From the NCBI GenBank assembly GCA_035649175.1, contig DASRKB010000084.1, positions 9,730 through 73,729 on the forward strand: DNA of 64,000 bases. Direction: 5' to 3'. A model generated the notes under the pieces. That model was not told where the DNA came from, did not search any database, and saw nothing but the letters and a program-made list of their open reading frames with translations. Positions within the stretch are counted from its first letter, which is position 1. Each line of letters begins with the position of its first letter. Source of the stretch: Burkholderiales bacterium (GTDB taxonomy: Bacteria; Pseudomonadota; Gammaproteobacteria; Burkholderiales; SG8-39). The position numbers were made by a program, and so were the translations under genes. This document shows positions 1-64,000 of the stretch, in pieces.

Positions 1-323
1 TCGAAGCAGCGCACCACGTGAGCGATGGCGTCGGTCTCGCGGATGTTGGCGAGGAACTTGTTGCCGAGCCCCTCGCCTTTGGATGCGCCGGCGACCAGGC
101 CGGCGATGTCCACGAATTCGACGACCGCCGGCACGATCTTCTGTGGCCGAGCGATTCCCGCGATGACGCCGAGCCGCGGGTCGGGCACTTCGACGATGCC
201 GACGTTGGGCTCGATGGTGCAGAACGGATAGTTCTCGGCCGCGATGCCGGCCTTGGTGAGCGCGTTGAAGAGCGTCGACTTGCCTACGTTCGGCAGGCCG
301 ACGATGCCGCACTTCAAGCTCAT
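1..323 (-). CDS. ychF: Ribosome-binding ATPase YchF, N-terminal part (gene runs off the left edge of the window)
   Basis: Reverse translation from 323 reads [51 protein letters not shown]..., with a P-loop and the typical YchF N-terminus. Its ATG overlaps the pth stop (ATGA). Not listed as an ORF in the track. Confidence 0.9.
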
Positions 324-985
324 TTCTTGCCGAAGAGAGATTTCAGGATGCCGGCGGGCTTCTCTTCCTCTTTCGGATTGTCCATCGCTTTCTCGGCGGG
401 GGGTTTCGGTCCCTCGGCCTTCTTCTCCTCGGTATGCAGCCTGGTCATCGCGCCTTGCATGTCGCCCGCCAGGCACAGCGGGAGGATCTCGAGCGCCTTC
501 GCGATGGCGCTGTCGATGGCCGCGCGCTCCTCCGCCGGCGGCTTCTGCAGGACGTAATCGGCGCCCTCGCCTCCGCCCAGCGGCTTTCCCACGCCGATGC
601 GCAGGCGCCAGTAGTCGTGGCTCGCGAGCCGCTGCGAGATGTCCCGCAGGCCGTTGTGTCCGGCGATGCCGCCGCCCTGCTTCAGCTTCGCGGTGCCGGG
701 CGGGAAGTCGAGTTCGTCGTGCGCGACCAGGATCTCCTCGGGCTTGATCTTGAAGAAGCCGGCGAGCATCTGCACCGGCTGGCCGGAGAGATTCATGAAC
801 GACTGGGGCAGCAGGAACCAGGCGCCCGCGCCCTGGCGGCCGACAAGCGCCTTGAACTTGGGATCCTTGCGCAGCACTACGCCGTTCGCCGAGGCGAAGC
901 GCTCGACCAGCCAGAAGCCGGCGTTGTGGCGCGTGCGCTCGTACTCCTTGCCCGGGTTGCCCAGGCCCACCACCAGTCGGATCAC
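320..985 (-). CDS. pth: Peptidyl-tRNA hydrolase with a Lys/Glu-rich C-terminal tail
   Basis: [25 protein letters not shown]... is the canonical Pth N-terminus. Sits in the conserved ychF-pth-rplY-prs context. Confidence 0.95.
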
Positions 986-991
986 GGCGGG

Positions 992-1720
992 TTACTTCTT
1001 CTCTTTCTTCTCGCCCTTGTCGGCAGCGGGCTTCTCGGCCTTGGCGGCACCCTCGGCCGGCGCTTCGCCCTCCTTCGGCGCGGCCTGCTCGGTGGTCGGC
1101 ACCTCCGACGGCGCGACCGCCGCGGCGGCGGCCGCCTCCTCTTCCTCGGTGATGACCTGCGGCACGACCACCGTGGCCACCACCGGGTTCTCCTCCTTCG
1201 AGAGCACCGCTTCGACGCCCTTGGGCAGCTTGAGGTCCCGCGCGTGCACCGAGTTGCCGACCGCGAGGCTGCCGAGGTCGACCTCGATGTACTCCGGCAG
1301 CTCGTCGGGGAAGCAGCTCACGTCGAGCTCGTTCAGCACGTGGTTCACCACGCCACCCTGCTCCTTCACGCCGGGAGACGTCTCGGCGTTCACGAAGTGC
1401 AGCGGCACTTTCATGTGGATTCTCCTGTCCTTGGAGACGCGCTGGAAGTCCACGTGCTGCACCTGGGCCTTGAACGGGTGCATGCTCACCGCGCGCAACA
1501 GTACCTGCTGCTTCGCGCCGGCCACCTCGAGCGTGAGGATGGAGGCATGGAACTTCTCGTTCCGCAGGTTGAGATACAGATCCTTGTGATCGAGCTCGAT
1601 GTTCACGGGGCCCTGCTCGCCGCCGTAGACGATCCCCGGCACGCGTCCCACTCGCCGCAGCCTGCGGCTCACGCCGGTTCCCTGGCCTTCGCGCTTACGC
1701 GCGCTGATTTCGATTGCCAT
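992..1720 (-). CDS. rplY: 50S ribosomal protein L25 / general stress protein Ctc (long form)
   Basis: [27 protein letters not shown]... plus an Ala/Glu/Lys-rich C-terminal tail typical of Ctc-type L25. Confidence 0.95.
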
Positions 1721-1740
1721 GCGCTTCTCCTGATGTTTGC

Positions 1741-2697
1741 CTATTCGATGAAAAGGGAGCTCACCGACTCCTCGGTGTAGATCCTCAGAATGGTCTCGGC
1801 GAGGAGGCCGGCGACCGAAAGCTGGCGGATGCGCGGGCAGCTGCGTGCGTCCTCCGCGAGCGGAATGGTGTCGGTGACGACCAGCTCATCCAGGTCGGAG
1901 CGCGCGATGCGCTCGACGGCACCCCCGGAGAGCACCGCGTGCGTGCAGTACGCCACCACCTTGACCGCGCCCTCCTTCTTCAGCACCTGGGCCGCCTTCA
2001 CGAGCGTACCCGCGGTGTCCACCATGTCGTCCATGATGACGCAGGTGCGGCCCTGCACCTCTCCGATTACGTTCATCACCTCGGCGACGTTCGCCTTCGG
2101 CCGGCGCTTGTCGATGATGGCGAGGTCGGACTCGAGGCGCTTGGCGAGCGCGCGGGCGCGCACCACGCCGCCCACGTCGGGCGACACGACGATCAGGTCC
2201 TCGTAGCGCTGCTTCCAAACGTCGCCGAGCAGCACCGGCGCGGCGTAGATGTTGTCGACCGGGATGTCGAAGAACCCCTGGATCTGGTCGGCGTGCAGGT
2301 CCATGGTGAGCACGCGCGCCACGCCCGCCGACTGCAGCATGTTGGCCACTACCTTGGCGCTGATCGCCACGCGCGCCGAGCGCGGCCTGCGGTCCTGCCG
2401 CGCATACCCGAAGTACGGGATCGCCGCCGTCACGCGCGCCGCGGAGGAGCGCTTCAGCGCATCGACCATCACCAGCAGCTCCATCAGGTTGTCGTTGGTG
2501 GGCGCACAAGTCGACTGCAGCAGGAACACGTCCTTGCCGCGCACGTTCTCGAGAAGCTCGACCATCACCTCGCCGTCGGAGAACTTGCCGACAATGGCGC
2601 GGCCGATGGATAGGTTCAGGTGCTTCGCCACTTCCTGCGCGAGGCGCGGGTTGGCGTTGCCCGTGAAGACCATCAGCCGGTCGAGCGGTGCGTTCAT
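1741..2697 (-). CDS. prs: Ribose-phosphate pyrophosphokinase
   Basis: [19 protein letters not shown]...[44 protein letters not shown]...[11 protein letters not shown]. The start may instead be the internal Met at 2673. Confidence 0.95.
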
Positions 2698-2706
2698 GGT
2701 GTGGTG

Positions 2707-2783
2707 TGGCTGGGGAGGAAGGATTCGAACCCTCGTATGCCGGAATCAAAATCCGGTGCCTTAACCAGCTTGGCGACTCCCCA
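2707..2783 (-). tRNA. tRNA-Gln (anticodon UUG), CCA encoded
   Basis: The reverse complement reads TGGGGAGTCGCCAAGCTGGTTAAGGCACCGGATTTTGATTCCGGCATACGAGGGTTCGAATCCTTCCTCCCCAGCCA. Acceptor stem TGGGGAG/CTCCCCA, anticodon stem CCGGA/TCCGG with loop TTTTGAT, T-arm GGTTCGAATCC. Confidence 0.9.
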
Positions 2784-2821
2784 GTTGTGATTTCGGGCGG
2801 ATATCTTCGCCCTGCATTCCG

Positions 2822-3658
2822 TTAGTCTGTCCAGTCGTGGAGCGGGTGCCGGTCCAGCCCCTGCGTCACGAACCCGTCGATCTCCCCGTGGCGCTGCGCG
2901 AAGATCGCCTCGGCCTCCGCACGGGTTGCAAACTCGGCGAAAACGCATGAGCCCGAGCCAGTCATGCGCGCTAGTGGGCACCGTTGCCTCAGCCATGCGA
3001 GCCGCGCCCCAACTTCGGGGTAGCGCGAAACGACCGCGACTTCCAGATCGTTGCGCCCCTGCCCCGGGAAAAAGGGCGGTATTTTCAGTCGTTTCGATCG
3101 TTGTGTCAACGCGGAACTGAAAGTTTCCTTCGTGGAAACCGATACTTGCGGCACCAGGACGAGGTACCAGGCGGAGTCGAGCGCAAGGGGCGTCAGCTGC
3201 TCTCCCACCCCCTCGCCCAATGCGTTACGCCCGTAGAGAAAGAACGGCACGTCGGCCCCGAGCTGCGCGCCCAATGCCATGAGCGCCCTGCGCTTGAGAC
3301 CCGTCTCCCAGAGCCGATTTAGGACGACAAGGACGCTCGCCGCGTCCGAGGAGCCGCCGCCGAGCCCACCGCCGACGGGAAGCGTCTTCTTCAGAAGGAT
3401 CTCGGCGCCCGCTCGGGCGCCGGTCTCCCGCTGGAGCAGGCGCGCCGCGCGCACACAGAGATTGTCCTCGCCGAACGGGCCGGAGAACTCGATGGCCCCG
3501 TCCTCACGCACCGCAATGCCGATGCGGTCCGCGCGCTCGATGAGCCGGAACACGGTCTGCAGCTCGTGGTAGCCCGCATGTTCGCCTTCCTGCCTGCGGC
3601 CAAGCACATGCAGAAAGAGATTGAGCTTGCCGGGCGCGGGGTACCAGGTCACTTCCAC
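2822..3658 (-). CDS. ispE: 4-diphosphocytidyl-2-C-methyl-D-erythritol kinase
   Basis: WYPAPGKLNLFLHVLGRR...GYHELQTVF...LPVGGGLGGGSSDAA (GHMP kinase motif). Conserved position next to lolB. Confidence 0.93.
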   Translation of the reverse strand: MEVTWYPAPGKLNLFLHVLGRRQEGEHAGYHELQTVFRLIERADRIGIAVREDGAIEFSGPFGEDNLCVRAARLLQRETGARAGAEILLKKTLPVGGGLGGGSSDAASVLVVLNRLWETGLKRRALMALGAQLGADVPFFLYGRNALGEGVGEQLTPLALDSAWYLVLVPQVSVSTKETFSSALTQRSKRLKIPPFFPGQGRNDLEVAVVSRYPEVGARLAWLRQRCPLARMTGSGSCVFAEFATRAEAEAIFAQRHGEIDGFVTQGLDRHPLHDWTD

Positions 3659-4188
3659 TGCGTGATCGCCAAGCGCAGCTCGATCCCCGGGTAGTTGAGC
3701 TGCAGCAGCGCGGGGCGCTCGCCCTCGTAGCGCAGGTACTCGATGCGCCAGCCGCGCTGCTCGAGGCTGCGTACCCGGCCCTCTGCGGATTGCTCGATCT
3801 GGAATGCGTGCCCCCCTGAGGGACGTGCCCTCACCCAGTCGGCGAGACCGGACAGCGGCAGGCGGAAGCCGAGCACTTTCTCCGTGAGCGATTCCGCGTC
3901 CTCGGCGCGGTACTCCTCGCGCTGTGCGGTAGTGAGCACCACCTGGCCCTCCTCGCGCACGATGCGCGCGACGCCCTGCCCTAGCGGCGAGCTGATGAGG
4001 ACCTCGTCGCCGCCGCGCGCGTGCTGCCAGGAGAGATTTCCCGTGAACGACTCGCCGTTGTAGCGCGCGGCGAGCCTGCCGGCGATATCAAACTCGAGCG
4101 GCCCGGACGGCGCACGAGGCTCCAGCGAAGCGCAGGCCCCGACCACGAGCGCGGCGAGCGCCGCGGCGAGCCGCGCAAGACGGCTCAC
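3649..4188 (-). CDS. lolB: Outer-membrane lipoprotein insertion protein LolB
   Basis: GTG start at 4188 overlaps the upstream stop (GTGA). Lipobox in LAALVVGACAS, then a LolB-like body (FDIAGRLAARYNGESFTGNLSWQH...). The 407-aa track ORF is an upstream over-extension. Confidence 0.85.
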   Translation of the reverse strand: MSRLARLAAALAALVVGACASLEPRAPSGPLEFDIAGRLAARYNGESFTGNLSWQHARGGDEVLISSPLGQGVARIVREEGQVVLTTAQREEYRAEDAESLTEKVLGFRLPLSGLADWVRARPSGGHAFQIEQSAEGRVRSLEQRGWRIEYLRYEGERPALLQLNYPGIELRLAITQWK

Positions 4189-5894
4189 CGCCGCAGGCGT
4201 TGCAGGGTCTTGCGCAGGGTCTCGTTCTCGGGTGCCGCCTTGAGCGATTCCTGCCAGATGCGCTCCGCCTCCTGGCGCTCGCCGAGAAACCAGAGCACCT
4301 CGCCGAGGTGCGCCCCGATCTCGGCGTCGGGTCGCCCGGCATATGCGCGACGCAGAGTCTTCGCCGCTCCCTGAAGGTCGCCTTCCCGAAATTGCACCCA
4401 TCCCAGGCTGTCCAGGATGAAGTAGTCTTCGGGCGCGAGCTCGAGCGCCTTTTCGATCAGCTTTCTCGCCTCCGGCAGCCGCGTATTGCGGTCCGCGAGC
4501 GAATAGCCGAGCGCATTGTAGGCGTGGGCGTGGTCCGGTTTTGCCGCGATCAGCTTGCGCAGGTTCGACTCGAGCAGATCGAAGCGCTCGAGCTTCTCCG
4601 CCGTCAGGGCGACGTCGTACAGCAGCTCCGGCTGCTCCGGCTGCTTGGCGAGCGCCTCCTCGAGCATGTCGAACGCCTCGCGATGACGGCTGGCGTCGCG
4701 CAGCAATTGCGCTTCGGCAACCAGCAGCTGCACCTGGTCCTCGGGGTTGTCGGCGGCGACGCGCCTCAGGTAGCCGCGCGCCTCGTCGAGATTCCCCTGC
4801 TTGGCGATCGCGCCGGCGGCTCGCACGCGCGCCGACACCACATGATCGCCGTCCTGGATGCTTTCGTACCACTTGATCGCATCCGGCCAGTGCTTCTGCT
4901 CTTCGGCCACCTGGCCGAGCAGGTAGCGCACGCCGTTTCCGTCACGGTACCCCATGCCGAGGAGCCGCTTCATGTTCTCCTCCGCTACCGGGTAGTCCTT
5001 GAGCTGGAACGCGAGCAAGCCGACCGCGTAGATCACTTCGGCGTTGCCAGGGTTCGCCGTCAGCATCGCCTGGTACTGCTGGCGCGCCTCCTCGTAGCGC
5101 TTGTCGAGCACCAGCGCGCGCGCATAGTTCATGCGCGCCTCGCGTGACTGGGGATTGCGCTCCACGAACTCGCCTAGCCGGTTGGCCGCAGCGGCCGGCG
5201 AGCGCTTCTGAAGAACCTGCGCCTCGAAAAGCGCAGCTACCTCCCAGTCGGGCCGCAGCGCCGCCGCCTCGCGGATCGCGGCGAGCGCCGCGTCGTCCTC
5301 GTCGGCGATGTATGCCGCCTGCGCGACCGCGAAACGCGCCTCGGGCAGCGTGGGATAGCGCGCAGCGAGCTTGCGCACCACGCGCAGGTTGGACGCCTTG
5401 TCGGGGTTGCCGGCCAGCAATCGGTTGAGCTGCATAAAGCCGCTCTCGACGTTCACCCCCTCCGAGGACAGGAGCTTCTGCAGGTAGGGCTCGGCCTCGT
5501 CGACGCGCTTGGCGGCGACGAGCAGCGCCGCGACCACCTGCAGCGCCTGCGGCGAAGCCGGCTCGAGCGTGTACCAGGTCTTCGCCGCCTCTAGCGCGAG
5601 ATCCGGCTGTTGCGCCTGGTTCGCCACCTCGACTGCGCGCCGAGCGACGCGCGCGTCGCCGGTGCGGCGGGCGAGCTCGAGGTAGGTCTGCGCGGCGAGC
5701 TGCGCATCCCCGCGCTGGAGCGCGATCTCGCCGAGCAGGAACTCGTAGAGCATCGGCTCGCTGAGCTCGGCGGCGGCAGGCGGCTTCGCGGCTGACGGCT
5801 TCCCGGCCGGCGGCTTCACAACGGGCTGCCCGAGGCAGCCGGCAGGCAATACCAGCGTCGCGGCGAGCGCCAGCGTTAAGAGCTTCTGTGGCAT
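4185..5894 (-). CDS. TPR-repeat lipoprotein
   Basis: Start taken at MPQKLLTLALAATLVLPAGC (signal peptide with lipobox). Repeated A/L/Y-rich TPR-like helices throughout. A TPR protein upstream of lolB is a conserved context. Confidence 0.8.
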   Translation of the reverse strand: MPQKLLTLALAATLVLPAGCLGQPVVKPPAGKPSAAKPPAAAELSEPMLYEFLLGEIALQRGDAQLAAQTYLELARRTGDARVARRAVEVANQAQQPDLALEAAKTWYTLEPASPQALQVVAALLVAAKRVDEAEPYLQKLLSSEGVNVESGFMQLNRLLAGNPDKASNLRVVRKLAARYPTLPEARFAVAQAAYIADEDDAALAAIREAAALRPDWEVAALFEAQVLQKRSPAAAANRLGEFVERNPQSREARMNYARALVLDKRYEEARQQYQAMLTANPGNAEVIYAVGLLAFQLKDYPVAEENMKRLLGMGYRDGNGVRYLLGQVAEEQKHWPDAIKWYESIQDGDHVVSARVRAAGAIAKQGNLDEARGYLRRVAADNPEDQVQLLVAEAQLLRDASRHREAFDMLEEALAKQPEQPELLYDVALTAEKLERFDLLESNLRKLIAAKPDHAHAYNALGYSLADRNTRLPEARKLIEKALELAPEDYFILDSLGWVQFREGDLQGAAKTLRRAYAGRPDAEIGAHLGEVLWFLGERQEAERIWQESLKAAPENETLRKTLQRLRR

Positions 5895-5946
5895 CAGGGT
5901 TCGACCGATCTTAGGTATATTTGGTGCCCCGCACAAGCCGCATCCC

Positions 5947-7773
<1,827 letters not shown>

Positions 7774-7779
<6 letters not shown>

Positions 7780-8691
7780 CGATCGATGGTAGCAGCGCTT
7801 TCCTGGGCAGCGCGCCTGAAGGCAGGCCTCGCGCGCACGCGGGAGGTGCTCAACACGCCCGTCTCCGAGCTTTTTGCGCGCCCGCGCCTCGACGCGTCGG
7901 CCTACGAGGAGATCGAGAGCGCGCTGCTGCAGGCTGATTGCGGTGTCGAGGCGACGCAGTGGCTGATCGAATCCCTGCGCAGGCAGGCGCTTGCCGACGG
8001 TCCCGCGCTAAAGCGCGCGCTGAAGGATGCGGTCGCGGCGCTTCTCGCGCCGCTGCAGCGATCGCTCGACCTCGGCGTCGCCAAGCCGCTCGTCATCATG
8101 GTCGCCGGGGTGAACGGCTCCGGCAAGACCACCTCGATCGGCAAGCTCGCGAAGTGGCTCCAGGCTCAAGGTAAGACGGTGCTGCTCGCCGCGGGTGATA
8201 CCTTCCGTGCCGCGGCCCGCGAGCAACTCGTGGTGTGGGGCGAGCGCAATGGCATCCCGGTGATCGCCCAGGGCTCGGGCGACCCTGGCGCCGTCGTGTT
8301 CGACGCACTCGCTGCTGCGCGTGCGCGCGGCGTCGAGGCGGTGATCGCCGACACCGCCGGGCGCCTGCCCACGCAGCTCCATCTGATGGAGGAGATTCGC
8401 AAGGTGAAGCGGGTCGCGGGAAAAGCGCTCCCCGGCGCCCCGCATGAGGTGCTTCTCGTGCTGGATGCCACTACCGGGCAGAACGCGCTCGCCCAGGTGA
8501 AGGCCTTCGACGAGGCCCTCGGCCTTACCGGGCTCATCGTCACCAAGCTTGATGGCACAGCGAAAGGTGGCGTGCTGTGCGCAATCGCGCGCCGCAAGCC
8601 CATCCCGGTTCTCTTTGTCGGGGTGGGGGAAGGCATCGACGACTTGCGGCCGTTCATCGCGAGCGACTTCGCGGAGGCGCTGGTTGGTTAG
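7774..8691 (+). CDS. ftsY: Signal recognition particle receptor FtsY (short, no acidic A-domain)
   Basis: NG domain: VIMVAGVNGSGKTTSIGKLA...LLAAGDTFRAAA...DTAGRL...TKLDGTAKGG. The start is ATG 7774 or 7786. The 474-aa track ORF is over-extended. Confidence 0.9.
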
Positions 8692-9334
8692 CTTCTCGGG
8701 CGTCGCCAAGCGCTACCCCGGCGGGAAGGAGGCACTACGCGACGTGAGCTTCTCGGTCGCCGGCGGAGAGATCGTCTTCGTGACCGGCCGCTCCGGCGCC
8801 GGGAAATCGACCTTGCTCAAGCTGATTCCGGCCATCGAGCGACCCAGCGCCGGTACGGTGCTCGTGAGCGGGCAGAACATCGGCGCGCTCCGGCGCCCGG
8901 CGATTCCCTATCTGCGACGCAACCTGGGCCTGGTCTTCCAGGATCAGAAGCTGCTCTATGACCGTACCGTTTTTGACAACGTGATGCTGCCGCTCTCTTT
9001 CTCAGCCCATTTGCCGAAGGAGGCGGCGCGCCGCGCGCGCGCGGCGCTGGACAAGGTCGGCCTCCTGGAGCGCGAGAAGGCAAACCCCATCCAGCTCTCC
9101 GGGGGCGAGCAGCAACGCCTCGCCATTGCGCGCGCGGTGGTGAACCGGCCCTCGGTCCTCGTCGCAGACGAGCCAACCGCGAACCTGGACGCCGAATCGG
9201 CGGCGCGGGTGCTGGACATCTTCGTCGCCTTCAATCAGGTCGGCGTCACCGTCCTCATCGCCACGCACGATGCGGCGCTCGTCGAGCGCTACGGCGAGCG
9301 CGTCATCCACCTCGCTCAGGGCAGGGTCGCATGA
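8684..9334 (+). CDS. ftsE: Cell-division ABC transporter ATP-binding protein FtsE
   Basis: Walker A GRSGAGKSTLL, signature LSGGEQQRLAIARA, Walker B VLVADEPT. Probable TTG start at 8684, overlapping the end of ftsY. Confidence 0.9.
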   Translation: MVSFSGVAKRYPGGKEALRDVSFSVAGGEIVFVTGRSGAGKSTLLKLIPAIERPSAGTVLVSGQNIGALRRPAIPYLRRNLGLVFQDQKLLYDRTVFDNVMLPLSFSAHLPKEAARRARAALDKVGLLEREKANPIQLSGGEQQRLAIARAVVNRPSVLVADEPTANLDAESAARVLDIFVAFNQVGVTVLIATHDAALVERYGERVIHLAQGRVA

Positions 9335-10224
9335 GGGCGTGGCTGCGCCAGCACCGGCATGCGCTCGCGGCTGCGCTACGCCGCCTCTCGCGCGCGGCGG
9401 CGGTGCTGAGCGCGCTCGTCATCGGAGTAGCGCTGTCTCTCCCGGTGGGCAGCTACGCGCTGCTCGAAGGGCTGCGCGGCGTCACCGACCGGCTCGCGCC
9501 CGAGCCGCAAATCTCGCTTTTCCTGCCGCACGAGGCGAAGCGCGCGGATGCCGATCTCCTGGCCGCCCGGCTGCGGGCCGATCCGCGGATCTCGACGGTG
9601 CGGTTCGTCTCGCGCGAGCAGGCGCTCGAGGAGCTGCAGCAGGTCGAAGGCATCGCAGAGGTGGTGGGCGCGATTGGCCGCAATCCGCTGCCCGATACCT
9701 TGGTCGTAAGCGCGCAGGCCGAGCGCATCCCCGCGCTCGCGGCGGAGCTCGGCAAGCTCCCCGGCGTCGCCCGCGTGCAAGCGGACGCCGCCTGGGCGCA
9801 GCGTCTCGCGGCGCTGGAGGGCATCGGCCAAGTCGGCGTCACGCTGCTCGCGACTCTGCTCGGGGTGGCACTGGTCGCGGTGACCTTCAACACCATCCGC
9901 CTTCAGATTCTCACTCAACGCGACGAGATCGAAGTGTGCAAGCTCATCGGCGCCACCGACGCCTTCATTCGCCGACCGTTCTACTACTTCGGGCTCCTTC
10001 AGGGCCTGCTCGGCGGCGCCGTGGCGCTCGCCATCGTGGCCGGCGCGCTCAGCCTGCTCAATCGCGAAGTGCAACCGCTCGCCGAGTCGTACGGCTCGGC
10101 CTTCGCCTTTGCCGGACCCCGAGCCGGCGACGCGCTCGCGGTGGTGATGACGGCGGGCGTCCTCGGCTGGCTCGGAGCTCAGCTTTCGGTAAGTCGGCAC
10201 CTGCGCAACATCGAGCCGGTCTAA
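9331..10224 (+). CDS. ftsX: Cell-division permease-like protein FtsX
   Basis: ATGA overlap with ftsE. N-terminal TM segment, periplasmic domain and C-terminal TM helices (FYYFGLLQGLLGGAVALAIV...). ftsYEX context. Confidence 0.9.
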   Translation: MRAWLRQHRHALAAALRRLSRAAAVLSALVIGVALSLPVGSYALLEGLRGVTDRLAPEPQISLFLPHEAKRADADLLAARLRADPRISTVRFVSREQALEELQQVEGIAEVVGAIGRNPLPDTLVVSAQAERIPALAAELGKLPGVARVQADAAWAQRLAALEGIGQVGVTLLATLLGVALVAVTFNTIRLQILTQRDEIEVCKLIGATDAFIRRPFYYFGLLQGLLGGAVALAIVAGALSLLNREVQPLAESYGSAFAFAGPRAGDALAVVMTAGVLGWLGAQLSVSRHLRNIEPV

Positions 10225-10281
10225 GCTATTGATGTTGGTACACACTTACGTCTTAGGCCCTAAAGGAACTAACTTCCAAGA

Positions 10282-10311
10282 TTAGCACTCCAACTATCTG
10301 AGTGCTAGAAT
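10282..10311 (+). promoter_or_regulatory. Candidate sigma70 promoter of rpoH (TTAGCA-N18-TAGAAT), overlapped by an 8-bp inverted repeat
   Basis: TTAGCA at 10282-10287 and TAGAAT at 10306-10311, in the only AT-rich stretch of this region. TAGCACTC (10283-10290) and GAGTGCTA (10300-10307) are perfect reverse complements. Confidence 0.4.
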
Positions 10312-10334
10312 TTTTACCCAGTGGAGGAAAGCGA

Positions 10335-11201
10335 ATGACTCCTCAAGCGGTGATGCCCCTTGGTGCTATGCCGGTGCCAATGCCGACCGGCAGCCTTGAG
10401 TCCTACATCCAGACGGTTGGACGTTTCCCCATCCTCAGCCTCGAGGAAGAGCGCTCGCTCGCCCGGCGCTACCGGGACCAGGGCGATCTGAACGCCGCAC
10501 GCAGCTTGGTGCTCTCGCATCTGCGGCTCGTCGTCGCACTTGCCCGGGGCTACCTCGGCTACGGCCTGCCGCACGCGGACTTGATCCAGGAGGGCAACAT
10601 CGGGCTGATGAAGGCCGTCAAGCGTTTCGATCCGGAGCGCGGCGTGCGGCTTGTATCCTTTGCCATCCACTGGATCCGCGCCGAGATGCACGAGTACATC
10701 CTGCGCAACTGGCGGCTGGTGAAGGTCGCCACAACCAAGGCGCAGCGCAAGCTCTTCTTCAACCTGCGCTCGATGAAATCTGGCCTCGCGCCCATGTCCG
10801 GGAGCGAAGTCGAGCGCGTGGCGAGCGAGCTCAACGTCAAGCCCGAGGAAGTTGTCGAGATGGAGACCCGCCTCGCGGGGCAGGAGGTGGCGTTCGAAGG
10901 CGAGCGCGACGACGATCACGCCTTTGCGCCAGCCGACTACCTGGCCGACACGGCGGCGGAGCCCTACCGGGTGCTCGAGGCCAAAGAAGAGGAGCGCGAC
11001 AAAGTCCGGAATCTCGAGTCGGCGCTCGCGGTGCTCGACCCGCGCAGCCGCCGCATCATCCAGGCTCGCTGGCTGAAGGAAAAGAACGCCGCCACGCTCC
11101 ACGACCTCGCTGCGGAGTTCAAAATATCCGCGGAGCGCATCCGCCAGCTCGAGGCCAAGGCGCTGCAGAAGATGCGCCGGGCGCTCCCCGAGCCGCTTTA
11201 G
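10335..11201 (+). CDS. rpoH: RNA polymerase sigma-32 (heat-shock sigma factor)
   Basis: LVLSHLRLVVALARGY...DLIQEGNIGLMKAVKRFDPERGVRLVSFAIHWIRAEMHEYILRNWRLVKVATTKAQRKLFFNLR, which includes the RpoH box. ATG 10335 follows GGAGGA at 10323-10328. Confidence 0.93.
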   Translation: MTPQAVMPLGAMPVPMPTGSLESYIQTVGRFPILSLEEERSLARRYRDQGDLNAARSLVLSHLRLVVALARGYLGYGLPHADLIQEGNIGLMKAVKRFDPERGVRLVSFAIHWIRAEMHEYILRNWRLVKVATTKAQRKLFFNLRSMKSGLAPMSGSEVERVASELNVKPEEVVEMETRLAGQEVAFEGERDDDHAFAPADYLADTAAEPYRVLEAKEEERDKVRNLESALAVLDPRSRRIIQARWLKEKNAATLHDLAAEFKISAERIRQLEAKALQKMRRALPEPL

Positions 11202-11222
11202 GCGATCCCCCGGGAGCGGTTC

Positions 11223-11795
11223 CTAGCCGGAGCCCAGCAACGCCTTCAGGTCCGGCGCGAGATCCTGCGCCAAGCGCTCGTGCCGGACGAGCAGGCGCAG
11301 CCGTCCCTGCGGGTCTATGACGTAGGTCTGCGCGCTGTGGTCGACGGTGTACCCGTCACCCTGCTTTCGCTTTTCGTAGTAGATCTTGAACTCCTTCGCC
11401 GCGCGCTGCGTCGCCTCCGCGTCGCCGCGCAGCGCGAGGATGCGCGGGTCGAAAGCGGCCACGTAGTCGGCGAGCACCTGCGGGCTGTCACGCTCCGGAT
11501 CGACCGTGACGAAAAGCACCTGGACCCGATCGGCGTCCGTCCCAAGCTCTTTCAGGGCACCCGAGATCTGCGCAAGCGTGGTCGGGCATACATCGGGGCA
11601 CTGGGCGAAGCCGAAGAAAAGCACCACCGCCTTGCCGCGGAAATCCTCGAGCGTGCGACGCCGCCCCGTGTGATCCGTGAGCTCTAGCCGGCTCCCGTAC
11701 TCCACGCCCGTGATGTCGGTGCTCCTGAACCTCGGCTCCGCGCCGCAGGCAGCGACGAGAAGGCTACAGATGGTGATCGACCAGAAGCGCCGCAA
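11223..11795 (-). CDS. SCO1/SenC copper chaperone (lipoprotein)
   Basis: [15 protein letters not shown] (CxxxC copper site) plus a conserved His in [17 protein letters not shown] start at 11795 gives [17 protein letters not shown] (lipobox). ATG 11849 is an alternative. Confidence 0.8.
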
Positions 11796-12651
11796 AGAGA
11801 AGAGCCAGATAAGCAATGGAGAAGCGGAAGGCGTGCCGCGCCACGGCATCGCTGTAGGCAAACTGGATACGCAGCGCGTAAGCGAGGAAGATGCCACTCA
11901 GCACGCAGGCCGCCGCGAGGTACGCGAGGCCGCTCATGCGAATGGCGTAGGGCAGCAAGCTCGCCGCGAAGAGGATCAGCGTGTAGAGCAGGACCTGGAG
12001 CCGCGTGTAGCGCTTGCCGTGCGTGACGGGCAGCATCGGAACGCCGGCCCGCGCGTAGTCCTCGGTCCGATACAGCGCGAGAGACCAGAAGTGGGGCGGC
12101 GTCCATGCGAAGATGATCAGGAAAAGGACCATCGCCTCGACGCCCACTTCGCCGGTTACCGCTGCCCAGCCGAGCACCGGCGGCATCGCGCCCGAGGCGC
12201 CGCCGATGACGATATTCTGCGGCGTCGCAGGCTTCAGCAGCACGGTGTACACGATCGCGTAGCCGACGAACGTCGCCACGGTCAGCCACATCGTGAGCGC
12301 ATTGACGAAATGCAGCAGCACCCAGAGCCCGACGCCGCCGAGGATGCCAGCGAACGCGAGCGTCTGCACGGGGGACAGCTCGCCGCGCGGCAGCGGGCGC
12401 CAGCGCGTGCGCTGCATGAGCGCGTCGATCCTCTGCTCCACCAGACAGTTCACGGCGGCCGCTGCGCCGGCGACCATCGCGATGCCCAGCGTACCGGCGA
12501 GCAGGACCTGCGCGGGCACCATCCCGGGCGCGGCGAGGAACATGCCTATCACCGCGGTGAAGACGATCAGCGACACGACGCGAGGCTTCGTCAGCGCATA
12601 GAAGGCGCGGACACGGTGCGTGAAGCCGGCGGAGAGAACGTGGGTATTCAA
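11764..12651 (-). CDS. ctaB: Protoheme IX farnesyltransferase (heme O synthase)
   Basis: [24 protein letters not shown]..., polytopic UbiA-family pattern. Located in the cox cluster. Confidence 0.9.
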
Positions 12652-12676
12652 CGGGAAGCGGGCAAGTCTAGCATGC

Positions 12677-13171
12677 TCACCCGACGCCGGAGTACTTCAG
12701 GAGCCGCTGCAGATCCTTGATCATGCGCGACGGATCCGGGTCGCGCGGGAAGCGCAGCATGAGGTTGCCGAGCGGGTCGACGAGGTACACATGATCGCTC
12801 GCGAAGCGCGGGTCTTGCGCTCGCGCGATGTGCGTACCCTCGATGGCCGCGAGCAACTCCAAGCTTATCTTGCCCGAATCGCTCACCAGCCAAAGGCGCG
12901 CAACTCGGTCCATGTCCTTGCCTTGTGCGCGGCGCACCTGACGGATGAAGTAAAGCTTCTTCTCGCAGTACGCATCGCAGGCAGCCGCGTCGGCGGTGAC
13001 AAGCACCCACTTGCCGCGCAGCGCGGCGACGCTGTCGAGCGACACCGGCTGCGGCGCGAGAAGCTCGCCGTAATTGCCGGGCCGGCCGGGCGACCAGCCG
13101 AAAAGGTACGCAGCGGTGCCCAGGACGATCGGTGCCGCGCACACGAGAGCGATCAGGATGAGCCTGTTCAT
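12677..13171 (-). CDS. Cox-cluster-associated single-pass membrane protein with a CxxxC motif (function unknown)
   Basis: [24 protein letters not shown] (TM helix), then ...[26 protein letters not shown]... ATGA overlap with SURF1. The upstream part of the track ORF was discarded. Confidence 0.6.
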
Positions 13172-13809
13172 TCCTTTTCGCCCTTCCGGAACGAAAGAAC
13201 CACCAGCAGGACGACGGCCAGTGCGGCGAGCGAGTACCACTGCATGGCGTACATCTCGTTCTTCTCCGGCCCGGAAACGGCGCGCGGCCAGTCCCGCGCC
13301 AGCCCGTCCGCCAGGCTCGAGTGCTGCTCGACCACGAACGGCAGCAGGGCGAGTCCCGTTTCGGCGGCGAAGTCCTCGACCGCGAGGTTCTGGCGCACGC
13401 GGCCGTGCGCTGCGGGCCCGGCCTGCAGGACACGCGGCAGGTGCTCGCGCACGATGCCCTCGACGAGCACTTCTCCCGCCGGCGTAGCGACGCCGGGAAT
13501 GTGCTCTCGCGTCGCGCCGCCGGCGATCCAGCCGCGGTTCACCAGCACGTGCATGTCGCTGGCGGCGAGCTTCAGCGGGGTCACTACCTCATAGCCGCTC
13601 CGCCCCTGGCGCAGCTTGTTGTCGAGCAGCACCGTGCGAGCAGGCAGGAACTCGCCGCGCACGCTGATGCGCTCGACCCGCGCTTCGGCATTGCGCTTGT
13701 CCTCGGCGCGCTGGGTTTGCCAGAGGCCGAGCGCGATGCCGGCCGCGCAAGCCGCGGCCGCGGCGGCGACGGCCCAGGGGCGCGGACGAAAAGAGTATCC
13801 TGCGGGCAT
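13168..13809 (-). CDS. SURF1-family cytochrome oxidase assembly protein
   Basis: N- and C-terminal TM helices flank ...VSVRGEFLPARTVLLDNKLRQGRSGYEVVTPLKL... (SURF1/Shy1 pattern). Cox-cluster context. Confidence 0.85.
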   Translation of the reverse strand: MPAGYSFRPRPWAVAAAAAACAAGIALGLWQTQRAEDKRNAEARVERISVRGEFLPARTVLLDNKLRQGRSGYEVVTPLKLAASDMHVLVNRGWIAGGATREHIPGVATPAGEVLVEGIVREHLPRVLQAGPAAHGRVRQNLAVEDFAAETGLALLPFVVEQHSSLADGLARDWPRAVSGPEKNEMYAMQWYSLAALAVVLLVVLSFRKGEKE

Positions 13810-14005
13810 GCGTTACGTCGTCATCGCGATGCTGATCGCGATCATCGCCAGCCTCGCCTCGGCGGCGGTGTTCATGCTGCGCAGCCGCGGCGATCCTTCG
13901 CGCATGGCGAAGGCGCTCACCTGGCGCGTGGGCCTATCGGTGGCCTTGTTCCTGCTGCTGACCCTCGGTTACGCGATGGGCTGGTTCCAGCCAGGTCGTT
14001 TATAG
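13808..14005 (+). CDS. Twin-transmembrane-helix small protein (DUF2909-like)
   Basis: MRYVVIAMLIAIIASLASAAVFMLRSRGDPSRMAKALTWRVGLSVALFLLLTLGYAMGWF, 65 aa with two TM helices. Lies on the opposite strand, wedged between SURF1 and ctaE. Confidence 0.75.
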   Translation: MRYVVIAMLIAIIASLASAAVFMLRSRGDPSRMAKALTWRVGLSVALFLLLTLGYAMGWFQPGRL

Positions 14006-14869
14006 CCAGTAGACGAAGATAAAGAGGCCGAGCCAGACGACGTCGACGAAGTGCCAGTACCACGCCACGCCCTCGAAGGCGAAATGGTGGTCGGGCTTGA
14101 AGTGCCCCTTCAGGCAGCGGAACCAGATCACCGTAAGCATGATGGCGCCGATGGTGACGTGGAAGCCGTGGAACCCGGTGAGCATGAAGAAGGTCGAGCC
14201 GTACACCCCGGTGGTCAGCTTGAGGTTCAGGTCGCTGTACGCGTGGCTGTACTCGTAGGCCTGCACGCCGAGGAAGATCACGCCGAGCGCGATGGTGGCC
14301 GCGAGCCACGCGAGGAGCTTCGGCCGGTCGTTGCGGATCAGCGCCCAGTGCGCGAACGTCACCGTCACGCCGGAAGTGAGGAGCAGCGCCGTGTTGAGGG
14401 CGGGGAGTCCCCAGGCCCCCATGACCTGGAACTGCTCGAGAAACGCCGGGCCGGCCGAGGGCCAGTGCGCGCTGAAGCCCGGCCACAGCAGCGCGTTGCT
14501 CTCGATCGTGGCGAGGTCGGGCACCGAGTACACGCGCGCCCAGAAAAGCGCGCCGAAGAAGGCGGCGAAGAACATCACCTCGGAGAAGATGAAGAGGCTC
14601 ATCCCCCAGCGGAAGGAGACATCCTCCCAGCGACCGTACCTGCCCCCCTCGGATTCGGTGATGACCTCGCCAAACCAGCGCACCATCATGTAGATGAGCA
14701 GCACCAGGCCGGCGACGATCGACACCCATCCGCCCATCATGCCGTTGAAGACGAACACCGCCCCGAGCGCCATGAGGAAGAGCGACGTCGATCCCATGAT
14801 CGGCCAGGGCATGGGCGAGGGAACGGAATAATGCTGCTGGCGTTCGGAAGTGCTTGCGCTGTGCGCCAT
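14000..14869 (-). CDS. ctaE: Cytochrome c oxidase subunit III
   Basis: HYSVPSPMPWPIMGS...FFMLTGFHGFHVTIGAIMLTV...AWYWHFVDVVWLGLFIFVYW. Confidence 0.93.
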   Translation of the reverse strand: MAHSASTSERQQHYSVPSPMPWPIMGSTSLFLMALGAVFVFNGMMGGWVSIVAGLVLLIYMMVRWFGEVITESEGGRYGRWEDVSFRWGMSLFIFSEVMFFAAFFGALFWARVYSVPDLATIESNALLWPGFSAHWPSAGPAFLEQFQVMGAWGLPALNTALLLTSGVTVTFAHWALIRNDRPKLLAWLAATIALGVIFLGVQAYEYSHAYSDLNLKLTTGVYGSTFFMLTGFHGFHVTIGAIMLTVIWFRCLKGHFKPDHHFAFEGVAWYWHFVDVVWLGLFIFVYWL

Positions 14870-14885
14870 GTTGGTTCTTCTCCCT

Positions 14886-15050
14886 TCAGCTGGTGACGAT
14901 GCGGACCACCGCCAGCAGCGTCAATACAAAAAGCACGACGAAAAGCACCGCGGCGATCGCGAGGTGCAGCGGCTTGAGCGGAGCTCGCTCGTGGTCCTGC
15001 CTGCGCCGGATGCCGAGCGCACCCCAGAGCACTGTCTTCACCGTCTCCAT
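14886..15050 (-). CDS. Small membrane protein (DUF2970-like)
   Basis: METVKTVLWGALGIRRRQDHERAPLKPLHLAIAAVLFVVLFVLTLLAVVRIVTS. ATGA overlap with the ctaG stop. The track ORF is over-extended upstream. Confidence 0.65.
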   Translation of the reverse strand: METVKTVLWGALGIRRRQDHERAPLKPLHLAIAAVLFVVLFVLTLLAVVRIVTS

Positions 15051-15580
15051 CACGAGCTTCCTCCCCGGCCCGCCACCTGGAAGAAGGTGTAGGACACGGC
15101 GATGGTGCTGATGTCGCGCGGCAGCTTCGGATCGACGACAAACGTCACCGGCATGCGGCGCGTCTCGCCCGCGGCGAGCGTCTGCTGCGTGAAGCAGAAG
15201 CATTCCAGCTTCTTGAAGTACTCGCCGGCGTGCTGAGGGCCGTAGCTCGGCACCGCCTGGCCCGTGACCGGCGCGCCGCGCACGTTCACGACCTCGTACT
15301 CGACGGTTGCGAGCTCACCGGGGTGCACCGTGATGTGCCGCACCAGCGGCTTGAAGCGCCATGGCAGGTCGTGCGCGTTCGAATCGAGCTCGATGGTGAT
15401 GGTCCGGGAGGGGTCGACCTGCGTATTGACGACCTCGTCGGCCTTCAGCAGGCTGTTCACGCCAAGCGCCGCGCAGATCTGGTTGTAGAAGGGTACGAGC
15501 GCAAAGCCGAAGCCGAACATTGCCACCGCCACGATGGCGAGCCGGCGGGAAGTTCGGCGATTCTCCTCTTGCAGGCTCAT
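15050..15580 (-). CDS. ctaG: Cytochrome c oxidase assembly protein CtaG/Cox11
   Basis: AIVAVAMFGFGFALVPFYNQICAALGVN...LECFCFTQQTL (Cox11 CFCF copper motif). Confidence 0.9.
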   Translation of the reverse strand: MSLQEENRRTSRRLAIVAVAMFGFGFALVPFYNQICAALGVNSLLKADEVVNTQVDPSRTITIELDSNAHDLPWRFKPLVRHITVHPGELATVEYEVVNVRGAPVTGQAVPSYGPQHAGEYFKKLECFCFTQQTLAAGETRRMPVTFVVDPKLPRDISTIAVSYTFFQVAGRGGSS

Positions 15581-15672
15581 CCGTTCAGCAGCCAGTATTT
15601 AGCGATGATGCCGACGAAGAACGCGGCGGCGATCGATGCGAGCACCAGAGCGGTTTTGGCGTTCTTGCTCAC
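15577..15672 (-). CDS. 31-aa single-TM micro-protein immediately after ctaD
   Basis: A GTG start overlaps the ctaD stop (GTGA): [31 protein letters not shown]. In the track it appears only as the tail of a spurious 521-aa ORF. Confidence 0.5.
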
Positions 15673-17274
15673 TTCACCACGGGTTGAGTTTCGAAGCTGT
15701 GGTAAGGCGCCGGCGTCGGCAGGTGCGTCCACTCGAGCGAGTCGGCGCCTTCCCAGGGCTTCTGCGGGGCTTTCTCGCCGCTGCGGATGCACTTGACCAC
15801 GATGTACAGGAAGAGCAGCTGCGCGAGTCCCATGCCGAATGCGCCGATCGAGGAGATGGCGTTCCAGGTCTCGAACATGAGCGGATAGTCCGGAATGCGC
15901 CGCGGCATGCCGGCAAGCCCCAGGAAGTGCTGCACGAAGAAGATCATGTTGAAGAAGATCAGCGTCAGCCAGAAGTGCAGCTTGCCCAACCGCTCGTCGT
16001 ACATGCGCCCGGTCCACTTCGGCAGCCAGAAGTAGACGCCGGCGAAGGCGGCGAAGAGCGCGCCCGCCACCATCACGTAGTGGAAGTGCGCCACCACGTA
16101 GTAGGTGTCGTGCAGCTGGATGTCGATCAGCACGAGCGAGAGCACGAGGCCGGTGAAGCCGCCGAGGGTGAACATGAACAGGAACCCGAGGGCGAAGAGC
16201 ATCGGCGTCTCGAAGGTCAGCGAGCCCTTCCACATGGTCGCCACCCAATTGAAGACCTTCACGCCGGTAGGCACCGCGATGAGCGTGGTGGCGTACATGA
16301 AGAAGAGCTGACCCGTGACCGGCATGCCCACCGTATACATATGGTGGGCCCACACGATGAACGACAGGATCGCGATGGCGGAGGTCGCGTACACCATCGA
16401 CGCGTAGCCGAAGAGCGGCTTGCGCGAGAACGCCGGGATCACCTGCGAGATCACGCCGAACCCAGGCAGCGCGATGATGTAGACCTCGGGGTGGCCGAAG
16501 AACCAGAAGATGTGCTGGTAGAGCACCGGATCGCCGCCGCCCGCGGCGTTGAAGAACGTGGTGCCGAAATGCCGGTCGGTGAGCGTCATGGTCACCGCAC
16601 CGGCGAGCACCGGCATCGCCGCCACCAGCAGGTACGCGGTGATGAGCCAGGTCCAGACGAAGAGCGGCATTTTCATCAGCGTCATCCCCGGCGCGCGCAT
16701 GTTGAGGATGGTGGTGATGATGTTGATCGAGCCCAGGATCGAGCTCATTCCGAGGATGTGCACAGCGAAGATCGTGAGGTCCATCCCGATGCCCATCTGC
16801 ACCGTCAGCGGCGCGTACATCGTCCAGCCCACGCCCGGGGCGCCACCGGGCATGAAGAAGGAGAGCACAAGCAGGGTCGCGGCGAAGGGCAGCAGCCAGA
16901 ACGACCAGTTGTTCAGGCGCGCGAAGGCCATGTCGGGCGCGCCGATCATCATCGGGATCTGCCAGTTCGCGAAGCCGACGAACACCGGCATGATGGCGCC
17001 GAACACCATGATGAGCCCGTGCATCGTGGTGAGCTGGTTGAAGAAGTCCGGGTTGGTCCACTGCAGCCCCGGCGAGAACAGCTCCAGGCGGATCCCCACG
17101 GCCATGAGGCCGCCGATGCCGAACATGATGAAGCTGAACCACAGGTACAGCGTGCCGATGTCCTTGTGGTTCGTGGTGGTGATCCAGCGCATGATGCCGC
17201 TGTATCCCCCGTGGTGATCACCGTGCCCGTGGGCGTGATCGTGGCCGTGTACCACAGCGCTCATGTCTATTTCC
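15669..17274 (-). CDS. ctaD: Cytochrome c oxidase subunit I
   Basis: [18 protein letters not shown]...[17 protein letters not shown]...[12 protein letters not shown]...WAHHMYTVG...HFHYVMV. The 999-aa track ORF is an artefactual upstream extension across ctaC. Confidence 0.95.
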
Positions 17275-18391
17275 TTCTTTCCTTGACTTCGGCGGGCTGA
17301 ACCTCGCTCGCCTTGTTCCCCCAGGACTTCCGCGTGAAGGTGATCACCGCCGCGATGTCGGTGTCGGACAGCTGCTTGCCGAAGGCCGCCATGGCGGTGC
17401 CGGGCCGGCCGTTCAGCACGGTGTCGATCTGTCCCTCCTCGGGTCCGTTCACCACCTTGGACCCGGCGAGCGGCGGGAAGGCGGGCGGCACGCCGCGCCC
17501 GGTGCCCTGGTGGCAGGCCACGCAGTTGGCCGCGTAGACCTTCTCGCCCCTGGCGAGCAGCTCGTCGACGCTCCAGGTCTTGGAGGCGTCCTCGGCCGAG
17601 GCGCTCATCACCTTCTTGCGCTCGCCCACCCACTTGGAATAGTCCTCCGGGGACACGACGCGCACCACGATCGGCATGAAGGCATGCTCCTTGCCGCAGA
17701 GCTCGGTGCACTGCCCGCGGAAGGTGCCGGTCTCCTCGGCGCGGAACCAGATGTCGCGCAGGAACCCGGGAATCGCATCCTGTTTGGCCCCGAAGGCCGG
17801 GATCCACCAGGCGTGGATCACGTCGGCGGCAGTCACGATGACGCGCACCTTCTTGCCGACCGGCACAACGACCTCGTTGTCGACCTCGAGGAGATAGTTC
17901 TCGCCCTTCGGCGCATTGCCCTCGATCTGGTCGCGCGGCGTGGCGAGCGTGGACAGGAAACTGATGCCCTCGCCCTCTCCCTTGATGTAGTCGTATCCCC
18001 ACTTCCATTGGTAGCCGGTGACCTTGATCGTGAGGTCCGGCGCGGAGGTGTCCTTCTGCGCGATTACGGTCTTCGTCACCGGCCAGGCGATGATCACAAG
18101 GATGATCGCCGGGATGACCGTCCAGAGGATCTCGACCGTGGTGTTCTCGTGGAACTGCTCCGCCTGGTGGCCTTTGGACTTGCGGTGCGCGTATACCGAC
18201 CAGAACATGAAGCCGAACACGCCGATGAAGATGACGATGATCAGCCACATGATGTACTGGTGCAGCTGGTCGATGTCGCGCGCGATGCCCGAGGCGGGCG
18301 TCTGGAAGTACCAGGCGATGGCGTGCGCCGCCCCCGCGTTGGCGAGACCGGCAAGGCCCGCCAGGATCGAAAGGACTCTCATACCCCTCAT
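17267..18391 (-). CDS. ctaC: Cytochrome c oxidase subunit II with a fused C-terminal cytochrome c domain
   Basis: Signal peptide, two TM helices, CuA site [12 protein letters not shown], and a C-terminal CVACH heme-binding motif. Confidence 0.95.
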
Positions 18392-18408
18392 GTGCGTCGT
18401 TCCCCGAA

Positions 18409-18912
18409 TCAGATCCGCAGTCTTCTCTCGAGCCCCGCGGCAAGCCTGGCGCGCGCTCCGGCGTCCAGGTTGCGGCCGACTTCCAGCTCTTCTTGTGGTC
18501 CCCGCAGCAACACCCGTCCTTTGTCAAGGCACACCCGCAGCCGGCGCGGGTCGAGCTCGTAGCGCGTCGTGCTCGCCCCCTCGGCGACCTCGATGCTGAG
18601 GCGGCCGGACGTGAGCGCGATGCGCTCGTAGTCACCGGCATGGCGGGCGTACGCCACGAACGCCGCACCCAGTAGCAGCGCCTCCAGGCCCGCGAAGGGC
18701 AGCACCAGCCATGCGCCCGCCGCCGCGAACCCTGCTCCGATCGCGAGCACCGCAGCCGCCAGCGCGGCGAAGACGCACCCCAGGCTGGCCGGCGAGATCG
18801 AGCAGTTGCGCTTGAGGATCAGGCTGAAGCCGCCGCGCTCGTCCCGGAACTCCAGCGCGCGCCGCGGAGTGTCGAGGCTCGGCGTGTCCACGGAAGGCGC
18901 GTAAGTTACCAC
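18409..18912 (-). CDS. DUF2244-like integral membrane protein upstream of ctaC
   Basis: ...[55 protein letters not shown]... (two TM helices). The start is uncertain: GTG 18912 was chosen because codons upstream of it lose the G/C third-position bias. Confidence 0.7.
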
Positions 18913-18928
18913 AGGAGATTGCGCCGTC

Positions 18929-19741
18929 TCAAGGAATGCGCTTGAAAACACGAACGGTTTTCATCTGCTCGCGCTTCCAGCCGTGGCCGTACACCACCTC
19001 GAAGCTTGCGCGCGGCGCAAGCCGGGCGCGCAGTCGCGCGGCGAAGCGCCGGCCGGCGAGGCCGCGGGGCCGGTCGGCCCGGGCGTTGGTCTGCCCGCTG
19101 CGGCGCAGATCCTGCAGGAGCTCCTGCGGATCGCGGTAGGCGATCTCGAGCATCTCCATGTCCATCACCGGCGCCGAGAGCCCCGCCGCGACGAGCAGGT
19201 CGCCCACGTCGTGCATGTCGAAGAACGCATGCACGCGCCCCGCGCCGGCCGCGGCGCGCAACTCCTTCAGCGTGTCGGGCCCCAGCGTGCTGAACATGAC
19301 GAGGCCGCCCGGGGCGAGGACGCGCTCGAACTCTCGCAGCGCTGCGGCCGGATCGCGCGCCCAATGTAGCGCCATGTTCGACCAGACGAGATCGAAGCTG
19401 CCGTCGGCGAAGGGAGCCTGAACTATATCGCCGCATAGCAGGATCCGTTTGTCGAATAGTCGGCGCCGAAGGTGAGGCAGCGCGAAGTCCAAGGCGAACA
19501 GTCGCGACTTCGGATACCGGCGCATCAGCGCCTTAGCCTCGCGCGCCGGCCCGCAGCCGGCGTCCAGGATGCGCCGCGGCGCGATTCTCAGGTACTCGAG
19601 CCGCTCGAGCATGCGGCCGCCGACCTCCGACTCCATGCGCGACGCGCCGGCGTAGGTCGAAGCCGCGCGCTCGAAACGGCGGCGAGCCGTGCGGGCATCA
19701 ACCGCGGGAAAGCGCTCGCTCAACGGCAGCGGCGACGGCAA
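18929..19741 (-). CDS. Class I SAM-dependent methyltransferase (BioC-like)
   Basis: RRFERAASTYAGAS...ILDAGCGPA (motif I)...FDLVWSNMALHWARDP. Overlaps the 3' end of the amidase gene by 44 nt, so the start is uncertain. Confidence 0.8.
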   Translation of the reverse strand: MPSPLPLSERFPAVDARTARRRFERAASTYAGASRMESEVGGRMLERLEYLRIAPRRILDAGCGPAREAKALMRRYPKSRLFALDFALPHLRRRLFDKRILLCGDIVQAPFADGSFDLVWSNMALHWARDPAAALREFERVLAPGGLVMFSTLGPDTLKELRAAAGAGRVHAFFDMHDVGDLLVAAGLSAPVMDMEMLEIAYRDPQELLQDLRRSGQTNARADRPRGLAGRRFAARLRARLAPRASFEVVYGHGWKREQMKTVRVFKRIP

Positions 19742-21041
19742 GAACGCGCCGGTCGGTCATCGCGGGGCCACCGACCATGAAGCCGACGGGCGCGGCGCCC
19801 GGCTCGTGGCAGGGCACGGTGGCCGCGCAGCCATCGAGGAAGTTAAACAGCCCGGTGTTGCGCATGATGCGGAAGTTCCACCGGAAGTACGCGTCATCGC
19901 TCGCCTCGGTCTCGGCGATGGCGGGGGCGAGGCAGGGGGTCGTCGGCATCACGATCGCGTCGTAGGGCGCGGCGAGCGCCTCGACCTCGCCGATGAACGC
20001 CTGGCGAAGCTCCAGGATCCCCACATAGTCCGCGGCGCTGATGTCTTTCCCGAGAAGCACGCGCTTGCCCACGCGCGGGTCGTATTCCGCAAGCCGCTCG
20101 AGCCACGGCCGGTGGATGTGATAGGCCTCGGCGCCGGCGAGCCCACCGCCCTTGAAGTACTCCGCCTGCCGGTCGAACGCGGGGACGGGCACCTCGGCGA
20201 TCACCACCCCCGCTTCCGAGAGCCTCCTCAAGGCGCCTTGGAAAGCCCTCTCGACTTCGGCATCGAGATCCTCGAGTGCCGAAGAGTGCGGAAGCAGAAG
20301 GCGCAGGCCCTTCAGCGGCATTTCCGGTAGCGGCAACGCCGGCTCACCGGCCAGGATCGCGTCGTACGCCGCGCAGCAGCGGATCGAGTTAGCGAGAGGC
20401 CCCACGGAGTCGAGCGTGGTGGAGAGCGGAAAGGCACCTTCGCGCGGCACGCGGCGCGCGGTCGGCTTGAAGCCCGCTACGCCGCACAACGCGGCCGGTT
20501 GGCGTATCGAGCCGCGCGTGTCCGAGCCGAGCGCCATCACGCACATGCCATCGGCCTGCGCGACCGCGCCTCCCGACGTGGATCCGCCCGGCACCCGCCC
20601 GATGCGGCGATCCCAGGGATTGCGCGGCGTCCCATAGTGCGCGTTGAGCCCGACGCCGCCGAACGCGAACTCCACCATGTTGGTGCGGCCGATGAACACC
20701 GCTCCGGCGGCGCGCAGTCGGGCGACCGCCGGGCAGTCCACCGGCTTCGGCGGCGAGTTCTGCAGCACCCGGGAGCCCGCGCGAGTGACTTCACCTGCCA
20801 CGTCGAAAAGGTCCTTCAGCGACACCGGCAGGCCGTCGACCGGCGAGCGGCGCACGCCGCGCTTGCGCAGGGCGTCCGCTTGCTCCGCGTCCGCGCGCGC
20901 GCCGTCGGCATTCACCTGCAGGAAGGCGCGCGAGCCTTCACCGGATCTCTCGCCGATGCGCGCGAGCGCCTGCTCGACGAGATCGCGGCTCGACGTGCGC
21001 CCCGCCGCCAGGTCGGCGCCGAGCTGCGCTACAGTCCACAT
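19698..21041 (-). CDS. Amidase-signature family enzyme
   Basis: Start at MWTVAQLGADLAAGR...; PVSLKDLFDVAGEVTRAGS...GGSTSGGAVA...GSDTRGSIRQPAALCG (amidase signature, Ser-cisSer-Lys type). Confidence 0.85.
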   Translation of the reverse strand: MWTVAQLGADLAAGRTSSRDLVEQALARIGERSGEGSRAFLQVNADGARADAEQADALRKRGVRRSPVDGLPVSLKDLFDVAGEVTRAGSRVLQNSPPKPVDCPAVARLRAAGAVFIGRTNMVEFAFGGVGLNAHYGTPRNPWDRRIGRVPGGSTSGGAVAQADGMCVMALGSDTRGSIRQPAALCGVAGFKPTARRVPREGAFPLSTTLDSVGPLANSIRCCAAYDAILAGEPALPLPEMPLKGLRLLLPHSSALEDLDAEVERAFQGALRRLSEAGVVIAEVPVPAFDRQAEYFKGGGLAGAEAYHIHRPWLERLAEYDPRVGKRVLLGKDISAADYVGILELRQAFIGEVEALAAPYDAIVMPTTPCLAPAIAETEASDDAYFRWNFRIMRNTGLFNFLDGCAATVPCHEPGAAPVGFMVGGPAMTDRRVLAVAAAVERALSRG

Positions 21042-21055
21042 CGGGGAAAGATAGC

Positions 21056-21724
21056 ATGCGCGCACGCCTCGCCAGCCTGATGTTCGGCGGAAGCTGCTTC
21101 CTTTGCCGCGGGGGGGCGAGCGAGTTGCTTTGCCCGTCCTGCGAGGCCGACCTGCCACGGCTCGCGCCGGGGCGCTGCCCGCGCTGCGCGCTTCCCTCGC
21201 CGTCCGGGGAAGCCTGTGGACGCTGTATCGCGCAACCTCCGCACTACGACGCCACCGTCGCAGCGCTTGCGTACGCTTTCCCCGCTGATGCGCTCGTGCA
21301 CGCTCTCAAGTTCCGCGGCGAGCTCTCGCTCGCGGCGCTGCTCGCCGGCTTTCTTTCCGCAAGCGTCAATTCGGGGGCGGACTTCGTCGTCCCCGTTCCG
21401 CTTTCCCGGGAGCGCCTCAGGCAGCGCGGTTACAACCAGGCGCTCGAGATCGCGCGACACCTGGGCCGGGGCAGGCCTCTCGCCGCCACATGCGAGCGCC
21501 GGCGCGACACCGCGCCGCAGATCGGGCTGCCCCATGACGAGCGGCGCCGCAACGTGAAGGGCTGCTTCACCGCGACACGCGCGTTCGACCACGCGGTGGT
21601 CGCGGTCGTTGACGACGTGATGACCACCGGCGCGACACTCGACGAGATGGCGAGGACGCTCAAGGCGGCCGGCGCCTCCCGGGTGGTGAACTGGGTGGTG
21701 GCACGGACGCTGCTCGATGCTTGA
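21056..21724 (+). CDS. ComF-family phosphoribosyltransferase-like protein
   Basis: N-terminal Cys pairs CFLC...CPSC...CPRC...CGRC and a C-terminal PRTase motif VVDDVMTTGATL. Confidence 0.85.
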   Translation: MRARLASLMFGGSCFLCRGGASELLCPSCEADLPRLAPGRCPRCALPSPSGEACGRCIAQPPHYDATVAALAYAFPADALVHALKFRGELSLAALLAGFLSASVNSGADFVVPVPLSRERLRQRGYNQALEIARHLGRGRPLAATCERRRDTAPQIGLPHDERRRNVKGCFTATRAFDHAVVAVVDDVMTTGATLDEMARTLKAAGASRVVNWVVARTLLDA

Positions 21725-22181
21725 CGTCGTCCTTGTCCATCCGGAGATCCCGCCGAACACGGGCAACGTCATCCGCCTTGCGGCCAACACCGGCACGCGG
21801 CTCCATCTCGTCGAGCCGCTCGGCTTCTCGATGGACGACAGGCAGCTTAAGCGCGCGGGGCTCGACTACCACGAGATGGCGAACGTCACCGTCCATGGCG
21901 ACTGGCCCTCGTGCCGCGGCACGCTCGCCGGCCGTCGCCTGTTCGCCTTCACGACCAGCGCCACGCGGAGCTGCTACGACGTACGTTTCGTGGAGAGGGA
22001 CGTCCTAGTGTTCGGCGCAGAGGTCTCGGGGCTGCCCGCCGAGATCCTCGCCGGGTTTGCGCCGGAAATGCGGCTGCGGCTCCCGATGCGGCCGGGCAAC
22101 CGCAGCCTCAACCTCTCCAACGCGGTCGCCGTCGCCGTCTTCGAGGCTTGGCGCCAGCACGGCTTCCCGGGCGCCCGCTAG
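21717..22181 (+). CDS. trmL: tRNA (cytidine/uridine34-2'-O)-methyltransferase
   Basis: [26 protein letters not shown]...[19 protein letters not shown]...[11 protein letters not shown] (SpoU/TrmL). Confidence 0.9.
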
Positions 22182-23143
22182 CGCTCTTCTTTTGGGTCGC
22201 GCGAAAGGAGGCGCTCGACCGCGGCGCCCGGCGGGAGCCGCCCTTCGAGCACTGCCACGACCGCCTCGCTCACGGGCATCTCGATGCCCTTGCCATGCGC
22301 AAGCCGCAGCACTTCGTTCGCCGAGCGCACGCCTTCGGCGACATGGCCGAGCCCTTCCAGGATGTTCCTCAGGGGTGCGCCGCGCGCGAGCTCCAGCCCG
22401 ACGCGCCGGTTGCGCGAGAGCTCGCCGGTACAGGTCAGGATCAGGTCGCCGGCGCCCGCCAGGCCGAAGAAGGTCTCCGGCAACCCTCCGAGCGCCGACC
22501 CCAGTCGCGCGATCTCGGCGAGCCCGCGCGTAATGAGCGCGGCGCGAGCGTTCATCCCAAGCCCCAGACCGTCGCCGATGCCAGCGGCGATCGCCATGAC
22601 ATTCTTGACCGCGCCGCCGATCTCCACGCCGACGAGATCGGTGCTGTAGTAGACGCGCAGCCGACCGCCGTGGAGCAGCACGGCGGCCTCGCGGGCGAAG
22701 CCGCCGTCTGAGGAAGCGAGGGTGAGCGCGCAGGGCAGCCCGCGCGCCACTTCGGCGGCGAACGAGGGCCCCGACAGCGCGCCACTGCGCTTCTGCGCGA
22801 CGAGCTGATGCGGCAGCCTGCTCGTGCCCTGCTCGAAGCCTTTGCACAGCCACACCAGCGGCGCATCGGCGGCGAGCATCCCGGCCACCTCGCGCAGCGC
22901 CGCGACCGGCGTAGCCACCAGGATCAGGGCCGCCCCGGTGCTCGCTTGCGCGAAATCGGAGGTGATCCGCAGCGCGTCGGGAAGCGGTATGCCCGGCAGG
23001 TAGCGCTCGTTGCGCCGCTCGGCCGCGATGCGCCTCGCCTGCTCGGCGTCGCGGGCCCAGAGCGCCACCTCGTGCCGCGAGGATAGCGATGCTGCGATCG
23101 CCGTGCCCCAAGCGCCTGCGCCGAGCACCGCGATGCGTGGCAC
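22178..23143 (-). CDS. gpsA: NAD(P)H-dependent glycerol-3-phosphate dehydrogenase
   Basis: [14 protein letters not shown]...[13 protein letters not shown]...[13 protein letters not shown]. Confidence 0.93.
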
Positions 23144-23158
23144 TGCGGCGGCTCCCGG

Positions 23159-23638
23159 CTAGCGCGAAATCTCGATGCGCGGGCCCTCGCCCTGGCTGGC
23201 ACCGGACTGCTGCTGCATCCGCTGCATGTACAGCGCCTCGAAGGAGACTGGCGCGAGCATGACCGGCGGAAAGCCCCCGCGCGTCACGAGATCGGAAATG
23301 GTCTCTCGCAGGTACGGAAACAGGATTGTCGGGCACCCGATGCCCAGCAGCGGCCCGAGCTCCTGCTGCGGCACGTTGCGCAGCTGGAAGATACCGGCCT
23401 GCACGGCCTCGGCGAGAAACAGCGTCTTCTCGCCGACGCGCGCGGTCACGGTGGCCGAAACGGTCACCTCGTAATACGGATCGGAAAACTTCCCGCCGCC
23501 GGTATCGATGCGCACCTCGAACTGCGGCTGCACCTGCTCGACGAACACCTGCGGCGCGTGCGGAAGCTCGAGAGACAGGTCTTTCACGTAGATCTTTTCG
23601 ATCTGGAAGGTGGCTTGCGGCGGCGTCGGGTCGGTCAT
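23159..23638 (-). CDS. secB: Protein-export chaperone SecB
   Basis: FQIEKIYVKDLSLELPHAPQVF...CPTILFPYLRETISDLVTRGGFPPVMLAPVSFEALY. Confidence 0.93.
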   Translation of the reverse strand: MTDPTPPQATFQIEKIYVKDLSLELPHAPQVFVEQVQPQFEVRIDTGGGKFSDPYYEVTVSATVTARVGEKTLFLAEAVQAGIFQLRNVPQQELGPLLGIGCPTILFPYLRETISDLVTRGGFPPVMLAPVSFEALYMQRMQQQSGASQGEGPRIEISR

Positions 23639-23895
23639 AGGGCTGCCTTAAGTAGCGGGTCGAGTCTGCCTTCGGCGTCGAGAGCGTACAGGTCGTCGCA
23701 GCCACCGACGTGGCGGCCACCGATCCAGATCTGGGGCACGGTGCGCCGACCGCTCTTCTGGGTCATCTCGAGGCGCCGCTCGGGCTCGAGGTCGACGCGG
23801 ATCTTCTCGATCATAGCGCCCTTCGCGGCGAGCAGGCGCTCCGCGGCGCGGCAGAACGGGCAGCTCGCGGTGCAGTACATCAGTACCGCGCTCAT
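23635..23895 (-). CDS. grxC: Glutaredoxin 3
   Basis: VLMYCTASCPFCRAAERLL (CPFC active site)...TVPQIWIGGRHVGGCDDL. Confidence 0.93.
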   Translation of the reverse strand: MSAVLMYCTASCPFCRAAERLLAAKGAMIEKIRVDLEPERRLEMTQKSGRRTVPQIWIGGRHVGGCDDLYALDAEGRLDPLLKAAL

Positions 23896-24296
23896 CTCTC
23901 CACCGGCAGGCCGGCCGACTGCCAGGCGCCCAGGCCTCCGGAAAGACTCACCACGCGCGTGTAGCCCTGCTCGCGCAACGTCGCCGCCGCCTTGGAAGCG
24001 CGCCCACCGCTGTCGCAGTAGACGATGAGCGGGCGGTCCTTCTTCTTCGCGATGTCGGTGCGCGAGCCTACCGTGCCGAGCGGCACGTTCCTTGCGCCCA
24101 GGATATGCCCCGCGCCGAACTCCCCCGGCTCGCGCACGTCAATGACCAGCGCGTCCTCGCGGTTGATGAGCTGGGTGGCCCCCGCCGGGTCGACGTGAGG
24201 CCCGCCCGCGCTGCGGCGCAGGAGCGGCCAGATCAGCATCACGCCGGAAACGACAGCGACGGCGATGAGCAGGAGGTTGTTGCGAATGAATTCCAC
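23892..24296 (-). CDS. Membrane-anchored rhodanese-domain protein
   Basis: GTG start at 24296 (VEFIRNNLLLIAVAVVSGVMLIW, TM helix), then the rhodanese fold ...VIDVREPGEFGAGHILGARNVP...IVYCDSGGRAS (active-site Cys loop). The track ORF is over-extended. Confidence 0.85.
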   Translation of the reverse strand: MEFIRNNLLLIAVAVVSGVMLIWPLLRRSAGGPHVDPAGATQLINREDALVIDVREPGEFGAGHILGARNVPLGTVGSRTDIAKKKDRPLIVYCDSGGRASKAAATLREQGYTRVVSLSGGLGAWQSAGLPVER

Positions 24297-24324
24297 GGGA
24301 GGTCGGCCATTATAATCAGCCGCG

Positions 24325-25077
24325 ATGCCGAATCCCCCCTTACGGCTCGTGCTCTTGCGCCACGGCGAGTCCGACTGGAACCGCGAGAACCGCTTCACCG
24401 GCTGGACCGACGTCGACCTGTCACCCAGGGGGCTCGAGGAGGCTCGCGCGGCGGGCCGCACGCTTGCAGCGGAGGGCCACCGCTTCGACCTCGCCTTCGC
24501 GTCCGTGCTCCGGCGCGCCATCCGTACGCTGTGGATCGCGCTCGACGCGCTCGACCAGATGTGGCTGCCGGTGGAGAAGAGCTGGCGCCTAAACGAGCGT
24601 CACTACGGCGCCCTGCAGGGATTGAACAAGGCCGAGACAGCGGCGAAGTTCGGCGAGCAGCAGGTGCTCGCCTGGCGCCGAAGCTACGAGACGCCGCCGC
24701 CCGCGCTAGAGCCGTCCGACCCGCGCTATGAGGCGAGGGACCCGCGCTACGCCGGCGTGGACGTGCCGCGCACGGAATGTCTGAAGGACACGGTGGCGCG
24801 CGTGATCCCCTATTGGGAGAGCGCCATTGCACCTGCGGTGCGCGCGGGGCGCCGCGTGCTCGTCGCCGCGCACGGCAACTCGATGCGTGCCCTGGTCAAG
24901 CATCTCGATGGCATGTCCGACGAGGCGATCGTGAAGGAGAACATCCCGACCGGCATCCCGCTCGTGTACGAGCTCGGCGAGGATCTCAAGCCGGCGCGGC
25001 GCTATTACCTCGGCGACCCGGCGGAGGTGGAGCGTCGCATTGCGGCGGTTTCCGCCCAGGGGAAAGTGAAGACCTGA
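24325..25077 (+). CDS. gpmA: 2,3-bisphosphoglycerate-dependent phosphoglycerate mutase
   Basis: [26 protein letters not shown] (RHGE motif)...[11 protein letters not shown]. Confidence 0.95.
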
Positions 25078-26204
25078 TCCGGGCGCTCCTCCTCTCGCTC
25101 GCCCTCGCCGCCGCGGCACCGGCGCAGGCCGCCGCTGAGCAGGAGAAGCTCCAGGCGCTGCGAGCCCGCATCGAGTCGCTGCAGCGCGAGCTCGAGGACA
25201 AGGAAGCCGAGCGCCGCGAGGCGCGCGACGCCCTGCGCGAGTCGGAGCGGGCGATCTCGGAAGCCAACCGCGCGCTTGCGCGCACTCTCGCGGAGGCGCG
25301 ACGGCTGCGCACGGAGGCGGCGCGCATCGCCGAGCGCCGGCGCGCCCTCGAGCGGCTCGTCGCGGAGCGCCAGTCGGCGGTCGAGCGCATGCTCGTCGCG
25401 CGCCATGCCGGCGGCGCCCCCGATGCGCTGCGTGTCGCGCTCTCGGGAAACGATCCCGCCTCGCTCGGGCGCTCGCTGCAGTACGTAGGCTACGTCTCGC
25501 AGGCCGCGGCGGAGCTCCTGGCGAGCTACCGCGCCGCGGCCCTGGCGCTCGAGCGCCTGGCGCTCGAGGCCGCCGCGCGCGAGGAGGCTTTGTCCGCCGT
25601 CGAGCAAGCCACGCGGGCCGAGCGTGAAAAGATTCACATGGAGCGCGCCGGCCGCCAGCGCGTGTTGGCGCGGGTCGCAAAGGACATCCGCAGCGACCGC
25701 CGGGAGATCGGGCTGCTGCGCGCCGACGAGGCGCGCCTCGCGAGCCTCGTGCAGCAGATCACGCGGATCGTGGAGACGGTGCCGGAGCCCGGCGGCGTCG
25801 GTGCGCCTTTTTCCACGCTGCGCGGCAGCCTGCGCCTTCCGGTGCGAGGGGAACTGACCGGACGCTTCGGCGCTCCAAAGGGGGCGGCAGGCATCGAGGC
25901 GAAGGGCGTCTTCATCCGCGCCCCGGAAGGCCGGCCGGTACGAGCCGTTGCGGGCGGGCAGGTGGTGTATGCCGAGTGGATGCGCGGGTTCGGCAACCTC
26001 CTCATCTTGGACCACGGAGAAAGCTACCTGTCGATCTACGCCAACAACGAGGCACTCCTCAAGCAGGTGGGGGACGTCGTCGGCACCGGCGAGACGATCG
26101 CCACCACCGGATCAAGCGGTGGCAGCGAGCAATCGGGTTTATACTTTGAATTACGGCACTTGGGCCGGGCCTTCGACCCCCTCCGCTGGGTCAAGCTGAA
26201 ATAA
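25074..26204 (+). CDS. EnvC-like murein hydrolase activator (coiled coil plus M23/LytM domain)
   Basis: Signal peptide [19 protein letters not shown], long coiled coil, and a C-terminal M23 domain ([39 protein letters not shown]...). No ATG/GTG/TTG lies near the signal peptide; the proposed start is a CTG overlapping the gpmA stop. Confidence 0.8.
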
Positions 26205-26232
26205 GCGGCATCCTGAACTGGCGAGCCTCCAC

Positions 26233-27624
26233 ATGCAAACCAAGGTACGCAGCATCGGACTCATGCTCGTCGGCGCGGTCGCCGGCGTGCTCATCAGCCT
26301 GAACTTCCAGGCCATCGCTGACCGCGCCGGACGCTCGCCGCTGCCGATCGAGGAGCTGCGCGCCTTTACCGAGGTTTTCGGCGCCATCAAGACGAACTAC
26401 GTCGAGGCCGTCGAAGACCGCAGGCTGATCACCGAAGCGATCAACGGCATGCTTACCGGCCTGGACCCGCACTCGGCCTACCTCGACGCCGAGGCCTTCA
26501 AGGAGCTGCAGGTCGGCACGCAGGGCCAGTTCGGCGGGCTCGGCATCGAGGTCGGCATGGAGGACGGCTTCGTCAAGGTGATCTCGCCGATAGAGGACAC
26601 GCCCGCCTACCGCGCCGGCATCAGGCCAAACGACCTCATCATCAAGCTCGACGAAACGCCGGTGAAAGGCATGACGCTGAACGACGCAGTAAAGCGCATG
26701 CGCGGCAAGCCGAACACGCAGATCACGCTCACCATTTCGCGCAAGGGCGAGAGCACGCCGATCGTGGTGACCCTCACGCGGGCCATCATCCGCGTGCAGA
26801 GCGTGAAGTCCAAGGTGATCGAGCCGGGCTATGCCTGGGTGCGAGTGTCGCAGTTCCAGGAGCAGACCGCCGAGCACCTCGTGCGCCATCTCGACACCGT
26901 GTTCAAGCAGGGCGCGGTGAAAGGTCTGGTGCTCGACCTGAGGAACGATCCCGGGGGCCTGTTGCACGGCGCGGTCGCGATCTCCTCGGCATTCCTGCCC
27001 GCGAAATCGCTGGTGGTCTCGACCGACGGGCGCGCCGAGGATGCGCGTAAGAAGTTCTACGCCAGCCCGGATGACTACGCCCGCCGCGGCGAGGACGTGC
27101 TGAAGAGTCTATCGCCGATGGCCAAGACGGTGCCGATGGTGGTGCTCGTGAACGGGGGCTCGGCCTCGGCCTCCGAGATCGTCGCCGGCGCGCTGCAGGA
27201 TCACAAGCGCGCCAAGGTGATGGGTACCCAGACCTTCGGCAAGGGCTCGGTGCAGACCATCATGCCGCTCGGGAACAACACCGCCATCAAGCTCACGACG
27301 GCACGTTACTACACGCCCGGCGGGCGCTCGATCCAGGCGCTGGGCATCACGCCCGACATCATCGTCGAGGACCCGAGCGACACCGCCACGCGCGTGCGCG
27401 AAGCGGATCTGCAGCGTCATCTGGAGAACGGCAACGCGGCCGCAAAGGAGGAGAAGAAGGACGCCGTGGTGCAGCGCCCGAAGCCCGCCGCAACTCCGCC
27501 GGCGGACCAGAAGCCGGTCGAGCTCGGCTCGAATGAAGACTTCCAGCTCCAGCAGGCGCTTGCCTTCCTCAAGGGTCAGCCGGTGCGGAAGGAAGCACCG
27601 CTCGCGCAGACAAAAACGAATTAA
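26233..27624 (+). CDS. ctpA: Carboxy-terminal processing protease (S41)
   Basis: N-terminal TM helix, PDZ region (GGLGIEVGMEDGFVKVISPIEDTPAYRAGIRPND) and S41 core (LDLRNDPGGLL...NGGSASASEI...GKGSVQT). Confidence 0.93.
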   Translation: MQTKVRSIGLMLVGAVAGVLISLNFQAIADRAGRSPLPIEELRAFTEVFGAIKTNYVEAVEDRRLITEAINGMLTGLDPHSAYLDAEAFKELQVGTQGQFGGLGIEVGMEDGFVKVISPIEDTPAYRAGIRPNDLIIKLDETPVKGMTLNDAVKRMRGKPNTQITLTISRKGESTPIVVTLTRAIIRVQSVKSKVIEPGYAWVRVSQFQEQTAEHLVRHLDTVFKQGAVKGLVLDLRNDPGGLLHGAVAISSAFLPAKSLVVSTDGRAEDARKKFYASPDDYARRGEDVLKSLSPMAKTVPMVVLVNGGSASASEIVAGALQDHKRAKVMGTQTFGKGSVQTIMPLGNNTAIKLTTARYYTPGGRSIQALGITPDIIVEDPSDTATRVREADLQRHLENGNAAAKEEKKDAVVQRPKPAATPPADQKPVELGSNEDFQLQQALAFLKGQPVRKEAPLAQTKTN

Positions 27625-28411
27625 CGACGAGCAGCTTCTTCGCTATAGCCGGCACATCCTGCTTCCCGAGATCGGGATCGAAGGACAGGAGAGGCTGCGT
27701 GCGGCAGCCGCGCTGATCGTCGGCGCGGGAGGTCTGGGGTGCCCCGCGGCGCTGTATCTCGCGGCAGCCGGGATCGGACGGCTCACCATCGCCGACGCGG
27801 ATAGGGTCGACCTCACCAATCTGCAGCGGCAGGTCCTTTACCGGACCGACTCGGTCGGAAAGCCGAAGGTCGAGGCGGCCCGCTGCGCGCTGGGCGGCAT
27901 CAATCCCGACGTGGAAGTCATCGCGCTGGAGAAGCGCATCGAGGATTTCTCGCCGCTCGCCCTTAAAGCCGACGTGGTGCTCGACTGCACCGACAACTTC
28001 GCCACGCGCAAGGCGATCAACCGCGCCTGCGTACAGGCGCGCCGGCCGCTCGTTTCCGGTGCGGCGATCCGCTTCGACGCGCAGCTCATGGTGTTCGACC
28101 TCCGGGAAGGCGCCGCGCCTTGCTACGCCTGCCTGTTTCCGGAGCAAGGCGAGGTCGAGGAAGTGCAGTGCTCGCAAATGGGCGTGTTTGCACCGCTTAC
28201 CGGCGTGATCGGCGCCCTGCAGGCGATGGAGGCGATCAAGCTCCTCGCCGGCGTCGGCGAGTCGTTGAGCGGCAAGCTGGTGGTGCTCGACGCGAAGACC
28301 GCCGAATGGCGCTCGGTGAAGATCGCGAAGGATCCGGCTTGCGCGGTCTGCGGCGCTAGCTCAGCAGGTACTGGCGCTGGGCCGAGAAGCTCTCCGCGGG
28401 CTTGCGGTTGA
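27620..28411 (+). CDS. HesA/MoeB/ThiF-family adenylyltransferase
   Basis: NDEQLLRYSRHILLPEIGIEGQERL...IVGAGGLGCPAALYLAAAGIG...DLTNLQRQ...CYACLF...ACAVCG. The start is ambiguous: ATT 27620 (overlaps the ctpA TAA), TTG 27560 or ATG 27533. Confidence 0.78.
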   Translation: MNDEQLLRYSRHILLPEIGIEGQERLRAAAALIVGAGGLGCPAALYLAAAGIGRLTIADADRVDLTNLQRQVLYRTDSVGKPKVEAARCALGGINPDVEVIALEKRIEDFSPLALKADVVLDCTDNFATRKAINRACVQARRPLVSGAAIRFDAQLMVFDLREGAAPCYACLFPEQGEVEEVQCSQMGVFAPLTGVIGALQAMEAIKLLAGVGESLSGKLVVLDAKTAEWRSVKIAKDPACAVCGASSAGTGAGPRSSPRACG

Positions 28412-28910
28412 ATCCGCTCTTCGCGTACTGGTGCAGGCAGCCGATAGCGTAGCGCAGCAGCGCCGAGGCGTGGCCGGCGGCATCGCCGTCGGAAGCGGTG
28501 CGCAGCGACTGCTTGAGCGTTGCCTCGAAGCGGTCGAAGAACTGGTTCATGCGCGCCTGCAGCCGCTCATGCTCGCCGACCAGCGCGTCGCCGGTCATGA
28601 CCCGCACCATCCCGGGGTTCTTCTCCGAGAACGCGAGCAGCATCTCGAGGAGCTTCTCCGCCTGGCGGCGCCCGTCGGCCTCGTCGTGGGTGATGCGGTT
28701 CGCCAGCGTGAACACCGAGCTCTCGATGAACTCGATCAGGCCCTCGTACATCTGCGCCTTGGAGGCGAAATGCCGGTAGAGCGCCGCCTCGGATACGCCG
28801 AGTTTTGCGGCGAGGGCGGCGGTAGTGATGCGCTCCCAGCGCGGCGCCTCCAGCATCTGCGCAAGAGCCTTGAGGATCTCGAGCTTGCGTTCGCCTTTCG
28901 GGCGCGGCAT
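28356..28910 (-). CDS. slmA: TetR-family regulator resembling the nucleoid occlusion factor SlmA
   Basis: [67 protein letters not shown] aligns by eye with the E. coli SlmA N-terminus (...[31 protein letters not shown]). Conserved argB-nucleotidase-slmA context. Confidence 0.75.
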   Translation of the reverse strand: [184 protein letters not shown]

Positions 28911-28921
28911 GGGAAGTAAGT

Positions 28922-29590
28922 CTAAGCTTCCCGATAGCGGAAGGCCAGACGAGGCAGATCGATGATCGAGGCGAGCCGCAGGTCGACATAAGGCACCCGC
29001 CGGCGCGCGGCGCTCACCCACACGGTGCCCATGCCGAGCCGGTTCGCCGCGCGCAGGTTCTCCAGCATGTCGTCGATGAATACGCACCGCTGCGGGTCGA
29101 GGTCGTGGTTACGCAGCAGCATGTGAAAGCCGTGGAGCGCGGGCTTCCCTCGATAGCCCGTGTCCTCGATGGTGTAGACCGCCTCGAAGAAGCGCCGCAC
29201 GCGCAATGCGCGCAGGACGTCCTCGACGTAGGCGCGCGGGGCGTTGGAGAACACGAGCTTCCGACCCGCGAGGCGCGAGAGCGCATGCTTCAGGGCGTTC
29301 TCGCGCACCAGCATGTCGGCGAGCTCCGGGAAGACGTGCGTCTCGGCGAGGAAGCGGCGTGGATCCTCGCCATGGTGCCGCATCAGGCCGCGCAGCGTGG
29401 TGCCGTAGCGCTGCCAGAACCCGCGGCGCATCGCGTCGGCGCCGGCGTCGTCGACACCGTAGTAGCGCCTTAGATAGGCGTTGATCTGCTCGTGCATGGA
29501 CGGGAATATCCGCGCGCGGGCGTCGTGCAGCGTGTTGTCCAGATCGAATATCCAGACACGCCGCGAAGGCGGTACGGCGGCGATTCTCAA
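28922..29590 (-). CDS. HAD-superfamily pyrimidine 5'-nucleotidase-like hydrolase
   Basis: VWIFDLDNTLH (DxDxT motif)...KLVFSNAP...CVFIDDMLENL. Confidence 0.85.
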   Translation of the reverse strand: MRIAAVPPSRRVWIFDLDNTLHDARARIFPSMHEQINAYLRRYYGVDDAGADAMRRGFWQRYGTTLRGLMRHHGEDPRRFLAETHVFPELADMLVRENALKHALSRLAGRKLVFSNAPRAYVEDVLRALRVRRFFEAVYTIEDTGYRGKPALHGFHMLLRNHDLDPQRCVFIDDMLENLRAANRLGMGTVWVSAARRRVPYVDLRLASIIDLPRLAFRYREA

Positions 29591-29593
29591 GAT

Positions 29594-30475
29594 CTACTTG
29601 CTGCGGATGAGCGTCCCGACGCCCTGGTCGGTCAGCACTTCCAAAAGGAGCGCGTGCGGCACGCGGCCATCGATGATGTGCACGCTCTTCACGCCATTGC
29701 GCGCCGCGTCGAGCGCCGAGCCGATCTTCGGTAGCATGCCGCCGGAGATCACGCCCTTCTCGACGAGCTGGTCGATCTTCCGCGGGGTGAGCCCGGTGAG
29801 GAGCTTTCCGTCCTTGTCGAGCACGCCGGGCGTGTTGGTGAGCACCACGAGCTTCTCGGCCGCGAGGACCTCGGCGAGCTTCCCGGCCACGAGGTCCGCG
29901 TTGATGTTGTACGTGGTGCCGTCCGCGCCCGTGCCGATAGGCGCGACCACCGGTATGAAACCGCCAGCCTCCAGGGCCTTGATGACGGACGGATCCATCG
30001 TGTCGATCTCGCCGACCTGTCCGAGGTCGGCCTGCTGGGCGGGGAGCTGCATCTTGCGCGCGCGGATGAACGCACCGTCCTGTCCGGTGAGCCCGACCGC
30101 CTTGCCGCCCGCCTGGTTGATGAGCTCAACGACCTCCTTGTTGACCGTCCCGCCCAGCACCATCTCGACGATGTCCATCGTCTCCGGGTCGGTGACGCGC
30201 ATGCCTTGGACGAACTCGCCCTTCTTGCCCAGGCGCGCGAGCAGCTGCTCGATCTGCGGTCCGCCGCCGTGCACCACCACCGGGTTCATGCCCACAAGCT
30301 TGAGCAGCACCACGTCGTGCGCGAAGCCGGCCTTGAGGACCTCGTCGGTCATGGCGTTGCCGCCGAACTTGACGACGATGGTCCGCCCGTGGAACCGCTG
30401 AATGTAAGGCAGCGCCTCGGCGAGGATGCGCGCCTTCTCGGCGGCTTCCGGGCGGTGGAGGTGGGGGGCGTTCAT
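29594..30475 (-). CDS. argB: Acetylglutamate kinase
   Basis: Start at MNAPHLHR...; [21 protein letters not shown]...VVHGGGPQI...NINADLVAG. The upstream part of the track ORF was rejected. Confidence 0.95.
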
Positions 30476-30503
30476 GGGCGCCCCCCGGATTCTACTGGCT
30501 AAC

Positions 30504-30935
30504 TTACTGGATGGAGATCTGCTTGCGCGAGGCCGCAGCCTTCTTCGGCAGCGTGAGCTCGAGCACGCCGTCGCGGTACTTCGCTTCGGCTTTCGCTTCG
30601 TCCACTTCCTGCGGCAGCGTGAAGCTGCGCGTCGCCTTGCCGAACACGCGCTCGGTGTGGAGCACGCGCTCGTCCTGCGACACCTCCTTCTCGCGCTTGA
30701 CCTCCGCCGCCAATGTAACCTGCGCGCCGTCGATGGTGACCTGGATGTCGTCCTTCTTGACGCCGGGGATCTCGGCGGTGACAACGTAGGCGCCGTTCTT
30801 CTCGGCGACGTCCACCTTCAGGCGCGGGGCGACCGCTTCGCCGCGGCCTTCATAGGCTACCGGGCGCACGAAGAAGCCCTTGAAGAGGTCGTCGACCAGC
30901 TCGTTGAATGGGTCGAACCGGGTGATCTGTGCCAT
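30504..30935 (-). CDS. Hsp20/alpha-crystallin small heat-shock protein
   Basis: [13 protein letters not shown]...[35 protein letters not shown]....E........[10 protein letters not shown]...[13 protein letters not shown]. Confidence 0.93.
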
Positions 30936-30968
30936 GGTGCTGTCTCCTTTCCTGAGGCTGTACCCCGG

Positions 30969-30997
30969 AAGTAGGGCCGGCCCCCGCCGGTTTCAAG
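30969..30997 (-). promoter_or_regulatory. Candidate sigma-32 promoter for the hsp20 gene
   Basis: The minus strand reads GGGCTTGAAA-N14-CCCTACTT, against the E. coli sigma-32 consensus CTTGAAA-N13-15-CCCCATNT. It lies about 35 nt upstream of the AAAGGAGA Shine-Dalgarno and the ATG. Confidence 0.5.
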
Positions 30998-31083
30998 CCC
31001 CCTGAAACGCCCCCACTCGCACGCTGCCCGAGCTGCGGCAGCCAGGATTTTCGTTCGAAAGCCCCCGTAGAATCCCCCGCATC

Positions 31084-31635
31084 ATGGAGGATTTCCGGCG
31101 CCGGGTGGAAGCCGAGCGCGGCTATCTGCTGCGCTACGCCGCGCTGCAATTGCGCGACCGGCACGCCGCGGAGGATGCGGTGCAGGAGACCTTGCTCGCG
31201 GCGCTGACCGGCGAGTCGGGCTTCGCCGGCCGCTCGAACCTGCGCACCTGGCTCACCGGAATCCTCAAGCACAAAATCATCGACGCCATCCGCCGCGCGA
31301 GCCGCGACGGCGCCGCGGCGGCCGGGGAGGAGGACGCCAATCTCGACGAGGTGGTGTTCAACCCGCGCGGTCATTGGGCAACGGCGCAGCCGGCCTGGCC
31401 GGACCCGGACGCCTCGCTAGAGCAGGCGCAGTTCTTCGCGGTCCTCGAGGAATGCCTCGCGCGCCTTCCGGCGAAGACCGCGCAGGCTTTCATGATGCGC
31501 GAGCATCTCGGCCTCGAGACGGCGGACATCTGTAAGGAACTGGGCGTCACGCCGACCCACTGCTGGGTACTACTTTACCGCGCGCGCATGTCGCTGCGGG
31601 AGTGCCTGCAAGCCAACTGGTTCGGCGCACGATGA
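31084..31635 (+). CDS. ECF-type RNA polymerase sigma factor
   Basis: Region 2 (AEDAVQETLLAAL...SNLRTWLTGILKHKIIDAIRR) and region 4 (LPAKTAQAFMMREHLGLETADICKELGVTPTHCWVLLYRARMSLRECL). Confidence 0.88.
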   Translation: MEDFRRRVEAERGYLLRYAALQLRDRHAAEDAVQETLLAALTGESGFAGRSNLRTWLTGILKHKIIDAIRRASRDGAAAAGEEDANLDEVVFNPRGHWATAQPAWPDPDASLEQAQFFAVLEECLARLPAKTAQAFMMREHLGLETADICKELGVTPTHCWVLLYRARMSLRECLQANWFGAR

Positions 31636-31805
31636 TGCTTTCCTGCAAGGAAGTGACGCGGCTCGTATCCCAGGGACTCGATCGGCCCCTTTCGCCCGGC
31701 GAGCGCTTGCGCGTCCGTCTGCATTTCCTCATCTGCCGCGGCTGCGCGCGATTCGAGCGCCAGATGGCGTTCCTTCGCTTGGCCGTGAGGCGGCTTGGCG
31801 CCTGA
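31632..31805 (+). CDS. Small zf-HC2-type anti-sigma factor (57 aa, no TM segment)
   Basis: ATGA overlap with the sigma gene. MMLSCKEVTRLVSQGLD...LHFLICRGCARF (H-x3-C-x2-C zinc motif). Confidence 0.75.
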   Translation: MMLSCKEVTRLVSQGLDRPLSPGERLRVRLHFLICRGCARFERQMAFLRLAVRRLGA

Positions 31806-31971
31806 GAACTGCGCGCGCTGCGGCGCGCCCTTTTGCTGCGGAAGGGACGCCGGGCGCTGCTGGTGTGCCGGGCTTGCCCCGATCGAGCCAGTCCCGGGCC
31901 GTGCCTGTCTCTGCCGGGCCTGCCTCGAAGCCGAGGTCAAAGAACGTAGCGCGCGAGATCCTCGTTCCTAG
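31795..31971 (+). CDS. Cysteine-rich CWC-type small protein (58 aa), not in the ORF track
   Basis: TTG start, then [49 protein letters not shown]..., which follows the CxxCG..F.CG...CWC...CLCxxCL pattern with strong G/C third-position bias. Overlaps the anti-sigma gene by 11 nt and the 3' end of hslU by 35 nt. Confidence 0.7.
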
Positions 31972-33247
31972 CGAGCTCGCCGAGGCGCGCGTCCACGTAG
32001 GCCGCGTCGATGGTCACGCTGCCCGGGCCGCGCTTGCCGGCGTCGAACGAGATCTCTTCCAGGAGCTTCTCCAGTACGGTTGAGAGCCGCCGCGCGCCGA
32101 TGTTCTCGGTACGCTCGTTGACCTGAAAGGCGATCTCGGCGATGCGGCGGATCGCCTCGGGCTTGAAGTCAACGTTCAGGCCCTCGGTAGTAAGGAGCGC
32201 CTCGTACTGCTTTACCTGGCTCGCGTCCGTGGCGACGAGGATGCGCTCGAAGTCTTCCACGGACAGCGAGTCGAGCTCGACGCGGATCGGAAAGCGCCCC
32301 TGCAGCTCCGGGATCAGGTCGGAAGGCTTGGCGAGGTGAAAGGCCCCCGAGGCGATGAAAAGGACGTGGTCGGTCTTCACCATGCCGTAGCGGGTGGACA
32401 CGGTCGTCCCCTCCACAAGGGGCAGGAGGTCGCGCTGCACTCCCTGGCGCGAGACGTCGGCGCCCGCGACCTCGGAGCGGCTGGTTATCTTGTCGATCTC
32501 GTCCAGGAACACGATGCCGTTCTGTTCCGCGTTCGCCACCGCGCGCGCCTTCAGCTCCTCGTCGTTCACCAGGCGCGCTGCCTCCTCGTCGGTCAGGAGC
32601 TGCGCCGCCTCTCGAATCTTCAGGCGGCGCAGGCGGCGCCGCCCCCCGCCGCCGATGTTGGAGAGCATGCCCTGGATCTGCGAGGTGAGCTCCTCCATGC
32701 CGGGGGGCGCGAGGATCTCCAGGGGCGCAGCGGCCACGGCGACCTCGATGTCGATCTCCTTTTCGTCAAGCGCGCCCTCGCGTAGCTTCTTGCGAAAGTT
32801 CTGCCGCGTCGCGCTCTCGGCGTCCGCCGTCCTGGAGCCGACCAGCACGTCGAGGATGCGGTCCTCGGCGGCGTCCTGCGCGCGCGTGCGAACGAGGCGC
32901 ATCGCCTGCTCGCGCGTCTGCTTGATGCTGATCTCGACGAGGTCGCGCACGATGCTGTCGACGTCGCGGCCGACATAGCCGACCTCGGTGAACTTGGTGG
33001 CCTCGACCTTGATGAAAGGCGCGTCGGCGAGCCGCGCCAGGCGCCGCGCGATCTCGGTCTTGCCCACGCCGGTGGGGCCGATCATCAGGATGTTCTTCGG
33101 TGTGATCTCCTGGCGCAGCGGCTCGGCGACCTGCAGGCGACGCCAGCGATTCCTGAGCGCGATGGCCACGGCGCGCTTCGCTCTCCCCTGCCCGACGATG
33201 AATTTGTCGAGCTCGTGGACGATCTCCTGCGGCGTCATCCCACTCAT
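31937..33247 (-). CDS. hslU: ATP-dependent protease ATPase subunit HslU
   Basis: [34 protein letters not shown]...[19 protein letters not shown]...[11 protein letters not shown]. Confidence 0.96.
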
Positions 33248-33780
33248 TCGAGGACTTCGATGGAGCGCTGCTGGTTCGTGTAGATGCAGATGTCGCCGGC
33301 GATGGCGAGCGCCTTGTCGACGATGTCCCTGGGGCCCAGGCTGGTGTTCTCCAGCAGCGCCCGCGCCGCCGCCTGCGCGAAGGCGCCGCCGGAGCCGATG
33401 GCGACGATGCCGAGCTCCGGCTCCACCACGTCCCCCATTCCCGTGATGATGAGCGAGCGCTCGCGGTCCGCCACCGCGAGCATCGCCTCCAGGCGCCGCA
33501 GGATGCGATCGGTGCGCCAGTCCTTGGCGAGCTCGACCGCCGAGCGCATCAGGTTGCCCTGGTGCTTGTCGAGCTTCGCCTCGAAACGCTCGAAGAGGGT
33601 GAAGGCGTCCGCGGTGCCGCCGGCGAAGCCCGCGAGAATGCGGTCCTGGTAGAGGCGCCGGACCTTCTTAGCGCCACCTTTCAGGACCACCTGGCCGAGC
33701 GTCACCTGCCCGTCGCCGCCGAGGGCGACCGAGGCACCGCGGCGCACAGAAAGAATGGTAGTGCCGTGCAGTTGTTCCAT
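33244..33780 (-). CDS. hslV: ATP-dependent protease subunit HslV
   Basis: [15 protein letters not shown]...GDGQVTLG...KVRRLY...[21 protein letters not shown]. The short pro-peptide before the catalytic Thr is as I recall for betaproteobacterial HslV. ATGA overlap with hslU. Confidence 0.95.
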
Positions 33781-33815
33781 GAGATTACCCGCGCATAAGC
33801 AAGGACGAGACCCGC

Positions 33816-34796
<981 letters not shown>

Positions 34797-34852
34797 GAGG
34801 GCTCCTTGCAGGAGCGGGATTCTAATCTAGTGCCGGTGCGCGCTGCCGTGCG

Positions 34853-35020
34853 TCATCGAATAATGCTCGCGAAGCAGGTCGCGGCCGAAGTCCCCGGTGA
34901 AGTCGCGCCACACTGTGTGAATGTGGTTGCCGCGGCGACAGCGGAAGGATGAGCCTTATCCTGCGCAAACACCGCGAAAGCGCAAGCGAACAGCAGAAGC
35001 CAGACTAGCGCGCGGCTCAC
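34853..35020 (-). other. Questionable 55-codon ORF with a signal peptide; the coding signal switches frame midway (possible frameshifted small gene)
   Basis: A GTG start overlaps the rlmI stop (GTGA): VSRALVWLLLFACAFAVFAQD... Downstream of about 34913 a different frame (GTG 34913 to TAG 34827, WRDFTGDFGRDLLREHYSMTHGSAHRH) has 25 of 28 codons ending in G/C. This frame has 13 of 21 over the same stretch. Confidence 0.3.
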
Positions 35021-36234
35021 GATGCCTTCAACACCAGAAGCCCCTTGAGATATTCCCCTTCCGGAAACTCGAGCGCCACGGGGTGGTCCGCGGCCGCTCC
35101 GAAACGCTCGACGATCTTTGCCTCCGCGCCAGCGTCCACGGCGGCGCCGGCGACAATGGACTGGAAAAGCGCTGCATCCACGCCGCCCGAGCAAGAGAAA
35201 GTCGCAAGCAGGCCACCGGGGGCGAGCAGCTTGAAGGCGAGCAGGTTGATATCCTTGTAGGCGCGCGCGGCATTCTTCGCCTGAGCCGCGCTGGGCGCGA
35301 ACTTCGGCGGGTCGAGCACGATTAGATCGAAACTCCTGCCGCGGTCGCGCAGCGCCCGGAGCTGCGCGAAGACGTCCGCCTGCACGAACTCGACACGGGA
35401 GCCGTCCAATGGGTTCGCCGCGAGGTTTTCTCGTGCGATCTGGACCGCGTCGGCGGAGGACTCGATCGCGCAGATGCGCTTCGCCCCACCGGCGAGCGCG
35501 GCGATCGAGAACCCGCCGGTATACGCGAACCCGTCGAGCACCTCGCGCCCGGCGGCGAGCGCGCGAACGCGCTGCCGGTTCTCGCGCTGGTCGAGGAAGA
35601 ACCCGGTCTTCTGCCCCTGCTCCACGTCGACGCGGAAGTTAAGCCCGTACTCGATGATCGGGCAGCGCGCGGCGCTCCGGTTTCCTCTGGCAAATCCAAT
35701 CTTTGGTTGCAAACCCTCCAGCTTCCTCACCTCGGCGTCGGAGCGCTCGTAGACCGCCTCGCAGCCGGTCAGCTCGACCAGCAGGTCGAGGATCGCGTCG
35801 CGCCAGCGCTCGGCGCCCGCGGAGAGGAATTGCGCCACCAGCACGTCGGCATAGCGGTCCACCACCAGCCCCGGCAGGGCGTCGGACTCGCCGTGGACGA
35901 GCCGCAGGGCATTGGTGTGCCTTGCGATGGCGAGCGGCTCCCGCAGCCGGAGTGCGGTCTCGAGCCGGCGGCGGAAGAATCCGGCATCGATCGCTGCGTC
36001 CTCGAAGCTCCAGACCCGGGCGCGGATCTGCGAGGCCGGGCTGAACGCGGCAAGCGCGAGCGCGTTGCCCCCCGCGTCCACGATGCGCGTGGTGTCACCG
36101 AGCCCGGGATCGCCCCGCACCTCGGCCACGGCGCCGGAAAAGACCCATGGATGCCGGCGCTTCAGCGAGCGCTCGCGGCCGCGCTTCAGGATGATCGCCG
36201 GCTCAGCGCTTCTTCGCGCGCGGGTGGGCGGCAT
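35017..36234 (-). CDS. rlmI: 23S rRNA (cytosine1962-C5)-methyltransferase RlmI-like
   Basis: [22 protein letters not shown] (PUA-like N-terminus, compare E. coli RlmI [21 protein letters not shown])...[12 protein letters not shown]...DPPKF. ATG 36234 overlaps xerC by 32 nt. Confidence 0.88.
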   Translation of the reverse strand: [405 protein letters not shown]

Positions 36235-37111
36235 CGTAGACCTTGGCGAGCGCCTGAAAATCGAGATGGGTGTAGATCTGCGTCGTCGAGATGCTGGCAT
36301 GGCCGAGCATCTCCTGCACCGCGCGCAGATCCTGAGACGACTGCAGGACATGCGAGGCGAACGAGTGGCGCAGCATATGCGGATGCACGCGCTGGCCAAG
36401 GCCACGCCGGCGCGCCCATGCCCCGAGCCGCGCGCCGACCACGGACGGCGAAATGCGCCGGCCTCGCGCGCCGACGAAGAGCGCTTTCTCCCCCTCGGTG
36501 GCCACCTGCTGCCTTGTCGAGATCCACACCTTGAGGGCTTGGCGCGCCTTCGCGCCCACCGGCACCGTCCGCGACTTCGAACCCTTGCCGGTGACCGTCA
36601 CCTCGCCCTGCCGCAAATCGAGGCGGCCGTCGTCGACATCGAGCGCCACCAGCTCTGCCAGGCGCAGGCCGGAGGAGTAGAGGAGCTCGAACATGGCGCG
36701 GTCCTGCACGGCAAGGGGCGAGGCGTCCCCGCCGGCGTCCTCGAGAAGCTTCTGCGCCGCCTCGACCGACATTGCCTTGGGCAGCGTGCGGGACGCTTTG
36801 GGCGCACGCACGCCGAGCGCCGGGTTGGTGCGCCAGCCGCGATGCCTCGCGAGCCAGGCGAAGCAGCCCCTCCACGCCGAGAGCGTCAAGGCGAGCGTTC
36901 GGGGCGCGAAACCCCTGGCGTGCAGCATGGAGAGGAAGCGGCGCACATCGGCGGCTTCGATGGCCGAGAAGTCCTTCTCCCGGGCAAGCGAAAGCAGCAG
37001 CGCCAGCGCGTGGCGGTAGTTCTCCAGCGTCGCTGCCGCCAACCGCCTCTGGTGCTCGAGCGCCTCGATATACTCGCGGACTAGAGCCGCGCCGTCACGC
37101 CGGCCGCGCAT
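36203..37111 (-). CDS. xerC: Tyrosine recombinase XerC
   Basis: ...TLENYRHAL...GLRLAELVALDV...HMLRHSFASHVL...LGHASISTTQIYTHL (R..HxxR..Y catalytic set). Conserved DUF484-xerC context, so not a mobile-element integrase. Confidence 0.9.
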   Translation of the reverse strand: MRGRRDGAALVREYIEALEHQRRLAAATLENYRHALALLLSLAREKDFSAIEAADVRRFLSMLHARGFAPRTLALTLSAWRGCFAWLARHRGWRTNPALGVRAPKASRTLPKAMSVEAAQKLLEDAGGDASPLAVQDRAMFELLYSSGLRLAELVALDVDDGRLDLRQGEVTVTGKGSKSRTVPVGAKARQALKVWISTRQQVATEGEKALFVGARGRRISPSVVGARLGAWARRRGLGQRVHPHMLRHSFASHVLQSSQDLRAVQEMLGHASISTTQIYTHLDFQALAKVYDAAHPRAKKR

Positions 37112-37725
37112 AGCTCGCCGATGCGTCGCAGATACAGCGTGCCCATCTCCGCGTAGAAGCGCCGGGCATCCTCGCTACCCAGCACGAGCAGCCCGAACAC
37201 CGCGGTCTGGCCGAGCGGCACGAGGGCAAGCGAGCGTACGTGCGCCGCCGACTCGCCGAACCACGCCTTGAAAACGCTTCCCTCCGCCGGGCCGCACTCG
37301 GGCGCGGCCATGGCTGCGGCGAGGCGGCGCTCCGACTCGCCGACCGGCGCGGCCTCGGCGAAGTCCGCCGGAACGCTCTTGCCCCACACGCGCAGCGCCA
37401 CGTGCGGCACGGCGAAGTCCTCGCAAAGGTGAAAGTAGATCGACTGCCCGAGCGACGGGAAGTCCCGCGCTCCGGCGATGGCGACCGCAAGGCGATGGAC
37501 CTTCTCGCTGATCGCGTCGTTCTCCTCGCCGAACTGGATCAGCTCGCCGAGCTTGCCTTCGAGCGCGCGCGCCTTCTCGCGCAACGCGACCGTCTGCCGC
37601 TCGGCGAGGGGGATGGCGCGGCCGCCATAGGGATGCGGGATGTTGATCTTCTCGAGGAGCTCCGGGTGCTGCTCGAAGAACCGCGGGTGCATCCGCAGAT
37701 AGGTCGCGACGTCCTCTGGGCTCAT
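37081..37725 (-). CDS. DUF484-family protein (YigA-like)
   Basis: MSPEDVATYLRMHPRFFEQHPELLEKINIPHPYGGRAIPLAERQ... Conserved dapF-DUF484-xerC context. Confidence 0.88.
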   Translation of the reverse strand: MSPEDVATYLRMHPRFFEQHPELLEKINIPHPYGGRAIPLAERQTVALREKARALEGKLGELIQFGEENDAISEKVHRLAVAIAGARDFPSLGQSIYFHLCEDFAVPHVALRVWGKSVPADFAEAAPVGESERRLAAAMAAPECGPAEGSVFKAWFGESAAHVRSLALVPLGQTAVFGLLVLGSEDARRFYAEMGTLYLRRIGELCAAGVTARL

Positions 37726-37741
37726 GTTGTTGTCCTTTTTG

Positions 37742-38536
37742 TCAAAGCTCCATCGTTCCTTCGAACACGGCGCGCGCCGGCCCTTTCATCCACACGGCAT
37801 TGTCGCCGCCCGCCCAAGAGATGGTCAACGCTCCGCCGCGCGTGTCCACGTGCACCGGCGACTGGAGTAGGCCCCGCGCGATGCCGGAAACCACCGCCGC
37901 GCAGGCACCGGTGCCGCAGGCGAGCGTCTCGCCAGCGCCGCGCTCCCAGACGCGCAGCGCGATGCGATGGCGGTCGATCACCTGGACGTAGCCCGCGTTC
38001 ACGCCCTGCGGGAACCGTGCATGGCGCTCGATGCGCGGCCCCTGGGTCGTCACCGGTGCGGCGGCGACGTCCGCGACCACCTGCACGGCGTGCGGGTTGC
38101 CCATCGACACCAGCGCAAGGCCGATCTTTTCTCCCTCCACCTCGAGCAGCTCCTCCCCGGAAAGAACCGGCTTGCCCATATCCACCGCGACTTCGCCGTC
38201 ATCCTCCAGCCGGGGCAGGATGGTGCCGCCGAGCGTCTCCACCCGGATCTCGCGCTTCGCCGTCAGCCCGCGGGCGTGGACGAACTTCACGAAGCAGCGC
38301 GCGCCGTTGCCGCACTGCTCGACCTCGCCGCCGTCGGCGTTGAAGATGCGGTAGCGGAAGTCTGCGTCGCGCCCGCGCGGGCGCTCGACCACCAGCAGCT
38401 GGTCGCACCCCACGCCGAGATGGCGGTCTGCAACCCGCCGAATCTGCGCTGCCGAGAGGGAGAATTCCTTCGCGGTCGCATCGATGACCACGAAGTCGTT
38501 TCCAGCGCCTTCCATCTTGGTGAAGGCGACCTTCAT
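37742..38536 (-). CDS. dapF: Diaminopimelate epimerase
   Basis: [19 protein letters not shown]...[17 protein letters not shown]...ACGTGACAA (both catalytic Cys motifs). ATGA overlap with the upstream gene. Confidence 0.93.
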
Positions 38537-39459
38537 GCGAAGCGCTTCAGCCGCTCCCGTACCAGACGCCCGACGTCGAGCGCGAGCTCGAGAATCTTGC
38601 GTCCCTGCACGCCGCCGACTTCCACCGGCGTGCTCTTCGTAATCGAGGAGACAAAGGCCTTCGCCTGAGCGGCGAGCGCATCTCCGCCTTCGTAGCGCTC
38701 CTCGGTCTGCTCGAAGCCGCCGCCCGCCCGGCGCACGTAGCGCAGACTGCCTTTCTGCAAATCTGCGGAGACGTAGAGGTCGCTCTGAAACACGCGCAGC
38801 TTGCGCACCGGCGCCTGGCTCACACGGCTCGCCGACAGGTTGGCGACGCAGCCGTTGGCGAACTCGATGCGCGCATTGGCGATGTCGATGTCGTCGGTGA
38901 GCACGCGGAAGCCGCACGCGCTGACGTCGAGCACGTCTGCCCGGGCGAGGGCCGCGGCGAGGTCGAGGTCGTGGATCATGAGGTCGAGCACCACGTCGAC
39001 CTCCGCGCCGCGCTGCTTGAAGCCCGCAAGGCGCTCGGCCTCGAGGAACACTGGCCGGTCCATGCGCTCGGCGAGGGCGCGGAACGCACGGCTGTAGCGC
39101 TCGACGTGCCCAACCTGCAGAACGCGGGCCTTCCGCTCGGCGAGCCCGATCAGCGCGTCGGCTTCCTCGATGCTCGTGGCGATCGGCTTCTCGATCAACA
39201 CGTGCAAGCCGTGCTCGAGGCATGCGGACGCCACCTCGTAGTGGCGGTCTGTCGGGACCGCGATCACGGCCGCGTCAGCTTTCCCGTGGAGAATCTGCTT
39301 GAAATCCGAGAAAGCGGCGCAGCCATGCCTGCGCGCGAGCTCCGAGGCGCGCAGCCGGTTCGCATCCACCACGCCCGCAAGCTCGACGCCCGGGAGCGCA
39401 GCGAGCTTGTCCGCGTGATAGCGCCCCATGTGGCCGGCGCCGATGACGACCGCCCTCAA
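38533..39459 (-). CDS. Gfo/Idh/MocA-family NAD(P)-dependent oxidoreductase
   Basis: [16 protein letters not shown] (Rossmann fold)...[14 protein letters not shown] (EKP motif). A TTG start at 39459 overlaps the lpxL stop (TTGA), with GAGG 5 nt upstream. Confidence 0.85.
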
Positions 39460-40319
39460 TAGAACCTCGGCTCTCCTTCCGGGCGCGTCTTGAACCGCTT
39501 GTGCATCCAAAGGTACTGCTCCGGCATCTCGAGCACGCGCTCCTCGATGAAGGCTAGCATGCGCCGCGCGTCGCCCGCGTCGTCGCCGCTCGGAAAGCCC
39601 TGCCAGGCGGGATAAAGCCGCGCGATATAGCCGCCGCCGCCGGGCAGCATGCGGGTGACGCAGGGCACGACCGCCGCGCCGGCAAGGCGCGCGAGGTCCG
39701 AGAGGCCCGTCACGGTGGCCGCGGGCACGCCGAAGAAGGGTACGAACACCGCGCTCGAGCGGCCGAGGTCCATGTCCGGCAGGTAGTAGAACGGCGCGCC
39801 CGAACGGATCGCGCGCACCACTTTCCTCAGGCTGTCCTGGCGCGCGAAGAGCTCGCCGCCAAAACGTCGGCGCTTCTCATAGAGAAGCCGGTCGAGTGCC
39901 GGGTCCTTCTGGTGCGAGTACATGGAGGCCATGCTGCGGTCCAGCGCGAGGCGCGTGCCACCGTGCTCGGTTCCGGCGAAATGCGGCGCGAGCACGATCA
40001 CCGGCCGGCCAGCGAGCGCCTCGAGGTGCTCCTCGCCCTCGATGCGGATCAGCCTGCGCAGCCGCGCCTCGCTCGACCACCAGAGGATCGCGCGCTCCAC
40101 GAAACTGCGGCAGAAAGCTCGAAAGCTCGCGCGCGCCAGCCGCTCGCGCGCCGCCGGCGACATGTCCGGAAAGCATTTCTCCAGGTTGACGCGCGTCACC
40201 CGGCGCCGCTCGGGAATCAGCCAGTAGAGCCCCACGCCCAAGGCGTTGCCGATTACCGCGATGGCGGGAAGCGGCAGCAAGCGCACAAGCCACATGAGGG
40301 CGAAGACGATCCTTGTCAC
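39456..40319 (-). CDS. Lipid A biosynthesis late acyltransferase (LpxL/HtrB family), copy 2
   Basis: GTG start at 40319 (GTGA overlap). ...RVTRVNLEKCFPDMS...VLAPHFAGTEHGG (HX4 D/E-type motif)...YYLPDMD...MPEQYLWMHKRFK. Confidence 0.85.
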   Translation of the reverse strand: MTRIVFALMWLVRLLPLPAIAVIGNALGVGLYWLIPERRRVTRVNLEKCFPDMSPAARERLARASFRAFCRSFVERAILWWSSEARLRRLIRIEGEEHLEALAGRPVIVLAPHFAGTEHGGTRLALDRSMASMYSHQKDPALDRLLYEKRRRFGGELFARQDSLRKVVRAIRSGAPFYYLPDMDLGRSSAVFVPFFGVPAATVTGLSDLARLAGAAVVPCVTRMLPGGGGYIARLYPAWQGFPSGDDAGDARRMLAFIEERVLEMPEQYLWMHKRFKTRPEGEPRFY

Positions 40320-41164
40320 GGCGGCGGCCTGGCGCCCTTGGGCACCTTGTAGCGGTTGTAGCCCCACAGATACTGACCCGGGCATTCGCGCACCAGGTCC
40401 TCCAGACCGCGGTTCACCCGACGCGTCGCCGTCTCTCCGGGAAGCGGCGCGGGCAGTGGCCGCAGCACGAGCTCGTATCCCTCGCCTCGAGGCAGCCGCC
40501 TTGCGTAGGCGAGCAGGCAGAGCACTTGACCGCGCGCCGCGAGGCGAGCGGCGAGGGTCATGGTGTAGGCCTTGCGCCCGAAAAAGTCCGCCCATTCGCC
40601 TTCGCCCTCCCCAGGTACCTGGTCGGGAAGGAAGCCCGCGGCCTCGCCGCGCTTGAGCGCGGCAAGCAGGTCGCGCACCCCCGAGACGTCCGCGGGAGCG
40701 AGGCGCAGGCCGGGGCGCGCGCGCCCCTCGAGCATCAGCGGCTCAAGCCACCCAATTTTCGGCGGCCGGTAGAGCACGGTGATCGGCATGCGCTCGGCGG
40801 CGTACTGCGCTGCGACCTCGAAGCAGCCCATGTGCGGCGTGAGAAACACCACCGCCTTTCCGGCCGAGCGGGCCTCGAGCGCGGCCTCCAGCCCCTCCAC
40901 GCGCTTCACGAGCGACGCCACGCGCTCGCGCGGGCGGAACCAGACCGCGGGCAGCTCGGCGAGCATCCGGCCGGCGGCGGCGATCGCCTCGCGCCGCACG
41001 CGCGGCTCGACGTATCCTGCCTGGAGAAGGTTCGCGTGCAGATGCCTGCGGTAGGTGGGAGACATCCCGTAGATCGCCCAGCCGAGCACGGTTCCGAATC
41101 GATGCGCGGCCGCGAGCGGCAATCGAGCGGCGAGCCGTAGCAGCAGCCTGGGGAAGCGGTACAA
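40316..41164 (-). CDS. Lipid A biosynthesis late acyltransferase (LpxL/LpxM family), copy 1
   Basis: ...TYRRHLHANL...FLTPHMGCFEVAA...GFLPDQVP...CPGQYLWGYNRYK. The start is uncertain: TTG 41164 is preceded by AAGGA. The track start at 41209 would overlap the metK start. Confidence 0.8.
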   Translation of the reverse strand: MYRFPRLLLRLAARLPLAAAHRFGTVLGWAIYGMSPTYRRHLHANLLQAGYVEPRVRREAIAAAGRMLAELPAVWFRPRERVASLVKRVEGLEAALEARSAGKAVVFLTPHMGCFEVAAQYAAERMPITVLYRPPKIGWLEPLMLEGRARPGLRLAPADVSGVRDLLAALKRGEAAGFLPDQVPGEGEGEWADFFGRKAYTMTLAARLAARGQVLCLLAYARRLPRGEGYELVLRPLPAPLPGETATRRVNRGLEDLVRECPGQYLWGYNRYKVPKGARPPP

Positions 41165-41202
41165 GATTTGGTATCCTTGCGGCCTTCCTCTAGAAGACAC
41201 GC

Positions 41203-42366
41203 ATGCCAATGAGCGACTTTCTCTTCACTTCCGAATCGGTATCCGAGGGCCATCCCGACAAGGTCGCCGACCAGATCTCCGATGCCGTGCTCGACGCGAT
41301 TCTAAAGCAGGACAAGACCTCTCGCGTCGCGGCCGAGACGCTGGTCAAGGACAACCTCGTGGTGCTGGCTGGCGAGATCACCACGAACGCGCGCGTGAAG
41401 TACGAAGAGGTCGCCCGCAACGCCATTCGGCGCATCGGCTACATCGATCCCTCGCTCGGGTTCGACGCCGACACGTGCACGGTGCTCGTGCAATACGGCC
41501 AGCAGTCGCCGGATATCGCGCAGGGCGTGGACGAAGGAAAGGGCCTCGACCTCGAGCAGGGCGCCGGCGACCAGGGCCTCATGTTCGGCTACGCCTGCGA
41601 CGAGACCCCGAGCCTCATGCCGCTGCCGATCTACCTCTCGCACCGCCTGCTCGAGCGCCATGCGGAGCTGCGGCGCAACGGCAAGCTCCCCTGGCTGCGC
41701 CCGGACGCGAAGTCGCAGGTGACCATGCGCTACGTGAACGGCAAGCCCGAGTCGATCGACACCATCGTTATCTCGACGCAGCACGCTAGGGACATGGAGC
41801 ACAAGAAGCTCTCCGAAGCGGTGATCGAGGAAGTCGTGAAGCCGATGCTGCCGAAGACCATGGTGAAGGGCAAGGTCAACTACCTCATCAACCCCACCGG
41901 CGCGTTCGTCATCGGCGGACCCAAGGGCGACTGCGGCCTTACCGGGCGCAAGATCATCGTCGACACCTACGGCGGCTCCGCGCCGCACGGCGGCGGCGCG
42001 TTCTCCGGCAAGGACCCCTCAAAGGTGGATCGCTCCGCGGCCTACGCGGCGCGTTACGTGGCGAAGAACATTGTCGCCGCGGGCCTCGCCTCCAAATGCC
42101 TGGTGCAGGTCTCCTACGCCATCGGCGTTGCGCGGCCGACGAGCGTGATGGTCACCACGCAGGGCACCGGCAGGATGTCGGACGACGCGCTCTCGGCGCT
42201 CGTCACCAAGCATTTCGACCTGCGCCCCAAGGGCATCATCCAGATGCTCGACCTGCTGCGCCCGATCTACGAGAAGACCGCGGCGTACGGCCACTTCGGC
42301 CGCGAGGACCGCGACTTCACCTGGGAAGCGACCGACAAGGCCCTAGCGCTCAAGCAGGCGGCGTAG
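41203..42366 (+). CDS. metK: S-adenosylmethionine synthetase
   Basis: [29 protein letters not shown]...[12 protein letters not shown]...DTYGG...[24 protein letters not shown]. Confidence 0.96.
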
Positions 42367-43029
42367 CTAGAGCTTCAGGTTCAGCACTTCCTTCACCGGG
42401 GCGGCGTGCTCGCGCATGAGCGCCTCCGCGCGCGCGCCCTCGCGGTTCTCCAGCGCCTCGACGATCGCGTGGTGCTGCCGGTGCGCGTAGCCCAGGACCG
42501 GCAGTAGTTGCGCCGGATCGCGGCTGAAGGCGACCGCGCTCGCCGAGGCGAACGGCACATGGTCGTTGCGGGCGAGCGCGTCCGCGACGATGCGGCTACC
42601 GGCCCCCTCGACGATGAGCGCGTGGAAGCGGCCGTTCATCTCGCTGTAGCGCGCTTCGTCCGCGCTTTCGAAGCGCCGCCTGGCGAGGATGGCGTCGCCC
42701 TGGGAAAGGCATTCCCTCAAGGACCGTACCAGCTCGGGCGCCGGCCCCCGTTCGGCGATGCGCCGCGCGGCGAGTCCTTCGAGCACACCGCGCGTCTCGA
42801 TCGCGTCGAGCACGTCCTGTGGGCTGAACGCGCGCACCACGTAGCCACGCCGCCCGGCCGCGGCGAGCAGGCCTTCGCGCGCGAGCGCCGGCAGCGCCTG
42901 CCGGATGGGCGTACGCGATACCCCCAGCCGCGCCGCGAGCGCCACCTCTGCCAGACGCTTTCCGGGCGCGAGCTCACCCCGCAGGATCATTTCCCGCAGC
43001 CGGAGAGCGACGTTTTTGTATCCAATCAC
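42367..43029 (-). CDS. GntR-family regulator with an FCD-type ligand domain
   Basis: LRLREMILRGELAPGKRLAEVALAARLGVSRTPIRQALPALAREGLL (winged HTH) plus a helical C-terminal domain. GTG start. Divergent from the ligM-like operon. Confidence 0.88.
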   Translation of the reverse strand: MIGYKNVALRLREMILRGELAPGKRLAEVALAARLGVSRTPIRQALPALAREGLLAAAGRRGYVVRAFSPQDVLDAIETRGVLEGLAARRIAERGPAPELVRSLRECLSQGDAILARRRFESADEARYSEMNGRFHALIVEGAGSRIVADALARNDHVPFASASAVAFSRDPAQLLPVLGYAHRQHHAIVEALENREGARAEALMREHAAPVKEVLNLKL

Positions 43030-43066
43030 CCCGGCTCCATGGGAAAAGGGAGCGCTGGAGGGGCTG

Positions 43067-43080
43067 GATTGGATCCAATC
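43067..43080. promoter_or_regulatory. Perfect 14-bp palindrome GATTGGATCCAATC, candidate operator of the GntR regulator
   Basis: Read directly in the divergent 93-bp intergenic region. The 8-mer ATCCAATC recurs at 43020-43027, across the regulator's own GTG start. Confidence 0.45.
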
Positions 43081-43095
43081 ATTGCGATAGAGTAG

Positions 43096-44517
<1,422 letters not shown>

Positions 44518-44530
44518 GAGGAGTCCGGCC

Positions 44531-45637
44531 ATGAGCGCACCGTTCCGCGCCGACCACGTCGGCAGCCTCCTCCGCCCGCACGAGCTGCATGACCTGCGCG
44601 CGCAGGTGCGCGCGGGCAAGGCCGACGCCGCGAAGCTGCGCGAGGCCGAGGACCGCCTGATCCGCGAGGTGGTGCAGCTGCAAGAGGACCTCGGCCTGCC
44701 CGCGATCACCGACGGCGAGTTCCGCCGCGACTGGTGGCACATCGACTTTCTCGCCGGCTTCGACGGCATCGAGCTCGTCGCCGAGGAAGATCCCTACCAT
44801 GGCATCCAGTTCAAGGGCGCCGAGGCGAAGCCGCCGACCATGTTCGTGAGAGGGAAGCTGCGCCGCACGAAGCCGAGCATGGTGCCCCACTTCGCGTTCC
44901 TGAAGAGCGTCGTCAAGCGGGGCGTGCCGAAGTTCACCATGCCCTCCCCGGCGATGCTGCACGCGCGGGGCGACCGCGAGTCGATCCGCAAGGCCTACCC
45001 GAACGCCGACAACTTCTGGGCCGACCTCACGCAGTGCTACCGCGAGGAGATCGCGGAGCTCTACAAGGCCGGCTGCCGCTACCTGCAGATCGACGACACC
45101 ACCATCGCGATGTTCGGCGACCCGAAGGTGCAGGAGCAGTTCCGCAAGCTCGGCGACGATCCGAAGAGGGACGTGGCGGTCTACGCCGAGGCGGTCAACC
45201 AGGCAATCCGCGACGTGCCCGACGACATGACGGTCGCGATCCACACCTGCCGCGGCAACTTCAAGAGCACCTGGCTCGCGAGCGGCAGCTACGACTACGT
45301 CGCCGAGACCGCGTTCTCGAAGATAGACGTCGACGGGTTCTTTCTCGAGTTCGACGACGAGCGCTCCGGCGGCTTCGAGCCGCTGCGCCACGTCACTAAG
45401 GGCAAGCGGGTCGTCCTCGGGCTGGTCTCTTCCAAGGTTCCCGCCCTGGAAGACAAGCAAATGCTGAAGCGCAGGATCGAGGCCGCGTCCCAGTTCGTCC
45501 CTCTCGAGAACCTCTGCCTGTCGCCGCAGTGCGGCTTCTCGAGCACGCACCACGGGAACAACCTCACGGTCGAGCAGGAGAAGGCGAAGCTCAAGCTCTG
45601 CGTCGACACGGCAAGAGAGATGTGGGGGGAACTCTGA
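44531..45637 (+). CDS. Short cobalamin-independent methionine-synthase-like methyltransferase (MetE C-terminal-domain family)
   Basis: FRADHVGSLLRP...ITDGEFRR..W...YLQIDD...AIHTCRGN...LSPQCGFSS (His/Cys/Cys zinc-ligand pattern of the Meth_synt_2 fold), 368 aa. AGGAGGAG Shine-Dalgarno. Confidence 0.85.
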   Translation: MSAPFRADHVGSLLRPHELHDLRAQVRAGKADAAKLREAEDRLIREVVQLQEDLGLPAITDGEFRRDWWHIDFLAGFDGIELVAEEDPYHGIQFKGAEAKPPTMFVRGKLRRTKPSMVPHFAFLKSVVKRGVPKFTMPSPAMLHARGDRESIRKAYPNADNFWADLTQCYREEIAELYKAGCRYLQIDDTTIAMFGDPKVQEQFRKLGDDPKRDVAVYAEAVNQAIRDVPDDMTVAIHTCRGNFKSTWLASGSYDYVAETAFSKIDVDGFFLEFDDERSGGFEPLRHVTKGKRVVLGLVSSKVPALEDKQMLKRRIEAASQFVPLENLCLSPQCGFSSTHHGNNLTVEQEKAKLKLCVDTAREMWGEL

Positions 45638-45972
45638 AGGCGATCCCCGACACCACGATCTTCGACCTGCGCGCCTCGCGCCGGGGGTTGCGGCTGAACA
45701 AGATGTGCGGCTCGCTGTGCTCGCCGGAGAACCGCGCGGCCTTCAAGCGCGACGAGGAAGCCTACATGGCGAAGTTCGAGCTGACCGAAGAGGAGAAGAA
45801 CCTCGTCCGCAAGCGCGATTTCGCCGGACTGATCCACGCCGGGCTCAACATCTACTGGATGCTCAAGCTCGGCTCGGTCACCGGCAACAGCCTCTACCGC
45901 ATGGGCGCCCAGATGCGCGGCGAGTCCTACGAAGAGTTTCTTTCCACGCGAAACTTCAAGGATGCCGTCTAG
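45622..45972 (+). CDS. Extradiol dioxygenase small subunit (LigA-like)
   Basis: IPDTTIFDLRASRRGLRLNKMCGSLCSPENRAAFKRDEEAYMAKFELTEEEKNLVRKRDFAGLIHAGLNIYWMLKL parallels LigA (...ENRERFKADESAY...RDYNAMIDEGGNVYFLSKL). GTG 45622 is proposed as the start. Confidence 0.8.
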   Translation: MGGTLKAIPDTTIFDLRASRRGLRLNKMCGSLCSPENRAAFKRDEEAYMAKFELTEEEKNLVRKRDFAGLIHAGLNIYWMLKLGSVTGNSLYRMGAQMRGESYEEFLSTRNFKDAV

Positions 45973-46813
45973 GATCGTCGGCGGGATCGGTCTGTCGCAC
46001 GTGCCCTCGGTGGGCGTGGCCTACGACCGCGGCAAGCTGCAAACGCCGGCGTGGAAGCCGCTCGCCGATGCCTACGTTCCGGTCAGGGCGTGGCTGGAGA
46101 AGCTGAGACCCGACGTGGCGATCGTGGTCTACAACGATCACGGCGCCGACTTCATGCTCGAGAAGTACCCGACGTTCGCCATCGGCGCGGCGGATTCCTA
46201 CGCCATCGCCGACGAGGGCTTCGGCACCCGCCCGCTGCCCACGGTGCGCGGGGATGCGGAATTCTCGTCCCACGTCATCGAAGGCCTCATCGAGGACGAA
46301 TTCGACCTGACGGTCTGCCAGGAGATGGGCGTCGAGCACGGCTTCCTCGTGCCCATGAACCTGTGCTTCGAGCACGGCCCGCAGGGCTGGCCGGTCGCCT
46401 CGGTGCCGCTGCAGGTGAACGTGATCCAGCACCCACTGCCCACCGGGCCGCGCTGCTTCAAGCTCGGCCAGGCGCTACGGAAGGCGGTCTCGTCCTACGA
46501 GAAAGACCTCAAGGTCATCGTCATGGGCACCGGAGGGATGTCGCACCAGCTGCAGGGCAAGCGCTTCGGGTTCATGAACGAGCGGTTCGACCAGATGTTC
46601 CTCGACAGGCTCGAGTCCGACCCCGAAGAGCTGGCGAAGCTCTCGCACGAGGAGATCATGGAGCAGGCGGGCGCCGAGGCGGTCGAGCTCATCATGTGGC
46701 ACGTCATGCGCGGTGCGCTCTCGCCGCAGGCGAAGCGCGTGCACCGCCACTACTACGCGCCCATGACCACCGGGATGGGGCTGATCACGTTTCAGGAACC
46801 CCAGGCGACATAG
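45962..46813 (+). CDS. Class III extradiol dioxygenase catalytic subunit (LigB-like; protocatechuate 4,5- or gallate-type)
   Basis: GIGLSHVPS...VVYNDHGADF...PTFAIG...DEGFGTRPLP...VEHGF.VP...GTGGMSHQLQG...DPEEL...VELIMWHVMRGAL tracks LigB (SHIP.., VYNDHASAF, DVDHG, GTGGMSHQLQG). Confidence 0.9.
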   Translation: MPSRIVGGIGLSHVPSVGVAYDRGKLQTPAWKPLADAYVPVRAWLEKLRPDVAIVVYNDHGADFMLEKYPTFAIGAADSYAIADEGFGTRPLPTVRGDAEFSSHVIEGLIEDEFDLTVCQEMGVEHGFLVPMNLCFEHGPQGWPVASVPLQVNVIQHPLPTGPRCFKLGQALRKAVSSYEKDLKVIVMGTGGMSHQLQGKRFGFMNERFDQMFLDRLESDPEELAKLSHEEIMEQAGAEAVELIMWHVMRGALSPQAKRVHRHYYAPMTTGMGLITFQEPQAT

Positions 46814-47919
46814 CCACCCGCCAGCGCGGCGATCGCCAGCGTGAAGAGCAGCCGCCGCACGGGGCGGTCGCTTACCATCCTGCGCAAGAGTCCGACAGGC
46901 CGCGGCACGCGCCGATCGCGGCGCGACGGCGACGACAGCCGCTCGAGCGCCTTGGCGGCGTCGAATTGCCGCGAGAGGGGCAGGCGCGTATCGGTGGCGA
47001 TGGCGCGCGCGGGCGGCGCTTCGCTGGTCGGCGTCGGGCTCGGTTCGATTCTCAGCGTGCGCGTGCCGTCGGTCTCGTGAGACGCGGGGCGGGCGCGCAG
47101 CTCGGCGAAGCAGGTCGAGAGGTCGCTGGCGAGCTCGCGCGCGTCCTGGTAGCGCACCGCGGGATCTTTCTTCAGCGCGCGAGCGAGCACGAAGTCGAGC
47201 ATCGCCGGCAGCTCGGGGTTGAGGCGCGAGGGCGGCTCGTGCTCCTGGTGGGTGACGTTGTGCATGATCTGCGTCATCTCTTCGCCGCCGAATAGCTTCG
47301 TGCCGGTCAGCATCTCGTAGAGCACGATGCCGAGCGAGAAAATGTCGGAGCGCTGGTCGACGGGCTGGCCGGCGACCTGCTCGGGCGACATGTACCTCGG
47401 CGTGCCCAGCACCATGCCGCTGACCGTCTTGTGGTCCGCCGCGCGCATGCGCGCCAGGCCGAAGTCCATGATCTTCGCGTGCCCGCTGTCGAGCAGCATG
47501 ATGTTGCCCGGCTTGATATCGCGGTGGACGATACCGCGCTCGTGCGCGAAGGCGAGCCCGTCGGCGACCTGGCGCGCCACCTCCACCGCCTCGGCGGGCG
47601 GCAGCGCGCCCTCCTGCAGCCGCGTGCGCAGGTCGGTGCCCTCGAGCAGCTCCATGGCGAGGTAGGCGACACCGTCCGCCTCGCCGAAATCGTGCGCGGT
47701 GACGATGCTCGGGTGCGTGAGCTTTCCGGCCGCCTTCGCCTCCAGGAAGAAGCGCTTGCGGTACTCGTCGCGCCCTTCGGCGCCATCGGCGACGATGATG
47801 GTCTTGAGCGCCACCACCCGGTCGAGCGCCGGGTCCTGCGCCCGGTACACGACGCCCATGGCGCCGCGCCCAAGCTCGCCAAGGATCTTGTAGCGGCCAA
47901 TGGTCTTCTTCTTCGCCAT
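46792..47919 (-). CDS. Hanks-type Ser/Thr protein kinase with a C-terminal membrane anchor
   Basis: LGRGAMGVVYRA...VALK...HRDIKPGNIML...DFGLA...GTPRYMSPE. C-terminal TM helix LLFTLAIAALAGGYVAWG. Convergent 22-nt overlap with the ligB-like gene. Confidence 0.9.
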   Translation of the reverse strand: MAKKKTIGRYKILGELGRGAMGVVYRAQDPALDRVVALKTIIVADGAEGRDEYRKRFFLEAKAAGKLTHPSIVTAHDFGEADGVAYLAMELLEGTDLRTRLQEGALPPAEAVEVARQVADGLAFAHERGIVHRDIKPGNIMLLDSGHAKIMDFGLARMRAADHKTVSGMVLGTPRYMSPEQVAGQPVDQRSDIFSLGIVLYEMLTGTKLFGGEEMTQIMHNVTHQEHEPPSRLNPELPAMLDFVLARALKKDPAVRYQDARELASDLSTCFAELRARPASHETDGTRTLRIEPSPTPTSEAPPARAIATDTRLPLSRQFDAAKALERLSSPSRRDRRVPRPVGLLRRMVSDRPVRRLLFTLAIAALAGGYVAWGS

Positions 47920-48590
47920 CAGTAGCTCGCCCTGCGCACCAGCTCGCGCCAGTAGGGCTGCACTTTCTGCGTCATTGCATCCACGAAAGGCTCCCGCCCC
48001 TCCTTGGCGACGCGCACGCCCACGCCGCCGCCGACGAGCGCGAGCACGAGCACCAGGCTCGCGGCCGCGTAGCGCCGGTTGCGGCGGCGCGGCGCCGCGG
48101 CATCGGGCACGAACACTTCATGGCGCCGCAGGCCGCCGTCGGTGAACGTGCCTGCCGGCCCGAGCGTCGCCTCGAGGCCCGGCTCGAGATCGGCGAGCGC
48201 GTCGCGAAAGCTGCGCGAGGCGAGCAGGCGCGAGGCGCCGGCGTGCTCGGCGAGCGCTGCCGCGACCGCGATGCCGTCTCCGGTCATACCGCCCTTCTCG
48301 ACGACCTGTACGGCGCCATGATTGATGCCCGCGCATAGCGGAAGCCCGGCGGCCGACGCGGCGAGCGAGCGCTCGGCGAGGCGCAGCGCGCCGCGCGGGT
48401 CGCCCAGCACTACCACGGCCGCGCCGTCGGCGGCTTCCAGAACCACGCGTGACCCCGGATGGAGCTCGGCCAGCGTGACGGCGAGCGCGGCCTCGAGCTG
48501 CGCCCGCAGCCGCGCCTGCTCGCTCGCCGCGCGGCGGGAGAATTCGGGCACCTTCAGGAACACCACGGTGGCGACGGGGGACGCACTCAT
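47919..48590 (-). CDS. Membrane-anchored protein with a degenerate class III nucleotidyl-cyclase-like domain (function unknown)
   Basis: ATVVFLKVPEFSRR...VVLEAADGAAVVVLGDP..AL..A......LCAGINHGAVQVV......GDGIAVAAALAEHAGASRLLASRSF has the layout of a cyclase homology domain, but Lys replaces the first metal Asp and Ala/Leu replace the Asn/Arg pair. TM helix near the C-terminus. ATGA coupling to the kinase. Confidence 0.6.
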   Translation of the reverse strand: MSASPVATVVFLKVPEFSRRAASEQARLRAQLEAALAVTLAELHPGSRVVLEAADGAAVVVLGDPRGALRLAERSLAASAAGLPLCAGINHGAVQVVEKGGMTGDGIAVAAALAEHAGASRLLASRSFRDALADLEPGLEATLGPAGTFTDGGLRRHEVFVPDAAAPRRRNRRYAAASLVLVLALVGGGVGVRVAKEGREPFVDAMTQKVQPYWRELVRRASY

Positions 48591-48621
48591 CGGACCGGCA
48601 GGATGCAGCCTCCGGGCATCT

Positions 48622-48649
48622 TTGAAAAGGAAATACGCCGGGTTAGAAT
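48622..48649 (+). promoter_or_regulatory. Candidate sigma70 promoter of the ahcY leader (TTGAAA-N16-TAGAAT)
   Basis: TTGAAA at 48622-48627 and TAGAAT at 48644-48649, immediately upstream of the riboswitch. Confidence 0.5.
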
Positions 48650-48654
48650 TTCCC

Positions 48655-48727
48655 CCGCTGAGGAGCGTTGCGTCCCCGCCCCGGGGTCAGGCTCAGCGAA
48701 ACGCATTACCCCATCAACGGCGCTCGC
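48655..48727 (+). promoter_or_regulatory. S-adenosylhomocysteine (SAH) riboswitch
   Basis: Conserved boxes GAGGAGCG...(hairpin CCCCG-ccc-CGGGG)...TCAGGCTC...AACGGCGCTC. P1 pairs GAGCG (48663-48667) with CGCTC (48721-48725). Located upstream of ahcY, the classic context in beta- and gammaproteobacteria. Confidence 0.85.
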
Positions 48728-48756
48728 ACCGGAAACGGTGCGGGCGCTTTGCTTTT
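48721..48756 (+). terminator. Intrinsic terminator / expression platform competing with riboswitch P1
   Basis: CGCTCGCACCG-GAAA-CGGTGCGGGCG (11 bp with one G-U pair) followed by CTTTGCTTTT. The left arm reuses the CGCTC 3' strand of P1. Confidence 0.55.
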
Positions 48757-48772
48757 CCGGAGACCGTTTGCC

Positions 48773-50188
48773 ATGAACGCAGCCGTCGTAGATCCGAAGT
48801 TCACCGATTACCGCGTCGCCGACCTAAAGCTCGCGGACTGGGGGCGCAAGGAGATCCTGATCGCCGAGTCCGAGATGCCGGCGCTCATGGCGATCCGCGC
48901 CGAGTATGCGACGAGAAAGCCATTGAAGGGCGCGCGCGTCGCGGGATCGCTGCACATGACGATTCAGACCGCGGTGCTGATCGAGACGCTGAAGACGCTG
49001 GGCGCCGAGGTGCGCTGGGCCTCGTGCAACATCTTCTCCACGCAGGACCACGCCGCCGCGGCGATCGCCGCGAGGGGGACACCCGTTTTCGCCTACAAGG
49101 GCGAGTCGCTCGACGAGTACTGGGAGTACACCCACCGGATCTTCGAGTTCGGCGCTCAAGGGCCGAACATGATCCTCGACGACGGCGGCGACGCCACGCT
49201 TCTCGTGCACCTCGGGCAGAAGGCCGAGCGGGATCGCTCGGTGCTCGCCAAGCCGACCAGCGAGGAAGAACTTTCCTTGTATAGGGCAATTGAAAAGCGG
49301 CTCAACGCCGACCCCGGCTGGTACTCGCGCGTCGCCAAGGACATCAAGGGCGTCACCGAAGAAACCACCACCGGCGTGCACCGCCTCTACCAGATGGCGA
49401 AGGAGAAGCGGCTGCTCTTCCCCGCGATCAACGTGAACGACTCGGTCACCAAGTCCAAGTTCGACAACATCTACGGCTGCCGCGAGTCGCTCGTCGACGG
49501 CATCAAGCGCGCGACCGACGTGATGGTGGCCGGCAAGGTCGCGGTAGTCGCGGGCTACGGCGAGGTCGGCAAGGGCTCGGCGCAGGCGCTGCGGGGCCTG
49601 CAGGCCCAGGTGTGGGTGACCGAGATCGACCCGATCTGCGCGCTGCAGGCGGCGATGGAGGGCTACAGGGTGGTGACGATGGACTACGCCGCCGACAAGG
49701 CCGACATCTTCGTCACCGCCACCGGCAACTTCAACGTCATCACGCACGGGCACATGAAGCGGATGAAGAACAACGCCATCGTGTGCAACATCGGTCACTT
49801 CGACAACGAGATCGACATCGCGAGCCTCAAGGCCTGCAAGTGGGACAACATCAAGCCCCAGGTCGACCACGTCATCTTCCCCGACGGAAAGCGCATTATC
49901 CTGCTCGCGGAAGGAAGGCTGGTGAACCTCGGCTGCGCGACGGGCCATCCCTCCTACGTCATGAGCTCCTCATTCGCCAATCAGGTGCTCGCGCAGATCG
50001 AGCTCTTTACCAACACGGCGAACTACCCCGTCGGCGTGTACATCCTGCCTAAGCACCTGGACGAGAAGGTGGCGCGCCTGCAGCTTTCCAAGCTCGGCGC
50101 GATGCTCACGGAGCTGACCGACGAGCAGGCGCGCTACATCGGCGTGGCGAAAGAAGGCCCCTACAAGTCCGACCATTACCGGTACTGA
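48773..50188 (+). CDS. ahcY: Adenosylhomocysteinase
   Basis: [30 protein letters not shown]...ILDDGGDAT...TTTGVHRLY...[11 protein letters not shown]...GHFDNEID...HLDEKVARL...YRY. Confidence 0.96.
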
Positions 50189-51117
50189 TGAAAGTCCTCG
50201 TGATGGGCGCGGGCGGCGTCGGCGGTTATTTCGGCGCCCGCCTGCTGCAAGCCGGGTGTGAGGTCATCTTCATCGCCCGCGGCCGGCACTTGGAGGTGCT
50301 GCAGAAGGACGGCCTGACGCTGAAGAGCCCGCTCGGCGATACCAGGATCGCCGTGAAGGCGCTACAGGATCCCGCGCAGGCCGGGAGGGTCGAGGTGGTG
50401 CTTTTCTGCGTGAAGCTATGGGACACCGAGGGCGCCGCCGAGCAGGTTAAGCCCGTGATCGGTCCGGAAACCATCGTGATCCCGTTCCAGAACGGCGTCG
50501 AGTCGATCGAGCGTCTCAGGAAGGTCCTCCCGGAGAAGTGCGTGATGGGCGGCTCGGCCTACATCGGTACTCGCATCGCCTCGCCGGGGGTGATCGAACA
50601 CACGGGCACGATGGCGCGCATCCGCTTCGGCGCGCTCGTGCCGGCGCAGCGCCAGCCCGCAGAGCGCTTCCTCGCCGCTTGCCGCAAGGCAGGCTTTGGC
50701 GCGGAACTCGAGGAGGACATCGTCTCGATCAACTGGGAGAAGTTCATCTTCCTCGTTGCGCTTTCGAGCGCCACTGCGGTGGCGCGCGCGCCGCTTGGCA
50801 TGGTGCGCTCGGATCCCGATCTGCGTTGGCTCTTCGAAGAGGCGATGCGCGAGACCTACCGTCTTGCGCTCGCGAGAAACGCGAAGCTGCCGCCCGACTT
50901 CGTCGACAAGCAGCTCGCCTTCGCCGACTCGCTGCCGGCCGAGATGCGCGCCTCGCTGCTGCACGACCTGCAGGCCGGCGGCAGGCTTGAGGCGCCCTGG
51001 CTCTGCGGCGCAGTGGCGCGCATGTCGCGCGAGGCAGGGCTCGACGCACCAGTGAATCACGCGGTATATGCGGCGCTCAAGCCTTACATCGGTGGATCTG
51101 AAGTCCAAGCTCGCTGA
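50188..51117 (+). CDS. panE: 2-dehydropantoate 2-reductase (ApbA/PanE family)
   Basis: [19 protein letters not shown]...VLFCVKLWDT...NGV...NWEKF...SLLHDLQAGGRLE. ATGA overlap with ahcY. Confidence 0.85.
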   Translation: MKVLVMGAGGVGGYFGARLLQAGCEVIFIARGRHLEVLQKDGLTLKSPLGDTRIAVKALQDPAQAGRVEVVLFCVKLWDTEGAAEQVKPVIGPETIVIPFQNGVESIERLRKVLPEKCVMGGSAYIGTRIASPGVIEHTGTMARIRFGALVPAQRQPAERFLAACRKAGFGAELEEDIVSINWEKFIFLVALSSATAVARAPLGMVRSDPDLRWLFEEAMRETYRLALARNAKLPPDFVDKQLAFADSLPAEMRASLLHDLQAGGRLEAPWLCGAVARMSREAGLDAPVNHAVYAALKPYIGGSEVQAR

Positions 51118-52021
51118 CCCGGCGCAGGGCGTCCTCCTCTACGGCACGACGCCGCCGCGCCTGGGAACCGCCGCCACGGACGTCGACTCGGCGGTGGAGA
51201 AGCTCGCCGCGCGCCTCTCGGGCCTGCCGCTGGACGGCCTGGTGGTCTACGACATCCAGGACGAGACCGGACGCACCGCGACGCCGCGGCCCTTCCCGTT
51301 CTCCGGCACCCTCGACCCGCGCGGCTACGCCGCGGCGCTCGAGCAGCGACTTGGCCTGCCGGCGATCACCTACAAGGCGCTCGGCGAGGCCGACGAGGCG
51401 CAGTGGAGCACGTGGCTTTTCGAGGCAGCGCACCTGCACCGCCTGCGCTTCGTGTCGGTCGTGGGGCGTCCGACCTCCGGAGTGCGCTACGAGCTCACGC
51501 TCTCGCGCGCCATCCGCCTCGCCGCGGCGCACGCCGCCGGCTTCACCGTCGGCGGCGTGGCGATCGCCGAGCGGCATACCGCCGAGCGCAGCGAGTCGGC
51601 GCGGCTCCTCGCGAAGGGCCTGGAGGGCTGCGCATACTTCATCTCGCAGACGGTCTACCATGCGCCGCCGACCGAGCGCCTGCTGGCGGACTACCTGCGC
51701 GACTGCCGCGGCGCGGGGCTCGAGCCTCGGCGTGTAGTGCTCACCTTCGCACCCTGCGGTCGCGAGCGGACGCTCGCCTTCCTGCGTTGGCTCGGCGTCA
51801 ACGTTGCGCCCGAGGCCGAGCGCGCCATCCTGGGCGCCGCCCGGCCGCTAGAAAGATCGATCGAGATCTGCCGCGACAACCTGCGCCGCATCCTCGATCA
51901 TCCGTATGCTGCCCACATCCCGCTCGGGGTGAATGTCGAGAGCGTCTCGATCCACCGCGACGAGATCGACGCGAGCGTCGAGCTCTTCCACGCACTGCGC
52001 GAAGTGCTTGCCGGCCGATGA
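51092..52021 (+). CDS. Divergent methylenetetrahydrofolate-reductase-like protein
   Basis: LLYGTTPPR (compare FEFFPPR), FVSVVGRP (VSVTYGA), GGVAIAERH (AAYPEVHP), AYFISQTVYH (AITQFFFD) and LTFAPCG (IPGILPV) parallel E. coli MetF motifs at low identity. Sits in the position metF occupies after ahcY. The start is GTG 51092 or ATG 51068. Confidence 0.65.
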   Translation: MDLKSKLADPAQGVLLYGTTPPRLGTAATDVDSAVEKLAARLSGLPLDGLVVYDIQDETGRTATPRPFPFSGTLDPRGYAAALEQRLGLPAITYKALGEADEAQWSTWLFEAAHLHRLRFVSVVGRPTSGVRYELTLSRAIRLAAAHAAGFTVGGVAIAERHTAERSESARLLAKGLEGCAYFISQTVYHAPPTERLLADYLRDCRGAGLEPRRVVLTFAPCGRERTLAFLRWLGVNVAPEAERAILGAARPLERSIEICRDNLRRILDHPYAAHIPLGVNVESVSIHRDEIDASVELFHALREVLAGR

Positions 52022-52030
52022 AAGCGCTCA

Positions 52031-53035
52031 TCAAGAAGTAGCGAGCCGCCAGGGCGCGCCCGGGGCGTCTCGGCAAGCGCCATAGCGAAACGGCATGGCG
52101 TCGCGGCCGGGCGTGAGAAAGCGCAGATCCACGAACCAGACGCAGGTCGAGCCCGAACTCGTGCCATCGAACGCCGGCAGGTCGGCGAACCAGCGGTACA
52201 CCGCGAGCGCGGGCGACTCCCACGCTTCCCGGGCGATCGCGCTCCCGTAGCGCGGCCGGCTCTCCCAGCGCGCCTGTGCGCGCGGCAGGTACGCAGCGTC
52301 GAGGCGCGACACAAAGCCATCGCCGGGCCGATAGCCCGGCGGCTCCTCGCGAACGAGATTGATGTGCGCGAAGTAGTGCTCGCTGTCGGTGCTCACGAAC
52401 ACCGTCCAGTTGAAGGGCGATACCGGGCGCGGGTGCGCTTCGATGCGCGCTCCCGCCAACGCTCTCTTGTTTGCAAAGGATTCCGCGAACTCGAGCGCCT
52501 GTTGCCTCTGCGCGTACTGCAGGCCGACGTAGCCGGCGAGCACCAGGCTCGCCGCGAGCGCCGGAACTTTCGAGCGGTGCCACAGCGCCGAGCCGACCAG
52601 CCCGGCCATGATAATGCCGGTGAACCACAGGTCGATGATGAAGGTCGTCCCGATGCTTGCCCGCCAGTCGGAAAGCGGGGCAAGCACGATCGTGCCGAAA
52701 CTCGTGATCAGGTCCCCCGCGATGTGCGCGTAGAGCGCCATGACAGTGACGGGATACAGCGCGCGCCAGCCGCCCTGCTCCCGGAGCAGCTTGGAAAGCA
52801 GCCACGCGAGCAAGAGCGCCCAGAGCGGCGCAAGCAGCACGGAGTGCGTCACCCCGCGATGGTGCAGGAGGTACTCCACCGGGCCGATGAGGCCGATGAC
52901 GAAGTCAAGGTCTGGCGCCGCGGCGGCGAAGAAGCCGGCGGCGACGCGACGCGGCGTCGAGCGCGGCCGCGCATCCTTCGGCGCCGTGGCGCGCGCAAGC
53001 AAAGCCCCCGAGAGAGCGTGGGTCAGCGTGTCCAT
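52031..53035 (-). CDS. Membrane-bound metal-dependent hydrolase (YdjM/DUF457-like)
   Basis: MDTLTHALSGALLA...PDLDFVI...HRGVTHS... Multiple TM helices and a C-terminal soluble extension. Confidence 0.8.
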   Translation of the reverse strand: MDTLTHALSGALLARATAPKDARPRSTPRRVAAGFFAAAAPDLDFVIGLIGPVEYLLHHRGVTHSVLLAPLWALLLAWLLSKLLREQGGWRALYPVTVMALYAHIAGDLITSFGTIVLAPLSDWRASIGTTFIIDLWFTGIIMAGLVGSALWHRSKVPALAASLVLAGYVGLQYAQRQQALEFAESFANKRALAGARIEAHPRPVSPFNWTVFVSTDSEHYFAHINLVREEPPGYRPGDGFVSRLDAAYLPRAQARWESRPRYGSAIAREAWESPALAVYRWFADLPAFDGTSSGSTCVWFVDLRFLTPGRDAMPFRYGACRDAPGAPWRLATS

Positions 53036-53038
53036 GAA

Positions 53039-53063
53039 AAGATCGGGGTCAGACCCCGATCTT
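53039..53063 (-). terminator. Perfect 12+12 inverted repeat (AAGATCGGGGTC-T-GACCCCGATCTT) followed by a T-run on the minus strand
   Basis: Read directly. It lies 3 nt after the aminotransferase stop and ends 3 nt before the ydjM-like ATG. Confidence 0.5.
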
Positions 53064-53065
53064 AA

Positions 53066-54562
53066 TCAAGCGGCGCGCTTCTTCCGCTGGGCGTCCTTGA
53101 CATGCATCTGCGCGTAGGCGCCGTGCGCCGCGGCCTCGGCATCGCCGACGTGCACCGGCAGCCCCATGTCGGAGAGCACCGAGCCGAGCGCCGAGAGGCA
53201 CAGCATCACGTTGTCCGGGCGGCAGGAATAGCCCATCAGGCCGAAGCGCCAGATCTTGCCCTTCAGCGGCCCGAGCCCGGCGCCGATCTCCAGGCCGAAT
53301 TCGCCCAGCAGACGCTTGCGCACTTCCTCCTCGTTCACGCCCTCGGGGCAGAGCGCGGCGTTCATCTGCGGCAGCTGGGACTGCTCCTTCACCAGGAACT
53401 TGAGCCCCATCGCTTCCAGGCCCGCCTTGAGCGCGATGTGGTGACGCAGGTGCCGCGCCCAGGAGTTCTCCAACCCCTCCTCGCGGATGAGGAGCAGCGC
53501 CTCGTGCAGCGCGAAGAGGGAGTTCGTCGGCGCGGTGTGGTGGTAGGTGCGCGTGCCGGCGTTCCAGTAGCCGAGCAGCAGGTTCATGTCCATGAACCAG
53601 CTGTGGATCTTGTCCGTGCGCGCCTTTACATGCTCCACCACGCGCTCGGAGAACGAGACGGGCGAGAGGCCGGGAGTGCACGACAGGCACTTCTGGCTCG
53701 CGGAGTAGATGGCGTCGATCTCCCACTCGTCGACTTTGACCGGCGAGCCGCCGAGGGAGGTGACTGCGTCGACGATGACGAGCGCATCGTGCTTGTGCGC
53801 AATCTTCGTGAGCTCGCGGGCGTCCGACTGGCAGCCGGTCGAAGTTTCGGCGTGAACGAAGGCGACCACCTTCGCGTCGCGGTTCTTTTTCAGCGCGTCC
53901 TCCAGCTTCTGCGGGTCGACCGGCTCGCCCCACTTGTCCTCCACCACGACCGGCTTGCCGCCGCAGCGGACCGCGTTCTCGAGCATCCGGCCGCCGAAGA
54001 CGCCGTTTTGGCACACGATCACCTTGTCGCCTGGCGCCACCATGTTGACGAAGCAGTACTCCATGCCGACCGATCCGGGGCCGGAGAGCGGGAAGGTGAG
54101 CGAGTTCTTCGTCTGGTAGACATAGCGCAGCAGGCTCTTGAGCTCCTCCATCATCTCTACGAACACCGGGTCGAGGTAGCCAATCGCCGGCTGGCTCATG
54201 GTAGTGAGCACCCGCGGATGGATCTCCGTGGGGCCCGGGCCCATCAGCGTGCGCTGCGGGGGATGGAAGGACTGAATGCGCTTGGCAGGGGCGTAGGTGG
54301 TCATGGTGTCCTCGGAGGAGATCCCGAACGGCGCGTTCTCGGGGCGGGACTTCACGCGCACGGGATTCTTCAGGCTGGCTTCGTTGATGACGTCGATCGC
54401 GCTGATACGGCCCTCGGTGACGCGCTCGACCTCGCCGGCCCAGCGCGCCGGCACGTAGCCGGTCTTGACCCAGTGGTGCACAACCGCCCGGTCGAGCTGG
54501 AAGGCGCGCGCGACTTCCGCTTGGCTGCCGAAGATCTCGACTAGGCGTTCTGCTGAGTTCAT
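53066..54562 (-). CDS. Class V (AGXT/serine-glyoxylate-type) aminotransferase with an in-frame N-terminal Cro/YdaS-like HTH domain
   Basis: Residues 1-62, MNSAERLVEIFGSQAEVARAFQLDRAVVHHWVKTGYVPARWAGEVERVTEGRISAIDV, look like a Cro/YdaS HTH. From Met87 (54304, GAGGA upstream) the sequence is ...LMGPGPTEIHPRVL...HAETSTG...YSASQKCLS (PLP lysine). No stop codon separates the two parts. Confidence 0.85.
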   Translation of the reverse strand: MNSAERLVEIFGSQAEVARAFQLDRAVVHHWVKTGYVPARWAGEVERVTEGRISAIDVINEASLKNPVRVKSRPENAPFGISSEDTMTTYAPAKRIQSFHPPQRTLMGPGPTEIHPRVLTTMSQPAIGYLDPVFVEMMEELKSLLRYVYQTKNSLTFPLSGPGSVGMEYCFVNMVAPGDKVIVCQNGVFGGRMLENAVRCGGKPVVVEDKWGEPVDPQKLEDALKKNRDAKVVAFVHAETSTGCQSDARELTKIAHKHDALVIVDAVTSLGGSPVKVDEWEIDAIYSASQKCLSCTPGLSPVSFSERVVEHVKARTDKIHSWFMDMNLLLGYWNAGTRTYHHTAPTNSLFALHEALLLIREEGLENSWARHLRHHIALKAGLEAMGLKFLVKEQSQLPQMNAALCPEGVNEEEVRKRLLGEFGLEIGAGLGPLKGKIWRFGLMGYSCRPDNVMLCLSALGSVLSDMGLPVHVGDAEAAAHGAYAQMHVKDAQRKKRAA

Positions 54563-54620
54563 GCTTGGCAGGCTAGCATGTCAAACCGCTCTTGACAAAG
54601 AAAACTTCGAACTGGCATTT

Positions 54621-54643
54621 AATGGTACGAAAGACGTACCATT
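54621..54643. promoter_or_regulatory. Perfect inverted repeat AATGGTACG-N5-CGTACCATT, candidate operator
   Basis: Read directly, 5 nt upstream of the antitoxin GTG start. A TTGACA hexamer lies at 54592-54597. Confidence 0.45.
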
Positions 54644-54648
54644 AGCAC

Positions 54649-55053
54649 GTGACGCGAGCGCAACCTTCCAGCGAACCCGATCTGCATTCCCGCGCGAGTC
54701 GTGAGCGCCTTGCGCGCATGGTCGTTCAGCTGCTCGAGCGCTGGAAGCTATCCGCCGTAGACCAGGCCGTGCTGCTCGGCCTGTCGACGAACTCCCGCTC
54801 TACCCTCGCCCGCTACCGGCGCGGCGAGCCGCTCGCCGACAGCCCGGATCTGCTCGCCCGCGCCGGCCACTTGCTCGGCATCCACAAGGCCCTGCGCATC
54901 GTATTTCCGCACGACCTGGATCTCGCGTATCGCTGGGTTAGCGCGCCCAACCGCCGCTTCGGCGCCGAGGCGCCGCTCGCGATCATGAAGCGCTACGGCT
55001 ACGAAGGCATCCTCGCCGTGCGCCGCTACCTCGACTTCGAGCGGGGCCGCTAA
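54649..55053 (+). CDS. Xre/ParS/MbcA-type antitoxin (DUF2384 C-terminal domain)
   Basis: ...AVLLGLSTNSRSTLARYRRGE...AYRWVSAPNRRFGAEAPLAIMKRYGYEGILAVRRYLD. Immediately upstream of a RES-domain gene. Confidence 0.85.
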   Translation: MTRAQPSSEPDLHSRASRERLARMVVQLLERWKLSAVDQAVLLGLSTNSRSTLARYRRGEPLADSPDLLARAGHLLGIHKALRIVFPHDLDLAYRWVSAPNRRFGAEAPLAIMKRYGYEGILAVRRYLDFERGR

Positions 55054-55083
55054 GCTCTGGTCGAGGCGCTCATCCGAGAGGTC

Positions 55084-55758
55084 GTGGATTTCCACGGCGA
55101 CGTGGTGCGCAACATCAAGGGCATCCGCGTCTCGCAGTCGCTCTTCGACGACCTGTCGCCCGACCCGCGGGACCAGGCGGTCGCGATCGCCGCCGAGAGT
55201 GCGGAGCGCATTCCGACCGAGGCGCCGCTCCTCACCCGGGCCTTCGACTACGGGTCGGTGATTACCTACCCGTTCGTGCCGCACAACTGGCACGCCACGC
55301 GCTGGTCCGACGGCCTCTCCTACGGGGTCTGGTACGGCTCGCTCGCGCTGGAGACGACGGTAGTAGAGACCGTCTACCACTGGCACCGCTTCGTCATGGA
55401 CGCCTTTCCGGCACTCGGCCGAGAGATCACCGGCGAGAGGCGCGTGCTGGACGTGCACTGCGCGGCGATCCTGATCGACCTGCGCCGCGCCGCGGAGCCG
55501 CGTCTCACTGACCGGCGCGACTACGCCTTCCCCCAGGCGCTCGGTCGCCACCTGCACGAGCGCTCGCAGAACGGCGTGCTGTGCCGCTCGGCCCGCTGCG
55601 ACGGCAACAACGCCGCCATCTTCGATCCGCGCTGCCTGTCCGACGTGCGCGACCGCTGCTTCCTGACCTATCGCATGTGGCCATCGAGAGATCACGTCCA
55701 GGTGGAGCGCACCCCCGGTGAGACCTGGCTCGAGATCAACCCGAGCAGCCTGTACTAA
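55084..55758 (+). CDS. RES-domain toxin (ParT/MbcT family, NAD-targeting)
   Basis: ...HATRWSDGLSYGVWYGSLALETTVVE...GVLCRSARCDGNNAAIFDP (Arg, Glu, Ser signature positions). The start could lie up to 9 codons upstream. Confidence 0.85.
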   Translation: MDFHGDVVRNIKGIRVSQSLFDDLSPDPRDQAVAIAAESAERIPTEAPLLTRAFDYGSVITYPFVPHNWHATRWSDGLSYGVWYGSLALETTVVETVYHWHRFVMDAFPALGREITGERRVLDVHCAAILIDLRRAAEPRLTDRRDYAFPQALGRHLHERSQNGVLCRSARCDGNNAAIFDPRCLSDVRDRCFLTYRMWPSRDHVQVERTPGETWLEINPSSLY

Positions 55759-55767
55759 CATGGGGCG

Positions 55768-57498
55768 GTGAAACCCGAAACCATTCGGCTCAAACCCGAA
55801 ACGGCGGCCGAAGCCTGGCTCGCGCTGCTCGCCGCGCGCGGCATCGACTATCTCTTCGCCAACGGCGGAACCGACTTCGCGCCACTCGTCGAGGCGTACG
55901 CCAAGGGACGCAGCCTCGGCTGGCGCCTGCCCGAGATCGTCATCGTGCCGCACGAGAACCTCGGCGTGGCGATGGCGCACGGCTACACCATGCTCACCGG
56001 CCGCCCGCAGGCGATGATGGTGCACGTCGGTGTCGGAACGGCGAACGCGATCAACGGGCTCATCAACGCCGCGCGCACCCATACGCCAATCCTCTTCACC
56101 GCCGGACGCACGCCGATCACCGAGTCGGGCGCGCTGCCCGCGGCGCGCAACAACTACATCCACTGGGCGCAGGAGCACTTCGACCAGGGCGCGATGCTGC
56201 GCGAGTTCATGAAGTGGGACTACGAGTTGCGCCACGCCGAGCAGGTCGAGACCGTGATCGACCGCGCGCTGGCGATCGCCAAGAGCGAGCCTCGGGGGCC
56301 GGTCTACGTCACGTTGCCGAGGGAGATCCTCGCCTCTCCCTTTAGTGGCTCTTTTTCTGAAGCATCGACGATCGTTCCGGCTTCTCCGCCCGCTGCCGAT
56401 CCGGATACGCTGGAAGAAGCGGCGAAGCTCCTCGGGCGAGCTCAGAAGCCGCTCATCATCACCGCCAATGCCGGGCGCACCGTCGAGAGCGCCCGGACGC
56501 TTCGTCTCCTCGCGGAGACGTTCGCCATCCCGGTCATCCACTACCGGCCGCGCATGCTGGCGCTACCCACCGAGCACCCGATGGCCGCGGGCTGGGATCC
56601 ACACACCGCGCTCAAGGACGCCGACGTCGTGCTCGTGGTCGACTGCGACGTGCCCTGGATACCGGCTCAAGGCGGGCCGCAGCCCGATGCGAAGATCGTC
56701 CACGTCGGGCCCGATCCGCTCTTCGCGCGCTATCCGCTGCGCGGCTTCCGCACCGATATCGCGCTCGCCGGCGCGCTCGCCCCGACGTTAGCGGCGCTCT
56801 GCGAGCGCACGCAGAAGCACGCCTCGTCTCCCGCGGCGATCGAGGACCGCAGGAAGGAAACGTCTTCTCGGAATCAAGTTCTGCGCGGGAAGGCGCGGAG
56901 CGGCTTGCAGCCGGCTCCGGGAACCATCACGGGCAAGTGGGCGAGCGCGTGCCTGAACCGCGTCATGGGCGAGGATGCGATCCTCGTGAACGAGTACCCA
57001 GTGGTGCTCGAGGAGGTGACGATCGCCGAGCCGATGCGCTACTTCGGCACGCCGCCTTCCGGCGGTCTCGGTTGGGGAATCGGGGCCGCCCTCGGCGCCA
57101 AGCTCGCCGCGCGCGACAAGACCGTGGTGGCGGCGCTCGGCGACGGCGCGTACATGTTCGGGAATCCGACGCCCGGTCATTTCGTCGGCGAGGCAATGCA
57201 GCTACCGGTCCTGTATATGATCTTCAATAACGCGCGCTGGGCGGCGGTGCACCGCTCGACGCTCGCGACCTACCCCAAAGGCTTCGCTTCAAAGCAAGCC
57301 GCACCGCCCTTCGCGACACTCGAGCCCTCGCCGCGCTTCGAGCACGTCGTGCGGGCTTCCGGCGGACACGGCGAGCGCGTCTCCGAGCCGAAGGACCTGA
57401 TGCCCGCGCTCGAGCGTGCCATGCGCGTGGTGCGCGAGGAGAAGCGCCAAGCGCTCCTCAATGTCTGCCTGGAAGCGAGCTACGTAAAGACCAGCTAG
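55768..57498 (+). CDS. Thiamine-diphosphate-dependent enzyme (acetolactate synthase / sulfoacetaldehyde acetyltransferase-like)
   Basis: GIDYLFANGGTDFAPLVEAY...PHENLGVAMAHGYT...GVGTANAINGL (PYR domain)...GDGAYMFGNP...NN (PP-domain GDG-x24-NN motif). Confidence 0.88.
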   Translation: MKPETIRLKPETAAEAWLALLAARGIDYLFANGGTDFAPLVEAYAKGRSLGWRLPEIVIVPHENLGVAMAHGYTMLTGRPQAMMVHVGVGTANAINGLINAARTHTPILFTAGRTPITESGALPAARNNYIHWAQEHFDQGAMLREFMKWDYELRHAEQVETVIDRALAIAKSEPRGPVYVTLPREILASPFSGSFSEASTIVPASPPAADPDTLEEAAKLLGRAQKPLIITANAGRTVESARTLRLLAETFAIPVIHYRPRMLALPTEHPMAAGWDPHTALKDADVVLVVDCDVPWIPAQGGPQPDAKIVHVGPDPLFARYPLRGFRTDIALAGALAPTLAALCERTQKHASSPAAIEDRRKETSSRNQVLRGKARSGLQPAPGTITGKWASACLNRVMGEDAILVNEYPVVLEEVTIAEPMRYFGTPPSGGLGWGIGAALGAKLAARDKTVVAALGDGAYMFGNPTPGHFVGEAMQLPVLYMIFNNARWAAVHRSTLATYPKGFASKQAAPPFATLEPSPRFEHVVRASGGHGERVSEPKDLMPALERAMRVVREEKRQALLNVCLEASYVKTS

Positions 57499-58250
57499 TG
57501 CTCGGCGGGAGCCGGCGCGGCAAAGCTTGCCGGAAACGCGGGGCCGATGCGGCCGACGAAGGGTAGCTTGACGCCCGAGGCGCTAACACCGAAGTTAAGG
57601 CCCAGAAGGTTAAGCTCCACACCCTCGACGCCGCTCACGGCGAAGCCGAGGAGGCCGGCGAGCGAAAGCTGGAAGCCGCTGCCGCTCGGCGCGCTGGAGA
57701 AGATCGAGCTGCCGAGGTAGTCCTTGCCGATCGCCGTCGCCGGGAGATTCGCTTCCAGCTCCGGCACCGCGCGCGTGATCCATGCCGTGAAGGTGTTCGA
57801 GTTCGGCCCCGGGAAGAGCGTGTACTCCTTCGCGTAGGGATAGGTCTGGACGGCCTTTTCGATCCGCCTGATCATCTCGTCGACGCCCTCGCCGCGCTTT
57901 TCGGCGTACAGCTCGGGCTCCGAGCCATACCAGCGCCCGTCGGGCGCGCGGTTGCGGACCACCACGGCCGTGTTCGACCAGCGAAGCCGCCAGCCCATCA
58001 CCTCGTAGATCGTCCACTCCGGCGCGCCGGTCGGTTTCACCGCGACCCAGGTATGCACGCCGAAGAAACCCTTGGCTCCACGCGTGCGCGCACCGTAAAC
58101 CTGGACCACGGCTTCCTTGACCAGCGCCGGGTCCGGAGCGAGGCCGATCGGGTCGCGGCTCGCACCGCGCCAGTCCTGGGCGGTCACCGTCGCCCCGCCC
58201 GCCCCGACAAGAAGCGCCGTACCGAGCGCATAGAAGAGCTTCCTGATCAT
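57495..58250 (-). CDS. DUF3750-like secreted protein
   Basis: Start at MIRKLFYALGTALLVGAGGATVTAQDW (signal peptide). ...VQVYGARTRGAKGFFGVHTWVAVKP...WTIYEVMGWRL...LFPGPNSNTFTAWI. The upstream 130 codons of the track ORF were rejected. Confidence 0.78.
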   Translation of the reverse strand: MIRKLFYALGTALLVGAGGATVTAQDWRGASRDPIGLAPDPALVKEAVVQVYGARTRGAKGFFGVHTWVAVKPTGAPEWTIYEVMGWRLRWSNTAVVVRNRAPDGRWYGSEPELYAEKRGEGVDEMIRRIEKAVQTYPYAKEYTLFPGPNSNTFTAWITRAVPELEANLPATAIGKDYLGSSIFSSAPSGSGFQLSLAGLLGFAVSGVEGVELNLLGLNFGVSASGVKLPFVGRIGPAFPASFAAPAPAEH

Positions 58251-58336
58251 CGCTGCCGCGATTCTAACGCCCGCACGTGTCATGCTTCCTTCGACATGGG
58301 CAAGAGCGCCGCCCGGCGTGCGGAAGTTCCTGACGG

Positions 58337-59185
58337 CTAGCCCCCGTACAGGCGCTTGAGCACCTCGTCGTTCATGCGGAAGCTCTGTCCCTCGCCGGGA
58401 AACACGCCCGAGCGCACCTCCTCGGCATAGCGCGCGATCGCGTCCTTGATCGTCGTGCCCGCTTCGGCGTAGCGCTTTACGAAGGTCGGAGTGAATCCCT
58501 GGAAAAGGCCGACCAGATCGTGGAATACGAGCACCTGCCCGTCGCACGCCGGCCCGGCGCCGATGCCGATCGTGGGGACGCCGATGCGCGAGGTGATGAG
58601 CCGCGCGAGCGGCGCCGGGACGAGCTCGAGCACCACGCCCCAGCATCCGGCGCGCTCGAGCGCAGCCGCCCCGTCCGAGACGCGCCGCGCCGTGTCGATG
58701 TCCTTGCCTTGCAGTTTGTAGCCGCCGAGCGCGGAGGCGGTTTGCGGCGTGAGGCCGACATGCCCGAGCACCGGCACGCCCGCGCGCACCAAGGCGTCGA
58801 CGATCGGCACCACTTCCTCGCCGCCCTCGAGCTTCACCGAGTCGGCGCCCGCTTCCTTCATCAGGCGGGCAGCACTAGCGAGCGCTTGCTCCGCCGTGCC
58901 GTATGAGAGGAACGGCAGGTCGGCCACAAGGAAGGCTTCCGGCGCCCCGCGCCGTGCCGCCTTCGTGTGGTGCACCATATCCTGCAGCGTCACCGGCAGC
59001 GTGCTGTCGTAGCCCAGCACCACCATTCCGAGCGAATCGCCCACGAGCAGCAGGTCGATGCTCGCCTCGGCCGCGAGCCGCGCGCTCGGGTAGTCGTAGG
59101 CGGTCAGCATGACAAGGCGCGCGCCCTTGGAGCGCTTGAGCTGCAGCACGGTAGGCTTCTTCATCGTGGTGGTGGATTTCTTCAC
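58337..59185 (-). CDS. panB: 3-methyl-2-oxobutanoate hydroxymethyltransferase
   Basis: [14 protein letters not shown]...[20 protein letters not shown]...VADLPF.SY...VKLEGG...GHVGLTPQ. Confidence 0.95.
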
Positions 59186-59994
59186 TTCAGGCTCGCGAAG
59201 TCGAAGAGCTTGCGATCGAGAAGGTGGGAGGGGCGAACATCCGTCAGCGCGCGAACGATCGACTGGACGCGCCCCGGATGGCGGCGCTGCCAGTCGGCGA
59301 TCATCTGCCCGATTTCCTTGCGCTCGAGATTTTCTTGGGAGCCGCAGAGCGTGCAGGGAATGATCGGGAAGTCACGTTGCGCGGCATAGGCGGCGAGGTC
59401 CGACTCGGCGACATAGGCGAGGGGTCGGATCACGACGTGCCGGCCGTCGTCCGAGCGCAGCTTCGCCGGCATGGCCTTGAGCTGCCCGCCGTGGAAGAGG
59501 TTGAGGAAGAACGTGGCGAGGATGTCGTCGCGGTGGTGGCCGAGCGCGATCTTCGTCGCGCCCAGCTCGCTCGCTACACGGTACAGCACTCCGCGGCGCA
59601 GCCGCGAGCAAAGCGAGCACATCGTGTTGCCCTCCGGGATCACCCGCTTCACCACCGAATAGGTGTCCTGCTCGACGATGCGGAAAGGCACGCCCCGGCC
59701 CTCCAGGTAGGCCGGAAGCACCTCGGCGGGGAAGCCCGGCTGCTTCTGGTCGAGGTTGACAGCGACGAGCTCCAAATCCACCGGCGCCTTCTCGCGCAGC
59801 GAGATGAGGATGTCGAGGAGCGCATGGCTGTCTTTCCCACCCGACATGCACACCATCACGCGGTCGCCCGCCTCGATCATACCGAAGTCTGCGATCGCTT
59901 CGCCTACCTGCCGGCGCAGGCGCTTGGCGAGCTTCCCCGCCTCGTAGGCCGACTTGCGAGGATCGCGATGAAGGCGAAGCGGTCGGGTGCTCAC
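59182..59994 (-). CDS. ttcA: tRNA 2-thiocytidine(32) synthetase
   Basis: [18 protein letters not shown] (PP-loop SGGxDS)...[10 protein letters not shown]...[10 protein letters not shown]...PCTLCGSQ. Confidence 0.93.
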
Positions 59995-60311
59995 GAAGGG
60001 GTGGCGAGCTTCAGGCCGGCGATGCCAAGGACGATGAGCGCGATCGATGCCATCCGCAGTGCATCCCGAGGCTCGTCAAACAATACCATGCCGAGGATGG
60101 CGACGCCCACCGCGCCGATTCCTGTCCACACCGCATACCCGGTACCGATCGGGATGGCTCGCACCGCGAGCGCGAGGAAGTAGACGCTCGCGATCATTGC
60201 GGCCGCGGTAATAGCCGAGGGCACCAGGCGAGTGAAGCCATCGGTGTACCTAAGGCCGACTGCCCAGACCACCTCGAGCAGCCCGGCGAGCGTGAGCCAG
60301 ACCCAGGCCAT
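59991..60311 (-). CDS. sugE: SMR-family small multidrug / guanidinium exporter (SugE/Gdx-like)
   Basis: [26 protein letters not shown]... (membrane Glu in TM1, four TM helices, 106 aa). Confidence 0.9.
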
Positions 60312-60322
60312 GCGTGCTTCTC

Positions 60323-61060
60323 CTACAGGAAAATCGAGCGGCCGCCGTCGACGGCGAGTATCTGCCCCGTGATAAAGGTTGCGCTCGCGAGAAATTCCAC
60401 CGCCTGTGCGATGTCATCGGGGCTGCCGATACGCGCGAGCGGCGTCGTGGCAACGATTCGGGTGCGTTCTGCGGGCGGAAACTGCCCGTCGTCGGGCCAG
60501 GCGATCGCACCCGGCGACACGCCGTTCACCCGCACGCGTGGCGCGAGCTCGAGCGCGAGCGAGCGCGTGAGCGCGGCGAGCCCGGCCTTTGCGACGCTGT
60601 ACAGGGGGTAGCCCTTGAGCGGCCGCTCGGCGTGGATGTCCACTACGTTGACGATCGCGCCCTCGCGCTTCGCGAGCTCGGGGGCAACCTGCTGGGAGAT
60701 GAAAAGCGGCGCTCGCAGGTTCGAGCCGACGAGTTCCTCCCAGTGCGACGCCTCGATCGCGCCGACCGGGACCGGGAAAAAGGTCGACGCGTTGTTCACC
60801 AGCAAGTCGAGCCGCCCGAAGGCGTCAAGCGCTGCCGAGACGAGCGCCCGCGGCGCGACCGGCGCGAGCAGCTCCGCCTTCACCTTCGCCGCGCTGCCCG
60901 GACGACGCGCGTTCAGCTCGCTCTCGAGCCGGGCGGCGTCCGGTTCGGAGTCGCGGTAGTGGATCAGCACGCTCGCGCCTGCGCCATGCAGCCGCCGGAC
61001 GATCGCCGCGCCGAGGCGGCGTGCTCCGCCGGTGACGAGCGCCGTCTTGCCTTCCATCAT
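60323..61060 (-). CDS. Short-chain dehydrogenase/reductase (pteridine reductase/FolM-like)
   Basis: [15 protein letters not shown] (TGxxxxxG)...NNAS...YSVAKAGL (YxxxK). Start at the MM pair at 61060. Confidence 0.8.
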
Positions 61061-61089
61061 GCCGTTGAATTCTAGGGTAGATTCGCCGC

Positions 61090-62112
61090 ATGCCGGCCCG
61101 CGAGCGGATCGCACGGGAGATCGCCGCGCGTGGCGGCTGGATACCGTTCGCGCGCTACATGGAGCTCGCGCTCCAGCACTACTACGGCGCGCGCGCGCAG
61201 GGCATCGGCGCCGGCGGCGACTTCGTTACGGCGCCGGAGCTCGGGACGCTCTTTGGCAGGACACTGGCCCGCAGCTTGCCGTTCGAGAGGGTCTTGGAAC
61301 TTGGCGCTGGGACTGGAAAGCTGGCCGAGGTCATCCTTTCCGAGCGCCGCTGCGAGTACACCATCCTGGAGACGAGCCCGGCGCTGCAAGAGCGCCAGCG
61401 CGAGCGGCTCGGCGACCGCGTGGAGTTCGTAGAGCGTTTGCCCGAGCGCTTTCACGGCCTGATCCTGGCCAATGAGGTCGCGGACGCGCTCCCCGTGCAC
61501 CTGATCTCGTGGACCGAAAGCGGGATACTCGAAAGGGGGGTGCGCGAGGGCTTCGCGTGGGAGGATCGGCCAGCCACGGGGACGCTGCTGGCAGAAGCGC
61601 GCAGAATCTCCGTCCCCGTTCCGTATCTCAGCGAGATCGGGCTCGCGGCGCGCGCCTGGATGCGCTCGCTCGCCGACTGCCTGGAGTCGGGCGTGATCCT
61701 CGTGATCGACTACGGCTTCCCGAGACACGAGTACTATCACCCGCAGCGCGCCTGCGGCACGCTCATGTGCCACCATCGTCATCAGGCGCACGCCGACCCC
61801 TTCGCGCATCCCGGCGACGAGGACATTACCGCGCATGTCGACTTCAGCGCCCTCGCTGACGCGGCCCGCGAGGCTGGCGCGCAGGTCGTCGGGTACGCCA
61901 CGCAGGCGCAGTTCCTGGTCAACTGCGGAATTACCGACGTGCTCGCCGAAGCGAACGCCGAGAACGCGCTGCACTACGCGCCGATTGCCGCCGAGGCGCA
62001 GACGCTGCTCTCCCCGGCGGAGATGGGCGAGCTGTTCAAGGTGCTCGCCGTCGGCCGTGGCGCGCCGCCGCTTTCGGGCTTTTCGCGCGGCGACCGTTCG
62101 CATACGCTGTAG
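61090..62112 (+). CDS. MidA/NDUFAF7-family SAM-dependent methyltransferase (DUF185)
   Basis: IPFARYMELAL....YG......G..GDFVTAPELGTLFG...ELGAGTGKLA...ILANEVADALPVH...GELFKVLAVG. Confidence 0.85.
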   Translation: MPARERIAREIAARGGWIPFARYMELALQHYYGARAQGIGAGGDFVTAPELGTLFGRTLARSLPFERVLELGAGTGKLAEVILSERRCEYTILETSPALQERQRERLGDRVEFVERLPERFHGLILANEVADALPVHLISWTESGILERGVREGFAWEDRPATGTLLAEARRISVPVPYLSEIGLAARAWMRSLADCLESGVILVIDYGFPRHEYYHPQRACGTLMCHHRHQAHADPFAHPGDEDITAHVDFSALADAAREAGAQVVGYATQAQFLVNCGITDVLAEANAENALHYAPIAAEAQTLLSPAEMGELFKVLAVGRGAPPLSGFSRGDRSHTL

Positions 62113-62115
62113 CTC

Positions 62116-62760
62116 GTGCGCGCCCTGCCCCTCCTTCTGCTTGCCTTGATTCCGCTTCCATCACTTGGTGATGAGGCACACGTGGCGCGGCAACGTTGGG
62201 CCGAGAGCCCGCACGGACCGCTGCTCGAGCGTATTCTGCCGCCGGGCTTCGAGGCGGCAGCCCTGCCCGAGCCGGCGTCAGAGGGCGCACGGCTCACGGT
62301 CCGCTACTGCGTGCAATGCCACAACCTGGCCAACCCTGCGATGCACCACGCGGCCAAGTGGGCGCCGATCGTCGAGCGCATGGTGGACCGCATGGAGGGC
62401 CGGGGGAACTTGGGCGTACTGATGGCAGAGATGATGGCCGGCGTGATGGCGCCCTCAGCCGGCGAGAAGGCGACGATCGTCGCCTACCTGCAGAAGCACG
62501 CGCAGGAGCCACTCGACCCGCGGCGCTATCCCGAGCTTTTCCACCCCGCCGGCGAGGCATTCCGCGTCGCGTGCAGCCAGTGCCACATCCTGCCCGACCC
62601 ACGCCGACATACCGCCGCCGAGTGGCGCGCGGTGGTGGCTCGCATGCAGCAGAACATGCTCTGGATGAATCGGGTAGAAGGATCCAGGCCGATCCCGGGC
62701 GAGCCGCAGCTGCGGGTCGAGGAGATCAACGCCTTCCTCGCGAAGTACGCGAGGAAGTGA
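62116..62760 (+). CDS. Periplasmic di-heme c-type cytochrome (duplicated module)
   Basis: Signal peptide VRALPLLLLALIPLPSLG. Two CxxCH motifs (CVQCH, CSQCH), each followed by ...P...H.A..W...V.RM. Confidence 0.75.
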   Translation: MRALPLLLLALIPLPSLGDEAHVARQRWAESPHGPLLERILPPGFEAAALPEPASEGARLTVRYCVQCHNLANPAMHHAAKWAPIVERMVDRMEGRGNLGVLMAEMMAGVMAPSAGEKATIVAYLQKHAQEPLDPRRYPELFHPAGEAFRVACSQCHILPDPRRHTAAEWRAVVARMQQNMLWMNRVEGSRPIPGEPQLRVEEINAFLAKYARK

Positions 62761-62769
62761 CTAGCGGGT

Positions 62770-63390
62770 CTAACCTGCGGCCGGTACAGCCATGCCGCGC
62801 ACGACGGCGGGCCGCGCACCGATCGCCTCGTACCAGCGCTTCACCGCAGGATAGCGGGCGAGGTCGACACGGTGCCATTCGTGGCGCGCCACCCAGGGGT
62901 AGATCGCCATGTCGGCGATGGAGTATTCCGGCGCGAAATACTCGTACGCGGCGAGGTGGCGATCCATCACGCCGTAGAGGCGCTTCGCCTCGTTGCCGTA
63001 GCGCTCGGTGCCGTAGGGAATCTCGTCTTTCTTCGCGCGCATGAAATGATGCGCCTGGCCGAACATCGGGCCGACGCTGCCCATCTGGAACATGAGCCAC
63101 TGCAGGACCTGGTATTTGTGCTTCTCCGGAAGAAATCTCCCCGTCTTGTCCGCGAGGTAGATGAGAATGGCGCCCGATTCCATCATGGCGAGCGGCTTGC
63201 CGCCGAGCCCCTCCGGATCGACGATCGAAGGGATCTTGCCACTCGGGTTGATCTTCAGGTACTCGGGCGTGAACTGCTCAGCGTTGGTGCCGATGTTGAT
63301 CTTGTGCACGCGGTAAGGAAGCGCGCACTCTTCCAGCATAATGGAGACCTTGCGGCCGTTCGGCGTGCTCCAGGTATAGAGATCAAGCAT
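62770..63390 (-). CDS. Nu-class glutathione S-transferase (YfcG/YghU-like)
   Basis: LDLYTWSTPNGRKVSIMLEE...INP.GKIP.IVD......ESGAILIYLADK...WLMFQMG..GPM.GQ..HF. Confidence 0.9.
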   Translation of the reverse strand: MLDLYTWSTPNGRKVSIMLEECALPYRVHKINIGTNAEQFTPEYLKINPSGKIPSIVDPEGLGGKPLAMMESGAILIYLADKTGRFLPEKHKYQVLQWLMFQMGSVGPMFGQAHHFMRAKKDEIPYGTERYGNEAKRLYGVMDRHLAAYEYFAPEYSIADMAIYPWVARHEWHRVDLARYPAVKRWYEAIGARPAVVRGMAVPAAG

Positions 63391-63410
63391 GATGAGAGCC
63401 TGGTGAAATC

Positions 63411-63593
63411 GTGGTGAAGTGGCTGTTGACGGTCGCCATCGTGTTGGTAGTGTTCTCGCTTGTGGCGCAGCGCTGGCGGCTGCGCCTGCCGGGGGATTTC
63501 AGCGTGCCGGTTCGCGGACGAATGTACTACATCCCGGTCGCGAGTACGCTTGTCCTTTCGCTCGCCGTCTGGGCAATCGGCAAGCTGCTCTAG
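63411..63593 (+). CDS. DUF2905-like small membrane protein
   Basis: VKWLLTVAIVLVVFSLVAQRW...LPGDFSVPVRGRMYYIPVASTLVLSLAVWAIGKLL (60 aa, two TM helices, LPGD motif). Confidence 0.75.
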   Translation: MVKWLLTVAIVLVVFSLVAQRWRLRLPGDFSVPVRGRMYYIPVASTLVLSLAVWAIGKLL

Positions 63594-64000
63594 CCGAGCG
63601 CCGCGGTGAGCGCCTCGAGCCGCGCTTCGTCGATCAGGCCCGGTATGTCCTGCGGGCGCTTGGCACGGGCGGCCACGGCGCCCGCGTCCACCGCGGCAGC
63701 GGCCTGCATCGCCCTACGGGCGCGCGCGGTATTCACCCCGGTTGCAAGCGCGGCGGCGTCGAGAAGCCCGAGAAAGCGCTCCGGGCGGCGGAACGCGTCG
63801 GTACTCTTCAGGAGCGCCAGCAGCTCCAGCGGCTTCGCGCCGGGAGTCCCGGCGAGCCGCTCGCGGTTGCGGCACGCCAGCCGCGCCGCCTCGCGGAATT
63901 CGTTGGGCGCCTTCAGGCGCTCGCACAACGCCTCGGCCTGCGCCTCCTCGAGCGGCCAGGCGAGATGGGCGAAGCGCACGACGGGGGAGCCGGAGAACTT
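63590..64000 (-). CDS. cca: CCA-adding enzyme, C-terminal part (gene runs off the right edge of the window)
   Basis: The frame is open to position 64000 (KFSGSPVVRFAHLAWPLEE...). ...STDAFRRPERFLGLLDAAALA...AAAAVDAGAV... resembles the helical C-terminal tail of multifunctional Cca. Confidence 0.65.
   Translation of the reverse strand, partial: KFSGSPVVRFAHLAWPLEEAQAEALCERLKAPNEFREAARLACRNRERLAGTPGAKPLELLALLKSTDAFRRPERFLGLLDAAALATGVNTARARRAMQAAAAVDAGAVAARAKRPQDIPGLIDEARLEALTAALG

Follow-up and report, generated by a model that had tools for sequence, protein, structure and literature searches.

The window, i.e. the whole 64,000-nucleotide stretch of Burkholderiales DNA analysed here, contains a gene in which a phage Cro-type helix-turn-helix (HTH) domain is fused in frame to an AGXT-family class-V aminotransferase, and an invariant palindrome in the predicted promoter of this gene points to repression of the gene by its own enzyme product. 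We put the probability at about 0.65 that a domesticated Cro HTH, together with its own promoter and operator, makes this dimeric aminotransferase an autorepressor within one polypeptide. The sequence-only reading of this DNA had proposed a 498-codon fusion ORF, which was recovered at exactly these coordinates in the ORF list; it lies on the minus strand, begins with ATG and encodes 498 aa with no internal stop (Table 1). That reading had missed on which strand the gene lies, that a candidate operator and promoter are conserved, that the start is likely leaderless and how frequent the fusion is in public metagenomes.

A database search for the same architecture revealed that the fusion is uninterrupted in 120 of 120 clusters among the matches listed, with ~100% query coverage and lengths of 491–612 aa (496–516 aa in all but three). 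Likewise, each of 80 species-level genome loci, the best among 591 matching stretches, carries a single open frame that begins at the same position, and a divergent relative (protein P0138, locus L084) has the same fusion architecture next to other neighbours. Two separate orthologous genes, the arrangement that the sequence-only reading had named as evidence against a fusion, were not found among the 80 loci, and its claim that no stop codon divides the parts stands. Because the architecture recurs throughout the listed clusters and the loci, the fusion lies far beyond chance; it is genuine and old. The dN/dS ratios of HTH, tail and enzyme amounted to 0.129, 0.168 and 0.138, by which measure the HTH is constrained by purifying selection as strongly as the enzyme. 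Suppressed synonymous variation, the expected sign of an internal promoter embedded in the HTH coding region, was not found in codons 1–110. With several hundred member sequences in each of some protein clusters, the fusion is widespread and abundant in uncultured soil Burkholderiales. The best tblastn matches on plasmids were ~51% identical, covered only residues 93/96–473 and lacked the HTH, hence no cultured plasmid-borne fusion was recovered. Public records name the protein solely after its aminotransferase part, so that the regulatory half goes unremarked, and a literature search for a Cro/YdaS HTH-aminotransferase fusion returned nothing relevant.

The assignment of the N-terminus to the Cro/YdaS type held both by profile and by predicted fold. 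The Pfam family PF15943 (YdaS_toxin) matched residues 6–54 with 33.5 bits in the whole protein and with 37.2 bits when residues 1–90 were searched alone (gathering score 30), so that the lack of any HTH-family hit, which would have spoken against the fusion, did not materialize. P22_Cro (PF14549) scored 25–29 bits, slightly below its cut-off of 30.2, Pfam gave no GntR match at the N-terminus, and the PHROGs class is that of phage transcriptional regulators. An AlphaFold2 model of the HTH (pLDDT 90.9) displays five helices, at residues 3–11, 14–21, 25–34, 39–48 and 55–65, with RAVVHHWVKT (25–34) as recognition helix, in which R25, A26, V27, W31 and K33 are invariant. Its closest PDB neighbours in Foldseek are Xfaso-1 Cro (3bd1; TM 0.82–0.85, rmsd 1.3 Å), N15 Cro and P22 Cro (2hin/6on0, 1rzs), all with probabilities of 0.99–1.0. 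Thus, the model presents the five-helix all-alpha repressor fold of Cro, in which helices 2 and 3 form the HTH. The model of the full-length protein, built with 50 close homologues, reached a mean pLDDT of only 64, with residues 67–164 below 50; it is thus uninformative on domain geometry and for fold searches, and only its HTH part is confident. No CI-like neighbour is present at the locus, where the HTH sits fused to the enzyme in a chromosomal context. The N-terminus reads as a domesticated phage Cro-type HTH with a candidate role in DNA binding.

The C-terminal part bears out the earlier claim of a complete AGXT-type class-V enzyme. Aminotran_5 (PF00266) covers residues 135–429 with 79 bits, and Aminotran_1_2 gave only a partial match (25 bits, residues 124–266), leaving class V as the best assignment. 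Homology to solved AGXT-family enzymes begins at residues 92–105 and ends at 463–483, which identifies Met87 as the point where stand-alone enzymes begin. Matches include Nostoc AGT (1vjo; E = 4e-100, residues 96–463), PucG (3isl; 1e-88), UGXT (3nnk; 4e-82) and human AGT, and annotated AGXT-family genes are ~50% identical to the enzyme part. In the comparison of 81 sequences, i.e. the window plus the 80 loci, the PLP lysine K291 (SQK motif; codon 53690–53692) is retained in 80 and D265, the aspartate binding the pyridine nitrogen, in all 81. Judged by these residues, the aminotransferase is apparently catalytically intact and predicted to be active. NCBIfam thresholds were missed for BhcA (209 bits vs 650), for pyridoxamine-pyruvate transaminase (198 vs 600) and for PhnW (182 vs 361).

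Between the two domains lie a conserved basic tail and a linker that differs among the 81 sequences in both length and sequence (dS 1.56, dN 0.29). Stand-alone relatives of the HTH, 60–90 aa in size, occur in phage-like contigs, surrounded by small, uncharacterised genes, and one of them, the 84-aa protein P0173, ends in ...LKNPPRFKTRPSN directly before its stop, i.e. with the same basic tail. By this likeness the tail of the fusion is the counterpart of the C-terminal tail in the stand-alone Cro-like proteins and shows where the ancestral cro gene ended, and the linker is probably the former intergenic spacer. We envisage that a cro-like gene with its own promoter and operator landed directly upstream of an aminotransferase gene and then lost its stop codon, which would have generated the fusion; the former cro tail would end near residue 76, and residues 77–86 would represent the old intergenic spacer plus remnants of a ribosome-binding site.

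Table 1. Positions in the window of the fusion gene, its parts and the flanking candidate signals.
Feature	Position	Strand	Basis
Full fusion ORF: HTH, basic tail, linker and AGXT-family aminotransferase	53066..54562	(-)	ORF list, Pfam
Cro-type all-alpha HTH domain, residues 1–65	54368..54562	(-)	Pfam, AlphaFold2, Foldseek, dN/dS
Conserved basic tail LKNPVRVKSRPEN, residues 64–76	54335..54373	(-)	P67–P74 invariant, 81 sequences
Variable linker, residues 77–86	54305..54334	(-)	Alignment: indels and substitutions
GAGGA, Shine-Dalgarno-like, 4 nt 5' of Met87 codon	54309..54313	(-)	Sequence
Met87 codon, ancestral enzyme start and candidate internal start	54302..54304	(-)	Met kept, 81 sequences
AGXT-family (class-V, fold-type I) aminotransferase, residues 87–498	53066..54304	(-)	PDB matches, K291, D265, dN/dS
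Predicted -10 hexamer TAGCCT, 7 nt before ATG	54570..54575	(-)	Conservation
19-bp palindromic candidate operator TGTCAAgagcggtTTGACA	54579..54597	(-)	Conservation, 80 loci
Predicted -35 hexamer TTGTCA, overlapping left half-site	54593..54598	(-)	Conservation, inference
3' hairpin AGATCGGGGT-ctg-ACCCCGATCT then tttc, between fusion stop codon and ydjM start	53040..53062	(-)	Sequence and folding

The 86-bp upstream spacer, which had already been recognized, is real and extends from the ATG at 54562 to the start of a divergent Xre antitoxin gene at 54649. It harbours a candidate operator composed of two 6-bp half-sites, TGTCAA-N7-TTGACA, with a variable 7-bp centre. All 80 loci share TTGTCAA and TTGAC without variation and at fixed spacing, even though these comprise 67 distinct 20-mers, and information content is 2.0 bits per position in the half-sites as compared to 0.1–0.3 bits in the flanks, which lack conservation even though coding-region dS amounts to 0.5–0.65. 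The palindrome occurs a single time in the window and is likewise present as one copy in each locus over ~0.8 Mb of related sequence, and it accompanies the gene whichever upstream neighbour is present, be it a TPP enzyme, an Xre-RES module or a dCTP deaminase. It is also found in the divergent relatives L084, L085 and L086; on the latter two, which are short contigs of uncertain quality, it lies beside an HTH ORF of the same type without the enzyme part. Upstream of the stand-alone Cro-like genes L081 and L083 the TTGTCAA palindrome is absent and ordinary leaders containing a Shine-Dalgarno sequence are present, indicating that the operator is specific to the fused clade. A role of the palindrome as hairpin is disfavoured, because its centre is devoid of complementary covariation. 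A scan of viral contigs for TTGTCAAANNNNNTTTGACA yielded at least 120 matches, and tblastn detected no relatives of this HTH near them; the matches are attributed to chance, and a phage source of the operator was not found.

Part of the palindrome may belong to the promoter. TTGTCA would act as -35 hexamer and double as left half-site; its T at position 54598 lies outside the palindrome and is still invariant in all 80 loci. A spacer of 17 nt separates it from the predicted -10 hexamer, which reads TAGACT, TAGAAT or TAAACT in relatives and keeps positions 1, 2 and 6 (TAnnnT) in 78–79 of the 80 loci. As the promoter in the window matches the consensus in only 8 of 12 positions, a simple promoter scanner remained silent, and the promoter is assigned on the strength of its conservation across species. 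For the right half-site there is no plausible -10 partner, and a promoter function therefore does not account for why it is conserved. Symmetric invariant half-sites around a variable centre match the expectation for a site of a dimeric HTH protein, and half-sites and recognition helix are both almost invariant. The centres of the half-sites are 13 bp apart, that is over one helical turn, which is unusual for compact Cro dimers and would necessitate flexible tethers. At the other end of the gene, the hairpin (-19.8 kcal/mol) has similar counterparts 3' of the gene in most loci and looks like a terminator or a REP element.

The start codon lies 5–10 nt past the -10 hexamer in 70 of the 80 loci, and this distance is unchanged in loci with short N-terminal extensions. 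Among 43 cases of divergent neighbour genes in this lineage, 27 place the ATG at the same distance from a -10 hexamer, vs 3.4 expected. This arrangement predicts a leaderless mRNA. GTG, a weak leaderless start in E. coli, is the start codon in roughly one in four loci, and ~10 loci have a leader of 17–31 nt with no obvious Shine-Dalgarno sequence. Translation might also begin internally. At the position of Met87 a methionine is present in all 81 sequences (shifted by 1–3 residues in two) within an otherwise variable linker, and the GAGGA element noted earlier is indeed found in front of it (tccGAGGAcaccATG). Pairing of the preceding region with the anti-Shine-Dalgarno sequence reaches -6 kcal/mol or lower in 55% of the 81 sequences vs 19% of control positions; ~10 loci lack the motif. 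Usage of GAG rather than GAA at E84, taken as a test for selection on this motif, did not differ from background (85% vs 77%), and an A-ending codon preceding E84 was the only enriched feature. Folding predicts codons 87–98 to be the least structured stretch of the mRNA, and the Met87 region is less structured than synonymous-codon shuffles (z = +2.2, highest of 20 positions). An enzyme-only product from Met87 is thus plausible.

We propose that the HTH and its basic tail are tethered through a variable linker of 10–20 residues to a catalytically intact AGXT-family PLP aminotransferase. Transcription from the gene's own promoter (-35 TTGTCA, 17-nt spacer, -10 TAnnnT) would start at the start codon or a few bases away from it, and the full-length protein would be made from this leaderless mRNA. 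AGXT enzymes are obligate homodimers, and each dimer of the fusion would consequently carry two HTH domains, which may bind the two half-sites of TGTCAA-N7-TTGACA. Since the palindrome spans the -35 hexamer and the spacer, an HTH bound there would block RNA polymerase, resulting in negative autoregulation. Internal initiation at Met87 would probably yield an enzyme-only isoform without HTH. The YdaS family is analogous to Cro, and its members bind the promoter of their own gene (PMC8630535). In the absence of DNA, Cro proteins with this fold form dimers weakly if at all, and their apparent DNA affinity depends on dimerisation (PMC6649833).

A further-reaching version is doubtful, though conceivable: the gene could constitute a phage-derived, self-contained feedback device in which one leaderless mRNA gives rise to both isoforms, a scarce full-length Cro-enzyme and an abundant Met87 form. 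Only dimers of two full-length subunits would contain two HTHs and repress, so that the isoform ratio would set transcription, possibly together with the state of the active site (PLP/PMP or substrate). If true, this would be the first catalytically active class-V aminotransferase that unites sensor and repressor in one component, and it would clearly exemplify the co-option of a phage cro gene along with its promoter and operator.

It is hardly credible that a cro-like gene and an aminotransferase gene were joined by faulty sequencing or assembly, or by the recent loss of a stop codon. Met87 with its Shine-Dalgarno-like motif and the cro tail ending near residue 76 do indicate once-separate genes, but an accident of this kind is refuted by comparative data, that is by the same frame in all listed clusters, in all loci and in the divergent relative, coming from many independent assemblies, and by the dN/dS of 0.13 in the HTH. 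Purifying selection on the HTH equal to that on the enzyme, an invariant recognition helix, a confidently predicted Cro fold and a start codon at fixed distance from the promoter also make it very unlikely that the enzyme starting at Met87 is the sole functional product and the upstream 86 codons a translated leader or relic with no role in DNA binding. This explanation would account for the strict retention of Met87, the enriched Shine-Dalgarno-like sequence and the unstructured mRNA around it, and leaderless starts, GTG above all, may be inefficient.

The remaining alternatives concern what the two halves do. The palindrome could be the site of another trans-acting regulator, or two unrelated promoter elements, and the HTH of the fusion could have its role at distant targets or in protein contacts. 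HTH and palindrome are both invariant without a direct link between them, and the pattern arises by chance in many viral contigs that lack a related HTH. However, the site follows the gene through at least three genomic contexts as a single copy per locus, it adjoins the same HTH type even on the short contigs L085 and L086, its symmetric half-sites and variable centre suit a dimeric HTH protein, and Cro/YdaS proteins are known for autorepression, all of which renders this alternative unlikely. Quite unlikely, too, is a protein that is primarily a transcription factor, with the aminotransferase part mainly a ligand sensor rather than a metabolic enzyme. There is precedent in MocR, GabR and PdxR, whose aminotransferase-like domain is reported to sense PLP-bound effectors (PMC6677901), and the enzyme part reaches no NCBIfam equivalog threshold. 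Against this stand its ~50% identity to annotated AGXT-family genes, the strong match to Nostoc AGT, the retention of K291 and D265, a dN/dS of 0.14 along the entire length of the enzyme and the signals for an enzyme-only isoform, which make most sense for a real enzyme.

The autorepressor that we favour has relatives among known systems. Like the fusion, MocR, GabR and PdxR comprise an N-terminal DNA-binding domain, a linker and a dimeric PLP-fold domain, and have operators in the promoters they control. In contrast to their GntR winged helix and class-I sensor domain, the fusion combines an all-alpha Cro/YdaS-type HTH with an apparently intact class-V (AGXT-family) enzyme, and its candidate operator is a compact 19-bp inverted repeat. 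Bifunctional enzyme-repressors include PutA (RHH and proline dehydrogenase), BirA (wHTH and biotin ligase) and NadR (HTH and NMN adenylyltransferase), and for these as well as archaeal RbkR control of DNA binding by ligand or catalytic state is documented; for the fusion, such control is a conjecture. RbkR is reported to be another bifunctional enzyme-repressor (PMC5397151). The fusion appears to belong to these trigger enzymes, in which an active enzyme with a DNA-binding domain represses its own or pathway genes: catalytic and DNA-binding domains reside in one polypeptide, and a candidate operator, as deduced from conservation, lies in its own promoter. DNA-binding fold, enzyme class and pathway are all different.

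The HTH has its fold and HMM family in common with the Cro proteins of P22, N15 and Xfaso-1 and with YdaS of the Rac and CP-933P prophages, and both sides have a palindromic site over their own promoter, which in the fusion is the candidate operator. However, those regulators are stand-alone proteins of 60–100 aa, whose genes neighbour that of a CI-type repressor in prophage immunity regions and have several operators, whereas the HTH of the fusion is covalently joined to a 412-aa enzyme, lies in a chromosomal metabolic context without a CI partner and has a single candidate operator. AGXT enzymes such as Nostoc 1vjo, B. subtilis PucG, Klebsiella HpxJ and human AGT are homologous across the whole enzyme part and share its PLP lysine and aspartate. 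An N-terminal HTH is absent from all solved and plasmid-borne relatives, whose matches begin at fusion residues 92–105, and the fusion differs from them also by a conserved basic C-terminal extension.

Enzyme-repressors tie metabolism directly to gene expression, and to our knowledge few architectures of this kind exist, namely PutA, BirA, NadR and the MocR type. The fusion would be an addition to this trigger-enzyme, MocR-like theme. The 19-bp candidate operator, the fixed geometry of promoter and start, and the candidate internal start provide precise hypotheses, and the system might find use as a compact autoregulated expression part and provide a worked example of the domestication of a prophage regulator. 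If our proposal is true, these bacteria would possess a new enzyme-repressor architecture, in which a phage Cro module with its promoter and operator has been placed on an apparently active class-V aminotransferase.

The sequence-only reading had described one 498-codon frame in which a phage Cro/YdaS-type HTH runs without a stop into an AGXT-type aminotransferase that begins at Met87 behind a Shine-Dalgarno-like motif. Each descriptive element proved right; the minus strand was left unstated. The ORF list shows no internal stop, and Pfam places PF15943 (YdaS_toxin; gathering score 30) on residues 6-54 with 33.5 bits for the whole protein and 37.2 bits when residues 1-90 are searched alone, the P22_Cro profile scoring slightly under threshold. 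Aminotran_5 matches residues 135-429. Sequence comparison with the PDB shows that homology to solved AGXT-family enzymes (Nostoc AGT 1vjo, 4e-100; PucG, HpxJ and human AGT) starts at residues 92-105 and ends at 463-483, and Met87, whose codon is preceded by tccGAGGAcaccATG, therefore marks the position where stand-alone enzymes start. The fusion is a member of both the Cro/YdaS HTH family and the AGXT family. Modelled with AlphaFold2 from an alignment of 86 diverse relatives, residues 1-90 form five helices (pLDDT 90.9), and the closest PDB folds are all-alpha Cro proteins, namely Xfaso-1 Cro (TM 0.82-0.85, rmsd 1.3 A), P22 Cro and N15 Cro, the last also in its DNA complex. Residues 25-34, the recognition helix, are nearly invariant and PVRVKSRP (residues 67-74) is invariant; residues 77-86 vary in both sequence and length. 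Met87 is kept in all 81 sequences, i.e. the window and 80 related loci, shifted by a few residues in two, and conservation extends to the catalytic residues K291 and D265.

The HTH also matches NF046037, 'carph-isopro domain', at 33.6 bits as compared to an NCBIfam cut-off of 38; we found no use of this name in the literature. The enzyme part reaches no NCBIfam equivalog threshold. Its C-terminus is a conserved basic stretch, KDAQRKKRAA (invariant at A491 and K494), that solved AGXT relatives lack, and a long helix is predicted over residues 472-497. Codons 317-325 (DKIHSWFMD) show the lowest synonymous diversity of the gene across 81 species (ratio 0.12 vs a mean of 0.75), which may reflect an overlapping constraint or merely extreme codon bias at two-fold-degenerate residues.

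Features of the fusion locus and its surroundings in the window
Feature	Position	Strand
317-aa ORF	51068-52021	+
Hairpin after the fusion stop codon, abutting the ydjM start	53040-53062	-
Fusion ORF (ATG at 54562)	53066-54562	-
Basic C-terminal tail, residues 489-498	53066-53098	-
Codons 317-325	53588-53614	-
NF046037 match, residues 4-51	54410-54553	-
Promoter palindrome	54579-54598	
Xre-RES region	54620-55758	
Palindrome at antitoxin start	54620-54644	
Type II toxin-antitoxin: Xre/ParS-type antitoxin, RES-domain toxin	54649-55053, 55084-55758	+
TPP enzyme, uncharacterised PRK08327 group (684 bits)	55768-57498	+

Could the joint reflect a sequencing error or a recent stop loss? A search of 5.8 billion proteins argues otherwise: all 120 clusters listed, 85-94% identical to the fusion, span ~100% of its length (95-100%), both Pfam domains are present in essentially all, and the proteins are 491-612 aa long (496-516 aa in all but three), some clusters holding hundreds of member sequences. 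Scanning genomes at one per species gave 591 matching stretches, the best 80 of which all come from uncultured Burkholderiales or Betaproteobacteria MAGs. Each of these 80 has a single unbroken frame starting at the same position (57 ATG, 16 GTG, 7 beginning a few codons upstream). Separate genes with an intervening stop, named beforehand as a finding that would speak against a fusion, occurred in none of them, and the fusion stands. Pairwise dN/dS of the HTH was 0.129 and that of the enzyme 0.138, the values for residues 56-74 and the linker being 0.168 and 0.183, at a dS of 0.5-0.65. The shared open frame and these ratios indicate that the N-terminal domain is translated in frame and constrained as strongly as the enzyme, and together with the unbroken frames they exclude both a sequencing error and a recent stop loss. 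We thus regard the fusion as a conserved and abundant gene, and as virtually certain to be real. Names in public records reflect the aminotransferase part only, no description of this architecture was found in the literature, and no plasmid-borne relative from cultured bacteria carries the HTH.

Alignment of the DNA upstream of the fusion start codons revealed TTGTCAA, seven variable bases and TTGAC(A), invariant and with constant spacing in 80/80 usable loci. Three bases further on lies TA[G/A]aCT, whose T, A and T are retained in 78-79 of the 80; flanking positions hold just 0.1-0.3 bits. At the core of this region is TGTCAA-N7-TTGACA, an inverted repeat of 19 bp present once per locus and once in the 64-kb window. 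A hairpin is disfavoured, since the centre occurs in 67 distinct versions with no complementary covariation among the 80 loci, a pattern that fits the operator of a dimeric protein. An extra invariant T turns the left half-site into TTGTCA, a predicted -35 hexamer separated by exactly 17 nt from the -10. For the right half-site no plausible -10 partner was found, and a promoter role therefore cannot account for its conservation. The palindrome stays beside the fusion gene under differing upstream neighbours: the divergent TPP enzyme in 37 loci, the Xre-RES toxin-antitoxin in 13 loci and the window, and other genes elsewhere. It also recurs in the more divergent fusion relative L084, whose neighbours differ, and on L085 and L086, short contigs of uncertain quality in which the same HTH type is followed by no enzyme. 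It was absent upstream of the stand-alone phage-type relatives L081 and L083. The palindrome is thus tied to the fusion gene. Two mutually related viral contigs (L091, 8233-8946; L093, 6120-6833) carry three copies of TTGTCAAANNNNNTTTGACA, 459 and 234 bp apart, with no relative of the fusion HTH nearby; this looks like an unrelated repeat.

The gene neighbours are uninformative as to the substrate of the enzyme. The divergent TPP gene is at times ~60 bp from the fusion, so the putative operator could affect it too. A YdjM gene follows in 58/80 loci, behind a hairpin; strong hairpins (AATCGGGGTCAGACCCCGATT or AAATGGGGACAGTCCCCATTT), often with a T run next, lie directly past the fusion stop in most of the 80 loci and resemble terminators or a family of REP-like repeats. 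In the window, a perfect palindrome, TAATGGTACG-n5-CGTACCATTA, sits at the start of the divergent antitoxin gene. In the 13 loci mentioned, an Xre-RES insertion carrying GTAC-rich repeats separates the TPP-enzyme gene from the fusion promoter, the TTGTCAA operator being undamaged in all. The 317-aa ORF, without NCBIfam match, overlaps the end of a 2-dehydropantoate reductase gene by 50 nt and is conserved at 66-72% identity in nine related loci, with four more partial at contig ends.

The predicted -10 hexamer lies 5-10 nt upstream of the start codon in 70/80 loci, and those with a short N-terminal extension use an upstream ATG or GTG at unchanged distance. This leaves no space for a Shine-Dalgarno sequence, and the mRNA is therefore predicted to be leaderless or nearly so. 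Caveats to this model are that the window promoter matches only 8/12 consensus positions, that about a quarter of the loci start with GTG and that about ten have leaders of 17-31 nt. In the 200-nt region upstream of the fusion, TAnnnT also precedes the ATG of the divergent gene by 5-9 nt in 27/43 loci (e.g. L005, L007, L009, L015, L020, L021, L039, L045, L046 and L053) vs 3.4 expected from shuffles, an excess which points to leaderless mRNAs being common in this lineage.

When residues 1-86 were compared with 1.84 billion cluster representatives, matches above ~55% identity were the same fusion or its fragments, including the more divergent subclade P0138 (503 aa); those at or below 50% were stand-alone proteins of 60-90 aa, whose genes, where examined, lie amid small uncharacterised genes on phage-like contigs. 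PHROGs places the domain among phage transcriptional regulators, and one stand-alone relative ends in ...LKNPPRFKTRPSN*, the basic tail of fusion residues 64-76. The simplest history would be that a cro-like gene directly upstream of an aminotransferase gene lost its stop codon, residues 77-86 being the former intergenic spacer and Met87 the former start codon. P0168, a weak metagenomic match to the Cro domain (661 aa), is a tandem array of seven nearly identical repeats, ~90 residues long and all containing an HTH-like unit.

Met87 may still serve as a start. Shine-Dalgarno-like pairing of -6 kcal/mol or better precedes it in 55% of the 81 sequences vs 19% at control positions, and is absent in about ten loci. 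The codon preceding E84 ends in A in 25% vs 4% overall, making this region purine-rich. Folding in 45-nt windows shows the mRNA to be least structured at codons 87-98 (-3 to -5 kcal/mol; gene-wide mean -12.9, standard deviation 3.4), and structure there falls below that of synonymous-codon-randomised versions (mean z = +2.2, top of 20 positions; adjacent windows at codons 92 and 100, +1.7 and +1.0; remaining positions, -1.3 to +0.6). Such features typify translation-initiation regions and make an enzyme-only isoform plausible; codons 1-110 gave no indication of an internal promoter.

Obligate homodimerisation is established for AGXT enzymes. Without DNA, N15 Cro dimerises weakly (KD 3-5 uM) and P22 Cro not at all, and the apparent DNA affinity of Cro proteins of this fold depends on dimerisation (PMC6649833). 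Because of this difference, fusing a Cro HTH to a dimeric AGXT enzyme would create a constitutive two-headed repressor, which, on a palindrome covering the -35 and spacer, would switch its own promoter off. Members of the YdaS family are analogues of Cro and bind operators that overlap their own promoter (PMC8630535). The layout resembles that of MocR/GabR, but by Pfam the fusion lacks both features that define MocR, a winged HTH of the GntR type and an aminotransferase-like domain of class I. By the proposed mechanism, the locus would work like the enzyme-repressors PutA, BirA and NadR. We put the probability of such autoregulation at about 0.65: the fusion, whose gene may yield two isoforms, is most likely an autorepressing enzyme in which a phage Cro was domesticated along with the promoter and operator of that Cro.
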